From: a virus
Length of the DNA: 61,668 nt
IMG/VR virus record: IMGVR_UViG_3300018080_000115
Span: 76,695 to 138,362 of that record
Strand: one strand, 5' to 3'
A program made the position numbers and the translations under genes. Below the pieces are notes generated by a model. That model saw only the letters and a program-made list of their open reading frames with translations. It ran no database searches and was not told where the DNA came from. Positions 1-61,668 of the stretch are shown piece after piece. Numbering within the stretch: the stretch's first letter is position 1; the number at the start of each line of letters is the position of its first letter.

Positions 1-1445
1 GTTTCGGTTCGGAAAATTTCACGCTGCTGTTCGTTCGCTGTCGACAAGCGCGAAACCACTTCCATCATTTCATCGCTCAAGCCCATGCGTCTCTTGAAAA
101 GCATCTGCTCAAATCGAGTGCCTTGACGGAAAATATCTCCATACTGATCTGCGGCGCGAATCATGGCTTCCGCAGCCGCTTCAGGACCGCCTTCAAACAC
201 CTGGAACAGCGCACGGCGTCCGCCGAACCTGAGCATGAACTGAGAGAAAGCGGAAGTCGGGTCAAAAATGTCAAGGCTTGACAAATCCGACATGATCGAA
301 CGAATGCTTGCGCCGGATACGCCAAGCGTGCGCAATCCGCGATCAAGCTTGGCAAATCCTGACGCCATGCGTCCGATCCATTGCGGTCCTTGCGTACCCA
401 TCAACTGAGCCTGAGCAACCAATTCCCGCATGGACTGATTGCGAAGACTGATGTTGCGGATTCCGGCAAGCGCGCCCATGAAGTCTTTGATGTCTTCAAG
501 AGCCGTATCAGATGCTTGTGCGATCGACGTCAAGCCCTCTGCCGTTGATTCGCCTGCTTCGGTCCCAATGTACGCGAGCTGACCTAGTTCGGTATTCAGT
601 TCCCTGAACACTTCAACGCCACGCTGACCGGTTAATGCGAAATTAGCCGCAGCTTCCCGCGCATCGTCAAACGACATCGCCTGTTGAGCAAAACCGAGCA
701 TGTTTTGATAGAGAGCATGCGTCGAAGCATTCGCCTGCATCGCGGCGAGAGCAAGTTCTTGATGATCCCTAATGACGTCCATGACTCCGACACGCGCCAT
801 TTCATAAAGCGCGCCGATAGACAAAGCGGTTCCGACTCTGGAACGCATTGTTTCTCGAATATCGCTTCCCATTTTGCCGAACGAACGCATCATGCGCTTT
901 CGCATCGAAACGTCTCGACGTTCAGCAAACTTCTCCGCTTCCTGCTCCATCTTCTCCGTTTGATCTTGCAAACGGCCGAATTGACGCATGGCATCAGAAA
1001 CTTGTTTTCTATTGGCGCTTCCTCCGATCGCAACAATTTGCGCCGCGCCCTCTGTCGTACTCTCAAGTTGCTTTCTTACATAGCCACCTAGTTCATTAAG
1101 TTGGTTCCTTAATTCTCTCTTAAAAACGACAGGCTGACCTATCATTTGTTCCCGAACATGAGACATGCGTTCTTGTAGTCTTCCAACCTCTTTTACCACG
1201 CTTTTGATTTCAACGGTAAATTCTTCTACATCATGTGCCTTCACATCCCCCTTGATGCCTTTTGAAATTTCTCCAAGAGTCGTTTTGAGTGCTTTTTTAG
1301 TGTTGGCACCAACCTTAACAAAAGCCTTATCTAAAGATTTAACTATACCTTCATCAAAAGTCTTCAGAAACTTTCCGCTCAACTCTCCCATCATATCATC
1401 GGCATCAGCTTTCAGCCGAAGTTTTAGTTTGAGTGGATCTGCCAT
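1..1445 (-). CDS. tape-measure-like protein, N-terminal part (runs off left edge)
   Basis: Manually translated open frame from ATG 1445 (MADPLKLKLRLKADADDMMGELSGKF...) to the window edge. It is long, Ala/Gln-rich and helical, with a TMP-like N-terminus. Absent from the ORF track because there is no stop in the window. Confidence 0.6.
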   Translation of the reverse strand, partial: MADPLKLKLRLKADADDMMGELSGKFLKTFDEGIVKSLDKAFVKVGANTKKALKTTLGEISKGIKGDVKAHDVEEFTVEIKSVVKEVGRLQERMSHVREQMIGQPVVFKRELRNQLNELGGYVRKQLESTTEGAAQIVAIGGSANRKQVSDAMRQFGRLQDQTEKMEQEAEKFAERRDVSMRKRMMRSFGKMGSDIRETMRSRVGTALSIGALYEMARVGVMDVIRDHQELALAAMQANASTHALYQNMLGFAQQAMSFDDAREAAANFALTGQRGVEVFRELNTELGQLAYIGTEAGESTAEGLTSIAQASDTALEDIKDFMGALAGIRNISLRNQSMRELVAQAQLMGTQGPQWIGRMASGFAKLDRGLRTLGVSGASIRSIMSDLSSLDIFDPTSAFSQFMLRFGGRRALFQVFEGGPEAAAEAMIRAADQYGDIFRQGTRFEQMLFKRRMGLSDEMMEVVSRLSTANEQQREIFRTE

Positions 1446-1879
1446 GTATTCGATTCCGCCTTCATGATTGCAAGATCAATCGATTTCTTATTGGTCATCC
1501 AATTGACCTTCATAAATGGAGTCTTATATTGTCTGATTAGTAACTCTGTGATTCTAGGCCAACGCGCCCGCAGATACGGATAGCGTGATTTCCAAGGCAT
1601 TCTGCTGAATCGCGGCGATTCGATGAATGAAAAGAAGACGCGCAACGCCGGATGTCTCCTGTATCGTCCGAGCACAAGCAATGATTGGTTCAGATTCGTT
1701 GCACGAATGACCCATTGCGACTGCCGTTGTCGTCCAAGGAAAAGCTTTCCGGCATAGTGAATGTTCAGCGCCATCGTGTCTTGGTTGTTCGACCAGATCA
1801 CATAGACAAGCGGAAACCTGTCGGTTTGCCACTTTCTGTACATGAGGTAATAAATGTTGGCTTTGTCGAGCCTGAGCAC
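1424..1879 (-). CDS. DNA end protector protein, T4 gp2-like
   Basis: Motifs DRFPLVYV and ALNIHY resemble gp2 (DxFPL...GLNLHY); GTG start. Confidence 0.55.
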   Translation of the reverse strand: MLRLDKANIYYLMYRKWQTDRFPLVYVIWSNNQDTMALNIHYAGKLFLGRQRQSQWVIRATNLNQSLLVLGRYRRHPALRVFFSFIESPRFSRMPWKSRYPYLRARWPRITELLIRQYKTPFMKVNWMTNKKSIDLAIMKAESNTWQIHSN

Positions 1880-1899
1880 GATTGCATCCGTTCAACAGA

Positions 1900-2502
1900 T
1901 CAAGAGACGATTTCGACCGTGACGGGCGGCGCGGTTTGATCGACGAATTCAAACTTGACGCTTCCGATAACCCCTTGACGTTTCGGGCGAAAGTCAGTCG
2001 TCATGCTTTTCACGCGATGCGGCCGGTCATCGTAATAGACCCGATCGCCCTTCTTGATCTGATCCAAGTGCTGATCGCGAATGAAGCCGCTGCTGAGATT
2101 CACGTCCTTGTGGATATCACCTCGCTCATCACCCTCAGTGACCCCGCTGTAGATTTCTCCTGGGACGCCGTCATAACCGCTTCTGATGCGCTGATAGGTG
2201 CGATCCGATGGACCGCCCTGCATCTGAGCCGGTTTGAAATCGGCAGGCATGTCGATCCAATCTTTGCGGTCGCCCACCTCGTTCGGATCGGCTTTTTGCT
2301 CGTCTTCCGCTTCGCCCAACTGCGGATCAACCAGACCGCCAGCCTGTCTACGCTGCCGCTCCTCTTCGTCCTGAGCAAGCGTTGTTCCAAGCGGCAACCG
2401 ATGAACGAACGGCGAAATATCTGCCGTAGTGGTCGCAGCAGCAGCCCCGCTGTCGTCATCAATCAGTTTTTTGCGCTTGATGTTGAGATCTTGAACCTGC
2501 AT
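1900..2502 (-). CDS. hypothetical protein (probably late/virion)
   Basis: 200-aa ORF with ATG, co-oriented with neighbours, candidate late-promoter motif upstream. Confidence 0.6.
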   Translation of the reverse strand: MQVQDLNIKRKKLIDDDSGAAAATTTADISPFVHRLPLGTTLAQDEEERQRRQAGGLVDPQLGEAEDEQKADPNEVGDRKDWIDMPADFKPAQMQGGPSDRTYQRIRSGYDGVPGEIYSGVTEGDERGDIHKDVNLSSGFIRDQHLDQIKKGDRVYYDDRPHRVKSMTTDFRPKRQGVIGSVKFEFVDQTAPPVTVEIVS

Positions 2503-2564
2503 TGATCGTGCCCTTCCTGTGAAAGAGAATTCACTCTCACAGTTTATCTTAGGCCACGATCAAG

Positions 2565-3188
2565 TCAATCCAAACTATCTGATTCTTCTTGTGCTTCCGC
2601 AGGATCAGGCTTCCCAAGTACATATCGCTTTTCATGGCAGGCAAGAGCCGCTTCCACGACGTCACTCTTGAAGCAGCCCTCTGAAAACGCTTTCCATGAC
2701 ATGACCACCATGTCCGCTTTTTGCAGCGACATGGACCATAGAGGAGAATGGTCATCGATGTAATAGATCTGTTCGATTTTGGCGCTTGCCGTTTTTCCCG
2801 TCAATACCTTGAACAGCTCTTCGAGGAAGTATCGAGGGAATGCGATGAAGAATGATTTGCGGTCTTCCTTGAACATCAGCATTGGAATCTGCTTGAACCG
2901 CATCGCCTGCACTTTGGCTTGCTCCCAATGCGCCCACAAATCCGCCTTCGGATTCGTCATCAGAGAGTAGAGCGAAAGTTGAGCATACGCCTTCACTTCC
3001 ACGCTGAATGGAAACTCTTCGTCATCACAATAGATATCGCCGGTCATCGCCCGCTGAAGATTCGGAGAAAGCGCATCCGCCATCACGGTCGCCATTGCTC
3101 CGGACGCCGGTGAACGATAGAACTTCACGCCCCACCATTCTGCCAACAGTTTTGCCGCGTCCCGCTCGCCTTTCTTCCATCCCTTCAT
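2565..3188 (-). CDS. Holliday junction resolvase (Hjc-like PD-(D/E)XK)
   Basis: KGERDAAKLL...FYRSPASGA...GDI...FPFSVEVK signature. Confidence 0.8.
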   Translation of the reverse strand: MKGWKKGERDAAKLLAEWWGVKFYRSPASGAMATVMADALSPNLQRAMTGDIYCDDEEFPFSVEVKAYAQLSLYSLMTNPKADLWAHWEQAKVQAMRFKQIPMLMFKEDRKSFFIAFPRYFLEELFKVLTGKTASAKIEQIYYIDDHSPLWSMSLQKADMVVMSWKAFSEGCFKSDVVEAALACHEKRYVLGKPDPAEAQEESDSLD

Positions 3189-3532
3189 TTCTGCTTCCTC
3201 CGCTTGCCCTTCAGAAACGGATATTTCTTGTCTAAATTGCCAATAACGTCAGTCACTTCCGTCAGACCTTGCTTCAGACTTGCAATAACGTCGCTCAAGT
3301 TCGAACCAAGATCCTCACGCAGTTTTGCCCGCTCGCTAGGACTCATGTCTTCCAAAGCTTCCTTCACCCCTTCTTCGGCAGACGTTTTGACTGTGGAAGA
3401 AATCCTGTCCAGTTCTTCAATGACTTGATCAACCGACAGCATCGGCTTTTTTCCCCCAACGCCTTGACGTTCTTCACTTTTTCCCATATCTGTAGTGCGG
3501 ACAATGGTTGCTGTACGGACACGGGTTGCCAT
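3185..3532 (-). CDS. hypothetical protein
   Basis: 115-aa helical ORF, ATGA overlap with resolvase. Confidence 0.55.
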   Translation of the reverse strand: MATRVRTATIVRTTDMGKSEERQGVGGKKPMLSVDQVIEELDRISSTVKTSAEEGVKEALEDMSPSERAKLREDLGSNLSDVIASLKQGLTEVTDVIGNLDKKYPFLKGKRRKQK

Positions 3533-4193
3533 ATGCGTAGCATGATTTCGTATTCGGACACAGCTTTTCAGGCCGCATCAGCTCAATCAGCTTTTCAACG
3601 TAATCCCAAGTCTCTTCAGGCTTCCAGACATTCAAGCGGATCTTCTTTTTGAGCCTGAGCAGACAAAGAGCAAAATGCGCCTGACGTCCAGGATTTAGCT
3701 GTTCATAGACGGCTTTGTAGACCGAACCCTGAAACAAGTGATACTTGGCATTGAACTTCTTGTCCGTCTTGTAATCCCAAAGGATCGCCTCTTGATCTTG
3801 CTCGTCAACCAAATCGATGATGACCTTGAACGGCGTCTTGCTTTTCGGAGTTTCCCCCATCAAGACAAGTTCCGTCTTCTGTCCGTCCCGCCACAACGTT
3901 TCAGGATGGAATGCAGGCAAGGTTTCGTCAATGACGGTTTGGATCATTGATTTGAAGGGAGATTTTGGAGAGATGATCTGTTGCGCTCTCTGAGCCAATT
4001 CAAGACCGCTGTTGATGCCTTCCAAACGCCCTTCTTCCAACGCCTTGTGCACAATCGTTCCGGCTTCCATCGGCGCGGTCTGCGGCGCACGCTTCCCAGC
4101 CAAATACTGAAAGCCGTACCGATACCCACACAGCAACAAGGTCTTGAGTCTCGATACTGAAACGTATCGGTACGGCTTGTCTTGGAATCTCAT
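3474..4193 (-). CDS. Cas4/RecB-like PD-(D/E)XK exonuclease
   Basis: SVSRLK..C, GTIVHKALE, IIDLV, WDYKT, Q..VY and C-terminal C..CPY...C (Fe-S ligands). Start set at MRFQDK; ORF track extends to 4310. Confidence 0.8.
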   Translation of the reverse strand: MRFQDKPYRYVSVSRLKTLLLCGYRYGFQYLAGKRAPQTAPMEAGTIVHKALEEGRLEGINSGLELAQRAQQIISPKSPFKSMIQTVIDETLPAFHPETLWRDGQKTELVLMGETPKSKTPFKVIIDLVDEQDQEAILWDYKTDKKFNAKYHLFQGSVYKAVYEQLNPGRQAHFALCLLRLKKKIRLNVWKPEETWDYVEKLIELMRPEKLCPNTKSCYAYGNPCPYSNHCPHYRYGKK

Positions 4194-4239
4194 TTTGAAC
4201 CTTTGAACGCCCGCTTGAGGCGTGTCCAAACCATGAAAA

Positions 4240-5226
4240 TCACAGAATCGTGTTCGTGGTTTCTTCGACGCCGTTCCTTTCGGCGTCCTCTTCGACGTTT
4301 CCCGATTCACCGCCCTTGAACGATTCCGCGATCTGCTGAATGCTCCCGATCTTTGATTCGATTGCGGAACGCATGCCCGCGCTGAGAGTGTCGGGAATGA
4401 GCAGTCGTCTGCGGTTCTTGTAGAACAGAGTCATGAGATTCGAATGCAGATGGAGAGCCCTGAGATGCGGAACCCCGAACTGTTCGATTTCCGCAATCAT
4501 TCTCTGCACCGCCTGCATGATCTGCATGCGCTTGCCTGAATCGATCGTGTTCTCGCTGTTTTGATCGAAAGTTGAATTACGGTTGATCAGACCATCCACA
4601 ACCTCTTCGAACATGATCTGATTTTCAACGTTCCGCCAAAGCGGATTTTCCAAATGGTGATACATAGTCCCGAACTGCTGCATCAACGCCGCTTCAGTTT
4701 GAGGAGCCGTGTATTGCGGATTGAACTTGCGCATCATCTCTTCCACAGAGTGAGGATTGGCTTGCTGCGGCTGAGCGGCGAGATTCGGGGAAGGCGGCGC
4801 GGTCTTGTTGACTTCCTGTGCTTCGACTTCGATCGTCTGAGGATATGTGCTCTGGACTTCCGGAACCTGTTCAAAGGCCGCTTGCGTCTCTTCGACGCGC
4901 AACGGCACGCCCGCATCAAGCCCCACCTGAGTCACTGTGAACTGCGGAGTGATATAGCCTTGAGAAACCAAATGCGTCACGTACTCCTGCGGAACCTCTG
5001 CCTTCAGATTCTCGTCGGCTCCGGTCATCACGTCGCACACATACTGAGCGGCAGGCTTGCCGAGTACGCTACACCGCTCCAACAGTGCGCGCACTTTCTC
5101 GGTCGCTTCTTTCTTGTCTCTTGCCCCTTGCGTCAGGATTTCTCCCTGTGACGATTGCGCGGCACCGTTGACATTGCTCGACGGAATACCGATCGACACG
5201 GTTTCGGGTTGGTTGCTTCTATTCAT
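4240..5226 (-). CDS. hypothetical protein with Q/P-rich linker
   Basis: 328-aa ORF, RBS GAGGAA upstream. Confidence 0.7.
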   Translation of the reverse strand: MNRSNQPETVSIGIPSSNVNGAAQSSQGEILTQGARDKKEATEKVRALLERCSVLGKPAAQYVCDVMTGADENLKAEVPQEYVTHLVSQGYITPQFTVTQVGLDAGVPLRVEETQAAFEQVPEVQSTYPQTIEVEAQEVNKTAPPSPNLAAQPQQANPHSVEEMMRKFNPQYTAPQTEAALMQQFGTMYHHLENPLWRNVENQIMFEEVVDGLINRNSTFDQNSENTIDSGKRMQIMQAVQRMIAEIEQFGVPHLRALHLHSNLMTLFYKNRRRLLIPDTLSAGMRSAIESKIGSIQQIAESFKGGESGNVEEDAERNGVEETTNTIL

Positions 5227-5255
5227 GACATTTCCTCTCTTCTGTGTTTCCTATT

Positions 5256-5879
5256 TCAATTTTTCTGCGGCGGTCTTCCTGTCGGAACGGCTTGCGGCGG
5301 CTGACCCACGGATTGAGCGCCTTGCTGCTGCATTGCCCTCTTCCTCTGTTCCAATACCATCTTGCTTTCAATCGGATTCGAATTGAACCCCATGGCACCG
5401 AACGTATCGAACGCTGCTTTCTTGAACTGATCTTGAGCCATCTCACACAAAACCGCCAACTCGGATGTCGGAGACGGAGAAGCGTGAAGGACGCCGCCCG
5501 GATGCAGAACGATCAGATGATTTGGAATCAGTTCCGCCAATTCCTGAAGAGCGGATTGCAGCCGCGCATTGCGATTCGCCACATACGTATCAAACTCGGC
5601 TTTGCTTTCAAACGGCTTCTGAGTAGTGGGATTGATCAAAGGGTTGCCTGACGGATCAACGACTTGGAATGGTTGTCCCGACTGTACCTGTTCCGAAAGA
5701 CGTTGAACTTCTTCTTGGTTTCTCGAAGCGTTCTCTTCGGACATGCTTCTACGGTCTTCGGCTTTGCTCCGAATCTCGACCACTTCAGATTGTTCAAACG
5801 CTTCGTTTGGACTCACGTTCACAGCTTCAATTTGTTTGACGAACGACTTTTCATTTCCGCCTTTGGGTTCATCCGACAT
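5256..5879 (-). CDS. hypothetical protein
   Basis: 207-aa ORF with Q/P-rich tail. Confidence 0.7.
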   Translation of the reverse strand: MSDEPKGGNEKSFVKQIEAVNVSPNEAFEQSEVVEIRSKAEDRRSMSEENASRNQEEVQRLSEQVQSGQPFQVVDPSGNPLINPTTQKPFESKAEFDTYVANRNARLQSALQELAELIPNHLIVLHPGGVLHASPSPTSELAVLCEMAQDQFKKAAFDTFGAMGFNSNPIESKMVLEQRKRAMQQQGAQSVGQPPQAVPTGRPPQKN

Positions 5880-6609
5880 TCCACATGCTCCTGTTCATGA
5901 TTTGTTGTGTTCCAGCAGCGGTCTGCAACTCTCCTGATGGTATTAAATTGATCATACGTTTATTGATGTTGTCAAGCTCAATTTCATCAACGTACTCGAT
6001 TTTTAAGTCATGAGGAAGAGAATGATAAACCCTGTAAAATTCAAAAGATAATGCAATATATGCCCTAGTCAATGCGCCTTGATCGATCCAAGTCAGGCAA
6101 AGCGGCTGAAGAGCATTCGACTTTGAATAGCGCAAGACTTTTTCCAAGTCTCTTGGATACTCCCAATTTTGATTGATGCTCTTCATGACCCGTTGCAAAA
6201 AATGACGCCCGACACGCACGGATTCAAGATATCCTTGCGCTTCACTTCGAGCCGTCTGTTGCTGCGGGATCACGCTGAACAGCGCCGCGTATCGATTGAT
6301 CGCCCACGCAGTCGTCAGCATCACGGGATAAACGCGCCAATCATGCCGATCGTCTTGCAGCCGATAGAACAGCACTTGAAAATAACGATAAACACTTGTG
6401 TTCATTTTATCGGAGTTTCTTACCGCGCCTTCGAAATGCTTCCAATTTTGGTGAACGCGCGGATCGGTACGGGCAGGCAAGAACATCCTGTTTTCGTCAT
6501 AACAAATCAAGTAGAAATGACTATACCAAATCGAAGCCAGATAAACGCGGACATCCCACGCACTCAATTCCCAATCCAAAGCAACACGGGAAATGGTAAT
6601 TGCGCCCAT
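5869..6609 (-). CDS. hypothetical protein
   Basis: 246-aa ORF coupled to UvsW stop. Confidence 0.7.
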   Translation of the reverse strand: MGAITISRVALDWELSAWDVRVYLASIWYSHFYLICYDENRMFLPARTDPRVHQNWKHFEGAVRNSDKMNTSVYRYFQVLFYRLQDDRHDWRVYPVMLTTAWAINRYAALFSVIPQQQTARSEAQGYLESVRVGRHFLQRVMKSINQNWEYPRDLEKVLRYSKSNALQPLCLTWIDQGALTRAYIALSFEFYRVYHSLPHDLKIEYVDEIELDNINKRMINLIPSGELQTAAGTQQIMNRSMWNVG

Positions 6610-8198
6610 CAGCTCACCTTCTGAATCATGACGACCTGCACATCATGTCCTTCCGCTACCCAAATCTCTTTCCGTGTGCCCGCGTGACGCTCCAAAATCT
6701 CATGGCTTTTATCAAAGAAATCGAACACATGAACCACCCCGCTGTTGTTCGGTCGAAGAGCCCTGCCTAAACGTTGAATCGTCTTGACATAGCTCTTCTC
6801 ACCGCCAGCAATGATCAGGTTGTTCATGCCCGGAAGATCGATCGATTCGTCAAAAATCGGACTGGCCATCAAAATCGCATGGTTCTGCTTGTTGAACGAT
6901 TTCAGAACCCGCTCACGATTGCGCACGCTCCAATCTCCATCGAGATACCACAGCAACTGTTTCGGAACGTGCACTTGAGAATTGTCTTCTCGCTTATTGT
7001 AGATCTCAAACGGATTCGTGCGGTTCACTGCCGGTCTTCCGCCTAAACCGTATTTATGCATCAAAATGTCACCATGTTCGACACGCAGAAACAAAATGAG
7101 CGTCTTGCCTATCAGCCCGCGTGACAGACGAGTGATGAGGAAATTCCGCATGTCATAGTTGATGATGCCCGTTTGATAGATTTCACGATAGCCGTTCGCG
7201 GCAAACATGGCCGCATCACGTCGCCTGACCAGCATCATCTTGATGAACGGCTTCGACAAATATTCTTGCTCTACCAGATCCCGCGTCGGAATCTCGTAGA
7301 TGATCGGGCCGAACAGACTCATGCGCCAGACATCCCGCTCATTGTCTCCCGTGTATGGCGTCCCCGAAAATCCGATCCGCACACGCGCACGCTTGGCGGC
7401 TTTCAACAGACTGCGATTCTCTTTCGAACACGCATGGTGACACTCATCCATCAAGATGACATCGAACTTGTTCATGATTTTCTTGAGCGTCTTGAACATC
7501 TGCCTGATTGCAATGATGATCGGACATCGATCCAAACGCTCTTCGTTCCACTTGTACGGATCATCTTTCGGAGACTTCGATTGTCCGACCACGCAGACAA
7601 TGTCTTTGGGATCGATCCCATATCGGATGAACTGCTTGACCGTCTGTCTGGCCCCTCCCTTCTGATCCATCAACACCAAAACCTTGGCGGCTTTCCCGTT
7701 TTCCAGCTTCTTGTTGAACGCCATTGCCAATGCGGCAAGATCGATAGTTTTTCCCGATCCTGTCGGCTTCTTTACAATGCCGTTCTGAAAATTGACGCAT
7801 ATTTTGGTCGCGTCGACTTGATAAGGGCGAAGCTTATACTCCGTCCCAAACATGTCTGCAGTGATTTCATCGGCGGAAACCGGAAACTGAACACGCTTGT
7901 CGATCAAATTGTATTGCAGCCCCAATTCGTTCATGTATTGAAGAATCGATCCAAGCAGACCGATGCCGAACGTTCCTGTTTCGGCCGAAACGAAATTTCG
8001 ATATGGACTGATCTTTCGTCCAACTACTTGACGCTTCCAGTGTATGTTATCTATCATCATGCGATAACGATGGAACACCAAATCAGGAACGATCCCCATC
8101 ACGATCAGATTTTGCTTGCCGCGCTCTTTCGGCTTGACTGGCGTTCCGTCTTTTTTGACGAAACGCCCAACCACATTGTCTGCAAGAATTGTGAACAT
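6609..8198 (-). CDS. uvsW: UvsW-like superfamily 2 DNA helicase
   Basis: LRPYQ Q-motif, PTGSGKT, DECHH, GFSGTP, QRLGRALR. Confidence 0.9.
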   Translation of the reverse strand: MFTILADNVVGRFVKKDGTPVKPKERGKQNLIVMGIVPDLVFHRYRMMIDNIHWKRQVVGRKISPYRNFVSAETGTFGIGLLGSILQYMNELGLQYNLIDKRVQFPVSADEITADMFGTEYKLRPYQVDATKICVNFQNGIVKKPTGSGKTIDLAALAMAFNKKLENGKAAKVLVLMDQKGGARQTVKQFIRYGIDPKDIVCVVGQSKSPKDDPYKWNEERLDRCPIIIAIRQMFKTLKKIMNKFDVILMDECHHACSKENRSLLKAAKRARVRIGFSGTPYTGDNERDVWRMSLFGPIIYEIPTRDLVEQEYLSKPFIKMMLVRRRDAAMFAANGYREIYQTGIINYDMRNFLITRLSRGLIGKTLILFLRVEHGDILMHKYGLGGRPAVNRTNPFEIYNKREDNSQVHVPKQLLWYLDGDWSVRNRERVLKSFNKQNHAILMASPIFDESIDLPGMNNLIIAGGEKSYVKTIQRLGRALRPNNSGVVHVFDFFDKSHEILERHAGTRKEIWVAEGHDVQVVMIQKVS

Positions 8199-8218
8199 GA
8201 TGATATGATAAAGAATGA

Positions 8219-9676
8219 TCAGAAGTTGATTTTGTCGTTTTCTCTCTCCACTTTCACTAGACTCGGCGATTCGTCTTCTTCGTCTTCTTCTGTTTCGTAA
8301 TCATTGCTCTGCGGCACATACTGAGAAATGATGTACGAACGATGCCTGATTTCCTTTTCGTACGCTTCCTGTTGTTCTTCCTGCCCCTCTTCGTTTCCGC
8401 TTTCTTCCGTCTCTTCGTCAGCGGCATCATAGTAGAAAATCAACTGCATATTATTGTTGATTGTATACATTTTGACGCATACTGAAAGATCTTGGAACGA
8501 CTCTGCTCCATCGCAATCGCCAAGATTTGCCATGGCTTCAAGACCCTTCAGAACATTGATGACAGTATCGATGTTGAACCACTGTTCGTCGACTTCATCG
8601 TCGCAGTCTTCAACCATCTCGATTCCGATCCATTCATTGAACTGATTGATCCTTGCCATATCGTGAGAAAACGCAAGCAGTCTTCCTTGACCAGAATCAA
8701 GCTTAAACCCGATCTTGCCCCACATGTCGCTGACAAGCTTCGCACGGTTCGCAATCTTGAGCAGCGATTGAGCATTCAACCGAATAACATTGTATCCTTC
8801 CTCTTCAAAGATCTGAGTCAACTTGCCCAAGGAAGGAAACTCTTCTTGCAGGATGCGCGTCGTGAACTTGACTGAACTGTTCTCAAGTCCGAACGCCGCT
8901 TCAAACAAGCCTTGGCCGCTGATCCCCATAGAAATGTTCTTGATTTCCGTCTGCTTCGTCATGTACTCGACGAAAGAGAACGGCATCAGGATTCCGTTTT
9001 CTTGACCGGCTGCCAAAAAATTGCTTTGCTCCAACGCATCCTGATCCTCATCGATCAAGGATGCCGTATAGCAAGCAATGAAGGGACCGCCATCCATTGC
9101 GGCAAAGGAAAGCCTGTTGTCATCGTCGCAATAGATCAAAGCGCCTCTTGCACAGACTCGCTCCGAATTCGGACTGATCGCGTTTTTGATCGCGTGCAAG
9201 CCCTTGACGAAGTCGCCGAACCTGTTCAAATTCAGCTTGCGCTGTTCAATCTTCAACGTAGGCGCATTCACTTCCATGTCGTCTTTTGGACGCAAAGTGA
9301 AAACGGTATTGCGGCATCTCAGCTCAACCTTGTCCGTGATGGTCATAACCAAAGTGCCGGAAGGCAAAGACTTGACGAACGACTCAAACGCCTTCGAATC
9401 AAGACCCACCGTCAACGGAACCTCAGAGTCATGTTTGATGGCGAAGTCTTCGCTTTCTCGAATGACGTGCAGCAAAGAACTTTCCGGCCCTTGCGCCCAA
9501 ATCTTGACGGCACCGTTCTGCACTTCGATAAACGTCATCTTGTACAGATCATAGACGGCGGACGCCTTGACCGCCGCCGAAATGTCCTTCAGGATGCTCT
9601 TCAAAAAAGCCTGCTTCATGGTGATCTTTGTTGCGGTCATGGTGCTTCTCTCCATTTCTATCTCAAGTCGTTTCAA
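8219..9676 (-). CDS. dnaN: DNA polymerase III beta-type sliding clamp
   Basis: Three-domain pattern: AMDG (cf. ATDG), TRILQEEFPSL (cf. SRLIEG.YP), WFNIDTVINVLK (cf. FN..YL.D.L); acidic tail. Confidence 0.7.
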   Translation of the reverse strand: MKRLEIEMERSTMTATKITMKQAFLKSILKDISAAVKASAVYDLYKMTFIEVQNGAVKIWAQGPESSLLHVIRESEDFAIKHDSEVPLTVGLDSKAFESFVKSLPSGTLVMTITDKVELRCRNTVFTLRPKDDMEVNAPTLKIEQRKLNLNRFGDFVKGLHAIKNAISPNSERVCARGALIYCDDDNRLSFAAMDGGPFIACYTASLIDEDQDALEQSNFLAAGQENGILMPFSFVEYMTKQTEIKNISMGISGQGLFEAAFGLENSSVKFTTRILQEEFPSLGKLTQIFEEEGYNVIRLNAQSLLKIANRAKLVSDMWGKIGFKLDSGQGRLLAFSHDMARINQFNEWIGIEMVEDCDDEVDEQWFNIDTVINVLKGLEAMANLGDCDGAESFQDLSVCVKMYTINNNMQLIFYYDAADEETEESGNEEGQEEQQEAYEKEIRHRSYIISQYVPQSNDYETEEDEEDESPSLVKVERENDKINF

Positions 9677-11019
9677 AAGGCGTCATCGCCGGTTGTCTCT
9701 TCATTTTCTTCAACAGCGACTTCCTCTTCACCGTCTTCGTCTTCCTCTTGAACGGAAACACTTTCCGATTCGTCATCGAAGGATGATTGATAAAATCCAT
9801 GCAGCTCTGATCGTTCACGAAGCATGTCCATGAACGTCTTGCGCCCGAACGGAATCGGCTCTTCCAGCCTGTTGTCAGGCAGACCGTTATAAAGCCAATA
9901 GCCCGACTTCGGCTTTCCTTCCTGAGACAATTCTTGAGTGAAGACGCCGTTGCTGTCACGGAACCAATCGGTCCAAGCGTCATAGACGCCCGAAAAAGCA
10001 TCAAGCCCGCTGCGATAGAACAAGTTCGACAGAATCTCTCGGAACGGAGGAGTGAACCTTGTCTTCTCCACCTGCGTCCGCATCTGCACGCCCGAAATGT
10101 TCTTCAGCGTAGTGCTTGAACTTCCCGCATAATAGATGCGCTTGCCTTTCTTGAGATGAATCCTCAAATCGGCCGCGTACTTGATCGCTTCACCGCCGAC
10201 AGACTCCTTGTCTGGACCGAACATCGCCATCGTGTGTCGAAGTTGATTGATGATGAACAGCAGCGAATTCGTCTTCTTGACGATTTCCCTGATTCGCCGC
10301 ATGGCCGCGCTGTGACGCTGAGCGCGCTTTCCGTAATCGACAGCACGAACGCCTTTGGCCAACTCGTATGCCGTAGGAGTCTGCGCAAGAGAGTCCCAAA
10401 CGATGACGATCGGAACCTTCGGATGCTGAGCACGAACCGTCAACATGAATTTCTCAAGAATTTCATATACCGCCTCAACATATAGCGGCTCATTGCCGTC
10501 AGCGTCTTTCGGCACCTTCAGCTTCTTTTTCGATCCTTCTTCGCCTACTTCCGTCGAACCCTTCAGCGGCTTATGCCGATCGGCAACCATCAGCAATTCA
10601 GGATCACCACCCAACTGAAAGAAGAACTCAGGGTTGAACGACAATTCGACATCCAAAAGCAGCCCGACACCGGGCATTGACGGCGTCCCGTCATGGAAAT
10701 TGACCCACCCTTTTTGAGCGGCGATCAAAGCCAACGAGCCCATCAAGCTTTTTCCGCTCGCATTGTCGCCATACACTTCAACAATGCGCCCTAACGGCCA
10801 ACCACCCCCCACGATTCGATTGCTGATGATGTAATCAAATGCCGCGTTTCCAGTGCCAACGAAATCGATTTTGCTGAATTTCTGAGTTGAAATACCAGCA
10901 TAATCCTTGTTGATCATCTGCTGAACTTCTCCCAAAAAATCGCCATAGTTGTCTATCGTAAGAATCTGATCTGGCGTACCGCTGCTTTTCTTGGCAGATG
11001 TCTTTTTCTTCACCTTCAT
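9673..11019 (-). CDS. recA: RecA/UvsX recombinase
   Basis: GGWPLGRIVEVYGDNASGKS, VWDSLA, FIINQLR, GGEAIKYAADLRI, KTRFTPPFR. Confidence 0.95.
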   Translation of the reverse strand: MKVKKKTSAKKSSGTPDQILTIDNYGDFLGEVQQMINKDYAGISTQKFSKIDFVGTGNAAFDYIISNRIVGGGWPLGRIVEVYGDNASGKSLMGSLALIAAQKGWVNFHDGTPSMPGVGLLLDVELSFNPEFFFQLGGDPELLMVADRHKPLKGSTEVGEEGSKKKLKVPKDADGNEPLYVEAVYEILEKFMLTVRAQHPKVPIVIVWDSLAQTPTAYELAKGVRAVDYGKRAQRHSAAMRRIREIVKKTNSLLFIINQLRHTMAMFGPDKESVGGEAIKYAADLRIHLKKGKRIYYAGSSSTTLKNISGVQMRTQVEKTRFTPPFREILSNLFYRSGLDAFSGVYDAWTDWFRDSNGVFTQELSQEGKPKSGYWLYNGLPDNRLEEPIPFGRKTFMDMLRERSELHGFYQSSFDDESESVSVQEEDEDGEEEVAVEENEETTGDDAF

Positions 11020-11771
11020 CAGTCTTCCTGTTCTTCTTTATTGTCATCGAATCGAATCGGAGAAACCCCTTGAGCCGCTTCCGCCGCTTCTGCCGTTTGC
11101 GCCTCATCATACCAACGCTGCACTTCAGTCATCTCGTCAACCGGAGTCTGTTCTACCGGAATCCCTTTGCGCACAGCCTTCTCTTTCTGTTCGCGCAGAA
11201 CTCTCTTCGCCTGCCCTTTGATCCTGTTGACGGTTCTAGGAAGCGGCTCTCTTTTTCCCTCATAATGTCTTCGCAATGCGGGATCAAAGTATGGTTTATC
11301 CCAAGCCGTTATTTTTGCACGTTTCATTACCTTAAAACGTTTACAGTCTTCTTCCGATGGAAAACCATATCGACGAAACATCGTCGCTCGAAACACTCTT
11401 GAAGTACTGAATGAGACTTCCCACGTCGACCAATAAGTGCCATGAAATAGATTTTTTACCAAACCAAGTTTTTTCGCTTCTTTTGAAATATTAACATTTT
11501 CTAAATTATCGATATTGTCTTTTACTATTCTTTCTAATTGCTCATCAGTAAATACAGCAGAGTGAATCGCTGTAATGGCAAGCCTGCCGACATCATCAAT
11601 GTACACATCAATCTTGTTCTGAAGAGCGAAGTAAATGAAGTCGGCCAACAATTCGCCCACATCGCGGCATTGCCCTCTATTCAGCCGAAATTCGTTTCCT
11701 CTCATATCATAAAGGTGTCTTCCGAAATCGCGCCCCAACTTGATGAACGTTTTTGGTTTTTTTCGCGTCAT
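11019..11771 (-). CDS. putative HU/IHF-like DNA-binding protein with long arm insertion
   Basis: LLADFIYFALQNKIDVYIDDVGRL resembles HU helix2-beta1; VSFSTSRVFR resembles HU F.P...L; basic. Confidence 0.4.
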   Translation of the reverse strand: MTRKKPKTFIKLGRDFGRHLYDMRGNEFRLNRGQCRDVGELLADFIYFALQNKIDVYIDDVGRLAITAIHSAVFTDEQLERIVKDNIDNLENVNISKEAKKLGLVKNLFHGTYWSTWEVSFSTSRVFRATMFRRYGFPSEEDCKRFKVMKRAKITAWDKPYFDPALRRHYEGKREPLPRTVNRIKGQAKRVLREQKEKAVRKGIPVEQTPVDEMTEVQRWYDEAQTAEAAEAAQGVSPIRFDDNKEEQED

Positions 11772-11803
11772 CTGTTCATCAGATCTATCGTCATCTATAC
11801 ATA

Positions 11804-11847
11804 AAAACTGGTGCGACAGGAAACAGCATTATTTTCCTGCCGCACCA
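11804..11847 (-). terminator. intrinsic terminator after SSB
   Basis: GTGCG.CAGGAAA / TTTCCTG.CGCAC inverted repeat with A-run on + strand (U-tract on -). Confidence 0.65.
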
Positions 11848-11860
11848 ACTCCGCTTCAGC

Positions 11861-13252
11861 CTATCGATTCGTCTCTTGATCGATCTGTTTCAGAAGCGCC
11901 TCAGTCGATTCCACTTCCTGATACGATGCACCTTGCGGCTGCTGTGGTTCGGCAGGCATGACAGGCTGAGCGACTTCTGGCTGTGTTTGTTGTTGCGACG
12001 GCTGCTCCTGTTGAGGCGGCTGCACAACATCATTGACCAACGGCTGCATCTGCTTCGGATACTGAGCGGCAATCTGTTGCAGTCTCGCCAGATCCCTTCC
12101 GCCTTCGCTCTGCCATTGTCCGAGAGCGGCAATAGCTTCCTGGTTCTGCATATTGACGCGGCTCATGGTTTCCATGATTTGCGTATTAATATCAGGCTGC
12201 GGCTGTGCAGCAGGCGGCTGCCCCATAGGAGCGACGCCTTGCGGCTGTCCTTGAGGCTGAGCAATGTTCATTCCCGGAACGCCCGCCGTGTTCGCGACGC
12301 CTGGAATCTGAGCGGCATTCGGAGCATTCGGCGCACTTTGCGGCGGCACACCAGCAACAGTCTGCGGCTGAACCGCAGGAGCATTTTGCGGCATTTCAGG
12401 GGGAGTCTGATTCTGCTGCTGCTGCGGCGGCTGCTGATTCACCTGAACAGTAGTCTGTTGTGTCTGTGGCTGCGGAGAGTGCATATGCGTATCGAGAATT
12501 TTCTTCATCTCATCATACGACTTGAGCTGAGAGAACAAATGCGCGTGCAGATCAGGCATCTCGTTCCATAACGTCGTGACGAGATTCTGATCCCCGACAG
12601 GACTTGGATCTCTAGCGATTTCCGAATTGTCATAATTCGGATATCCGCCCTTATTGGTGTTTTTAACGATCAGAATATCCTTGCCGCTGTTCCAATCCAG
12701 AATGTTTCCGTGCATCGGCCTTCCGTTCTGATCAAGACTCTGAAGCCATCCCAAGATTTTTTCCAGCATCTTCTGACCGAAATTGTACCAAACGCTCAAC
12801 AATTCCTGTTCGGAACGAATGAACGCAGGAACGGCATAGCGCCTCTTGATTCCCAACGCGCTGACCCACGCCTTTTCGTTTTCGTACATGGAGCTATAAT
12901 CACGCCCCTGCAAACGAGCCTGTTGAAAGACTTCATTGAGTCCTTCACAGAACGGACAGCGGCGATCAATGCTCTGATCATCGGACATATCCCAAACTTC
13001 GCGCGGACATTCGACGCGGATTCCGCCAAAGTCATGGAACCCACATCTCATAAAGAACTGTCCTTCACTCAGCTTTGGAAGCAGATCTGGACGTCCGGTC
13101 AACAGTCGAACCCATGTCTGGTTTTCCTTCGGAGTCCAAATCAACCGACGATCGACAGAGCCAGACGGTTTCAAGATATCACTGGCTTCCCGCTCCAAAA
13201 GTTTTCCGTAATTGAATCCGCCGCCAACCGGCATATCAGGAGATTGAGTCAT
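11861..13252 (-). CDS. single-stranded DNA-binding protein, T4 gp32-like
   Basis: WVRLL, H...CP...CPFCE zinc site, KRRY, FGQKMLEKI, ILD..SGKD..IVK, YPNYDNS; ~200-aa Q/P-rich C-tail. Confidence 0.85.
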   Translation of the reverse strand: MTQSPDMPVGGGFNYGKLLEREASDILKPSGSVDRRLIWTPKENQTWVRLLTGRPDLLPKLSEGQFFMRCGFHDFGGIRVECPREVWDMSDDQSIDRRCPFCEGLNEVFQQARLQGRDYSSMYENEKAWVSALGIKRRYAVPAFIRSEQELLSVWYNFGQKMLEKILGWLQSLDQNGRPMHGNILDWNSGKDILIVKNTNKGGYPNYDNSEIARDPSPVGDQNLVTTLWNEMPDLHAHLFSQLKSYDEMKKILDTHMHSPQPQTQQTTVQVNQQPPQQQQNQTPPEMPQNAPAVQPQTVAGVPPQSAPNAPNAAQIPGVANTAGVPGMNIAQPQGQPQGVAPMGQPPAAQPQPDINTQIMETMSRVNMQNQEAIAALGQWQSEGGRDLARLQQIAAQYPKQMQPLVNDVVQPPQQEQPSQQQTQPEVAQPVMPAEPQQPQGASYQEVESTEALLKQIDQETNR

Positions 13253-13344
13253 CTTTCTCTCACTTTCTTTGTTGTCACTTTCTTAAGCCGTTCAGGCTTT
13301 GCATTTTGTTCATACAACGGCGTCCCGTACAGAGAGACTTTTTC

Positions 13345-13938
13345 TCATTTTTCTTCTGTTTCCGATCCGTTGCCGCTATCGTTTTCTTTCGATGAAGAAG
13401 CGGGTTCAGTCTTTGGATTTTTCGGTTTGCGCGGCTTCGCAGCCGTTCTTCTGCCAGTCGTCTTCTTTGAAGGCGTCTTGATCACTTCATCTTTCTTCAA
13501 GACATACAGCGCAGACTCGACCAAGGTAGTGATTCTGGCGTGCAACTGCGCTTCGCCGCCCATCACGTTGACCAACATCGTCCAATAGTCTTCGCCAATT
13601 GAAACACGTACATTGGCAATCGTCCGATCCATCAACTGTTTGACGTCGTCAGGCTCCAACGATCCGCCGTTCTGAACAGCAAATTCACGCAATCTCTTTC
13701 CCAGCGTCTGTTCAGTGGACAGCACTGCTTGTTCAATCGTTCTCTTCAGCATCTCACCAAGTCCAAACATGCTGTCGTTCTTGATCGCTTGCACTTTGCT
13801 GACGATATACGCGCGAGCGGCGCGCAATACGAACAGTCCCACAGCACACAAAGCAGTGATTCCCAGATTGAGAAGAAGCTGAGTCCATTCCGCCCCGATA
13901 CTCGGAACTTCTGTTGCAGACAAAAGCAATTCAGTCAT
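13345..13938 (-). CDS. putative holin (LL-H-like)
   Basis: One N-terminal TM helix, EQAVLSTEQ, LVESALYVLK, basic tail; strong RBS before ATG 13938. Confidence 0.6.
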   Translation of the reverse strand: MTELLLSATEVPSIGAEWTQLLLNLGITALCAVGLFVLRAARAYIVSKVQAIKNDSMFGLGEMLKRTIEQAVLSTEQTLGKRLREFAVQNGGSLEPDDVKQLMDRTIANVRVSIGEDYWTMLVNVMGGEAQLHARITTLVESALYVLKKDEVIKTPSKKTTGRRTAAKPRKPKNPKTEPASSSKENDSGNGSETEEK

Positions 13939-13985
13939 GACCTTTCCTTTCTTTCGTGTCATTTCCAGAACTATACGAACATGAA

Positions 13986-15026
13986 TCACCATGGCGGTTC
14001 ATCAGGATCATTTGTCGGCGGTCTGTTTTCATATGGAATCTTGCTCGAATCTTCAAGATTGACGTTCATGATCTTATTTGTTCCAGGCGGCGGCGCACTC
14101 ACTCCAATCGGAGAAGACGAGAATGAAGGAGGCAAACCAGAGCTGAATGCTGAAAGCACAGTCTGTTTTTCAATCACCGAATTTGAGGAAGGAGGTTTCA
14201 TCGGAACAGTTGGCTGAGCGGGAAGAGGTACGGATGATAATGGCGCGTTTTCTTGCTGAAGGCTTTGTTGAATTTGAGGATGACGGTATGTCTGGTCTTC
14301 CGCTCTCGGAAGTTCTTGACGTTGTTTGGAAATATTCGTTGAAGGAATGGATGGCGTAGGAACCGCTCCGACTGTCTTAGTAGCCCCCACCGTGTCATGA
14401 AACGATTGAACGACGTCAGAATAGGCTTCTTCCGTGCCATGCTTGACGACATTGCTGAATGCGTCGCGTTCGGAACGCATGTTCGCGGACAGACTGATCA
14501 AAACGAACCGCATCGTTTCAAGAGCCGTAACAGCAGCCTTCATGTACCGAACAACCTCTTCGGCCTGAAGATGCTTTCTAACGGCGTCCTGATACTCAGG
14601 ATGCCTCTTGATGGCGTACTTGTACGTATCCATTGTCGGCTCTTTCGGCTTCGGTTCAGTCGTCTGAGCATTCTTGTCCAGACTGAAGTATTGCCGATGA
14701 GCGTCTTTGAATTCATCGTACAGACGTTTGCGCTCCTTTTCATAGACATCCGCTTCGACGAACTGCAAATGATGCTTCGCTGCCATCGCTGAAATTTCAG
14801 CGCGTCCGCACCATGCTCCCCAATACGCCATCTTTGCAGGATGCGCTTTGAGCCATTCGTTGATTCGATCTTCGGTTGTTTGCAAATCGTTGGTCAACGA
14901 TCGAGTAAACCGAATGCCAGAAATGACCACAGTAATCGTCAGATCATCGTGACCAATTGATTCCAAGGCTGTTTCGTTCGACGTTTCCTTTTCATAATCA
15001 GAATGGCATTTGGGAGTTTGCGTCAT
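13986..15026 (-). CDS. UvsY-like recombination mediator with P/Q-rich tail
   Basis: Helical core HPAKMAYWG...HPEYQDAV...LISLSANMRSE; sits among SSB/RecA/helicase genes. Confidence 0.55.
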   Translation of the reverse strand: MTQTPKCHSDYEKETSNETALESIGHDDLTITVVISGIRFTRSLTNDLQTTEDRINEWLKAHPAKMAYWGAWCGRAEISAMAAKHHLQFVEADVYEKERKRLYDEFKDAHRQYFSLDKNAQTTEPKPKEPTMDTYKYAIKRHPEYQDAVRKHLQAEEVVRYMKAAVTALETMRFVLISLSANMRSERDAFSNVVKHGTEEAYSDVVQSFHDTVGATKTVGAVPTPSIPSTNISKQRQELPRAEDQTYRHPQIQQSLQQENAPLSSVPLPAQPTVPMKPPSSNSVIEKQTVLSAFSSGLPPSFSSSPIGVSAPPPGTNKIMNVNLEDSSKIPYENRPPTNDPDEPPW

Positions 15027-16596
15027 TTTCGTTCACCATCTCCATTCCAGGCATCGCGGGCGGTCCACCAGTGTTCACCAAAGACGATTCATCATAGATC
15101 TGGTTCATGTCCTGAATGCTCATCGTTTCTTTTATCACCTGAAACACTGCGAACATGTTGCTGCGTGAGTTTCGAGACTTGGCAAAGAACAGACGTTGGA
15201 CGCCGTGAATTCGGTCCTGCGTACTCTCGTTGATAGTGAACATACCATCCAAGGTTCTCGGCTTCGCGAAAGAATCGGCTGTATTTTCCATTCGAACGGT
15301 TCTAGTGTCGTCAAGCATCCGATGCGTTTGAGTCGCCGTTATGCCGGATTTCTTGGCATCAACCATCCAACCCCTGAAATCCACGAAGCTTCTCGCCTGA
15401 TTTTCGTACTCGTCTTTTCCGGGCACTTCAGGACGGGCAAGGTCGAGATAGTCATCAATGATGATGTCAGGTTCGAATCCGTAACGGTCACGCAGATCTT
15501 CACAATAAACCCGCGACTCTCCGACAGTCGCCGCTCCTGTCGGATACTCTTTGATCATCAGCATCTTCTCGGATTCTTGGATGCCGTGACTGTCGAACAG
15601 ATTCCTCCGCAACGTTTCCAAACGCTGAATGCTGACGTCCGACTGTTCGATGATCGAATCCGTTGTCGACTGAAGAAAATGACTGTCGTAACGCAATGCG
15701 ACAATTTCTTCCGACACTTCCCGCGTGATGTGCAGCACGCGAAAACCGGCCTTGATGAACTGTGCGCCAAGCACTACCAACCAGATCGTTTTGCCGACAC
15801 CCGGTTTGCCCATCCAGGCATACAGCTCTTTTTTCCCGAATCCGCCCCCTGGCAATAGAGAATCCAGACTTGGAAACCCGGATGGTATGCGGTCCATCCA
15901 AAACCGCTTGACCTTCTCAAATCGCTCTTGAAGACTGAAATAATCGACTCCCTGAGACGATTCCGGTTTCAAGTATGTGACGTCTTTCAGTTTTTTTAAC
16001 AGTTCGTCATAATCCGGGACGCCGCCAGCCTGTTCCAGAAACAGAAACTGCATGAATTCCTGAAATCGCTGAGCACGCACCACCTGAATGACGCGCTCTT
16101 TGATGTAATCCGCCGACTGCTCGTCAACCGCTGGAACCTCATAATTGAATTGGCTCTGTGAAAACCAGTGATTGATGACGGATGCCGATGGGATCTGCTG
16201 AAATTTCTTGAAGTAGGACGTGATGAACATCCACGCCACCGCGTTCTGCTGAAACTCGAAATGTTCAGCCTTCAAGACACGCCTGAAGTACATGAACATT
16301 TCTCGATTCTGAAGAGCAATAGCAGGAATCTGCATCTCGAAAACCGGACCCAACGAAAAATGCGACGGTCCTTGAGGGAAGATCCTCGCAATCGTATTCT
16401 GCACTTCGTTCATGCCGTCAGAAGACGATTTCTTCTTTCTGGTTCCCGAAATTTGCTGTGTCGAGAAAGACACTGACGACTGTTGAGCGGTCTGTGTCAC
16501 AGATGGCGGCGGCGGTCTATCGACCGGTATGCCAATCGCAGAATGCCCTTGGTTTTTCGTTTCGTCTTGCTGCTGTATCAGGCTATGCAACGGCAT
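14998..16596 (-). CDS. replicative DnaB-like helicase, T4 gp41-like
   Basis: IPSGFPSLD, GKPGVGKT, IKEYPTG, IIDDYLDL, TATQ, KSRN. Confidence 0.92.
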   Translation of the reverse strand: MPLHSLIQQQDETKNQGHSAIGIPVDRPPPPSVTQTAQQSSVSFSTQQISGTRKKKSSSDGMNEVQNTIARIFPQGPSHFSLGPVFEMQIPAIALQNREMFMYFRRVLKAEHFEFQQNAVAWMFITSYFKKFQQIPSASVINHWFSQSQFNYEVPAVDEQSADYIKERVIQVVRAQRFQEFMQFLFLEQAGGVPDYDELLKKLKDVTYLKPESSQGVDYFSLQERFEKVKRFWMDRIPSGFPSLDSLLPGGGFGKKELYAWMGKPGVGKTIWLVVLGAQFIKAGFRVLHITREVSEEIVALRYDSHFLQSTTDSIIEQSDVSIQRLETLRRNLFDSHGIQESEKMLMIKEYPTGAATVGESRVYCEDLRDRYGFEPDIIIDDYLDLARPEVPGKDEYENQARSFVDFRGWMVDAKKSGITATQTHRMLDDTRTVRMENTADSFAKPRTLDGMFTINESTQDRIHGVQRLFFAKSRNSRSNMFAVFQVIKETMSIQDMNQIYDESSLVNTGGPPAMPGMEMVNENDANSQMPF

Positions 16597-17017
16597 TGGC
16601 TACCAATACGGCAATGACGAATCCAAAGCCCCATACGGCAACCCAAACACCAGAATGGAACGCCTTCATCAATGCGTCCAAAACCTCTTGACTCCCTTTG
16701 TTGATTTCGTCAGCGTTCAATTCCGGTTCGGTCACAGGCAGTTCGTGAAGAGGCGGCGGAATCACGTCCGACTCGGCTCGAAACGACTTGATCATGACAT
16801 CGTAGAAATGACCTTCCATTGCCGTAGTGCGGTTCTGGATTCGATGAGACATGATCAGAAAACACCCTGTGAAGTATTCAACCATCGAAACCATCACCAG
16901 ATTGGAGAACTGCATTCGAATCTGGAAATAGCTCTTTGCGTCCCTAAAGGCTTTGAGGATCAGGAACGCGCCCGCCAGCACCATGAACGTGAAGAATATC
17001 CCTATGAGTATTCCCAT
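16583..17017 (-). CDS. hypothetical membrane protein
   Basis: Hydrophobic segments at both termini. Confidence 0.6.
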   Translation of the reverse strand: MGILIGIFFTFMVLAGAFLILKAFRDAKSYFQIRMQFSNLVMVSMVEYFTGCFLIMSHRIQNRTTAMEGHFYDVMIKSFRAESDVIPPPLHELPVTEPELNADEINKGSQEVLDALMKAFHSGVWVAVWGFGFVIAVLVANAVA

Positions 17018-17018
17018 C

Positions 17019-17489
17019 TCAAACCCTCTTGTATTTCATCAATTCGGATTTCAGCTTCATCACTTCTTGACAAAGTTTTCGCTTCTGTTCTTCGCTATCT
17101 TTGAGCAGTTTTTCCAGTTCTCCGAAAAACACTTCTGGAAGCTTATCGTCAAAATCAAAAGGCGCATCGTGACCTTTGACAATAGCAACAATTCTTCCCA
17201 ACTGCTGTCTCAGCTCTTCCTTTTCAACTTCTAACTGTCCAAACACCTCATCTCTAAAATCTTCGTATTCTAATGCATTCTTAAAGTGAGGACATTTAGA
17301 CATCTCCTGAAAGCACGGCAATCCATCTTCATAAAACTCAGGACAGCAATGATCGACGAAGCAGATTCGCTGTTCTTGACGAAGCATGGCAGGCCGCATC
17401 CGCAACTCTTTTGCAGGGTCAAATTGACAGCCCGAAAGTACAGCTTCTTTTTTTTCTTCTGTTTCTATCGCTGCATTCATGATTACCAC
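17019..17489 (-). CDS. Cys-rich hypothetical protein (paralog of upstream gene) with coiled-coil tail
   Basis: SGCQFDPAKELRMR...ICF...CP.F..DG.PCF....KC. Confidence 0.65.
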   Translation of the reverse strand: MVIMNAAIETEEKKEAVLSGCQFDPAKELRMRPAMLRQEQRICFVDHCCPEFYEDGLPCFQEMSKCPHFKNALEYEDFRDEVFGQLEVEKEELRQQLGRIVAIVKGHDAPFDFDDKLPEVFFGELEKLLKDSEEQKRKLCQEVMKLKSELMKYKRV

Positions 17490-17713
17490 TCTTGTCCATC
17501 GTCTTTGTCATACATTTGAAGAGCAACGCATCGCTCAAAGCTTTCAAAGCAAGGATCTCCATCCTTCGCATAATACGGACATACATAGCGTGCCGAACAG
17601 ATTCGAGAATCTTGCCGCAAAATCGTCTCACGAAGCTTCAGCTCCTGTTTCGGATCAAGCCGACATCCCGAAAAAGCCGAGTCATTCGCAACAGCTTCAG
17701 GCATTCTGCTCAT
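17483..17713 (-). CDS. small Cys-rich hypothetical protein
   Basis: RBS AGGAG before ATG 17713; SGCRLDPKQELKLR...ICS...CPYY.KDG.PCF....RC. Confidence 0.65.
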   Translation of the reverse strand: MSRMPEAVANDSAFSGCRLDPKQELKLRETILRQDSRICSARYVCPYYAKDGDPCFESFERCVALQMYDKDDGQEW

Positions 17714-17724
17714 GACGCCGTCTC

Positions 17725-18630
17725 CTAGCGTACAACGCGCAAAGTATAGATCTTGGAACCATTCAAAGTGCCTGAAACCAACTTCAAGCCAAGCAGTTCC
17801 GCTGTTCTTCGAATCTTTCTTGGCGTGCGCAATGGAGCACAAACGTAACCAGTGCAAAACACCGTACGCCAACGCTTCCGCGTCTCCGTCCCTGACAACA
17901 ATGGTTCAATCTTTTTTGGAGCACGCCGATCCCGAACGAGATTCCACAACATTTCACTGCGCCGCTGCTTCTCCTCATGATTCACCGAAGGATAACCGAT
18001 TTTCGCGGCATCAATCAACGCCAGCTCTTGATCAATGCCGTCACAGAAATTCAGGATCAGCTTCAGCTCTGCATAGCTGCCGCCCGCATACTGAAAATCC
18101 TGCATGGCGTCGAAGACCAACTGATTGCGCTGATCGCCTTGCTCGCACGACCAAGACAAGATCTGTTGCAGCGCAACACCGCCCGCAAGCCTCAATTCGT
18201 CAGGATCAATGACGTCAAGCGTCTCATCGAAAAAATCCAACGATATGCATTCGTCGCATTGGTCCGAAGATTCAGCCAACTGATCCGCCAGAAAGATTCT
18301 ATTGTATCGTGCCGAAAACTTCCGGCCGCGAAGGCTATACATGAATTTTCGCAGATTGATAAAAAAGAACACATATGAACTATCCATTCTATTTGGATCA
18401 TAAAGGTTGTTATACAGCATTCGAAACGCTCTCGCCAACGCTGCTCCCTCAATTTCCACCTTGATTTCTTCAGGATCGTTATAATTAAGCAGGTTACGCA
18501 CCAATAACGCTATCTGCTTGCCGATCGCGTTCTGCTTGATGATAGCGTTTGGATCTTTCTGCCATTCAAGAAACGCTTGATCAAAGGCAAACTTTTTCGA
18601 ATCGTCTGTTGTTTCACGAGTGGTCGTCAT
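17725..18630 (-). CDS. putative sigma-like transcription factor (gp55/sigma70-type)
   Basis: Region-2-like YDPNRMDSSYVFFFINLRKFMYS; C-terminal HTH-like IRRTAELLGLK. Confidence 0.5.
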   Translation of the reverse strand: MTTTRETTDDSKKFAFDQAFLEWQKDPNAIIKQNAIGKQIALLVRNLLNYNDPEEIKVEIEGAALARAFRMLYNNLYDPNRMDSSYVFFFINLRKFMYSLRGRKFSARYNRIFLADQLAESSDQCDECISLDFFDETLDVIDPDELRLAGGVALQQILSWSCEQGDQRNQLVFDAMQDFQYAGGSYAELKLILNFCDGIDQELALIDAAKIGYPSVNHEEKQRRSEMLWNLVRDRRAPKKIEPLLSGTETRKRWRTVFCTGYVCAPLRTPRKIRRTAELLGLKLVSGTLNGSKIYTLRVVR

Positions 18631-19175
18631 GTGGTCTGTCCTTTTGGTCTTCGTTTCAAGTGAGGATTTTTGAGTTTGAAATGCAGCTTTTTGGGAAACA
18701 AGCTGATCAACTCCTCAATGAAAGCGTTCTCAAAACCTAAATCGCGCAAAACCAGAAACTGTTTGGTCGCCAACGCCCTAAGCCGATTAACGTTCTGCTT
18801 GAACCGTTCGGCAATCGCTTGCAGATGATGTCGAATCTTGCTCTGCAAGCCTATCGGCTTCCCGACTCTGAACAATCTGAAATATTCCTCATCTATATCA
18901 ACAGCAGCATAATCTATTAAAGATTTTTCGCGAATAAATATCAGAATCAAATCGCCTGTTTTTTCATCAATGAAAGGTGCGCACAACATTTCAACATACA
19001 ATGTTTCCATGCCGTCGATCGAATCCATGGCGTACAATTCGTTCGCCTTGATGTCTGCCAAAACATACGGATTCGGGTCATCCAAGATTTCTCTCAGGCT
19101 GTTCTTCTGCACCTGTGCTTCACCTGTTTGGTCGCAATTTTCTTCCGGCTTCTTCAAGTCGTTTTTTCTGTTCAT
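18627..19175 (-). CDS. hypothetical protein
   Basis: 182-aa ORF, ATGA overlap. Confidence 0.6.
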   Translation of the reverse strand: MNRKNDLKKPEENCDQTGEAQVQKNSLREILDDPNPYVLADIKANELYAMDSIDGMETLYVEMLCAPFIDEKTGDLILIFIREKSLIDYAAVDIDEEYFRLFRVGKPIGLQSKIRHHLQAIAERFKQNVNRLRALATKQFLVLRDLGFENAFIEELISLFPKKLHFKLKNPHLKRRPKGQTT

Positions 19176-19695
19176 CGTCCAATTTAAGTGCTATTCCGCC
19201 CTGGCATCCTGGACAACCATGGCGAATATCATAAGCAATATCATGCTCCGAACAAAAGTCCACCAGATTGACGCCGTTCATCTTCATCCCGTTGTGCGTC
19301 ATGATACGGTCCATTTTGTTCTGAGCAGCATACTCGAATATTTTATCATCTCGACGCTTGCGTTCTTCAATGCTTTGCCGAATGACGTTCAAGAAAGCGT
19401 CCATGTTCAACTCGTCAACCACGGTTCCATCCCATCTGCGGACTGATTGACTATCAATCACAATGGCAACACCTGTGGTCTTTTCTATATGCATATTGTC
19501 TTCAGGGCTCACCTCATCATGACGAATCGGATAGATCGTCCGTCGAAACGACGCAGGGTTGCCTTTGTTGTCCTTGTAGGTTTCAGTGCCAAGCCGAATG
19601 AACCATTTATCGACCGGCATGGACGCGCCTTGCAGCAGCCGCGCAATCTTCAAGAACAGACTTGAATGGAATTGAATCGGAGATCTTGAAAGCAT
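19120..19695 (-). CDS. hypothetical protein with C-terminal Cys/His motif
   Basis: RBS AAGGAAGG before ATG 19695; C..H...GCPGC. Confidence 0.6.
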   Translation of the reverse strand: MLSRSPIQFHSSLFLKIARLLQGASMPVDKWFIRLGTETYKDNKGNPASFRRTIYPIRHDEVSPEDNMHIEKTTGVAIVIDSQSVRRWDGTVVDELNMDAFLNVIRQSIEERKRRDDKIFEYAAQNKMDRIMTHNGMKMNGVNLVDFCSEHDIAYDIRHGCPGCQGGIALKLDDEQKKRLEEAGRKLRPNR

Positions 19696-19768
19696 TTGGC
19701 CTTCCTTGTGTCCCGTGGCTTTATTGTCAAGATGAAAAATGCCACACCCCCGCTGAAATGTCAATGTT

Positions 19769-20092
19769 TTATTTGTGCATCCGAGCGAATCTGAGAACAA
19801 GAGCCTTTTCCAAATCATTCAACGGTCTAGTCTCAGAATCTGATCCATCAAGATTCGTCCAAATCTGAAGAAACAGTTCCCCTGAATCCACCGCGATCAA
19901 AGACGCACGTGGTTTCTGTTTCTGCTGTACTTCTTGAGAAGAAAACGAAACAGAAGCAAGTGCGGAAAGAGCAAGATTCAGTTCGGCAAGGTCTTCCATG
20001 CTTCCGGCTTCGGACACCTTGTCAAACACTCGCTTACGAAGTTTATGAGCGGCTTGCGGATCACCGGCAATCGTAGCTCTGATGAGATTCAG
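19769..20092 (-). CDS. hypothetical protein (start uncertain)
   Basis: Protein-like part of ORF 19769..20275 begins at a CTG overlapping the upstream TGA. Confidence 0.4.
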   Translation of the reverse strand: MNLIRATIAGDPQAAHKLRKRVFDKVSEAGSMEDLAELNLALSALASVSFSSQEVQQKQKPRASLIAVDSGELFLQIWTNLDGSDSETRPLNDLEKALVLRFARMHK

Positions 20093-20406
20093 ACTGACGC
20101 CGTTTTCATCTCTTGTTCCATTTGATGTTGCACCTGAAGGCTGACAAATACCAAGTTCTTCGTCCCTGTCAGATGAACCTGCACCGTCTCCGGAATTGGG
20201 CTTTCCCCCAACGCATTCAGGAATTGTTTGGCCTTCTGTTCTAGATCCTGCGGATTCGTCACGCCGTTTACCCATTTCAGAACTCTCGTCTTCCGCGTCA
20301 ACTCGAATCCGTACTTGTTCGCGTCCTGTTCGTTCAAGAGCTGAAACTCAACGGAACGAATTGAAGATGATGGAAAGGATCGATCCACTGTCTGTTGAGT
20401 AGACAT
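20089..20406 (-). CDS. hypothetical protein
   Basis: 105-aa ORF with AGG-ATG directly after primase. Confidence 0.6.
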   Translation of the reverse strand: MSTQQTVDRSFPSSSIRSVEFQLLNEQDANKYGFELTRKTRVLKWVNGVTNPQDLEQKAKQFLNALGESPIPETVQVHLTGTKNLVFVSLQVQHQMEQEMKTASV

Positions 20407-20410
20407 CCTA

Positions 20411-21670
20411 TCAGCCTTTCATGTTCAGAGAAAGAAAATTGTTGATTCTGCTTATATCATCATCGCGTTGTTCGACGGTTCGTTTTCTGCGATCAACGAA
20501 ACCGCCGTTGGATGTCAAGTCTGTCACAACCTTGCTGCGAAAACTCTTCATTTCGCGCTGAGTCGCGGATGCCATCAAAGCAGACTTGATCCAAGCAGAT
20601 GTATTCGGAAGCCATGGTACAGCGCCTTCAATCAGCTTTTCCGCTTCTTCTGCGTCCATCTCTCCAAAATCGTTCACATCGGACGGAAAAACAACCACCT
20701 TGAAATCCAAATTGTAATCGTTCAACAGCTTCGCGGCTTTCAGCGTTCCCTCAACACCTGGAAGATCGTTGTCCAAGGCAAGAATCAACTCGCCCTGATG
20801 AATCTCCTCTTGACCATTGACGCGCCTGCGAAGCGTAAGACGCTCACGAATCTTGGACAATTGAATCAGCGAAATCGTCTTGCCGAAAACAGAGCAGCCG
20901 CCCCTCACCTTCTTTGCATCAAAGATGCCCTCGCAAATCACAACCCTCTCTCCATGATGTACCTTGTGAAGCCCGGACACGATCTGGCTTTTGAAGTCTC
21001 CGACCGGATTGAGATATTTCGGATCGGTTCCAATGAACGTCCTTCCCTGAAACCAGACGAACCGCCCGTATTCGTCACGAACTGGAATGATGATCCTGCC
21101 ATGATACTTTCCGCTCGCACAGCATCTCAACTGCTCACGATCCACGTCGACTTGACTGAACCCGTAATGCTTCCGCAAATGAGATGCCGCTTTTGCGCTC
21201 CAAGAATTATCTTCGTTTTCCATTGAGATAGGAATGCTCCCTGTAGGATAGTCGATTTCAGGAAGCATCACAGGCTGCGAAACAGGTTGTTGCGGCATAG
21301 ACCGAACCGCATTCGAAGCGGCATTTTGGAACGGCATTCTGTCTGTGGGAATGATGGATTGAACCATCATTTCAGGCGTAAACAGAGAATGCTCCAAGGC
21401 AAATCCGATCAAGAACCTGATTGTCTCAGGCCAACTGTCGATGCCAAAATATTCCTTGACGAAATGAGGGAACGACCACGTCTCGCCCACGAAAAAATCA
21501 TGAACCCAGCCTTCCATATTGAAGCCGAGACACAAGCGTCTGTCGCGTCTGCGCCATGGAGATTCGACTTCAATCCATTCTCCATAGTCGTTCGTCCGCT
21601 CATCATACTCGCCAAAGTATTCAAGCACGAACGAACGGATGAAATCGGGAGTCGGATTGAATTTAGCCAT
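20411..21670 (-). CDS. DNA primase (TOPRIM, T4 gp61/DnaG-like)
   Basis: GRIIIPV, FQGR, PKYLNP, ICEGIFDA, LALDND..G, DFGEM. Confidence 0.9.
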   Translation of the reverse strand: MAKFNPTPDFIRSFVLEYFGEYDERTNDYGEWIEVESPWRRRDRRLCLGFNMEGWVHDFFVGETWSFPHFVKEYFGIDSWPETIRFLIGFALEHSLFTPEMMVQSIIPTDRMPFQNAASNAVRSMPQQPVSQPVMLPEIDYPTGSIPISMENEDNSWSAKAASHLRKHYGFSQVDVDREQLRCCASGKYHGRIIIPVRDEYGRFVWFQGRTFIGTDPKYLNPVGDFKSQIVSGLHKVHHGERVVICEGIFDAKKVRGGCSVFGKTISLIQLSKIRERLTLRRRVNGQEEIHQGELILALDNDLPGVEGTLKAAKLLNDYNLDFKVVVFPSDVNDFGEMDAEEAEKLIEGAVPWLPNTSAWIKSALMASATQREMKSFRSKVVTDLTSNGGFVDRRKRTVEQRDDDISRINNFLSLNMKG

Positions 21671-22241
21671 CGATCCGACTCCAACCAAGTTCTTCGCGTA
21701 TGCGTTCCTTCAGCCGAAAATCGATGACGTGAGTATAGTTCAGAACAGCGTCCCTGATGTTGCGCGGCAATGACCGAAACACCTTCTGCTTTCTGATCAG
21801 AGTCAGGACATGACGCGCTGAATCCCTGTTTTTCACCAACCTTGTCACCAACAGAACAAGGATTTCGTTGCTCAGTTCGTACTCAAGGAATCGATAGAAC
21901 AGACCGGCATGATCAAGCGCGCCATCCTCGCTTACGACCCGCGCAGCACAAATGTTGATGACAAGATTTTCCATGTTTGATCGCGTCGGAAACTTGGTGT
22001 CGAGAAGCATCCCGCCGACACTTGGACAAAGGTTCAGAATAGCGGTAAAATCGCTTGCCGAAAGCAAAGGATGCACCGCCAATTCATAGAACGTGTTCGG
22101 CACTTCCTCAACCATCATCTCATCATCAACCCATTCCATCACCTGTTGAAAAATTGAATGCAGTTCCGATGACTCCGAACACTTTCGAATCTGCTTGATG
22201 GCTTCCCCCGCGATTCCTTCAGCCAATGGGTCCGCGCTCAT
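21663..22241 (-). CDS. hypothetical protein
   Basis: 192-aa helical ORF overlapping both neighbours. Confidence 0.65.
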   Translation of the reverse strand: MSADPLAEGIAGEAIKQIRKCSESSELHSIFQQVMEWVDDEMMVEEVPNTFYELAVHPLLSASDFTAILNLCPSVGGMLLDTKFPTRSNMENLVINICAARVVSEDGALDHAGLFYRFLEYELSNEILVLLVTRLVKNRDSARHVLTLIRKQKVFRSLPRNIRDAVLNYTHVIDFRLKERIREELGWSRIDG

Positions 22242-22615
22242 TCTTCAGCCCACTTTCCATCTTCAACCACTTCGACCTTCAAATTGTGCGGCAACATCTG
22301 CCTTTCGACAGCCGCCTCAACAGCCTGTTTGTTGACCAAGGCTTCGCCGCATCGAAGACGATGCCACGCCTTGAACTTTTTCGATTCGATCAACCGTCGA
22401 AACGCTTGGCGTTTATTCTGCCCCTGGCTTCTTCTTTCCTGAGCCTCACCAACTGCGCCAGACGCTTCATGAACAATTCGGACGCCGCTATCCGTCTTGT
22501 TTCGATGCTGCCCGCCCGGTCCACTGCCCCTGAACGTCGTAACGGTCAAATCTTTCTTTGTGACCGAAAACAACAGCTCACGATTCGCTTCTGTTTTCTT
22601 TTGTCGTTTTCGCAT
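22238..22615 (-). CDS. peptide chain release factor-like protein (stand-alone GGQ domain)
   Basis: FRGSGPGGQHRNKTDSGVRIVH...ERRSQGQNKRQAF. Confidence 0.9.
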   Translation of the reverse strand: MRKRQKKTEANRELLFSVTKKDLTVTTFRGSGPGGQHRNKTDSGVRIVHEASGAVGEAQERRSQGQNKRQAFRRLIESKKFKAWHRLRCGEALVNKQAVEAAVERQMLPHNLKVEVVEDGKWAEE

Positions 22616-22621
22616 CGCGTC

Positions 22622-23137
22622 CTATCCCAACAATGCCCTGGCAAGTTTACTGCCCTTGGCATAGAGCAGTTTGAAAGCAGGCACCTGCGTCCAATCGAGC
22701 TGAACGATTTCCTGCCAATACTTCACAACCGGCCAAATCTTGTCTTCCACATCATTCCTGATGTTGTTCGACTTCACATCACGCGGCACCAATCTCCTCA
22801 ATCGAAACATCGATGGCACAATCAGCAAGTCATGTGTCTTGATGATAGTGCCTTCAACAGTGCCATAGAAAGCGCCTGCCGCTGTAATATGCAATTCATA
22901 CGCCAGCATTCTGCCGTTTCTGCGATCAGCCAAATAAACCGTGACGAATCCCTTGAACCCCTTGTCGTCCGAAACGCCCCACTTCGCATTGACGTCGATT
23001 CTCTTGCGCGCCCGCTCTGCAAGCCGCCTGTGTTTGCGCTCAAGAACATCCGCAACGGCCGACGCGAAATAGCGCATGTGCTCTTTGCGCTGATCGGTCG
23101 GTTCCACAATTTCAGGAAAATTCCTGCCAAGCATCAA
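22622..23137 (-). CDS. hypothetical protein
   Basis: 171-aa ORF overlapping MTase stop. Confidence 0.6.
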   Translation of the reverse strand: MMLGRNFPEIVEPTDQRKEHMRYFASAVADVLERKHRRLAERARKRIDVNAKWGVSDDKGFKGFVTVYLADRRNGRMLAYELHITAAGAFYGTVEGTIIKTHDLLIVPSMFRLRRLVPRDVKSNNIRNDVEDKIWPVVKYWQEIVQLDWTQVPAFKLLYAKGSKLARALLG

Positions 23138-24003
23138 AGCAGCTCCTTCATCATCGTGCCTAGGGCTTCGGTTTGGATACGTTCTTCCGCCATCTGAATG
23201 TATCTTGGATTGATCTCACATCCCAGAAAACGCCTTCCCTGTTGAATCGCGACAACACCTGTGGTTCCAGTGCCGCAGAACGGGTCCATGACGACGTCTC
23301 CCGGTCTGGAAGAAGCTAAAATACACGTCAATGCCATCTCTTTCGGCATTGGAGCAAAGTGCGCGCCCTTGCAGCGAGTCACAGGGATTTCCCAAACAGA
23401 ACGCTTGTTGCGTCCGTTCGGATGATACGCCTGTTCGCTGCAAAGCGTTTCCGCTGGCAGACCCGTCTTTCCGCTTCTGTGCCCGTCTCCCGTTGTCCGT
23501 CCGCGCCCGCTCAGATGCTTGCGCCGTTCGAACCCGCCATGTTCTTCTCGAATGGCGTCCTGATCATAGTAGTACCGCTTGTTCTTGCTGAGAAAAAACA
23601 GGGTCTCATGCGTGCGTGTCGGCCTGTCCTTGACGCTTTCGCATTTGCCGTTCGGCTTCGACCAAATGATTTCTTGCCTGATGACCCATCCGCTTGCGCG
23701 CAACCATTCGACAACCTTCCACGGGATGCCGCACAAACTCTTGTCAACGCTGCGATCACCTAGATTGAGCCACAACGTTCCATCATCCTTCAGCAAGGGC
23801 AGGAGATTATTCATGGCAAGAGCGATCCGTTCAACATACGCTTCGAGAAATTTTTCCAATCCAAGCTGACCCTCCGCATGATAATCCCTCATGCGCCAGT
23901 AAGGCGGCGACGTTACAACGGATTGAACAGTTCCATTCAATCTTTCGTCATAGGAACCCAAGACGGAATCTTGTTCCAAGATCGTGTGCCATCCGTCAAA
24001 CAT
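23134..24003 (-). CDS. DNA methyltransferase, beta-class N4-C/N6-A
   Basis: TSPPY motif IV, then VMDPFCGTGTTG motif I. Confidence 0.92.
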   Translation of the reverse strand: MFDGWHTILEQDSVLGSYDERLNGTVQSVVTSPPYWRMRDYHAEGQLGLEKFLEAYVERIALAMNNLLPLLKDDGTLWLNLGDRSVDKSLCGIPWKVVEWLRASGWVIRQEIIWSKPNGKCESVKDRPTRTHETLFFLSKNKRYYYDQDAIREEHGGFERRKHLSGRGRTTGDGHRSGKTGLPAETLCSEQAYHPNGRNKRSVWEIPVTRCKGAHFAPMPKEMALTCILASSRPGDVVMDPFCGTGTTGVVAIQQGRRFLGCEINPRYIQMAEERIQTEALGTMMKELL

Positions 24004-24019
24004 GTTCAGCCTTTTCTGT

Positions 24020-26284
24020 TCAAAACGGTGCACCATCAACAACGTGATGGATCGCAAGCAAATGATACCGCCCATCTCCCTTTTTGGCCAGCGAGATCAA
24101 AATTCGACACCCTTCCGTCAAATGCATCATCTTGTTGTTCGTTTGATCCTTCACCGCTTCATCGAAACGTTCAAGCTCCTTCGACCACATATATGCAACT
24201 ATATTATCTATTCGGAAATTATGCATTTTAACCCACATAAAATATTTGCCTTCATTGCGGCCTGACTTGATCTTCTTCTCTCCGAACGCTTCAACGAACA
24301 CCACGGTATAAACGCTGTCGAAAGCCGGAAGAGCGACGAGTTCTTCAAGCGGATAGATGCCGTTCGGCCTGTCTTCAATCAGACCAGAAATGCTAAAGGC
24401 GTATCCCGCGTAATCCCGTTCGCTCTCCAAAAAGCCCATCGTATCGAGACGAATCCGGTTCTCATGCTTGGTTCTCTTCGACTCATAGAACCTGTCCAAC
24501 AAGGCTTGACGCATTTCCGCTTCTTCAACGCCTTCAATTGCGTCAAAAGCACCGGACAAGATCAAGGCTTCCATAACCCGTTTGTGTCCCGCAGGACTTT
24601 TGAGCGTCTTTTGAATGTAGTCGTCAAGACTCTTGTACGGCTGACGTTCAACGATCACCGGACCAGCGGCACCGGACACATACTTCAATTTATCGAATCC
24701 CAACCGTACGTTCTGGCCCTCTAATTTCACCGTCACCAGCGACTGATTCACGTCTGGCGGAAGAACCTCAACGCCCATTCTTCGCGCCGCGCTGATATAC
24801 GCCAACAACTTGCTGTCCTTCAGATTCTCTGCAACCTGAATCAACGCACCGAAAAATTCCGTCGTGTATTTCGCCTTGATGTACAACTCTCTAAACGAAA
24901 TGAGACTATACTCAAGGCAATGGGCGAAATTGAATGAATACCCAGCCTGCCCAACCACGGTCTCCCACCATTTCGTTGCCAAATCTTCCGGCATCCCGAT
25001 CGACGCACAGTTCTTCATGTACTTCGCCTGAGCGTCTTCCAGGATCTGGGTATGCTTCTCGGTTCGCTTTTCGGGCGGCTTCGTGATGACTTTGCGAACC
25101 TTGTTTGTCCCTGGCAGATCAATGCCGCCCACATAGTGCAGGAAGAGCATGATCTGTTCTTGGTACGCAACCACGCCATAAGTACGACGCATGATCCTCA
25201 AAAACTTGTCGGACACCCCGTATTGAGCAAGCTGTTCGACGTCTGGATAGTCCGCATCCTTCTGCCCGTTGGCATGCTTGTGATAGACTTCAGGAGCGCC
25301 AGCGGCAGACGCGCCCGGACGCATCCCCGCATTGATGAACGTCAGATCATCGAAACTCTTCGGCTGAACCTTGGCGACGCATTGACGACCGGCTGGACCC
25401 TCAAGCTGAAACACGCCTTCCAACTCTCCCCGACACGCCAATTGATAGATGTCAGGATGGTCAAAGCCAAGATCGAACCAGAACTTTTCGTCCATCTCAA
25501 TGCCGTGACGTTCCTTGATGAACCGCATCGCCCACGCCAGAATGTCTATATTCGTCAACCCAAGAAAATCATACTTAATCGCTCCCTGCGGCTGCAACTC
25601 CTCTTTGTTCAAAGCGATCATATGCGCGTTGTTCTTCGAGCGCATGACCGGCAAATATTCGGTTATCGGATCGCTCGACACGACCAGCGCAGCCGCGTGC
25701 TGACCCACACTGCGGATCAGCTCTCCGTATTTGACGACCCATTCCTTGTACATTGGAGATTCGGCAAACAGTTCGGCCGCATGATCCGACTCTTCCTGAA
25801 GCCAGTCCAGTTCTTCCGAAGTCTCATCCAATTCTTTGTCTGGCGGAACATTGTCGAACGCCTTGCACACCTGAACTATTTCTCTTCGATCGTATCCAAG
25901 CCCCTCTCCTATATCCTGCATTCCGCCGCGCACATTCGCATTGCTGAACGTCGCCACGCTCATGATGCGCCCTTTGCCGTACACCGCTTCAAGATACGCC
26001 CTGATTGCCTCACGCCCACGCGGAGAAAAATCGGCATCGATGTCTGGATAGTCGCCTTCGATCCATGAATGATGCAGCGTATCAGGAACAGGAGCAACGC
26101 CCCTCAAGTAGTGATAGAGCACATTGAAAGGATTCTCATCGTCCGCTTCCACGCTGTCCAAATCGAACCCTTGCGTCTGCGCCTGTTCGATTTCATCCGT
26201 CAGATACGACTTCAATTCTAGAAGACTGCCGAGTCGCTGAAGGTCAGGATCTAATGAATATCTTTGTTCAAGAACGTCAAGCAT
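24020..26284 (-). CDS. dnaE: DNA polymerase III alpha subunit (DnaE), lacking PHP domain
   Basis: PDIDADF, GQHAAALVV, KYDFLGLTN, GVFQLE, RPG, YQEQIM, YSFN.AH, PPDVNQS, ALILSGAFD. Confidence 0.9.
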   Translation of the reverse strand: MLDVLEQRYSLDPDLQRLGSLLELKSYLTDEIEQAQTQGFDLDSVEADDENPFNVLYHYLRGVAPVPDTLHHSWIEGDYPDIDADFSPRGREAIRAYLEAVYGKGRIMSVATFSNANVRGGMQDIGEGLGYDRREIVQVCKAFDNVPPDKELDETSEELDWLQEESDHAAELFAESPMYKEWVVKYGELIRSVGQHAAALVVSSDPITEYLPVMRSKNNAHMIALNKEELQPQGAIKYDFLGLTNIDILAWAMRFIKERHGIEMDEKFWFDLGFDHPDIYQLACRGELEGVFQLEGPAGRQCVAKVQPKSFDDLTFINAGMRPGASAAGAPEVYHKHANGQKDADYPDVEQLAQYGVSDKFLRIMRRTYGVVAYQEQIMLFLHYVGGIDLPGTNKVRKVITKPPEKRTEKHTQILEDAQAKYMKNCASIGMPEDLATKWWETVVGQAGYSFNFAHCLEYSLISFRELYIKAKYTTEFFGALIQVAENLKDSKLLAYISAARRMGVEVLPPDVNQSLVTVKLEGQNVRLGFDKLKYVSGAAGPVIVERQPYKSLDDYIQKTLKSPAGHKRVMEALILSGAFDAIEGVEEAEMRQALLDRFYESKRTKHENRIRLDTMGFLESERDYAGYAFSISGLIEDRPNGIYPLEELVALPAFDSVYTVVFVEAFGEKKIKSGRNEGKYFMWVKMHNFRIDNIVAYMWSKELERFDEAVKDQTNNKMMHLTEGCRILISLAKKGDGRYHLLAIHHVVDGAPF

Positions 26285-26573
26285 TTTTCCGTTCTTCGCG
26301 TTCCATCATGATCCCTTCAAGAACACCAACCGGTTCATGAAGCTGTTCATCAGGAATCGGATGACCACTCAATGACCCGATCAGATCTTCATCGGGATTG
26401 AACGGAACCACCAAAACCAGATAATCACGACTGGTGTTTCTGTTCCATTGACTGAGAGTCCGGTTCAATTCCTTCAGCTTCTCAGAAACTTCCGCGCTCA
26501 TATGCTGCTGCGACTGTTTTCTCATGTTTTCCATGACGATCGTTCTCCTCTTTCGTCTCACCATGAGAAACAT
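26277..26573 (-). CDS. hypothetical protein
   Basis: 98-aa ORF overlapping dnaE start. Confidence 0.55.
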   Translation of the reverse strand: MFLMVRRKRRTIVMENMRKQSQQHMSAEVSEKLKELNRTLSQWNRNTSRDYLVLVVPFNPDEDLIGSLSGHPIPDEQLHEPVGVLEGIMMEREERKNA

Positions 26574-26603
26574 ACAACAGCCGCAGCAATTCAGCGCATA
26601 ATT

Positions 26604-26783
26604 TCACGCCACATCGCACGAAACTTTTTCATTCGCGCGAAAACGTTTCAATTCTTGAAGCCACTCTACCAACTGTTGATGATCTTCTGCACATTGCTGT
26701 TCTGAAGACGTCCCGCCTTTGCATGCTTCTGCAACTTCTTGCGCATGCTGAATAGCTTGATCAAGCGTCATTCTATTGTTCAT
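26604..26783 (-). CDS. small phage protein (MTLDQAIQHAQEVA...CAEDHQQLVEWLQELK)
   Basis: 59-aa ORF translated by hand, below track cut-off; overlaps endolysin stop; resembles a common small phage protein pattern. Confidence 0.65.
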   Translation of the reverse strand: MNNRMTLDQAIQHAQEVAEACKGGTSSEQQCAEDHQQLVEWLQELKRFRANEKVSCDVA

Positions 26784-27769
26784 CAGAAAATCACATCTTT
26801 TCTGATGACCACATTGGAAGTGAAAACGCGCAACGTCCTGATCGTCAAAGCATTCGGTTGCTTGGAACGATCAATAGCATAATCGTCTTGGAATTGATTC
26901 ATCGCCCTCTTCGTCTTCTTTCCCCACTTGCCGTCAACAGGAAAGACACTGTATCCCATCATCTGCAACAGACTCTGGAATTCTTTCAAAGACATCTCTT
27001 TGCTGACGTCCTTCAGAATATTCGCTTTGACCCACGCCTCAACCGTCTTGCTCCGTCCAATGTGATTGAAATGCCATTCCTCAACCGCGCGCCGCGCGCC
27101 GTCACGGAACTTCTGACGCACCGATGAAAGAGGCTTCCAACCGAATCGAGCAAAATAGTTCTGCATTTCCAGAATGCGCGTAGCCCTCTTGACTTTGCGG
27201 TCGCTGATGATTCCTTGATCCCTCAGCGTCTCCAAAGCATACTCGACATCGATGTCAAAGGACACTCCGTAATTGTGCCCTGAGAAGCCTGGACGCGCAG
27301 CGATTCGACCTTTACGCCTGCGTACGTTCAGCGAACGTGAAAAGGACCGGTAGATGTCCGTGAACCGAAGCTTGTGCTCAGTCGCCTGCATCAGCGCGCC
27401 GAAGTCTTCTGCGGCAGATTCTTCCATCATCATCATATGATTTGGCAGGAGTCCTTGCGAAGTGTTGTACACGCTTGGAACCCAGCCGACAAGCCTGACC
27501 AATTCAATGTTCAGACGTTGAGCAACATGTCCTTTTTTGACGACTTTCCAGATGTCGTCTAGATCAATCAGCTCAACACGTCGTTGACCGCTCCGAACTA
27601 TATACGTCACAATTTCTGTTTCAACCTCGCTTGAAACAAACGGATCAGTCAGCACCAAACACCATCCCCCCACCCCATTTGAAAGAACGACAATATCCCC
27701 TCTGCGAACATCATTCCTTCCAACCTGATGTTTCTTGACCATGACGTCGGTTTCAACTTTCTCTTTCAT
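26783..27769 (-). CDS. endolysin: M15 (VanY-like) peptidase plus C-terminal peptidoglycan-binding domain
   Basis: YRS, AARPGFSGHNYGVSFDID, EEWHF; VDGKWGKKTKRAMNQFQ; TGATG overlap with thyX. Confidence 0.8.
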   Translation of the reverse strand: MKEKVETDVMVKKHQVGRNDVRRGDIVVLSNGVGGWCLVLTDPFVSSEVETEIVTYIVRSGQRRVELIDLDDIWKVVKKGHVAQRLNIELVRLVGWVPSVYNTSQGLLPNHMMMMEESAAEDFGALMQATEHKLRFTDIYRSFSRSLNVRRRKGRIAARPGFSGHNYGVSFDIDVEYALETLRDQGIISDRKVKRATRILEMQNYFARFGWKPLSSVRQKFRDGARRAVEEWHFNHIGRSKTVEAWVKANILKDVSKEMSLKEFQSLLQMMGYSVFPVDGKWGKKTKRAMNQFQDDYAIDRSKQPNALTIRTLRVFTSNVVIRKDVIF

Positions 27770-29277
27770 CAGTATGACCTTTCCATCTCCATGATTTCCT
27801 CGAAATCGTATCTCCAAAGCTGAACGCCGCAATAACGATCGCCTTCCAAACACGGTGGATCTTCGCCGCGCATCGCGCGTAACTTGCACGTCGGATACAA
27901 GTCAAACGCATCCCCCAAGACATCACGGTGAACATGAGCGACTTGTTGAATCTCTTCGATCACCGAACGCCAAATTTCTTCTTGTGCATTGAAACAGATT
28001 CGAGTCTTGGCCTTGTGTCGGAATCCGTTGAGAGACGCCACCTCCATCAGCCTGATGTTGACTCCGTTCGGAATCACATACAGAGCCTTTTCCGGCGCGA
28101 CTCCCATTTCAATCAGATCGCGAAAGCCTTTCATCATAGTGCCCATCGCTTCCTGATATCTTTCACTGCCGACCAACAGACTCGGAACGTAAAAATCGTC
28201 AGACGTTCCAATCTGATTCAAGAGATGCGGGACGTTGCGGTCAATGACGCGATGACGCTGCTGTTGCGCGTCACAACTCAGAGAATGCTTCTTGGCGAAA
28301 GCGTAGCGAAAATAATTCCCTACCATGCCCGCGTCTTTGGAGACAGGATCAATATTCAACGCATGTTGATCAGATGGAATCGGAAACGTTGGAGACAAAC
28401 CAATCCGATCAAGATAACGAAGCCAGGGATCTTGCAGTGCAAATGTAACATCTGTCGGGAAGTAACCAATCATCTTCGAATACTGGTGTTTCGGACCAAG
28501 AACCTCTTGATCAAAAATCAGATTCGCCTCTTCGGTCTCTTCGGGATCGTAGACGCCGGAAAACTCCATGCTGTCTTCTTGAACAGCATCAAACTGCTGT
28601 TGCAGACCAGCATCTTTCTTCAACACAGCGCCGATCATCGCCTGAACCAACGGTAATGCCTCTTCCTCGAAACTTGGCGTTCGACAAACGGATTTCAGGC
28701 GCAAAAGCGTAATGACGTCAATGGTATAGTACATATGACAAAGCACTGCCAGCGGCAGAACATATCGTGCGTTCTCTTGAGCGATTTGAACAGGCACGCG
28801 CTGCCATTTCGGATCATCCGTGCTTCGATGTTCGAATCGCTTGAAGTAAGCCCGCGACGCATTCTTTTGCAGATCATCCGCCAATGCACGATACGTTTTG
28901 AAAGAAAACGCCATCAGCTCTTTGTAACGTGTCTCTTGCTCTTGTGTCATGCCGCTTGGAATGAAAATCCCGGAAGGGTCCATTCGAACATATCGTTGAC
29001 TGACTTGACTGGTATTATAGAACCTCTGATCGTGCAAAAACGCCCAAACGAGATAACGGCTCACACCATTGAACAAAAAGGTGTATGGTTTATGCTGAAA
29101 GGTCGTGTGATGACCGGAACGGAACAAGTCCTTAAGCAGTTTCGGATTCTCATCTTTTGACGGCTTGACCGGCTTCTCTCCGTAGCATGAACGGGCAGAT
29201 GCGACAGTCATCGCGGAACAAGGCTTGTTGTCAATGATCGAAACTTTCAAGGGCATGATCGGCGTCCTTTCTCTCAT
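27769..29277 (-). CDS. thyX: FAD-dependent thymidylate synthase, tandem two-domain form
   Basis: SGHHTTFQH, SQRYV, ENARYVLP, QRHR, ALYVIPN, CFNAQEEI. Confidence 0.88.
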   Translation of the reverse strand: MRERTPIMPLKVSIIDNKPCSAMTVASARSCYGEKPVKPSKDENPKLLKDLFRSGHHTTFQHKPYTFLFNGVSRYLVWAFLHDQRFYNTSQVSQRYVRMDPSGIFIPSGMTQEQETRYKELMAFSFKTYRALADDLQKNASRAYFKRFEHRSTDDPKWQRVPVQIAQENARYVLPLAVLCHMYYTIDVITLLRLKSVCRTPSFEEEALPLVQAMIGAVLKKDAGLQQQFDAVQEDSMEFSGVYDPEETEEANLIFDQEVLGPKHQYSKMIGYFPTDVTFALQDPWLRYLDRIGLSPTFPIPSDQHALNIDPVSKDAGMVGNYFRYAFAKKHSLSCDAQQQRHRVIDRNVPHLLNQIGTSDDFYVPSLLVGSERYQEAMGTMMKGFRDLIEMGVAPEKALYVIPNGVNIRLMEVASLNGFRHKAKTRICFNAQEEIWRSVIEEIQQVAHVHRDVLGDAFDLYPTCKLRAMRGEDPPCLEGDRYCGVQLWRYDFEEIMEMERSY

Positions 29278-29316
29278 CGTTTGGCATCCTGAAAAACTTC
29301 TTGGAAAAAACCTACC

Positions 29317-29688
29317 ATGAAAAATTCTGAAAAGGAAGCTTTTCTGCTTGAAAAATTAAATTCAATGAACCAACTCGCAAGAAAAGCTATAAACACTCAA
29401 GCAATCAAGAAGAGTCATCCTCTCATCCCCGCAAACCGTCTGTCCATGATCCAAATGCGGATCAATCTGCTCAACAGCATCATGGATCGCATCACATTCA
29501 GCACGCCGTTTCTGTTCAAAGAGAGTATGGACAATCGCTTCGAACGCGGACTTGAATGGCTTTCTGAACGATTCAACAGAATACTACAAAACGAAGTCAC
29601 AGAAACGACAGATGACGACCCCGAATGCAAAAATCTTCAACAAATTATTGAACTGGTCATGAAAGTGGTGATGAACGAAATAAAATAA
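29317..29688 (+). CDS. hypothetical protein
   Basis: 123-aa ORF divergent from thyX. Confidence 0.6.
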   Translation: MKNSEKEAFLLEKLNSMNQLARKAINTQAIKKSHPLIPANRLSMIQMRINLLNSIMDRITFSTPFLFKESMDNRFERGLEWLSERFNRILQNEVTETTDDDPECKNLQQIIELVMKVVMNEIK

Positions 29689-29707
29689 TAAACATCAGAG
29701 ATAAATA

Positions 29708-30406
29708 ATGAAACGATACAAAAAAATAGAGGAAAGGATTCGCAAGGAGATCCCTTCATCTGACGGATGGACCGTGAGCCACAATCTGAATTCAGAAAAG
29801 GACGCCGTGCTGTTCAGTATTTGCGCACCCTTCGCAATGAATGAAGATGGAAACAAGGAAGCTATCAGAATCGTCCTGAAAGTGCATGCAGATTCGTATA
29901 CGATCAGCTACGGAACACATTCCCATCCGAATGTCAGCCGTTGGAAGACGATTCAAACGATTTTGAAACACGTCGTTCTTCACGCAGAGTCCGAACGACA
30001 AAACCTTTCGAACTACCGAAAGCAGCACTCAAAGAACAAGATCAAAGGATCAACCATCCAAGTCGACGGAATCGACATAGAAACAATCCGCTCGCTTACC
30101 ACGTCGCCGGAAGAGCGTTCAAGCCGAGTCGGTCAAGATGAACGCAACGCCCGTTTGGCGACAATCATCCTCTTCCGAGACTTCCTGAACAACATCTTCC
30201 TCACAAGAGTGCGCAACGCGCCAGATGAACTGATCACCCTATCGGAATTGCTCTTGGACTGGACGCGCGAAGCCTACGTCCCGAATCTGGACCAAATCAA
30301 CGCTGTCCGAAACATCCTCATCAACCTACAAGACAGCGTGACGGAATTGAATGAAACGATGCTGTGGGAAGCGATCCTCAAGCGGTCTTTCATGCAATCC
30401 TGGTAG
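29708..30406 (+). CDS. hypothetical protein
   Basis: 232-aa ORF. Confidence 0.65.
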   Translation: MKRYKKIEERIRKEIPSSDGWTVSHNLNSEKDAVLFSICAPFAMNEDGNKEAIRIVLKVHADSYTISYGTHSHPNVSRWKTIQTILKHVVLHAESERQNLSNYRKQHSKNKIKGSTIQVDGIDIETIRSLTTSPEERSSRVGQDERNARLATIILFRDFLNNIFLTRVRNAPDELITLSELLLDWTREAYVPNLDQINAVRNILINLQDSVTELNETMLWEAILKRSFMQSW

Positions 30407-31367
30407 CCGCCGTCTTGTGCTCGAAAAAGAATTCAGGGGGATCTGTGGTCGAAAATCCAGCGGCCTGCGGATGACCACCGCCGCCCAATGACATGGCGAC
30501 ATCGGCAACATTTCGAGTTTCAGAATACAAAGAATATACCCAAGTATTCTTTGAACTGAGCCCAAACACAACCATTGCGTCATGACGTTGCTTGTCGTAA
30601 AAACCGTCGAACGTCATGCTTGTGCGCAAACTGCCGTTGATTGCGATCACGTTCCAATCGTTCGGAAGAAAACGCGCCTCAAAGCCGTTCGACTTCATGA
30701 ACGCTTCATTGGTGCCCTTCACATACGACAAAACCTTCATTCCGTCGTTCACGATTTCCTGACACAGCCTGCCATTTGCTGTTTCGTGATATGTATCAAA
30801 CAACATCTTCCACAGATCCATGCCCTCATCGGTCGCAGGATCGTAGTTGCGCAGCTTCATGCCGTATTGGAACGGCAAAATCTCCTCATCCCATCGATAG
30901 ACATCCCCGGAATGATCCCAGACATCGTAACGACCGAGAAGAGCAACAGCAGTCGGCATCCGTGAACCAGGATAGATATGACGCCACGTCAATTCGATCG
31001 CCGCATAATCGAGCATCACGATTCCATGCACACCGATCAGCTCCGTACTCGATTCCTTCGCTTGTCTTGCGCTCACATGATGGTCGATCCAAAGCAGATT
31101 GCCGTTGTCTTTCAGAAGTCTGCTCAAACGCTCCATTCGCTTGACAGGCTGAAGCATGAAGTCAACCATGTAGACCGCATCCTCTGGACCCATAACGTCG
31201 TCAAAATCCAACGAGCCGTCATAGCGCATGCAATGCATTCTGATGCGTTCTTTCGGTATCACCTCTTCATCCATCAGATGCATCTTGATGATCGCTGCCG
31301 ATCCGAACCCGTCAAGATCGTTGTGATAGACGATGTGATGAATAGGATGAGTCTTGATTTTATTCAT
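30390..31367 (-). CDS. DHH/DHHA1 phosphoesterase (oligoribonuclease NrnB-like)
   Basis: YHNDLDGFGSA, VDF, WIDHH, YSLYS, GGGHPQAAGF; ATG at 31367. Confidence 0.9.
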   Translation of the reverse strand: MNKIKTHPIHHIVYHNDLDGFGSAAIIKMHLMDEEVIPKERIRMHCMRYDGSLDFDDVMGPEDAVYMVDFMLQPVKRMERLSRLLKDNGNLLWIDHHVSARQAKESSTELIGVHGIVMLDYAAIELTWRHIYPGSRMPTAVALLGRYDVWDHSGDVYRWDEEILPFQYGMKLRNYDPATDEGMDLWKMLFDTYHETANGRLCQEIVNDGMKVLSYVKGTNEAFMKSNGFEARFLPNDWNVIAINGSLRTSMTFDGFYDKQRHDAMVVFGLSSKNTWVYSLYSETRNVADVAMSLGGGGHPQAAGFSTTDPPEFFFEHKTAATRIA

Positions 31368-31380
31368 TTCCCTGTTCCCC

Positions 31381-31458
31381 AAAAAGCGAAGCGCGTCGAC
31401 GACCAAATCGACGCGCTCCTTGACCGTTGACTCCCGCTGGGAGTAACAGACAGACCAT
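31381..31458 (-). ncRNA. candidate ~80-nt antisense sRNA / attenuator leader
   Basis: Starts just after a sigma70-type promoter; 5' seed, hairpin ACTCCC/GGGAGT, 10-bp terminator stem AGCGCGTCGA/TCGACGCGCT plus U5. Confidence 0.55.
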
Positions 31459-31462
31459 CTTC

Positions 31463-31492
31463 AGTTTATTTTCAACTCGCATCGATTGTCAA
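31463..31492 (-). promoter_or_regulatory. sigma70-type promoter
   Basis: TTGACA-18-TAAACT. Confidence 0.65.
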
Positions 31493-31493
31493 C

Positions 31494-31746
31494 AAAAAAA
31501 CGGATTGTGTGTGCCCGCCTGAAAACAGTTATTGGAATCGATGAGCCATGATGTAGGTAGGAACCATCAGAAAGGAGACTTTCTCATCATGGCAAGCAAA
31601 GCGTCGTGTCACAAATGAGAATCAGATTGCAGGCCGATGTCATCTGAGGCAATGAAACGCTATGCACAACGAAACCGCATCACTCCTTTTCAAGTTTGAA
31701 GTTTCAGCCGCTGCGCCGCATCCACTTCACACACAATCCGTTCTTA
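31494..31746 (-). ncRNA. candidate ~250-nt structured RNA
   Basis: Perfect 15-bp closing inverted repeat (31499-31513/31728-31742), U7 at 3' end, internal branched stems, promoter immediately upstream. Confidence 0.5.
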
Positions 31747-31751
31747 TCAAA

Positions 31752-31780
31752 GACATACCGCATCAGACCAAACGCTTCAA
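31752..31780 (-). promoter_or_regulatory. putative sigma70-type promoter for the structured RNA
   Basis: TTGAAG-17-TATGTC with A-rich upstream tract. Confidence 0.4.
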
Positions 31781-31789
31781 GCTTTTTTT

Positions 31790-31842
31790 CAACAAAAAGC
31801 GTCAAGGCAGGAGCCTGTTTCGACAGTGCCTCCTGCCCTGAC
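31790..31842 (-). terminator. intrinsic terminator after 370-aa gene
   Basis: GTCA.GGCAGGAG...CTCCTGCC.TGAC long hairpin followed on - strand by GCTTTTTG. Confidence 0.65.
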
Positions 31843-31954
31843 TGCGTGCAAGGAAGACGATCCGATTCAATTGATTGAAAACGCCCGGTAGCTAATCGTG
31901 ACGTTCGCTGTCGTGCACGATTGCGTCGAACCGAATCCAAGCACGCTTTCAAAA

Positions 31955-33067
31955 TCAAAAGGCTTCATCTTTGACAGATGCCTTGACCTCCGATTTGGGT
32001 TGTGCATTTCGAAATGCTTCAAAATACTGCTTCGAAATACGTTCCATGCCATCAGCAAAGTCAAGAAACTCTTGAAGTTCGCACATGACGTCTGGACAAT
32101 TCTTGACGATCCCGTTCGGATTTTCTTCAATCAGCTCTCGAATCGCAACGGCTGCCGCATGGATATGGCCCCCTGCGATCATCCCAGGAACCCGCTCCAT
32201 CTTTTCGTTCGAAACATTCATGATGGCACGAAATTCCGTTGCAATGCTTTCGGAATATTTGATGAACTGAGGAAAGAGCCCTTCCGAGTAAGGCAATTCA
32301 GACTGAATCCCCCCCGAATCAAGATAGATCTGAAGAGCCCGGTCAAGATCGATTCCCCACATCAGAGATGCGCAGTACGCATCATAGACGATCTGAGACA
32401 AAGCCCAAGAAGCCTGAGCGACGTTGTTGCTCTCAAGAACCATTTGATACGCATGAAATGCTTCTCTGATTTCATGCGCTCTACGACTGTTCTCAGGTGC
32501 CCTTCGGTCGTCTAAATTACATGAGACAGGATGAGACGGGAACGGAATCGGTTCGAATTCGGATTTGGAAATCAGACGATCGAACCGCTTCAAGCCGAAC
32601 GTGTCGGACGGCAAAGAACCGGAACGGAGAGCGCGCCAAGCAGTGAACGGCAACGACCTTTCACGAATCGAAGCGCGCAGCATTGCATCACTCATGTTAA
32701 GATTCGACCACCATCCATCAGACAAAGAATTCACTTGTCCGACAAAGCCTTCCTCGCCTTCTTCCATGTTGCCGAACTTGAACAGATAGGTTCCGTCAAT
32801 CACAGGCAGTCCAACCACCTCCCCATTCTCGACTTCGATGGAATGCCAAACAGTCTTTTTCGACACCATGGAATCGTCCTGATGGGAATCGACAACATAA
32901 TGGCATTTGGCCAGCAACTTCCTTTTCAATCGATTCATGGCCTTGTCCACTTCACGAATGTCAGCCTTGTCCGCACAGTCACGAATACGCTCTTCCCATT
33001 CATCACGAAACTTGCCTACAGCTTCGTCCAGCTCTTTCATCAGCTCATCGATTTGGATCATCAACAT
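31955..33067 (-). CDS. hypothetical protein (weak degenerate MazG-like segment)
   Basis: 370 aa, own promoter and RBS; LSQIVYDAY..SLMWGIDLDRAL resembles MazG-fold helices but lacks obvious acidic ligands. Confidence 0.7.
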   Translation of the reverse strand: MLMIQIDELMKELDEAVGKFRDEWEERIRDCADKADIREVDKAMNRLKRKLLAKCHYVVDSHQDDSMVSKKTVWHSIEVENGEVVGLPVIDGTYLFKFGNMEEGEEGFVGQVNSLSDGWWSNLNMSDAMLRASIRERSLPFTAWRALRSGSLPSDTFGLKRFDRLISKSEFEPIPFPSHPVSCNLDDRRAPENSRRAHEIREAFHAYQMVLESNNVAQASWALSQIVYDAYCASLMWGIDLDRALQIYLDSGGIQSELPYSEGLFPQFIKYSESIATEFRAIMNVSNEKMERVPGMIAGGHIHAAAVAIRELIEENPNGIVKNCPDVMCELQEFLDFADGMERISKQYFEAFRNAQPKSEVKASVKDEAF

Positions 33068-33126
33068 GGTCTGTCTGTTCCTTTCAAATCTGCCGCTTGG
33101 TGATTGAGAATACAGATCAGAAAATC

Positions 33127-33155
33127 AGCGTAGCGTATCCGTTACAATCTGTCAA
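33127..33155 (-). promoter_or_regulatory. sigma70-type early promoter
   Basis: TTGACA-17-TACGCT; TGTAAC in spacer. Confidence 0.7.
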
Positions 33156-33312
33156 GAGAATACCTGGATTGCCCGATTGCTGCTGCAAGAACACAAGAAC
33201 GCTGTTCTGTTAGGCATTGCCGTTATGAGGCTTGTTCGAATGGCTGCACAGAACCGCCGCAACGCGGCTGCGCATCCCATGGGTTAGCGGGTATTTTTTC
33301 GGCAGATCTAAT

Positions 33313-34887
33313 TCAATTAAAAATTCGTGACAAATTAGCAGATGGACTATTGCTTTTTGTAATCAATGGTGATAGGTTCGGTTCAGCAAGTTCACGGAAG
33401 TCCGTGCTTTGAAAAACCAGATTGTGCGTTCTCCGTTTGACAGTCGGAAAGCGGCTTGCGTAAAGCATGTTGCCCTTCGACCACTTCCGTTCATGAAATC
33501 GCATTCGACGGATTATCGGCTTGTCCATCGGCCCGCACTGAGTGTCTGATAACCGGAGAGCCATGCGGCTTGCACAGATGTGTAGAGGCCGCGCCCCTGA
33601 ATCTCCTGAAGAAGACGCAGTTGTCAGATCCTCAGCTTCCCATGGTATAGACGGGTTGGCATCAAGTCTGTAGCCGTCGACGATTCGAGTCTGGACGTTG
33701 GAGCCGTAAACGTTCGGGATGTCTCTTTTCAAGGTCATCACCGACACAGTTCCTTTTCGGCACATTCCCAACGTCCAGATTTTCATCCATTCCCTTGTTC
33801 GATTCGGAATGAACGGAACCCCGAATTCATACTCGACATTCTCAAGGGAAACTATCCCCATTTGCAGAGCATCTTCATCCAAAACAACTGTGTGCGCTTG
33901 TTCGCGGATGAAGAAGGTTGCACGGTGCCCTCTCGATTCTTGAAACAGTTCTGCTTCAGGAACCGAGCGGGGCACCACTACCATCGTCTTGATCACTCTT
34001 CCTAGTCTGTCTCTTTTGTAGCCTTCTGTTGTTTCTGTCTGTTGTGTTCTTTGCTGTTCTGCTTGTTCGTTTGTTCGCTTTTTGTCGTCTTGTCCGTTTT
34101 GTTCTTCTTGCTCAGCTTTGAATTCTTGCCATGTCTTCACTTCTACTTTGAACTCTGTTTCGCTGCTTCTGAATACAATGGCTTTCAATTGCTTTTTGCG
34201 TTTGATCTTCAGCGTTTTTCGTTCCGACAAATGCCGAATGACAGCCGCTCGTGTCAAGTCCAATTCTTCACCAATGGTGCGGTACGAACGACCACAGGGG
34301 TATTCGTCGATTGTCTGTTTCTCTTCTTGTTTTCTGAATTCGTGCAATTTTTCTGTTTTAGCTACTCTTTTCTTTGTTATCTCGCCGTTTTTGTTGATCG
34401 TTTCGACTTGCCTTGTTTCTCCTTCATCTTGTGCTTTCCCTGATGGTCTGATTGCAATCAGTTCGGTATACAGTTGTTTGAACTGAACGAGTCTGAATTC
34501 TCCTCTTTGCAGCTCATCGGAAATGTCATGCTCGACGATGTAGAGGTTGCGCTGATTCGCGGTCCAATCATCGAAAGAAACGGCGTCCGCCGCTCGTTCC
34601 GCAAGCAGCTTCAACGCCTGCGGCATTCCGACGAAATAGACCCGATCGCTCTGCGTGGCGTGATTGAAGAATCCGATGGGATTGCGGCGCACGTTTATCA
34701 AGATCTGATCAGGCTGCACATAACCCATTTCGATCATGATGCGCCGCAGTTCGCGCAGACGAAAAAAAGACCCGTGATGGAATCGCTTCGCAGCTTCTCT
34801 TGCAAGCGACAAGAGATAGACGTGCTTCAAGTCCCTCTGTTTGATGTTGGCTATGACTGGAACCTTGATTCTCATCTGTTGCCTCAA
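33313..34887 (-). CDS. HTH-containing DNA-binding protein, possible replication initiator
   Basis: RSYRTIGEELDLTRAAVIRHL HTH; K/E/Q/T-rich low-complexity middle. Confidence 0.55.
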   Translation of the reverse strand: MRQQMRIKVPVIANIKQRDLKHVYLLSLAREAAKRFHHGSFFRLRELRRIMIEMGYVQPDQILINVRRNPIGFFNHATQSDRVYFVGMPQALKLLAERAADAVSFDDWTANQRNLYIVEHDISDELQRGEFRLVQFKQLYTELIAIRPSGKAQDEGETRQVETINKNGEITKKRVAKTEKLHEFRKQEEKQTIDEYPCGRSYRTIGEELDLTRAAVIRHLSERKTLKIKRKKQLKAIVFRSSETEFKVEVKTWQEFKAEQEEQNGQDDKKRTNEQAEQQRTQQTETTEGYKRDRLGRVIKTMVVVPRSVPEAELFQESRGHRATFFIREQAHTVVLDEDALQMGIVSLENVEYEFGVPFIPNRTREWMKIWTLGMCRKGTVSVMTLKRDIPNVYGSNVQTRIVDGYRLDANPSIPWEAEDLTTASSSGDSGARPLHICASRMALRLSDTQCGPMDKPIIRRMRFHERKWSKGNMLYASRFPTVKRRTHNLVFQSTDFRELAEPNLSPLITKSNSPSANLSRIFN

Positions 34888-34913
34888 TGACAGCCTGCAA
34901 TATGTTGTGCTTC

Positions 34914-34942
34914 ATCATTCGAAAAAAACCGCTTACTGTCAA
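34914..34942 (-). promoter_or_regulatory. sigma70-type promoter (leftward, divergent pair)
   Basis: TTGACA-17-AATGAT. Confidence 0.5.
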
Positions 34943-35015
34943 GAGATTTTGTCGATCCCAAAAGAGACGGACAAGAAAAAATCACAACTTGTTGAAATCA
35001 CTAAAATAAAAAATC

Positions 35016-35044
35016 TTGACATTCTGTAACCAAAGCGTTACAAT
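35016..35044 (+). promoter_or_regulatory. near-consensus sigma70-type promoter with overlapping palindromic operator
   Basis: A-rich UP tract, TTGACA-17-TACAAT; TGTAAC-N6-GTTACA at 35025-35042. Confidence 0.8.
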
Positions 35045-35101
35045 CTGCGTAAAGGTTGAACGAAGACTGAAGGACAGACCAAGACCAAAGGATCAAAAAA
35101 A

Positions 35102-36472
35102 ATGTGCGGCATCTACGGAATCATCAGTACCAAGAAAGACAAGAGACTTCCTCACGAAGCGGTTATTCTCTTCCAGCACTTGATTGTGGAGACTGTTCCG
35201 CGCGGAACTCATTCATTCGGCTACACAACGGCTGATCACAAGGAAGGATCGATTCAGACGTTCAAGCGTGTCGGACATCCGGTTTCGATCGGACGCGCCA
35301 TTCAAGACGAGATGTCGGAAGACATTCTTGCGTCGCATGCCGTGATGGGACATAACCGATATGCTTCGCGCGGCAAGATCACCAAGAATAACGCTCATCC
35401 GTTCCAGGATCAACAACATGTTTTCAGCCTGATTCACAACGGCACCATGACCAAGAAAACCCTCAAAGAAATCGGGAACAAGGTCAAGACGCGCATGCCG
35501 CTGCCGAAGTCGGACACCAAGGCGTTCGCCAAGATCATTGGAACGTCCATTTCCAACGCGCTGAAGCGCAGAAATCTCGAATATGCGGACAGCAATCTGA
35601 TCGCAGAAATCGCCCGCAAGTGGATGAGCCAGCTCTACTCGTACGACCTTTATTCCATGGCCATTCTGACGCCTGACAGCATCATTTGGGCTCGCAACAT
35701 CGGAAAGCCGGTCTGCATCGCTCATCTGGTGGAGCAAGGTTTGATCGTGTTTGCGTCAACCAGAGAAATTCTGGTCAATGCGATCAATAATGTGTTCGGC
35801 AAGGTTCCGAAAAAACTGATCTACTTCTCCACTCCTCCGAACAAGATGACCATGTTCAACTTCAGCCGTAAGGGAAAGGTCAGTTCGCGGCTTCAGTGGT
35901 GGACCTGGGATTCGCCGCCTTTCAATTTTCAGGATGCGCCATTGTCCTATCGAATGAAGGAGATGGAGAAGCTAGATCCGAAAAAACAAAAGGCGGTATT
36001 TGACGAGCGAGGAAGGTTTCGCGGTTTCAATGATGGTTCCGACCCCTACGATACCGAAACAATCTATCTTGACGCGGAAGGCTTCCCGATCAAAAAACTG
36101 CGCAAGGGAAAGAAAAAGAAGAAGAAGCATCAAAAGCAAAAGCGTCGCAACCGCAATCACGAATACTTCGATGGATTCGAAGACGATTCGCTGCAAGCCG
36201 ACATGTTTGACCAAGATGAGCAATGCGAGTCTGAAATCGAGGTTGATATCGAAACCATTGATGAAGTCACGCCGATTGATGTAGAAACCGAACGGATGCA
36301 GCGGGAAAGCGGTATGAGTCGCCTGGAAGAACATCTGCTTGAACAACGCATGCAGAGAGCAGACTACAACAGCAAGGAATATTTCGAACTGTATCAAAAG
36401 CGGTTCGGCATGTTCCATCCCAATGATCCGGACTTCAATTGTATTTCTAGCTCCAACAAGAAACTCAACTAA
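35102..36472 (+). CDS. class II glutamine amidotransferase (Ntn hydrolase) with charged C-terminal extension
   Basis: MCGI N-terminal Cys nucleophile, RG, GHNRYAS, NAHPF, HNG, SDT, FAST. Confidence 0.88.
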   Translation: MCGIYGIISTKKDKRLPHEAVILFQHLIVETVPRGTHSFGYTTADHKEGSIQTFKRVGHPVSIGRAIQDEMSEDILASHAVMGHNRYASRGKITKNNAHPFQDQQHVFSLIHNGTMTKKTLKEIGNKVKTRMPLPKSDTKAFAKIIGTSISNALKRRNLEYADSNLIAEIARKWMSQLYSYDLYSMAILTPDSIIWARNIGKPVCIAHLVEQGLIVFASTREILVNAINNVFGKVPKKLIYFSTPPNKMTMFNFSRKGKVSSRLQWWTWDSPPFNFQDAPLSYRMKEMEKLDPKKQKAVFDERGRFRGFNDGSDPYDTETIYLDAEGFPIKKLRKGKKKKKKHQKQKRRNRNHEYFDGFEDDSLQADMFDQDEQCESEIEVDIETIDEVTPIDVETERMQRESGMSRLEEHLLEQRMQRADYNSKEYFELYQKRFGMFHPNDPDFNCISSSNKKLN

Positions 36473-36474
36473 TC

Positions 36475-36936
36475 ATGCCAAAACATGTCTCAAAAGAAGA
36501 AAATGAACGTTGGAACACAGTAACGGTACAGGAAGCGCGTCAATGGCTGCGCCAGAATTTCGATGAAGGCGCAGCCGTTCCTTGTCCATGCTGTGGAAAG
36601 ACGGTGCGGCCTAATCGCGTGCGCTTGAGCGGCAAAATGATCCGGCTGTTGAAGAATCTGGCGCGTCTGACAGCCAACAAGCCCGAAAAAGGAGGTTACT
36701 TCCATCTCAAAGAAATCGGCACCGATCACAGCGGCACATTCTCAAAACTGAAGCACTGGAATCTGATTTATCCTCATCCATCTGATCGTGGGAAATGGAT
36801 GATCACCGAAGAAGGCTATGATTTCCTTGAAGGCAGATCAGCTCTTCAAGAATTTGCGATCACCTACAACCGCCAAATGATCAAATTCGAAGGCTCCCTG
36901 TTGCGCGTGAACGAACTTGCGCCTTCTGAACGATGA
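36475..36936 (+). CDS. hypothetical protein, CPCC zinc knuckle plus winged-helix-like
   Basis: CPCCG; SKLKHWNLI...GKWMITEEGYDFL. Confidence 0.7.
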   Translation: MPKHVSKEENERWNTVTVQEARQWLRQNFDEGAAVPCPCCGKTVRPNRVRLSGKMIRLLKNLARLTANKPEKGGYFHLKEIGTDHSGTFSKLKHWNLIYPHPSDRGKWMITEEGYDFLEGRSALQEFAITYNRQMIKFEGSLLRVNELAPSER

Positions 36937-37022
36937 CGGGAAAAGGCGCACAAGAGAACAGCTGTCCAAAAGCGATTTGACGGCGTCCTTATCAACGTTT
37001 CCAAAGCCGAGAGAATGAAAAA

Positions 37023-37415
37023 ATGAATTGGAAACCGGCGAAAAAAGAACATTGGTTGGGAGATGATTTTATTCGTCCGTCAAAGAAATTGGCATTGGGC
37101 AAGTTTAAGAGTCCGTTCGAAAGATTTGGAGAAACAGAGTATCCAAGCAAAGTAAAACAATTAATTTGTTACCTGATAGTCGAAAAAGGGAACAAGCCTT
37201 TTATGCTAAGTGATATTTTTTGCATCAGTGCATCATATATTTATGATTTTTGCAAAATGAAAGATATGTATGCTAAAAAAAATTTGTTACCTTATTGGTA
37301 TGCAGATGATGAAATCGTTCGACAGACATGGCTTGCCAAACCGCGCAAAGAAATCATGCAGCTCATCAAACGTTATGCTGTTCGCTCGAAAAAAATCCCC
37401 TTGCTGCGCCTGTGA
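37023..37415 (+). CDS. hypothetical protein (AT-rich)
   Basis: 130-aa ORF. Confidence 0.55.
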   Translation: MNWKPAKKEHWLGDDFIRPSKKLALGKFKSPFERFGETEYPSKVKQLICYLIVEKGNKPFMLSDIFCISASYIYDFCKMKDMYAKKNLLPYWYADDEIVRQTWLAKPRKEIMQLIKRYAVRSKKIPLLRL

Positions 37416-37455
37416 AGGTATGATCCTGACAGAACAGAACGGAAGGGAACGCAAA

Positions 37456-38538
37456 ATGGAATTGGGAGCACCAACTTTTCGCGGGATGGTTTTTTCCGAC
37501 CTTCACATTCACCCTCACAGCGGAAGCCACGAACGCATTGAACAGTCAATGCAGGCTCTTGATTGGATATTGGAACAATACATGAGTCATCAATGTGATT
37601 CACTGTTCTTCCTAGGCGATTGGTCGCACGTTCCGCTGCACACTCACAATCTGGTCATTTCCCGCACGAATGAATGGCTCCAAAAAGTCGAAAAATTAGG
37701 GATTCCACTCTATGTAATCGTCGGCAATCATGACGCGCCGTGCGGATCACATCCTGAGCACGGACTGCCGTACATGAATAACCATGCTCATGTCATCGAT
37801 CAAAAAGACCAAGCCGTGTCGATCAAGGCTGGCAATACAAATGCAATCATTCACATGATTGGATGGCATAATGATCTGAAAGAAATCAACGTATATGATC
37901 AAGGCAACGGTTGTCATATTCTTCTGGCTCATGCTTCGATTGTCGGAGCAAGCATGTACACGGAAAACGTTTCAGAAGGATTGGGCACTGATTATTTGAC
38001 CAGCAAATTCAGTTTGACTTTGTGCGGTCACATCCACAAGCATCAAGAAGTTGCCGACAAAGTGTTCCATGTCGGATCATTGACAACCACGAAATTCGGA
38101 GAAGACGGGCCGCACGGAGCGATGATTTTTGAAGTGACTCAGGATGCCGTGCAAGGAACATCCGTTTCATGCTGCTTCATTGAAAACGATGTCAGTCCGC
38201 GCCATATCACGGTTGTACCAAGTCAGCTTGAAGATCCTGAAACGGAACTGCCCGAATTGGCGGCTGGTCAATATGTGCGTCTGCTGGTCGTTCCGGGCGA
38301 TGAAGTGGCCAAGTATCGCAGACTCGCCTCATCGGCCGATCCGCTTCAGTTGGTCGTCAAGCCGTTCAAGCCGGAAGAAGGCGACGAAAAGACGATTGCG
38401 ATTGAAAACGATGTCGTCAGCCTGAGCAAGGAATCGATCTTTCGACAGTTCATGAAAGATGTCGACGTTCCTGAACATCTTGACCGTGAAGAGCTGACCA
38501 ATACCGGAATCGCATACATCGAAAGGGCATCGAAATGA
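37456..38538 (+). CDS. recombination endonuclease subunit, gp47/SbcD/Mre11-like
   Basis: SDLH, LGD, VGNHD, CGHIH, VGS, FGE metallophosphoesterase motifs. Confidence 0.92.
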   Translation: MELGAPTFRGMVFSDLHIHPHSGSHERIEQSMQALDWILEQYMSHQCDSLFFLGDWSHVPLHTHNLVISRTNEWLQKVEKLGIPLYVIVGNHDAPCGSHPEHGLPYMNNHAHVIDQKDQAVSIKAGNTNAIIHMIGWHNDLKEINVYDQGNGCHILLAHASIVGASMYTENVSEGLGTDYLTSKFSLTLCGHIHKHQEVADKVFHVGSLTTTKFGEDGPHGAMIFEVTQDAVQGTSVSCCFIENDVSPRHITVVPSQLEDPETELPELAAGQYVRLLVVPGDEVAKYRRLASSADPLQLVVKPFKPEEGDEKTIAIENDVVSLSKESIFRQFMKDVDVPEHLDREELTNTGIAYIERASK

Positions 38539-40652
38539 TTCGTTTCGATAAAATAATTATCAAGGGATATAAGTCGTACCAAACAGAAACGACATTTGAG
38601 TTTGCAAACAGCGGTATGTGGTTTTTTCATGGTGAAAACGGAGTCGGCAAAACAAATCTAATTGAAGCATTGGGTTGGTGCCTGACGGGAAAGACCTTCA
38701 AGGGACTGCTCGTTGATCAAGTCATCAATTGGACTCAGCCGAAGAACGGCGTCAGCGTCATCCTGTATTTTTCCGTCGTTTCATCATCGGACGACAGTGC
38801 CTCTCAATATCGCATCACAAGAGCGCGCAAAGGACGCAGACCGACCCTTGAAATCGCGCAAAAACGATCCAAGCAGTTCCGCAAAATCGGCACGGAAGAT
38901 CCGCAAGCGGTCATTGATGAACTGATCGGCCTGACATGGGAAGAACTGCTTGCATCCGTGATCTATCACGCCGAAGACTTTCAGTCCTTCATTGAGTCGG
39001 GAGCGGAAGAACGTCAGCGTTTTCTGGAACACATCTTTCAGCTTGATCGATTCGACGATGCCCAAAAGATTGCAATCGATAAGCGTCGCGAAGCGAAGCG
39101 CGTCAGAGATGATGTCAAGATCGGACTCTTATCCGTCCAATCGACTTTGACGGATGCGGAAGGCAGAGTCGAAGTGCAAAAGAACAAGCATGATGAATAT
39201 GAACATAATCGTTCAAACCGTCTTTCTGAAATAAACAATGTGTTGCAGCAGCTTCACCGGTTGTCTGCGGACCATGAAAACGTCCGGTCGGCATGGAAAA
39301 AGAAAGAAGAATCGGAAGCAAAAATCGAGGAAGCGCAGAAAAGCCTGAGTGCCGCGATTGCCAACAAGCACGAGACTGAGAAAAAACGCAACGAAGCGAT
39401 TGTAGAAAAGAATTCCCAAATTTCCGATCTTCAAAACGAATGTCATGAAGCATTGCAGAAAAAACAGAATGCACAGTCGTCATATCAAATGCAGCGTCAA
39501 GCACTTGAGTCCGCACTGACGCTCAAAAAGTCTGAAAAAGACCATTGCGAAACGAATGTGCGCAACGCTTTTGACGTCTTCAAACGCGCTAAGCAAAACT
39601 ACCAAAAGATCAACAGTGAAGATGCGACGTGTCCTCAATGCGGCCAAACGCTTCCAATGCATCAGCAATCCGATCTGCTTCAGAACGCTGGTCATGAAAT
39701 GATGGAAGCAGAAGAACGAATGAAGACCTTGGCGCATTCTCTCCGTACAGCGGCCAGCGAATCAGACCAAGCCCAAGCAACGCTTGATGCGCTTCTGATG
39801 CAACAGCCTGACGTTGACGTTTTCGATGCTCAGATCCAAGCGGTCAATGAAAAAATTTCAACTTTATACGAACAAGTTAAAAATATAAAAAAAGAATATG
39901 GTTCAAAAATAGAAGGGATCAATGAATCAATCGACGATCTATATAGAATCATAAACGAAATACAGAATTCTATCGTAACCCCATCGATTACGCTTGAAGA
40001 ATTGGAGCAGACCGCCGACAAGATCAAGCATCAAGAAACACTGCACGAAAGCGTCTCGGCAGAAACCAACCCGTTTGCCGAGTCCCATAAAGCGGCAGTT
40101 GAATTCGTCGAACATCAAAGAACGATCGTGCGGGAACATGAACAGAAGTCCGTCAAGGCCGAACATGACCTTGAAGTCGCTTCGTTCCTGGCAGATGTCT
40201 TCAAGTCCAAAATCAAGGCTTCCGTGATCCAAAGCATCATTCCCGTGTTGAACTTCCACGTTTCGACTATCCTCAACTCTCTGCTTCCTGATTTTGAAAT
40301 CAGCTTCGATGAGCACATGAGCGTAAAGATCATCAAGGACGGCTCCATTGAAATCGAAAATCCGAAATCCCTCTCCACCGGTCAACGTGCATCGGTGAAC
40401 TTCACCGTCTGTCTTGCCGTCTATCATACGCTTCGTCAAGTGCGCGGAATGGCGTTCAACGTGACGTTCTTTGATGAACTGCTTGACATCGGGCTGGACT
40501 CGCAGAGACAACAAATCGCCTTTGAACTGCTTCGCGGAATGGGACAAGCCGTCTACATCGTCAGCCATCGCGACGAAAGTGATTTCGTCGACTTCGATGG
40601 TTCCGTGAAAGTGGAAATGAAGAACGGAACGACAACCCTGGAAACATTCTGA
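38535..40652 (+). CDS. recombination ATPase subunit, gp46/SbcC/Rad50-like
   Basis: GENGVGKT, coiled coil with CPQC zinc hook, LSTGQ, FFDE, VSH. Confidence 0.93.
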   Translation: MIRFDKIIIKGYKSYQTETTFEFANSGMWFFHGENGVGKTNLIEALGWCLTGKTFKGLLVDQVINWTQPKNGVSVILYFSVVSSSDDSASQYRITRARKGRRPTLEIAQKRSKQFRKIGTEDPQAVIDELIGLTWEELLASVIYHAEDFQSFIESGAEERQRFLEHIFQLDRFDDAQKIAIDKRREAKRVRDDVKIGLLSVQSTLTDAEGRVEVQKNKHDEYEHNRSNRLSEINNVLQQLHRLSADHENVRSAWKKKEESEAKIEEAQKSLSAAIANKHETEKKRNEAIVEKNSQISDLQNECHEALQKKQNAQSSYQMQRQALESALTLKKSEKDHCETNVRNAFDVFKRAKQNYQKINSEDATCPQCGQTLPMHQQSDLLQNAGHEMMEAEERMKTLAHSLRTAASESDQAQATLDALLMQQPDVDVFDAQIQAVNEKISTLYEQVKNIKKEYGSKIEGINESIDDLYRIINEIQNSIVTPSITLEELEQTADKIKHQETLHESVSAETNPFAESHKAAVEFVEHQRTIVREHEQKSVKAEHDLEVASFLADVFKSKIKASVIQSIIPVLNFHVSTILNSLLPDFEISFDEHMSVKIIKDGSIEIENPKSLSTGQRASVNFTVCLAVYHTLRQVRGMAFNVTFFDELLDIGLDSQRQQIAFELLRGMGQAVYIVSHRDESDFVDFDGSVKVEMKNGTTTLETF

Positions 40653-40842
40653 CGACTGCGGGGAAGGAAGGAGGCACGTAATGAATAAACAAGACTTGAA
40701 CCTCTAAACGTCAAAAAGGAAACAGAATACCCAAATAATTTCAAAGGTTTACAACAATCATTTTAGTCGTAACAATAGTAAGACTTCTCTTGACCTTCCT
40801 AGAATTTCCTATTCCATCGTCATCGTTTCCCTTCTGTTCCGC

Positions 40843-41182
40843 TTATTCAGTGAAGTTGGAAAACGAAGGCGGCTCCGCCATGGATGTTCGACGGCGTCCA
40901 TCAGGAGATGCATTCCTGATCTTCTCCATCTCCCTTTCCTGCCTCTTCTTGATCTCTTCGTTTTCTTGAATCCAGCTCTCAAAGAATGTCTCAAGCCAAT
41001 AGAGTGGAATATCCATCAGCCAGTCTGGCGGAAAGTGGCAATGCCGCACCAATACATACATGCGTTGCAAGTGGTACTTTTGCCACTTCTCATTTTCTTC
41101 AACCCACCTATTGATTTCTTGGTAATACTCTGATTCGCTGAGATCAGTCGTCCAACGCGGCTGCGGGTAATGTTGCCCGAAA
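40843..41182 (-). CDS. gp51-like baseplate hub/tail assembly chaperone extension, probably reached by +1 frameshift
   Basis: Frame open from 41259 to stop 40843; YVLVRHCHF..DWLMDIP..W resembles gp51; no ATG before the protein-like FFGQHYP...EYYQEINRW segment. Confidence 0.6.
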
Positions 41183-42160
41183 AAAGGCGGGCGTGATCCT
41201 GACGATGCTTTGGAACTTCGAGCCGCATGAGGGGCATGGCTTCGGACTGAATTGCAAGTTCATGCCGAATTGGTATTTTCCAGCCATCTGTTGAATGATT
41301 GAAATATCATGAGCGGTTATTCCCATCAGCCATTGATGGATGGTCGCCTTTTCCTCTCCGATTCCTTCTACGTACTGAACACAGGTTTCCAGTTCATCCA
41401 TGACCCTTTGATTCAGATTCGAATTCGGAGCGGGCGGTATTTTCTTGCCGCGCTGTGCATTCTGTGCACGCTGCTGCTTGCGATAGTCTTCCTTCAGATC
41501 CAATTCAATCGCCTGACGCCACGTCGCAGGCATGATATGGACTTCCTTGCCTTCTTGCAGCCATTCCCTCTGAATGACGATCGGAAGCTTCGGATCATTC
41601 TCCAAATATTCAGTGGGAAGATCGGCTTCCAGATCCACCGAATCGCTGAAGACTTCATCGCATTTCGGACACTCAAGTTCCATCTCGTAATTGCGCCCAT
41701 AAGACACGATGCGAAGAGCCATGATCAAAGCATAGCTATCCTCTTCGAGCAAATCAATGACATCCATCCCTGCAGGGAGCCCGCTGACGCATTCGCGCAA
41801 AATCGTAGGCTGCGCCTGTTGAGAAACCCACAACGCAGGAGTGCTCAACTGCATCAACTGCCGCATGCCCATGGCTCGCACATTCAGGCTGTCGGGCATA
41901 TTTGGTTGATTCGGATACATCTTGCCCAAGGATGGGAGTTTAACCGAGATTGACGGCAATGGTTGATTGAGCGAAATCTCCTCTCCGCTCTTCAGGTTGC
42001 GCGTTTGTTCGACCAAGGACGCCGTTGGTTTCGACGAAACAGGGACATCAAGGGGAGACGACGGCTGCTGTTGATTGATGTCATTGGAAAACACGTCAAC
42101 CAGTTCGCCTGTAGTCTTCTGTTTATTCGAATCAGGCGGAATATCCTTTTTCCCGGTCAT
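41144..42160 (-). CDS. baseplate hub subunit / tail assembly chaperone, T4 gp26-like
   Basis: VKLPSLGK.YP, VRAM, D..AL..ALR.VSYG..Y, CPKC, CPSCG, ITPAFF. Confidence 0.8.
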   Translation of the reverse strand: MTGKKDIPPDSNKQKTTGELVDVFSNDINQQQPSSPLDVPVSSKPTASLVEQTRNLKSGEEISLNQPLPSISVKLPSLGKMYPNQPNMPDSLNVRAMGMRQLMQLSTPALWVSQQAQPTILRECVSGLPAGMDVIDLLEEDSYALIMALRIVSYGRNYEMELECPKCDEVFSDSVDLEADLPTEYLENDPKLPIVIQREWLQEGKEVHIMPATWRQAIELDLKEDYRKQQRAQNAQRGKKIPPAPNSNLNQRVMDELETCVQYVEGIGEEKATIHQWLMGITAHDISIIQQMAGKYQFGMNLQFSPKPCPSCGSKFQSIVRITPAFFRATLPAAALDD

Positions 42161-42223
42161 CTTTTCTTCTCCTGAAAATTGGGAACGCTTTCAATACCAA
42201 CCTTCATGCATTAATAACACAAA

Positions 42224-42256
42224 CGCGCCGAAGAAAGCAAGCGTTTCTTCGGCGCG
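42224..42256. terminator. terminator hairpin after tail tube
   Basis: Perfect 13-bp IR CGCGCCGAAGAAA/TTTCTTCGGCGCG. Confidence 0.7.
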
Positions 42257-42327
42257 AAAACAAGGAAGAAGACGGTGATGATGAAAAAGTCCAAACCCAA
42301 CCGCCGTCTGTGTGAAGGAACAGACGC

Positions 42328-43014
42328 TTAGTTCGGACTGAAGAATCCAGGCTCAGGCTGCAACTGCTCGGAAGCGTCGACAGGTTCGGTCTTGGTGTCG
42401 GGAGCGATCCGATAGACCTTGCTGAACTGGAACGTGACGTCGACAGTCAAACCGGATGCTTCATCCGACCAATCCAGATCGCCCATTCCGATGGAAGTCG
42501 GGAAAATTCCCAAATACATCCATCGTTCAATTGGCGTCTCATTGTTGGCAAACAGCGTAATGAACGCATCGGTTTGGTACTCGGATGCCAAGCCCACGTT
42601 GCCGGTCGACGGGTTGTACATCAACAGGAACCAATTGTACATCAACTGACCCGCACTGATTTGACCGCCGTTTCCATCAGGGTGCGGAGACTCGACGCCG
42701 TCACGCTGGAAGTCGTAGTTGACGCCGATTGTCGGAAGAGCATCGTACATTTTGCAGCTCAAACTTGTCTCAACCGACTGCTTGCCCGCGACATACCACT
42801 TTTCCGATCCGTGGTGCATTTCGACGGTTCCAACGCCTAGCGTCGGTCGCGAAGCTGTGCTCAATGCGATGGACAGGCTATGTCTGAACTGATCCGTGCC
42901 GAACGTGGACGCAAACTGCATGATCCAATAGGATGCACGCTTGACGTCATAGCGCCCGAAATCAGAAAACTGATTGCCGGTCTTCGCATTTCCTGTGATA
43001 CCGAGAACGCCCAT
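42328..43014 (-). CDS. tail tube protein, gp19-like
   Basis: ASRP, YVAGK, YNP.TG.VGLASEY, IERW...GIFPTS..GDLDW; follows sheath. Confidence 0.88.
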   Translation of the reverse strand: MGVLGITGNAKTGNQFSDFGRYDVKRASYWIMQFASTFGTDQFRHSLSIALSTASRPTLGVGTVEMHHGSEKWYVAGKQSVETSLSCKMYDALPTIGVNYDFQRDGVESPHPDGNGGQISAGQLMYNWFLLMYNPSTGNVGLASEYQTDAFITLFANNETPIERWMYLGIFPTSIGMGDLDWSDEASGLTVDVTFQFSKVYRIAPDTKTEPVDASEQLQPEPGFFSPN

Positions 43015-43089
43015 TTTTTTGCTGCCTTACTTTTCTTACTGAACCAACACGAATCTACTACATTATTGTAGTAGTATCATATTAGATTC

Positions 43090-43220
43090 ATGAAAGTTTC
43101 CTGCCCAACGCGACTTGATTTCAGTTGTTTCAACTGCAATCAGCGGTCTACGAGACGACAGGCTGTCACCGATAAGCCATCGGCCATTGAGGTGATGAAT
43201 GGTTCCCCAACATCACTCTC
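43090..43220 (-). ncRNA. candidate multi-hairpin structured RNA/leader between sheath and tube
   Basis: Five back-to-back stem-loops downstream of a late-promoter-like motif. Confidence 0.35.
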
Positions 43221-43234
43221 TAAAGATTATCTTA

Positions 43235-43267
43235 GATCCAAGACAGGCAATCAACCTGTCTTGGATC
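43235..43267. terminator. hairpin after tail sheath
   Basis: Perfect 13-bp IR GATCCAAGACAGG/CCTGTCTTGGATC; no clear U-tract. Confidence 0.55.
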
Positions 43268-43284
43268 AATTTTCAATCACGCTA

Positions 43285-46200
43285 TCAGATGCCGGTTTCG
43301 CTGAAAGCTTGACCGGCCTGTGCAATGATGAACGGCACTTCGATGATTTCCGTAGCCGTCTGCGGCTCAAGGAAAATCAGAATGCGCATGCGCTTGTTCT
43401 GGATATGGAAATTGGTAGTTGCATCTTTGACCTTGAACCTCACTACGCCGCGCCTCTTCATGACGTCGCTCATGATGTTCTCAAGTCCGTCCACCAATTC
43501 ATCACGCGCCACCTTGTCGTTCGGATCGAACAAGTACACCATCGAACCCAGCTCGACGACGCGGTTGAGGTAGCACATGAGTCTGCGAACGTGGATGCGG
43601 TTCGTCATGACGTTCAGACGTTCGAACGTCTTTTCTCCGAACAACAGAATTCCGGCCGAATCCATGTCGACGATCGGATTGACGCTTTGACCTTCGGCAT
43701 ACAGAAGATCCCGCGTGCCCATGTCGGGACTGTACTGCACATCATCCGCCAATTCGAACACACCGCGTTTCAAGCCCGCTGGCGCAAACCATTGTTCGCT
43801 TGTTGCATCGCTCGCCGCAAACAAGCCAGGAGTGAACGCGCCCGGAGGAAGCCAAATGTCCTGCTTGTTGTAGGTATCACGGTAGCGCATCCATGTCGAA
43901 CCGGGCAGGTAGCCGTAGGAACTGGTGAGCGCCTTGGTATTGCCATATCCGCCGCGTCCGTTGTGCCAATCGAGAATCTGAAGCGGCTGCAAGCCGAACG
44001 GCGGGTCAAACGCGAAGATGGCGTCTTTGCGATCGGTTGCGATAGAGACAAGCGCATTGTACAGTGAAGTGTCGCTCAAGCCAGGAACGGACAGATGGTT
44101 CACGAAGTAGGCGTTCTTGTCGCTGAAGACTTGCAGTCCTGTCGGACCATCATAGGTCGAATCGTAGCCGACTCCGATATAGTCGTCCACGCTCAAACCG
44201 TCGATTCCGTTCGCGCCGCCCGACAGAGAATAAGTCGCTTCCTTGAACTTGCCGCCCGTGTACTCCTGTTCCGTTGTCGCAAGATCTTCGTCGAATTCGA
44301 AAACGATCCACGGATTCGGATTGGTTCCATCGTCCGCATCCGTTTCCGTTCCAAGAACGTCTTCGATGAACGTACCTTCCCCGGTTGGACCGGTCGTCCC
44401 ATCAGCATCCGGATCGGGAGAAACTTCATTGTAAGAAGCAACCGCTTCACCGTTCACATAGATCGTGATTTTCGAGGTATTCGGTGCAAAGAAGAGCGGA
44501 TCGGTGTCTTCGAACTGAATCTTGACATTGCCTTCCGCAGCATTCGCCCACGTGCCAGGAGAAACAGCATATGCTGTGCCGCATTCCGCGTCCGTCTCGG
44601 TGCCGTTGTAGGTCGCCGCAAGGCCGAAGTCACCACCAAGATCAATGTTCGGAGTCGTTACCACGATTGCGGCCGACGCGCCGGTCTGAGAGCTGACAAT
44701 CTTGACTTGCGAAGCCGCGCCCGTACCCACCACGCTGATCAACGAACCAAGACCGGTTTCGCGCTGCAAAGCATCCACTACTTCAGCGGCCGTTGCCGCG
44801 CTCTGATCGATGATCGCGGTTCCTGCGTAGTCGCTGAAGTTGATGCTGTAAGCGTCTCCGTCGACCGTGAAGGCGAAGAGCGGAGAACCGGAACCCGTCT
44901 GAGCAGCGCCGGTATACAAACTGAAGTCGAGAGCCACGTTGTCAACAATTGTGCGAAGCTTGGAAGAACTTCCCTTCGTCGCGCTGGTGATTCGCAGCAT
45001 GCCCGTGCTTGCGGAAGCGATCCCATCAAGACTGGCATCAACTGCCCGCGCCTTCGCATTGACGGCGTCCACCACTTCTGCAATCGTCGCCGCGCTTTGA
45101 CTGGTGAACGCATAATCGTTGAAGTCTATGTCGACCGTCCAAAGATCGTCGACCGTGAACGTGAACTTGGCCCAACCTTCGCCCCAATCGTCCTTGGACA
45201 GCATGCTGCGAGCGGAATCGTAGAAAGTCGCGGTATTCGGGTTGTATGAACGCCGGTAATTGGCGTTTGCCGTTGCAACGCCGGTTGACCATGGACCATA
45301 AGCGGCTCCAGGCATTTGGGTTGCCGCCGTCATGGCGTAGTTGATGGAATCGTGTCCAATGACTTCGCCGTGCACCACTTCGGTAGCAGGATTGCCACTG
45401 ACCGTCAGCGTTGTCAGACTCAATTCGAGACGATAAACGCCGCCGCCCGGATTGGTGTCAAGGTACGCCCACGAACCAGCGCCTGCAACAACATTGACTC
45501 CGTTCGCTTGGACCAGAGTGATGATGTCCACCGGGCATTCCAATGGTCCGAGAGAATCGCTGACCAACAACGACGTGCCCAACCATGACGTGCCTGTCGG
45601 GACCACTCCGATGATCGCATAGTGCGTAACAGCGCCGATCAGGAATCCGACCTTCATCCAACAGATCCAATTGTTGGAACCCGCAGGAACATCGATATTG
45701 ACCGGCGCACCAGCCGTTGCGATGGTGCCCGCCGCAATGGTGAACGTGTCTGTCGGACCACCGCCCGCCACCGCATATAGATCGGCATGACGGCTGTTTC
45801 TGCGGACCCATCCGACCGAAGACGAAGTGTCCACAATGTTCGTCACGTTGTGCACCGTTGCGCCGACATCCGTGATTTGCAATGGACCGCTGTTGTCAAT
45901 GTACAGAATCAGATCGCCATGATTGTAGACCCGCGTGACCGTGAGTTGTACTGCTGGAACCGCAGCGTCTTGCAGAGTATCGCCCGCTTGTACTGTCGTG
46001 ACGTTATTGAGGTATTGGAACGAGACAACGTCATCTTCCGGTGTCGGATTCGGAGGAGTCGGAACGCCTGCAATCGTCGCACCAGCAAAGACAAGATCGA
46101 CATCGCCGCCAGTATCGACCGCAGCGCGATAGATATCGAGTTTCAGACCAGCCGTGAAGCCGCCAATTGCGCCAACGGTCACTTGTCCCACAGCCAGACC

Positions 46201-48069
46201 GCTGCCAGGAGCATCCAAGACACACCCGACCAAGACCGCCGCCAAGGCGGCTTCGAAGGCGGTCTTTCCAGCGACGTCTACATCAAGCGAGGTCGAAATC
46301 AAATCGATGTCGCCTGGAACAATTGGCGCGGGAGCGTTCAGCGAAGCAACATTTTTGACCCGCACGATTCCATAATCGTTGCCGGTGCCGAAGTTGAACC
46401 GCAGATAGACTTCGTTATTGTTGACGGCGTCCAATTCCATGCCGTCGAGATTGTTCGGAGTCGTATCCGGTCTGAACCAATTCGCAGCGGTATAGGTGTA
46501 GTTGCCCGACATCGATTCACGATCGGAGTTGTAGTCTTCCGCCCTCACAAACGCATCAAGTCCGTTGTAGTCGCCGGTAAGCTTGATCCGCAAGCCGGAA
46601 TCAATTGCTGCGATCGTCGAACCCCACTCCTGATTGAGCACGTTGACCACTTGAGCGGCAGTCATTGCGGAAGGATGATAGCCGTACGTCGCCAGAGTCG
46701 CGGCATCAAACGAAATGGTATCGGATGCGCTGTCGGTCGTGATTTGGAACTGATTCTGAACCTTCACGTCCCACATCTTGAATCCAAGCATCCACATGGC
46801 CAGCGAAGCGGACGCGCTGTTTCCAGTTGGAGAATCGACCTGTGGGAATGGGAACTTGATATAGGTGTATCCAATCGACTTGCCAGGAGACTGGATTGTG
46901 ACGCTGTTGTCTGTCGGATCGACGAACATGAAGTTGCCAAGCCCGGTCGGTGCGGCTGCGTTTGCAGCGTCCACGAAGTCCTGGATGTTTGCTGCCGTAA
47001 TGGCACCTGCTATCCACGACGTCAACGGAATCGAAAACGTGACTTCGTAGCCGTCAATATAGAGCGTTACGTTCGGATCAATCCCGTATGGCGCGGCTTG
47101 AAGGTTTGCCAGGAAGAGACTCGACAGCGTGTTGATCTCCAAAAGCGTATTTCCTTTGACGCCTGCAACAAAGCTGTAGGTTGTCGGATTATACGCCACT
47201 CCACTGTTTTCAGAATTATTGAGCAATGCTTCGGCTGGTTCACCAAGATTGAACGGCCCGGTATTTGCGCCGGTCATGACCGCTGCCGTGCCGAGATCAT
47301 ATCCCGCACCCTGAACCGCACTCAGGATTTGAGCGGCTGTCAGACTTTGCACCAGCACGATGTTGCGGCTCCCGTTCACCACCGTCACGCCGGAAGTCCA
47401 ACCGAAGTCGGAAGCAGCATCGGTTCCTGCGGCAGGAGTCAGCACTTCAATGCGGGACAAACCGCTCTTCAATTCCGACCAGAACTTCAGCTTTTGCTTG
47501 CCGCCCGTGATTTCCACGACCGTCGTATAGCCGTAGCGAGGTTCAAGCGTATAGTTCGCGGACAGAACGCTGTTGATCCATTCAGACAAAGCGTTCATCG
47601 TCTCCGTCAGCGTTGAACGCACGAGAGACGCGATGACCGCCGCAGAAAAGATGATGGTGATGTCCTTGGATGATTCGCTGTCGAATCTCAAGCGCAGTCT
47701 CTTGTCCGCAAGAACCTGAATATCAGTCGGCACGGTAAACGCGGTTGCATCCGTCTGTTCCAGTGCCGCTCGATCATCCGTGTTTGCCGTTGCGACAGGG
47801 TCATTGCCGCGCAGTGATCCGATTCGGCTGAACCAAGCTTTGTCGGCGTCCTGATGGAAAATCGTCAAGGCTTGCAATCCATAGTCTTCCAGCAATGGAC
47901 TGCCCCACGCTTCGACCATCGAATCCGGCGAAGACGAAAATCCAGGCTTGTTCAGACGTCCTTTGCGCGCCGCGCCGACAATACCAGCGATTGTCCCTGA
48001 GATTCGCGGCGCGATGGTCGCCAGAGCGATTTCATCCGTCACAACTTTTGGGCTGTCAAAGCTCGTCAT
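43285..48069 (-). CDS. tail sheath protein (gp18-like) with very large insertion
   Basis: N-term SPKV...GIVGAARKG; C-term WFAPAGLKRG, RDLLY...VNPI, GEKT, RIHVRRL, LFDPND; 1594 aa. Confidence 0.93.
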   Translation of the reverse strand: MTSFDSPKVVTDEIALATIAPRISGTIAGIVGAARKGRLNKPGFSSSPDSMVEAWGSPLLEDYGLQALTIFHQDADKAWFSRIGSLRGNDPVATANTDDRAALEQTDATAFTVPTDIQVLADKRLRLRFDSESSKDITIIFSAAVIASLVRSTLTETMNALSEWINSVLSANYTLEPRYGYTTVVEITGGKQKLKFWSELKSGLSRIEVLTPAAGTDAASDFGWTSGVTVVNGSRNIVLVQSLTAAQILSAVQGAGYDLGTAAVMTGANTGPFNLGEPAEALLNNSENSGVAYNPTTYSFVAGVKGNTLLEINTLSSLFLANLQAAPYGIDPNVTLYIDGYEVTFSIPLTSWIAGAITAANIQDFVDAANAAAPTGLGNFMFVDPTDNSVTIQSPGKSIGYTYIKFPFPQVDSPTGNSASASLAMWMLGFKMWDVKVQNQFQITTDSASDTISFDAATLATYGYHPSAMTAAQVVNVLNQEWGSTIAAIDSGLRIKLTGDYNGLDAFVRAEDYNSDRESMSGNYTYTAANWFRPDTTPNNLDGMELDAVNNNEVYLRFNFGTGNDYGIVRVKNVASLNAPAPIVPGDIDLISTSLDVDVAGKTAFEAALAAVLVGCVLDAPGSGLAVGQVTVGAIGGFTAGLKLDIYRAAVDTGGDVDLVFAGATIAGVPTPPNPTPEDDVVSFQYLNNVTTVQAGDTLQDAAVPAVQLTVTRVYNHGDLILYIDNSGPLQITDVGATVHNVTNIVDTSSSVGWVRRNSRHADLYAVAGGGPTDTFTIAAGTIATAGAPVNIDVPAGSNNWICWMKVGFLIGAVTHYAIIGVVPTGTSWLGTSLLVSDSLGPLECPVDIITLVQANGVNVVAGAGSWAYLDTNPGGGVYRLELSLTTLTVSGNPATEVVHGEVIGHDSINYAMTAATQMPGAAYGPWSTGVATANANYRRSYNPNTATFYDSARSMLSKDDWGEGWAKFTFTVDDLWTVDIDFNDYAFTSQSAATIAEVVDAVNAKARAVDASLDGIASASTGMLRITSATKGSSSKLRTIVDNVALDFSLYTGAAQTGSGSPLFAFTVDGDAYSINFSDYAGTAIIDQSAATAAEVVDALQRETGLGSLISVVGTGAASQVKIVSSQTGASAAIVVTTPNIDLGGDFGLAATYNGTETDAECGTAYAVSPGTWANAAEGNVKIQFEDTDPLFFAPNTSKITIYVNGEAVASYNEVSPDPDADGTTGPTGEGTFIEDVLGTETDADDGTNPNPWIVFEFDEDLATTEQEYTGGKFKEATYSLSGGANGIDGLSVDDYIGVGYDSTYDGPTGLQVFSDKNAYFVNHLSVPGLSDTSLYNALVSIATDRKDAIFAFDPPFGLQPLQILDWHNGRGGYGNTKALTSSYGYLPGSTWMRYRDTYNKQDIWLPPGAFTPGLFAASDATSEQWFAPAGLKRGVFELADDVQYSPDMGTRDLLYAEGQSVNPIVDMDSAGILLFGEKTFERLNVMTNRIHVRRLMCYLNRVVELGSMVYLFDPNDKVARDELVDGLENIMSDVMKRRGVVRFKVKDATTNFHIQNKRMRILIFLEPQTATEIIEVPFIIAQAGQAFSETGI

Positions 48070-48130
48070 GCCATGTCTCCATGCGTCTTTTTGAATTCTG
48101 TATCATCAAAGAGTGATGTCTGTAATCTCG

Positions 48131-48316
48131 CTATGCGCTTGCACGCCTATAAGGAGTGATCTTCTTCAGAACTTTTTTTGCGATCAAGTTCTGCATCTGT
48201 GGAGTCAACTCCCTGACGGTGATTTGACAACGCGGCTTCAAGAGAACCGAATTCTCTTGAGCAGCGCGCATCACAAGAGGAATGGTCTGACGTGATCTAT
48301 TTTTCAGCGTGTACAT
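48131..48316 (-). CDS. small virion-associated hypothetical protein
   Basis: 61 aa, RBS GAGGG, immediately upstream of sheath. Confidence 0.65.
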   Translation of the reverse strand: MYTLKNRSRQTIPLVMRAAQENSVLLKPRCQITVRELTPQMQNLIAKKVLKKITPYRRASA

Positions 48317-48358
48317 TGCGTTTCCCTCGAAGTGAAATTGTCACCGGTTTGCAACAAT

Positions 48359-49225
48359 TCAAAGTTTCATCGCACCACCAAGACTTATATTCGATTCGTG
48401 ATTTTTATGGTGTTCGTGCGTCTTTACCTTCGGTGATCCAAACAATGGAAAGTCTTGGATTGCCATGGCGGTTTCGACTGTTGCGCCTTCTTCACTTTGC
48501 CAGATGACGTCATGCAGGTATTGCGTGTTGGGATCGTCAAAGACGCCTTCCGGATCTCCAATCACCTCATCCAAGTTGCTGCCCGGATCAATATCAGTGA
48601 ACGTCGTGTTAATCGATTCCACCGAAGGAACCTGCGTGTACGGCAACGGCAACCAACCCTCAACTCGAATCGAATAGGTGCGGCGCAAAACCCTGTCCGC
48701 ATTCACTCCCGGTTCCAGATCGCTTGCATCCACCACCGATTCGAGATGAACGGGATTGTTGGTCCCGTTCGCCATAACGTAACTGATCGGCCGAAAGCGT
48801 GACAGCAGCTCCCAATCAACGTAGTTGGCTTCAAAAACCTTCTTGTGCCAGAAGTTGATTGTGTATGCCAGATCGAACGGCATCGCCTTCAAGTGACGCT
48901 GCCATTCTTCCCCGACCCTCCGTTTGTACCAATACGCTTCCGGGATAGACGGAACCGCTTGACGATCGCGATCGGGAGACACCGAATTGAGCGAAAACGA
49001 GAATTTCGGAATGTCGATTCTGCCTTCTACAGGCGGCGAAACTTGACGCGCAAAAGCCCGTTCGGGAGTCGCATAAACAACTCCGATTTCACCTTCCGCT
49101 CGACCTTCGCGCCACTTGGGAATATGACTCAGCCATTTGTAGATAGCATCATTATATTCTTTCCAAGCTTCAAATCCGATCCCGAATGTACGGTTGTCGA
49201 ACGGATCATAGCGCGTCTGACTCAT
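48359..49225 (-). CDS. tail sheath stabiliser/terminator, gp15-like
   Basis: VVYATPERAF, IP.FSF, PFDLAYTINFW, IRVEGWL; position in neck-tail module. Confidence 0.7.
   Translation of the reverse strand: MSQTRYDPFDNRTFGIGFEAWKEYNDAIYKWLSHIPKWREGRAEGEIGVVYATPERAFARQVSPPVEGRIDIPKFSFSLNSVSPDRDRQAVPSIPEAYWYKRRVGEEWQRHLKAMPFDLAYTINFWHKKVFEANYVDWELLSRFRPISYVMANGTNNPVHLESVVDASDLEPGVNADRVLRRTYSIRVEGWLPLPYTQVPSVESINTTFTDIDPGSNLDEVIGDPEGVFDDPNTQYLHDVIWQSEEGATVETAMAIQDFPLFGSPKVKTHEHHKNHESNISLGGAMKL
48384..48396 (-). promoter_or_regulatory. candidate late promoter AATCGAATATAAG
   Basis: Identical 13-mer at 60563-60575; upstream of tail genes. Confidence 0.5.
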
Positions 49226-49271
49226 TGCGTCACGCTGCCTTCATCTTCGACGCATCCCCGTTGATCAAGAA

Positions 49272-49616
49272 TCATTTCCGATCGCCATAGATGCGTTCTT
49301 CGGCTTCCTTCGCAGCTTCCACGATGGCAGCTTCGATCTTCTTGAAGAGCAGTCCGTGAAGAATGCCGACATTCTCAGGAGTATTGAACGTGCCATCCTT
49401 CGAGAAGATGATTTCTTGACCCTTCAGTTGCTCCAGATTGTCGATTGCAGAATTCGGATCGCCCGCCAGAAAACGAGCAAAGGCATCGGCGACATGACTG
49501 ACATTCTTCTCGTTGGTCAGCACGTCTTCGGTCATAATGCCCGGAACATCCACGCCTGCAAGCTTGGTCATCCCTCTCATGTCGCGTTCGTTGAACAGAT
49601 GCTGTTTTTCAGCCAT
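49272..49616 (-). CDS. putative internal head protein
   Basis: RBS GGAAGAG; MTKLAGV motif resembles scaffold C-terminus; xxE cleavage-like sites. Confidence 0.6.
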   Translation of the reverse strand: MAEKQHLFNERDMRGMTKLAGVDVPGIMTEDVLTNEKNVSHVADAFARFLAGDPNSAIDNLEQLKGQEIIFSKDGTFNTPENVGILHGLLFKKIEAAIVEAAKEAEERIYGDRK

Positions 49617-49647
49617 GGTCTTCTCTTCCTTCTTTGATGGCTTGTAA

Positions 49648-49944
49648 TTACAAACCGTGTTTCTCACGCCATGCAGCAATGGTCTTTTTGAAAAACGGCT
49701 GCGGCGGCGTTTCCAACGCAAACGATCCATGTTCTCGAAGAGCGGCCTGTTGAGCAAACCGCGCATAAGGTTCAACGATCAGATCATGACCTTCCATTCT
49801 CACCTCGAATGGAAAACCAGATTCTTTTAGCAGCATATCTGCCAGATCCTTCATGAGCGTACGCATGTAAGGGGTGATCGCTTCTTCGACCCCTTCCAGT
49901 TCGGCATTTTCAATTTGCGTAACACCGCTCATGGTACGAATCAA
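49648..49944 (-). CDS. hypothetical structural-region protein
   Basis: ALREHGS...PPQPFF motif like phage neck/tail-completion proteins. Confidence 0.55.
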   Translation of the reverse strand: MIRTMSGVTQIENAELEGVEEAITPYMRTLMKDLADMLLKESGFPFEVRMEGHDLIVEPYARFAQQAALREHGSFALETPPQPFFKKTIAAWREKHGL

Positions 49945-50363
49945 TCCTGCCAGTATAACTGCTTGTAACGGCCGGATGTATCCAGCTCTTCTTTCGGCAG
50001 TTTGACGCGCAACCGCTTGGCTTCAGCTTTTGCCTGCATATATGCTTGCCCTTTTCTCGGATCTGAACCGCTGCTTGGTGCGTCGGCCCGCAAAAACACG
50101 TCGCTCTCTCCATCGATCGTGTTCCATGCGACCGTCAGCCAACTGCCGTCAGGAAACTCAACTGCTGTGGACGCGCCCATTTCAGGGTCATAGTTGTACG
50201 TCGCTTCTTGACGAATGTTTGCGCGCGAACCAGGAGCAACCGCACAAGCATAGACGATCTTCTCAAATTGCTTGAATTGCGGCGGCGCGGGAACGTGTCT
50301 TTCAGTGACTGCTCCCAACACTTGATTGATCTGCTTCAATTCCTCTGAAAGTCTGCTCGGCAT
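49941..50363 (-). CDS. hypothetical protein
   Basis: 140 aa, RBS AAGGA. Confidence 0.65.
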   Translation of the reverse strand: MPSRLSEELKQINQVLGAVTERHVPAPPQFKQFEKIVYACAVAPGSRANIRQEATYNYDPEMGASTAVEFPDGSWLTVAWNTIDGESDVFLRADAPSSGSDPRKGQAYMQAKAEAKRLRVKLPKEELDTSGRYKQLYWQD

Positions 50364-50380
50364 TTCTTATTCCTTTTCTA

Positions 50381-51076
50381 TCATGATTGATTGAAGTTTT
50401 GAAAAGGACGTTCAGGCCACAACAACGGCGATTCGCTGATATCCTGTTCTTTTCCGTCTTCGTCAATGATGACATACCCTTCTGTGTTCGTAGTTTTCAA
50501 TGTCAGCTTCCAATGCTGCCAACGAAACAATGACTCTTCAGAGTAGTTTGCACCTTGCACCTCAAACAATCGTCCATCGTGTGTTCGGATCAGATCTCCA
50601 TCAAGCGGCACCTCTCCATACTCACGAAGTCCTTGATTATAGTTCATGAACATATCAATCTCAACTTCCATATCCAAACCGTACCCGCTCAAACCATACT
50701 CGCCAGGATCGGATACATAATTGAGATAGATGATCTTCGGAACCTTAAAATAACGAACTTGACACTCTCCGGTCACTTCATCAAGCACTGTTTTGTCACG
50801 ATCAATTTGGAACCACTGTGACGGCGGAGATGAGAGTTGAATGATTTCCTGTTCGATGGAATCAAACATGCGTCGATCTGGATTATCGGGATCGTACAAG
50901 CCGAAAGATCCATCAGGAACATTGTCATTGACGCCTGTATCTAACGGCGGTTGATAAAAATCAACAGTTTCACCGATATGCTTCCCAGTCCGCTCCTCTT
51001 CATCGGGCGGCTGTTTCTTGCCCTTGTCTATCGGAAAGGGCGGTCTCGGCAAAGCTTCTTTGACACGATTCGGCAA
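50381..51076 (-). CDS. neck/head closure protein, gp14-like
   Basis: EIIQLS...DEVTGE...LSGYGLD...P.DGDLI....LFEV; TTG start with AGGAG. Confidence 0.75.
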   Translation of the reverse strand: MPNRVKEALPRPPFPIDKGKKQPPDEEERTGKHIGETVDFYQPPLDTGVNDNVPDGSFGLYDPDNPDRRMFDSIEQEIIQLSSPPSQWFQIDRDKTVLDEVTGECQVRYFKVPKIIYLNYVSDPGEYGLSGYGLDMEVEIDMFMNYNQGLREYGEVPLDGDLIRTHDGRLFEVQGANYSEESLFRWQHWKLTLKTTNTEGYVIIDEDGKEQDISESPLLWPERPFQNFNQS

Positions 51077-51097
51077 ATACGATTCTCCTGAATCAGA

Positions 51098-51427
51098 TCA
51101 GAACACATGTCCTGTTCTGAGGAAGCGATCCACATCTTTCGGCGTTATGCCATCTATTGCAGCGTCCACGCCAGCCTCAAATCCGTCGTTGTAGTCGTTC
51201 TTGGTTGGACTCGATCCAAGCTTTTTCTGAACAATCGCAGCTCCGACGCCTTGCAGATCTTCATCTCTGATGCGTCTCTTTTCCATGACGGATTTCATGG
51301 CTTCATAGCCTTCCATGAATCCGTTGCGATACATCATGTTCATCGATTCGTGCACGGAAACGCTTTTCTTGACTTCACCGCCCATCCGTTGGTTCAGTCT
51401 GCGCAGAGATTTAGTGAGATTGGACAT
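51098..51427 (-). CDS. hypothetical protein (possible internal head protein)
   Basis: 109 aa; two similar Y..GF..G segments. Confidence 0.6.
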   Translation of the reverse strand: MSNLTKSLRRLNQRMGGEVKKSVSVHESMNMMYRNGFMEGYEAMKSVMEKRRIRDEDLQGVGAAIVQKKLGSSPTKNDYNDGFEAGVDAAIDGITPKDVDRFLRTGHVF

Positions 51428-51469
51428 GGCATTCAGCTTTCTTCTATGTGTTTGACGTTGCTTGTTTTT

Positions 51470-51871
51470 TTAGACTGTTACAATTTCCACGTCAACTTCA
51501 GTTTCAAAGTCGACTTCGCCAACAGAAGCCCAACGCGCCTGCATTGCCGCCTCAATCACAGTCAGCGCATTCATGCGCCATGCAACGACCATGGCTTGAG
51601 CCAACGCATCATCATTCGAAACGTCTTCTGCCGATACAGCATAGTTGAGCGGGAAGTCGTCAGGAAGATATTTGATGTTCTCAGGAAGCGTGAAAGTGAC
51701 GGCTCCATAACCTGGAACAGTTTCGTTGATCGTACCGCCAAGATCGAATTCAACAGGACCGCCGCGATCCAACATGTGCCGGTGTTCCATGTCGCTGAAC
51801 ATGTACTTGATTGCAACGGTATAACGACCCTGCACCGCAGTCTGTTCGTATTCAAGATAGGTCTTCGACAT
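51470..51871 (-). CDS. hypothetical protein
   Basis: 133 aa, RBS AGGTG. Confidence 0.65.
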   Translation of the reverse strand: MSKTYLEYEQTAVQGRYTVAIKYMFSDMEHRHMLDRGGPVEFDLGGTINETVPGYGAVTFTLPENIKYLPDDFPLNYAVSAEDVSNDDALAQAMVVAWRMNALTVIEAAMQARWASVGEVDFETEVDVEIVTV

Positions 51872-51905
51872 GGAATTTCACCTGCAACGTCAATTGGTTT
51901 TCTGT

Positions 51906-52415
51906 TCACAGAGAGCTGAGAACATCGTCGGCCAGTCCAACCGCCAGCTTCTTTGCATCATCGATTGGAATGTTCTTGATTCGAGTCGTCAGCGATCTGA
52001 AAAGCGCCGTCGCCAAGCGTTTTCGATCAATCGGAGCCTGTTGCTGCTGTTGCGCTTCCGTGATCGCTTGAAAATCAATAGGGCTGTCGTCATAAGACTG
52101 CTGTCGCCCTCTACCATTACCTTCGTTTGACCTTGGTTGGACGCCATTTCCAGGACTGTTGACGAAATCTTCAAAGCCGCCAGCGCCGCCCAACTGCGCC
52201 ATCTGCTGCATCAGAGATGCGTCCACTTCTTCATTGATCGTTGGAGCATTTTGCAGTTCGTTTTCATCGATCGGCCGCATGTATTGCTTGATATGCTTTT
52301 GATCTCCGTATTGCTTGATGATATGCTTTTGATCTCCAAAATTGAACGGCTGCCCTTGACCCTGATTCCCTTGTTGTTGCTGTCCCATTATGGCCTGTCT
52401 TCCTTTCGTCATCAT
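51906..52415 (-). CDS. Gln-rich hypothetical protein
   Basis: 169 aa, overlaps neck gene stop. Confidence 0.65.
   Translation of the reverse strand: MMTKGRQAIMGQQQQGNQGQGQPFNFGDQKHIIKQYGDQKHIKQYMRPIDENELQNAPTINEEVDASLMQQMAQLGGAGGFEDFVNSPGNGVQPRSNEGNGRGRQQSYDDSPIDFQAITEAQQQQQAPIDRKRLATALFRSLTTRIKNIPIDDAKKLAVGLADDVLSSL
52281..52337. repeat. in-frame tandem duplication (27 + 30 bp)
   Basis: GTATTGCTTGAT(GAT)ATGCTTTTGATCTCC x2, encoding GDQKHI(I)KQY. Confidence 0.9.
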
Positions 52416-53131
52416 CCTGTGAAAAATCCAAGCGGCTCTTCGTATTCTTGCCTAAGCTCATCTTCCAGGCGCAATATGTCTTCACGCCCTTCACTGATCA
52501 GCGTCTCACCATCCATACTAATGTCTCCCCGTGGTCCAGGCAAGCTTGGATATTTTGATCGCACTCTTCCCAAACGAATCTTCGTCACCGCCAGCGCATA
52601 TGATCGTACCCATTCCTCTTCTCTGATATCCCCTTCGTTCGGGTCAAGCATCTTCTGATAGCGAACAAAGACCGGAACCGTCATTGACGGAAGCGGAAAC
52701 AAATACAGATAAGGATGCAGAAACTGCCATGTGCCGTGGATTCCGAACGTGCGCAACGCTTCACCATGATACATGTCCGCAATCGCGTAATCCGTCAAAG
52801 ACGAATTTTGAACCCAACCCCACCAAACATCCCAATACGGATATATATTATTGAAGAATCTCTGCATCAAACGCGGCTGATAGACGACGGTTCTGATCGC
52901 AATATAGTCGTCTGGAACCTTGTATTTGTTCACGCCCGCGACCGCATTAAAGACGGTCCAGTGCTCTGAATTTGGATAGTGTTTTGTAAACACCGCAATG
53001 GCTCGGTCAATCGCATCATCAAGCCATGCCTCATATATCTCGACCTTGACGGCAGGATATCCTAAATCATACATGATTGAACGCTTAAGCCTATCCCTCA
53101 ACCCATATCCGACTTTATAAGAGACTGTCAT
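52412..53131 (-). CDS. neck protein, gp13-like head-tail adaptor
   Basis: LGYPAVKVEI, WVRSYALA..K..LGRVRSKY..LPGP.G...DG..L..EG, PLGFFTG. Confidence 0.88.
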   Translation of the reverse strand: MTVSYKVGYGLRDRLKRSIMYDLGYPAVKVEIYEAWLDDAIDRAIAVFTKHYPNSEHWTVFNAVAGVNKYKVPDDYIAIRTVVYQPRLMQRFFNNIYPYWDVWWGWVQNSSLTDYAIADMYHGEALRTFGIHGTWQFLHPYLYLFPLPSMTVPVFVRYQKMLDPNEGDIREEEWVRSYALAVTKIRLGRVRSKYPSLPGPRGDISMDGETLISEGREDILRLEDELRQEYEEPLGFFTG

Positions 53132-53153
53132 GATTTTCCGCCTTGATCATCAG

Positions 53154-53186
53154 AAAAAAAGCGCACACGCCAGTTGCGCGTGCGCC
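53154..53186 (-). terminator. intrinsic terminator
   Basis: GCGCACGCGC/GCGTGTGCGC stem plus U7 on - strand. Confidence 0.75.
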
Positions 53187-53221
53187 ATGTTCGCTTCATC
53201 GGACGCCGTTCGTGTTGGTTC

Positions 53222-53644
53222 TCATTGCCCTCCGCTGACAGCATCCGTATCGGGCGGAAGCGGTTCGGGAATCCATCCTTGAAGCGTTTTGCAGACCGTA
53301 TCGAACGGTGTGTCGGGAGCCTCTGAGATCAATGTCATGTCGCATTTGAATTGAATCAGCTTGCCGACGTTGCTGTCATCCCCGATGAAGACGGCAATGT
53401 AGTGATGCAGCTCAGCCTCTTCCTGATTTGTCGAATACTTTTCCCACGTCAGGCTGTAGCCAGGAGCGATGACGAAGCTTTTCGACTGCAACGTCAAATA
53501 CTTCTCGACCACAGAAATCATCTGCGTGTAGTTCTCAGGTTTCCTTACCCAATCCATAAACGTGCCGCAGCCGTTCAGGAAAAAGACAAGACCCAACGCC
53601 AACGTCGCAATGAAAAGTTGCAGCCTTTTCCGATTGAGGATCAT
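53222..53644 (-). CDS. predicted lipoprotein
   Basis: Basic N-term, hydrophobic core, lipobox LNGC. Confidence 0.7.
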   Translation of the reverse strand: MILNRKRLQLFIATLALGLVFFLNGCGTFMDWVRKPENYTQMISVVEKYLTLQSKSFVIAPGYSLTWEKYSTNQEEAELHHYIAVFIGDDSNVGKLIQFKCDMTLISEAPDTPFDTVCKTLQGWIPEPLPPDTDAVSGGQ

Positions 53645-53826
53645 TGAGTGCCCCTTTCATCAATCTTGGGTTGTGGTTCAACAGGCTTCAGATTCTTCTT
53701 CGGGTCCGTTGGGATCGTCTCAACAACGACCGGCTTCAACGAACCGGGAGCGTCATCAACGAGCAATTGCTGCTTGCCCTCTTTTCCAGGATTCTCCATC
53801 ATTTCCCTCTTCTTTTTTGTGCGCAC
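53641..53826 (-). CDS. small hypothetical protein (likely start ~53802)
   Basis: ATGA overlap with lipoprotein gene. Confidence 0.45.
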   Translation of the reverse strand: MRTKKKREMMENPGKEGKQQLLVDDAPGSLKPVVVETIPTDPKKNLKPVEPQPKIDERGTQ

Positions 53827-53860
53827 GCCATTGTGCGCAAGTGCTTGACGTTACTGAGAG

Positions 53861-54412
53861 CTATTCAGCGTCTTGCTTCATTTCGCTCTTCTTGCGACGT
53901 CCGCGCCTCTTCGGAGTCTTCTTCAACTCTTCTTTTTGCGCATCACCCTGCGGCGCATCTTCGTTCATCACGTCGTCAGGATCAAACGGAGGAGAGCCTG
54001 CTTCTTCAGCCTTGTCCGCAACTTCTTCACGCACGGCTTCGACTGGTTTGTGTTCGGGGTGTTCGCTTGGAACCGCAGGGACGGCGTCCTCTTCTGCAGG
54101 CTCAGGACCGTCTTCCTCTTCATCCGTCACAGGCTGAATCGTCGCTTGTGCATCGGTCCCTTCGACCAGTTCCTCATAAGCGGCCTTGATTTCTTCTTCA
54201 GACTGCGGCGCATGCAGGGCCGGAACAGTCGGATTGGAATCAAGATCCTTCACTTCGCCGGTTTGTTGATTCACTTCCACCAACATCAAGCCGAGAGCAC
54301 GACCTTGCTCCATGGGCAACTCAATGATTCCGTTCGGCATGACCTTTTGATGTTGCGTCGGACTGGCAGGAACCATCACAACGCCTCTGTGCCTATTCAT
54401 GAATGTGGGCAT
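53861..54412 (-). CDS. acidic hypothetical protein with basic tail
   Basis: 183 aa, RBS AAGGA. Confidence 0.7.
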   Translation of the reverse strand: MPTFMNRHRGVVMVPASPTQHQKVMPNGIIELPMEQGRALGLMLVEVNQQTGEVKDLDSNPTVPALHAPQSEEEIKAAYEELVEGTDAQATIQPVTDEEEDGPEPAEEDAVPAVPSEHPEHKPVEAVREEVADKAEEAGSPPFDPDDVMNEDAPQGDAQKEELKKTPKRRGRRKKSEMKQDAE

Positions 54413-54509
54413 TTCTGAATTTCCTTTCTTGTTTTCATTTCATCTGCATCAGATGAATAGAATTGTATGACATGCGCCACCAAAAATCAAGCGGCGTCAA
54501 CGACTTGTC

Positions 54510-54890
54510 TCATTTCATCAACTTCATGGTGACGTCCAAGAATTTCTCCAAGGGCATTTCCATGTATCGATCAAAGTTCTTATCGCCAAGTCCGTTGGCA
54601 ATGGCGATGACTGCTTGCGCCGTGAACGCATCGATTTTACGCCTCACGTTTTTGCCGTCCAAATTGACGAACGGAACAGGCTTGGCGCTATGCGAATCAA
54701 CGATGTCCTTGATCGCTTTGTATCGCGGATGGTCTTCGCGCTTTGCTTCGAATAGATGATCCATTTGATTCATTCCCTCTTCTTGTTTTCTTTCCTGAAC
54801 CATACGGTTCTGATCATCGTCTCCAAAACCATCTATCAGCTCGAAGACTTTGAAATCATGTTCGATGCTCATGATATTTTCCTGACGCAA
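54510..54890 (-). CDS. hypothetical head-region protein
   Basis: KIDAFTAQAV...MPLEKF segment; follows major capsid. Confidence 0.65.
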   Translation of the reverse strand: MRQENIMSIEHDFKVFELIDGFGDDDQNRMVQERKQEEGMNQMDHLFEAKREDHPRYKAIKDIVDSHSAKPVPFVNLDGKNVRRKIDAFTAQAVIAIANGLGDKNFDRYMEMPLEKFLDVTMKLMK

Positions 54891-54914
54891 AGAGAAGCAA
54901 TTTGGATGCGAGTG

Positions 54915-54946
54915 AAAAAGGCGAGCGGGAAGTCCCGCCCGCCTTT
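54915..54946 (-). terminator. intrinsic terminator after major capsid gene
   Basis: AAAGGCGGGCGGGA/CCCGCTCGCCTTTTT. Confidence 0.8.
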
Positions 54947-54981
54947 GGGTCTCAGTGTGCTGTCATGCAGCAACAGGAGCA

Positions 54982-56817
54982 TTACACCAGATCGGTGTTT
55001 CCGCTGATGAGGTTCGAGCCGCTGATGCTCGTGCTGGTCTGGATCGGGTAGCCAGCGGGGATCGTGGTGCCCATGGCTCCCAAGTTCGAAACCTTGATGA
55101 TGCCATAGAAACGTTCACCGTTCTCGACGATCAGCTTGCCGTACCGGGTCAGGATGCCCTTGCTCGGATTGTACGTGCGCGGGTCCATGATGGTCGGAGT
55201 GAGCTGAAGCGGGATGTACGGGCAATAGAAGTAGCCCGCATCCATGTTCGTCGGTCCCTTGTAGCCCATCAAGACCAGATCTTCGGGGAACAGCGGATCA
55301 ACCACCACCCGGAACTTGCTTTGCAGCATGCCGGTTTCCTTGATCCCGACCGAATACATGTTGTCCGCGCCCTTGACGGCTTCATACTCGGACAGCGATT
55401 CCAGTTTGGCCGCGATTGCAGGAGACGTCACAACCCAGTTCGCTTGGCCGCGCAGAGTCTGCCTGTAGATGTCGTTGCCCAACTCCAGGAACTGATAGAG
55501 CAGCGCACGGTTGCGATCGTTGAAGTTGCCCGATCCCGGAACGGTGTACCAGGGAGCGCCGCCGATGCCCGGAAGCGCCGCAGCCTGATTGTACGACAGC
55601 ATTCCGGTGCCGCCGCCGACCGCGAAACCGCCCACGATGAACGGATTCGAGTAATCGTAGTTGCGGCGATGACCGGCGTTGATGATCAGGTTGTTGAGCG
55701 TTTCACGATCGATTTCGGCCGCGATTTCACTGGACAGCAGACTGACCAGTTCCTTCTCGGCATCGATCTGATGCATGGCGCGCATGTCCTGAGCGGCTTC
55801 GATCGACCACACGGTGCGCAGCTTGCGCGTCTGAACCTCGACCAGATGAGAGTCGATTTCCAACGACAGCTCAGGAAGTTCAGGCCGGTTCTCCATGTTG
55901 ATGTCGTAGGTGAACGTGTTCATGCCCAGGAACGGCTGACCGGCCGCGACGGCAAGCGCCACTTCCGCATTGGACAACAGGTTTGTCATCGAACCAGCGG
56001 CAACCGTCAGGCTGAACGTGTTGGTAGCGGCATTGATGAAGCCCGTGAACAGGTTGGTGATCACAGCCGCACCGTTCAGAGTCGCCAGAACGGTTGCCGT
56101 CAAAGCGGCAGGAGCAGCGGCGTTGACCCAGCCCGTCAGCTCGACCAGATGCAGCGTCTGACCAGCAGCCATGCAGCCCGCGTACGTAGCAGCAGTGCCC
56201 ATCAGCACATACAGCTTCGCGCTGTTGTTGAAGATTGGCGCATTGGCTTGGACAGCGGCATGAGTGCCGGTAGAGGGGAACGCGGCCATACCAGCGCCGA
56301 TCGTACCACCACCGATAGACAGCGGCTCACGACGCACGGTCTGAAGCGAATAGTACGGATCGACGAACCAAGTGTTGCCGACAAAGTTGGCATACTCAGT
56401 GCCCGGAGCGGTTGCGCCCTTCGCCGTTGCGGCGGTGCCCCACGGGTTCTGTTGATCGACCATGCCGCTGTAGAAATATTTCAAATAGAATATTTGTGAC
56501 GTTGGACCCGTCATCGGCTGGACACCAACGAGCGAGTTGGTGATCAGGTTCGGGTACATTCTTCGAATCAGCGGCATCAGATAGTGCCGGAAGACTGCGA
56601 TCTGAGGAACCTGACCCGAAGGACCGGCCAACGTGCTGCCGGTGAATTCCGAGATCATGCCCTCATTGAGGTACATTGCGCCGTAGCGCCATGTGTTCTC
56701 CAACAGGATCGCCGTGTTCATGATGCGCTCTTCGCCGCGAAGCCCGCGAAGCATCGGCTTCCAGCGTTCGATCAGCATCCCAGCGATCTTGCGGTAGGTA
56801 GAAAGTTTTTGACTCAT
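54982..56817 (-). CDS. major capsid protein, gp23-like
   Basis: AILLEN, PLIRR.YP.LI...LVGVQPMTGP, TRKLR..WSIEAAQD..A.H.IDAE.EL, EIAAEIDRE, GYFYCPYIPL, KGILTRYG. Confidence 0.97.
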   Translation of the reverse strand: MSQKLSTYRKIAGMLIERWKPMLRGLRGEERIMNTAILLENTWRYGAMYLNEGMISEFTGSTLAGPSGQVPQIAVFRHYLMPLIRRMYPNLITNSLVGVQPMTGPTSQIFYLKYFYSGMVDQQNPWGTAATAKGATAPGTEYANFVGNTWFVDPYYSLQTVRREPLSIGGGTIGAGMAAFPSTGTHAAVQANAPIFNNSAKLYVLMGTAATYAGCMAAGQTLHLVELTGWVNAAAPAALTATVLATLNGAAVITNLFTGFINAATNTFSLTVAAGSMTNLLSNAEVALAVAAGQPFLGMNTFTYDINMENRPELPELSLEIDSHLVEVQTRKLRTVWSIEAAQDMRAMHQIDAEKELVSLLSSEIAAEIDRETLNNLIINAGHRRNYDYSNPFIVGGFAVGGGTGMLSYNQAAALPGIGGAPWYTVPGSGNFNDRNRALLYQFLELGNDIYRQTLRGQANWVVTSPAIAAKLESLSEYEAVKGADNMYSVGIKETGMLQSKFRVVVDPLFPEDLVLMGYKGPTNMDAGYFYCPYIPLQLTPTIMDPRTYNPSKGILTRYGKLIVENGERFYGIIKVSNLGAMGTTIPAGYPIQTSTSISGSNLISGNTDLV

Positions 56818-56863
56818 GATTCTCTGTGCCTTTCAAAGGGAGTTGGTGTTTTTGCGTTACCGC

Positions 56864-59719
56864 TTACTCGTTGATCCCACTCAGAGAAGTCATCCGCGAC
56901 CAATCCAGGCTTTCACCGAGATTGTCGTTATCGTCAAGCTGACTTCCCTTCTTCGGAGACACTTCGATATCGTCATCATCAATGATCACGTCTTCAACGT
57001 CATCATCTTTCCGACCTTTGATATCTTCATCATCCGCAAAAGGATCTTCCGCGCCGCGCCGTCTTTTGCCGGTCTCGTCATCATCGGAAGGCGAAGGAAT
57101 ACCCCCTTCTGCATATTCGGCAAGCAGACTATCGGCCTTTGCATCTTCGATGCGCCGATACTCTTCCCGAATCTGCTCCGAAACCAGATCAGGCGTCACG
57201 ACATTGTTCCACAGGCGTTTACGAATTGCCTGTCCTTCGGCATCGCTTTCGGTCAGTTGCATCAGAGTGAGTTGGGCTTTTTGCCTCTCAATCAGTTGTC
57301 GCTTGCGCTGCACTCTCCCTTTGAGGTCTTTGATGCGCTCGCTATCTTCCCGAAGTTGCGTTTCCAGTTCTCTGACTCGTTCCTCGCTTTGGACATGATT
57401 CAGCGGAACTGGAGTGCCCATGTTGAGCAAGTTCCGCATCTTCGCCAAGCGATCATTTGCATTCATGTTTCTGGGATCGTTCGCCATCTCTTCGGCAACA
57501 ACCCTCTTGTTCGACGAAGTCACATTCATCAAGAACATGTTCAGCTTCGCCGCCATGCCTTGTACCGCGCTTTCAGCTTGCTGCTGAATGGCGTCCAGCT
57601 TGCGCTTTTCACTCTGCCTGATCGCCTTGATCGTACGAGCATGAGCAGCCGCCATCTCTTCGGCTTCCTCTTCAGACTTGCGCCGCTTTTCGGCTTCGGC
57701 TTCAAATGAAGCCTTTGCCTTCATCATGTCGCACTTGGCTTCCAGTTCGGATTGTTTTGCCTGTTCCAGATCGTCCATCTTGCGGCCCGCACAGCGCCGC
57801 TTCAGATTTTCTAGTTCCTGCTTCGCCTTCCACAACTCAGGCGAAACTTGTTGGCCTGTTCCGAACTGTCCTTCGATATATTCAGCGTCGTCAGGCTCTC
57901 CATAACTGCGATCGATGGTCCCTTGCTCATGCGGATAGATCCCCTGAGTGCCTTCTTTGATCGTGGTGCCCGAATCGTTCTTGACGCTGATCTGATTGGC
58001 ACCTTTCAGCTTGCTCTTCGCTTCATCGTAGGCTTTCTGAACATCGCCGTCGTGATCGGCAATCTTGACTTCGCCTTTCTTGTTCTTTCCCTGCCAATAC
58101 CGCACCTTCTCCTTGTCGATCAGAACAAACGCCTCATCAGGGTCCTTCTCCTTGGCATCTTCGCCTTCGTTGATCCGCTTGCTGCTGTCGTTGCGCACCT
58201 CGAATTCCCGCGCGCCAGCCTTCTTCAGCATCCCCTTGATATAGTCATAGGTCTTCTGAAGATTTCGCCCGTGCGCGGCAATCGGTTCTGAACCGTTCAT
58301 GTCGCCGCAACGGAACTCAACTTTGCCGCCGTCCTTTGAGATGGTAATGAATGCGTAGTCTCGACCTTCACGAATCAAAGACCGTCCAGTGCTGGCGATC
58401 TGCTTTGCCATCTCAGATTGCACGCCGTCTTCGCCCGCGCTGCTGTCCACCACGAAAGCTTCACGTTCCAGCATATCCGCAACTTGACGCATCGCATGCG
58501 CTTCTTGCGGAGTCGCAGCATTCTCGGTATCGCCGCGCATGTCTTCGGCCTTCTTGCGGAGGAATTCGGCATCGTTCTGCTTGCGCTTGGACGAATCAGA
58601 GAACGTATCGGACAGCTCTTCAAACTCTTCAACCGGAATGTCGTCCGGGTCCGTTTTGCGAGCCTTTTTCGACGCCAATTCGGCTTGCGCCGTCATCTCT
58701 TCGGCTTCTTTCGAACACTCTTCAGCATTCGCCTTCAAAATGTCGGAACGTCCCTTGAGAGCCTTCTTCAGCTCAGGCTCGTCAACTTCGTTCGACTTGT
58801 TTTCGTATTCCTTGGCCAACTGCCCCAACGATTCGCCTTCATCCTTGCGCCGTTTTGCGCTCAAGTTCATCTCTTGAGCAACCAGTTCATAGGTATCGCA
58901 CAAAGCCTTGTTCGTGTTGACAGAACTGTTTGCGTTCTGCTTGGCTTTCTGGCTGATGACGTCCAGATCCTGAGCGACGTCAAGCTTGCGCTCGGCATCC
59001 TGTTCAAGGATCATCGCCCGCGTATACAGACACTTCGCTTCGGCTTGCAGCTCATCGGCCTGCTTGCGCTTCTTGTCGGCGTCCTTCTCCAATTCCTCCG
59101 CGCCCTTCTTGTCGTCTTCGTCGCGCTTCGCGTCCGCTTCCCGGTCAAGATTCGTCGCCTGCTTGCGCTTCTCTTCGGCTTCCTTGTCAAGGTCTTCGGC
59201 TTCCTGCTTCTTGCGCTTCGCCTCAGCCTCATCGGCATACGCCATGTCACGCTTCCGCTTCGCTTCAGCCTCATCGTCTCCGATGTCCGCTTCTTGTTTG
59301 CGCCGCTTCGCATTGTCCAGAAGATCATCCGCGCTGTCCTGCTTGCGCTGTGCCATCTCTTCCAGTTCTTCGGCTTCGGCTTCCAGCTTGCGCGCCTTTT
59401 CAGGTTCCCCTTCCAGTTCGGCATCAGCAGCCTGCTTGCGCTTCTGCTTCGCCTCTTCTTCATCCTCTTGAGCCATTTCCTGTTTGCGCTTGGCTTCCGC
59501 CTCATCTTCTTCAGCCGCTTTGCGCTTCAGCTTCAGCTCAACTTCTTCCTCATCGCTCTTGCGCTTGGAATCGTCGACATCCAATTCATCACCTTCCTTG
59601 CGACCGCGACGATTCTTCTCATCTTCTTCTTTGCGGCCCTTCAATCCCTCTCCATACTCCTGCTTGCGATCGTCAATGGCCTTCAGCACGCTATTCAGGC
59701 TGTTCGTTTCAGCGCCCAT
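56864..59719 (-). CDS. prohead core scaffolding protein (gp22-like), unusually long
   Basis: Between protease and capsid genes; charged coiled-coil repeats; C-terminal RM..LSGI. Confidence 0.75.
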   Translation of the reverse strand: MGAETNSLNSVLKAIDDRKQEYGEGLKGRKEEDEKNRRGRKEGDELDVDDSKRKSDEEEVELKLKRKAAEEDEAEAKRKQEMAQEDEEEAKQKRKQAADAELEGEPEKARKLEAEAEELEEMAQRKQDSADDLLDNAKRRKQEADIGDDEAEAKRKRDMAYADEAEAKRKKQEAEDLDKEAEEKRKQATNLDREADAKRDEDDKKGAEELEKDADKKRKQADELQAEAKCLYTRAMILEQDAERKLDVAQDLDVISQKAKQNANSSVNTNKALCDTYELVAQEMNLSAKRRKDEGESLGQLAKEYENKSNEVDEPELKKALKGRSDILKANAEECSKEAEEMTAQAELASKKARKTDPDDIPVEEFEELSDTFSDSSKRKQNDAEFLRKKAEDMRGDTENAATPQEAHAMRQVADMLEREAFVVDSSAGEDGVQSEMAKQIASTGRSLIREGRDYAFITISKDGGKVEFRCGDMNGSEPIAAHGRNLQKTYDYIKGMLKKAGAREFEVRNDSSKRINEGEDAKEKDPDEAFVLIDKEKVRYWQGKNKKGEVKIADHDGDVQKAYDEAKSKLKGANQISVKNDSGTTIKEGTQGIYPHEQGTIDRSYGEPDDAEYIEGQFGTGQQVSPELWKAKQELENLKRRCAGRKMDDLEQAKQSELEAKCDMMKAKASFEAEAEKRRKSEEEAEEMAAAHARTIKAIRQSEKRKLDAIQQQAESAVQGMAAKLNMFLMNVTSSNKRVVAEEMANDPRNMNANDRLAKMRNLLNMGTPVPLNHVQSEERVRELETQLREDSERIKDLKGRVQRKRQLIERQKAQLTLMQLTESDAEGQAIRKRLWNNVVTPDLVSEQIREEYRRIEDAKADSLLAEYAEGGIPSPSDDDETGKRRRGAEDPFADDEDIKGRKDDDVEDVIIDDDDIEVSPKKGSQLDDNDNLGESLDWSRMTSLSGINE

Positions 59720-59722
59720 GAT

Positions 59723-60529
59723 TTAACCGCTCCTACGCATTTGGTTTACAAAGTCTCTGATTTCTTGGATATTGAACTTTTTGGCAACCTCTTCCAACAC
59801 AATCGTCATCTGACGAATCTTGTCGGCATCGCTTGCCAATCCTTCTGTTATCGATTCGTTCTGCTGCTTTGGAAACGCACTTCGAACACTCGGATCAGTG
59901 ACGACATCGAACGTCAACATGCGATAGTCGTCATTCACCAAGAACTTGCCGTTGCTCTCGGTCGTCAGACTGCCGGTTCCCCGTGACGACACGCCAAGCT
60001 TCACGCCGTCATGGATATACGAACGAAGTTCCATGCCGTTCTTTGTCGTCAATGGTTCCAGAGAGCCATAAACGTTGGTCCCATCAATATTCAATTCCGT
60101 GACGATATGTGATCCAACGCCTGTACCGTTCTGATCCGTCAAACGGATCTTTGGCGTGTCGGGATGGTCCAGTTCGCCAATCAGTCGACGCTCTCCAATC
60201 AACGGTTGAATGCGTCTGACTTCACGCTCCAACAATTGCAAAGGATAGCGTCGATCGTTTTGATTATATTTCTCCGCTTCCTGGAACAGACCTTCCAGCT
60301 TGACTTTGTTTGAACGCGGATCAGCGCGCAGTTCAACGATCACCTGCTCTTCAATGGCATGCGGAATACACAACGGTTCAGCAGCATCCTCAACCAACAG
60401 CATAGGCCGTTGAACATCTTCATGAAGACGTTTTTCTATATCAATCGCAGCGGATTGACTGCGCTCGCCGATCAGCGAAATCGCAACCTGAAAAAATGCT
60501 TCAAGCTGTTGTTTGGAAAACTCTGTCAT
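59723..60529 (-). CDS. prohead core protease, gp21-like
   Basis: LEGLFQ.A...NQN.R.YP, GELDHP, SH, GVSSRGTGS, FDVVTDPS. Confidence 0.95.
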   Translation of the reverse strand: MTEFSKQQLEAFFQVAISLIGERSQSAAIDIEKRLHEDVQRPMLLVEDAAEPLCIPHAIEEQVIVELRADPRSNKVKLEGLFQEAEKYNQNDRRYPLQLLEREVRRIQPLIGERRLIGELDHPDTPKIRLTDQNGTGVGSHIVTELNIDGTNVYGSLEPLTTKNGMELRSYIHDGVKLGVSSRGTGSLTTESNGKFLVNDDYRMLTFDVVTDPSVRSAFPKQQNESITEGLASDADKIRQMTIVLEEVAKKFNIQEIRDFVNQMRRSG

Positions 60530-60562
60530 TTTCAGCCTGTTTCAGCAATTCAGACGTTCAAG

Positions 60563-60575
60563 CTTATATTCGATT
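60563..60575 (-). promoter_or_regulatory. candidate late promoter AATCGAATATAAG
   Basis: 34 nt upstream of protease ATG; identical copy at 48384-48396. Confidence 0.5.
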
Positions 60576-60617
60576 GATGGTTTTTTGTGATTCGAAGAAC
60601 GAATCAAACCGTTTTTT

Positions 60618-61625
60618 TCAGCGAGCCTGATATTTCACCATCATCTGTTGCAGATTCTTGATGTCCTTTTGAGCGATCTGCTGAAGCTGCCATTGCTTCC
60701 TGAACCTGGAAGCCAGCTTGCTGAATGCGCCTTTGATCTTGTCCCACACCATTTTCAACTTGTCGCCAAGCCAAGTCTCGGTGATTGGAACGCCCTTCAC
60801 ATAATGCTCGCTGAGCGCCTGAATATCCTGAGCAGTCAGTTTTTGACGTTTGATGACTTCGATCATGTTCTCTTCAATGTGCGATGCCTTTCGTTCATCC
60901 ATCAAAGTCTTGACTTCTTTGGTGCACTTGGCAAGCAGCTCCAAATAGGTGCCTTTTGCGCCTTCATGACGAGTCGTTTTGGTGAAAGCGATTTCTGCAC
61001 CATTGGCACAAACAATGATCAGTTCATCAATGGGGTCATCACCTTCCATGTACCCTTTGAACTGTCGAATCATCTTGGCTTCATCAGTGTCGCCGCTCCC
61101 TTGAACGACCTTGTCAAGCAGACCTTCGAAATTGAACGGAAGCCCGTCGATTGTCTTCTTCTGCTCTCGAATCTTCTTGTTGAACTCTTCCTTTTCCTTC
61201 ATCGCCGCGTTCAGATCTTTGAGAACAGCAGCCGCATATTTGGACTCTTCAGGACCAAGATATTCCGACGCGCCAATATTGGATTGCAGTTTGGAGATTG
61301 TGCCGAACGCTTTCTTCAGATTCGCTTGCGTGTCTTCATCAATGATTTTTTTGTGACGTCGAACACTTTCGCTTGCCGAAGCCATTTCCTGTTCGAACTT
61401 CTTTGCGGTCTGTTGCGCCTTGACAAGCTTCTGCGGAAGCTTTTTGGCGGATGCGGACACGACTTTGATCTTGTCGATAATCTTTTTGGCTTTGCTGACA
61501 AGTCCAATGAATTTGGTCTTGATCCAATTGCCGATGCGCTTCATGAATTCAATCAGAGAGAATTCGTCAAGTTGTTTTGCAGATCGCTGCGCCTCTTCGT
61601 CCAACAAGAATTCAAGCGTCGTCAT
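60618..61625 (-). CDS. hypothetical protein (possible internal head protein)
   Basis: 335+ aa, helical, multiple I/L-x-E sites; true start may lie beyond window edge. Confidence 0.65.
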   Translation of the reverse strand: MTTLEFLLDEEAQRSAKQLDEFSLIEFMKRIGNWIKTKFIGLVSKAKKIIDKIKVVSASAKKLPQKLVKAQQTAKKFEQEMASASESVRRHKKIIDEDTQANLKKAFGTISKLQSNIGASEYLGPEESKYAAAVLKDLNAAMKEKEEFNKKIREQKKTIDGLPFNFEGLLDKVVQGSGDTDEAKMIRQFKGYMEGDDPIDELIIVCANGAEIAFTKTTRHEGAKGTYLELLAKCTKEVKTLMDERKASHIEENMIEVIKRQKLTAQDIQALSEHYVKGVPITETWLGDKLKMVWDKIKGAFSKLASRFRKQWQLQQIAQKDIKNLQQMMVKYQAR

Positions 61626-61668
61626 CTTGTCATCAGTGATCGAAGCGATTTCAGGAGCCTTGGCCAGC

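Follow-up and report, generated by a model that had tools for sequence, protein, structure and literature searches.

A predicted small RNA of a T4-like phage with a 5′ end complementary to a tag shared by the start regions of putative early genes

The window analysed here is the last 61.7 kb of a viral contig (C1, 138,362 bp); coordinates are those of the window unless preceded by C1. The locus of interest is flanked by two minus-strand genes, one encoding a 370-aa protein (31955..33067) and the other a DHH phosphoesterase (30390..31367). The contig is linear, approximately 70% complete as estimated by CheckV, and encodes a gp23 capsid protein, gp32, a T4 baseplate protein, DnaE, RecA, ThyX and an SbcCD-like pair, a combination that assigns it to a T4-like phage. 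Among the DNA sequencing runs, a sediment metagenome matches it best and may be its source. Its gene set (n = 186) was called with a custom script.

A sigma70-type promoter-like site, TTGACA-18-TAAACT, is present where the initial annotation had placed it (31463..31492, minus strand); it matches the consensus at 10 of 12 positions, with a spacer of 18 nt and a -10 box that agrees at four of six. A small RNA of ~75-78 nt is predicted downstream of it (31381..31458, minus strand; start placed at 31458-31456), which doubles as the 5′ leader of the DHH gene. The RNA would begin with the seed AUGGUCUGUCUGUU (31445..31458, minus strand), followed by hairpin 1 (ACUCCC/GGGAGU; 31421..31450, minus strand) and an intrinsic terminator-like element (31381..31419, minus strand). 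The 86-nt strand of the locus folds with a z-score of -4.0, and none of 200 shuffles was equally stable. The terminator had been described with a 10-bp stem and a run of five uridines; the stem is present, with 13 pairs (31419-31388) instead of 10, and is followed by an interrupted U-tract, GCTTTTTGGG. The seed, also described as exposed, is so only in part: nucleotides 1-6 (AUGGUC) are predicted to be open, whereas the adjoining UGUCUGUU is weakly paired to a downstream AACGGUC, an extension of the hairpin 1 stem that partly covers the seed. Opening of the seed costs 4.5-7 kcal/mol.

Consensus scans yielded seven promoter-like sites (9.1 in shuffles) and nine terminator-like sites (11.0 in shuffles). 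Since such sites are no commoner than in shuffled sequence, consensus matches by themselves carry little weight, and the promoter and intrinsic terminator that a trans-encoded sRNA would be expected to possess are present at the consensus level only. The terminator at this locus is the strongest found within 170 nt of any of 38 sigma70-like sites (-23.4 kcal/mol), and for the 19 other intergenic terminators no promoter lies upstream within this distance; the RNA locus itself was omitted from that set of 19, because the DHH frame had been called from an upstream TTG. No second copy of the locus was found in the contig, and an Rfam search of positions 26000-36000 returned five weak hits, all outside the locus and below gathering score. 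An identical-looking 318-nt contig over 31402-31719 was found in two other DNA runs (0 differences); some coding pieces from the same runs differ and others are identical, and the runs share contigs, so the 318-nt identity was not counted as evidence. The ATG of the DHH gene (31367) lies 13 nt past the U-tract. Promoter scans revealed no other promoter for this gene; read-through of the terminator is therefore likely and probably feeds the DHH gene, which agrees with the earlier suggestion that the terminator acts on it.

The 370-aa gene is preceded by its own sigma70-type promoter (33155) and encodes a soluble ORFan: no Pfam, PHROG or PDB hit was obtained, and sequence searches returned only the protein itself. 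A helical domain of degenerate MazG-like type may make up its C-terminal half (atlas value 0.76, below the bar). The 14-nt sequence AACAGACAGACCAT occurs at 31445-31458 (plus strand) and 33066-33079 (minus strand) and, allowing up to two mismatches, at no other site in the window (shuffle mean 0.27). The exact reverse complementarity reported earlier between the RNA and the start of this gene is thus present, and extends to 18 of 20 nt. The two copies lie 1.6 kb apart, and the two mismatches remove the Shine-Dalgarno (SD) sequence and the ATG from the plus-strand copy, which suggests that the RNA gene originated from a short inverted duplication of the 370-aa start region. Such an origin says nothing against a later function of the RNA. 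A 14-nt inverted match in 62 kb is not rare per se (several were estimated to arise by chance), nor are the consensus sites, and the case for a regulatory RNA therefore depends on where the copies of the shared sequence are positioned.

A 9-nt core, GACAGACCA, is found four times in the window, at 18632-18640 (minus strand), 31449-31457 (plus), 33067-33075 (minus) and 35073-35081 (plus), compared with 0.46 expected; a count of four was reached in none of 100 shuffles. The first and last of these sites lie exactly where the initial annotation had placed them. On both strands of the 138,362-bp contig, the shorter tag GACAGACC occurs 15 times (Markov expectation 3.4-4.5): 12 copies are located at start regions, two in 5′ leaders, 21 and 33 nt ahead of the start, and one, in reverse, at the predicted 5′ end of the RNA. 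The 12 start-region copies end 0-3 nt ahead of the start codon, most of them as AAGGACAGACC, fused to the SD sequence, and the copy at 31449-31456, GGUCUGUC, is the only reversed one among the 15. Over the 186 genes, GACAGACC was the only top-ranked start-region 8-mer without an SD core, and ACAGACC and GACAGAC were the leading 7-mers in the 11 nt that precede starts (13 and 12 genes, respectively). The core is invariant in all nine aligned sites. Within coding sequence, the tag is absent where 1.8 copies were expected, an avoidance that is not significant (P 0.16). The distribution of copies is a real, non-random feature of the contig, and the tag marks 14 genes instead of the one to three first proposed.

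Near-variants of the tag (CAGACCG, GACCGACC, GACCGAACC and GACAGAATC) precede further small genes at C1 33160, 33685, 39853, 40503 and 20293. Past the terminator of the 370-aa gene, part of the tag recurs in reverse as the 7-nt TGGTCTG (31764-31770, minus strand), which may be due to chance. The reversed copy at the RNA locus was also considered as a plus-strand sponge or the relic of a gene, and this was rejected, as neither a suitably spaced plus-strand promoter nor a start codon after the copy is present.

The 14 tag-carrying genes lie at C1 12327, 14404, 18280, 23066, 27911, 31539, 38889, 39574, 58473, 61661, 72974, 94419, 108649 and 111796. The tag was found in 11 of the 19 promoter-proximal genes, defined as the first gene behind an intergenic sigma70- or sigma54-type promoter, versus three of the 167 others (Fisher p 1.4e-10); four of the five intergenic sigma54-type promoters stand ahead of carriers. 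The tag, its positions, its link to both promoter types and its one reversed copy are direct observations on the sequence. From the host-type promoters, we infer that the carriers are early genes. They include all three Amidoligase_2 paralogues (37-48% identical), which lie behind both promoter types, and a class II glutamine amidotransferase gene (35102-36472, plus strand), so that the two families are tagged at four separate loci; the predicted target site of the amidotransferase gene is in its leader, 21 nt before the ATG (35073..35081, plus strand; net pairing energy -9.9 kcal/mol). In phage UFV-P2, amidoligase and amidotransferase genes adjoin in an early module, as described in the accessible portion of the report (PMC3890496), whereas here they are scattered and have the tag in common. 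Another predicted site (18632..18640, minus strand; net -9.7 kcal/mol) lies ahead of the ATG of a 301-aa gene (17725-18630, minus strand), a tagged ORFan in the replication cluster. The earlier label of this gene as sigma-like could not be substantiated: its product gave no Pfam or PHROG hit, sequence searches returned only itself, and one of the clusters near it in the atlas contains 15% Sigma70_r2, which is a lead only. The remaining carriers are a GmrSD N-terminal-like protein and, for the most part, ORFans. The exact tag was found on no virion gene, and no antirepressor family was found among the 14 carriers.

Among the 38 sigma70-like sites, only the RNA locus would give rise to a transcript that begins with complementarity (at least 8 nt) to 12 start regions; the next best site reaches four. 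The complementarity of the seed to start regions elsewhere in the contig is above chance. Twelve start regions were reached by 78 of 20,000 seed shuffles, and the same-sense and reversed controls reached 0 and 2. Of all 16-mers in the genome, 0.4% attain 12 start regions, mainly through anti-SD content. Net pairing energies, which include the opening costs of both the RNA and the target, are -8.4 to -12.0 kcal/mol for 13 of the 14 carriers, compared with a median of -2.1 kcal/mol for non-carriers; the exception is the carrier at C1 58473 (-6.3 kcal/mol). Carriers occupied 13 of the top 14 places among the genes scored. Because the tag defines the carriers, this ranking is in part a restatement of the motif; it speaks for feasibility and is not independent proof. 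A non-carrier late gene in the structural region (51906-52388, minus strand) has a wobble variant of the tag and a net energy of -9.9 kcal/mol.

Taken together, these findings give strong sequence support to the earlier idea that the 5′ end of a phage antisense sRNA masks start regions, now with a set of 14 genes, and we consider it probable that a trans-acting, multi-target phage sRNA pairs with the tags and blocks translation of early genes. Host RNA polymerase would make the ~78-nt RNA from the host-type promoter, and its open 5′ AUGGUC would nucleate on GACCA(U) and zip to 9-14 pairs, forming a duplex that covers the end of the SD sequence, the spacer and, in some cases, the AUG. As the stable RNA accumulates, the first cistrons of early operons would undergo delayed shut-off, and downstream genes could in consequence be silenced by polarity. 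Terminator read-through would supply the DHH phosphoesterase, and the RNA gene itself may derive from an inverted copy of the 370-aa start region. Delayed shut-off during lytic growth is the preferred timing; repression in a carrier state is possible. Opinion is evenly balanced on a broader proposal, in which one 78-nt RNA, acting on at least 14 scattered, tagged early genes, would be a master switch that has replaced early shut-off of the RegA/RegB type; this proposal takes in both promoter types, the whole amidoligase/amidotransferase set and a DHH protein made by read-through.

A different explanation, distinctly less probable but a serious one, is that an RNA-binding protein, such as a RegA-like repressor, a nuclease or an activator, recognizes the tag, or that the tag simply belongs to a strong ribosome-binding cassette that is favoured and has spread along with early promoters; the reversed copy would then be the remnant of a short inverted duplication and lie in the DHH leader by chance, next to a terminator that is an ordinary attenuator. 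Extra copies of AGACC are present in carrier leaders (7 in 14, versus 9 in 172 others); these match the open toehold of the predicted RNA and would equally suit protein binding. Upstream of the tag, 11 of the 91 carrier pairs have leader similarity above the 99th percentile, and the related leaders fall into two pairs with sigma54 promoters and one set of four with sigma70 promoters. Such promoter-leader families, which account for eight of the 14 leaders, speak for this explanation, and T4-type phages are described as shuffling PeSL promoter/stem-loop cassettes in the part of PMC2839356 that is accessible. The 18/20 identity with the nearest carrier, 1.6 kb away, likewise suggests duplication, and T4 RegA and RegB are proteins that act at start regions (PMC3014915, accessible text). 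However, the other six leaders are largely unrelated, sharing two borderline-similar pairs outside the tag, so that with three leader families plus singletons, simple copying is insufficient to account for all 14. Paralogues of three carriers outside the amidoligase/amidotransferase set are without the tag, which indicates that the tag is not just carried along with coding sequences. Searches of the contig for CsrA and Hfq gave no match; those for RegA and RegB were blank, with positive controls equally silent, and since the contig is ~70% complete, a protein regulator could lie outside the sequenced part. This explanation also needs the lone reversed copy to have fallen by chance within the first 10 nt of the sole promoter-terminator mini-unit.

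It is improbable that the predicted RNA serves only as an antisense RNA for the neighbouring 370-aa gene, in the manner of sar, OOP or an antitoxin, with all other pairings too weak to matter. The site at that gene (33063..33082, minus strand, from the SD sequence to the AUG) is indeed the best predicted target: 14 pairs form without interruption, the net energy of -12.0 kcal/mol is the most favourable of all, and the gene is only 1.6 kb from the RNA. Yet twelve other carriers follow at -8.4 to -10.9 kcal/mol, and invariance of the core in the nine aligned sites also argues for more than one target. Type I toxins are small and hydrophobic. The 370-aa protein is large and lacks a hydrophobic helix (maximum 19-residue hydropathy 1.12; no carrier is above 1.43), so a type I toxin-antitoxin system, as raised in the initial annotation, is unsupported. 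Very improbable is that the inverted 14-20-bp copies are recombination sites that flip the 1.6-kb segment, comprising the 370-aa coding sequence and the DHH promoter, in a phase-variation switch: the copies are inverted around one gene and the contig contains a serine recombinase gene (C1:1111-1692, minus strand, beside a DNA methyltransferase fragment), but the other 13 start-region copies are left unexplained, the recombinase is extended by 54 residues at its N terminus and has nothing beyond the catalytic domain (a layout that we take to be IS607-like and not that of an invertase), no tyrosine recombinase was found in the ~70%-complete contig, and no inversion joint was seen among the contigs of three runs, although contigs drop rare forms.

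The multi-target sRNA favoured here would resemble several known regulators in part, and the predicted RNA falls outside the C4, sar, StxS and RegA/RegB families, being like the first three in its pairing and like RegA/RegB in its scope. In the accessible texts, the C4 antisense RNA of P1/P7 is reported to be required for full ant repression (PMC8198154), and sar RNA of P22 to block initiation of ant translation (PMC12197685). Both are short RNAs of phages whose pairing represses phage genes, as is predicted for the RNA described here; however, each controls a single antirepressor operon in a temperate phage, whereas the sites described here are 14 and spread over a T4-like genome. Membership in the C4/CI/sar group of immunity RNAs was rejected, as there is no Rfam match at gathering score, no antirepressor carrier and no tyrosine integrase in the 70%-complete contig. 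StxS is a regulatory sRNA produced by termination just behind a promoter, the read-through transcript of which encodes the downstream genes (PMC7547250, accessible text); the same termination-plus-read-through layout is shared by the short PR′ leader RNAs StxS and lambda 6S and is predicted for the present locus. StxS, however, originates from a lambdoid prophage late promoter, is processed and Hfq-bound, and targets rpoS and stx1, whereas here the primary transcript would start with the seed, which matches a tag on the phage's own early genes.

The breadth of the predicted regulon has a parallel in T4, in which the RegB endoribonuclease and the RegA repressor each inactivate many early mRNAs at start regions, according to the available part of PMC3014915. 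Both are proteins, and they recognize GGAG or AU-rich sites; in the present model, an RNA would be the reader and a dedicated 8-mer the site. Trans-encoded bacterial sRNAs that combine an intrinsic terminator with a short seed at the 5′ end use the latter to pair with several targets at the ribosome-binding region (PMC12197685, accessible text), from which the present candidate differs in being phage-encoded, in having near-identical tags in the leaders of its own genome, and in the lack of an Hfq match in the contig. PeSL elements, which are repeated sigma70 promoter cassettes before non-essential early genes of T4-type phages (PMC2839356, accessible text), consist of a promoter and a stem-loop terminator, whereas the tag follows two promoter types, is fixed to the interval between SD and AUG, and has a reversed copy. 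A PeSL cassette was also rejected for the RNA locus, which is unrepeated in the contig, while the carrier promoters are only partly similar. The phage sRNAs compared here target one phage operon or reprogram host genes, and in the literature consulted, mainly non-subscription main texts, we found no phage sRNA described that recognizes a common tag on early genes of the same phage. If the proposal is correct, it would provide an RNA route to the early-to-later switch, in which early genes of the phage itself are tagged and controlled as one regulon; the mechanism of this switch is described as only partly understood even in T4, in the accessible text of PMC3014915. The tag also groups many ORFans with the amidoligases into one putatively co-regulated set.

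Collections of viral, metagenomic and bacterial sequences and of GenBank phages yielded no relatives with the RNA locus, the last giving no match to the locus. Queries with the 370-aa protein, a 520-aa protein, the 387-aa amidoligase and ThyX led to no related viral locus. Relatives of the DHH protein were found at 67 viral loci and among the best 80 of 247 metagenomic matches; these are at most 39% identical and not syntenic with the RNA locus. Two capsid relatives (77% and 67%) share only structural and TnpB genes, and GACAGACC is present at two sites in 54 kb of one of them and at none in the other. A promoter-plus-seed pattern matched 11 viral sites, all of them lacking the two-hairpin layout as well as a nearby second tag; these were taken as chance, as was the single hit of a seed-plus-hairpin pattern in bacterial genomes, located within coding sequence. 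With an SD-plus-tag pattern, estimated to be present in ~370 stretches, two start-linked tags within ~4 kb were found in none of the 118 loci examined.

Several further features were observed. Positions 6385-6696 (plus strand) of L286 match the Thoeris inhibitor Tad6 family above the family cut-off. A structured non-coding region of ~240 nt with no Rfam or phage match lies immediately upstream of the RNA promoter; it is closed by a perfect 15-bp inverted repeat (31499-31513/31728-31742), and within it a hairpin (31546-31618, plus strand) conceals AGAAAGGAG ahead of a 9-codon frame. The spacers of eight sigma70-type promoters, five of them before carriers, are filled by a palindrome near TGTAAC-N6-GTTACA (9-12 of 12 positions), with sites at C1 23011, 24190, 30383, 34313, 61613 and 67255 and at window positions 33129-33146 and 35025-35042. 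The RNA promoter is without this palindrome, and the RNA and its targets may therefore be under separate control. The palindrome resembles the TGTCAC..GTGACA rows near sigma54 promoters, and a common regulator is possible.
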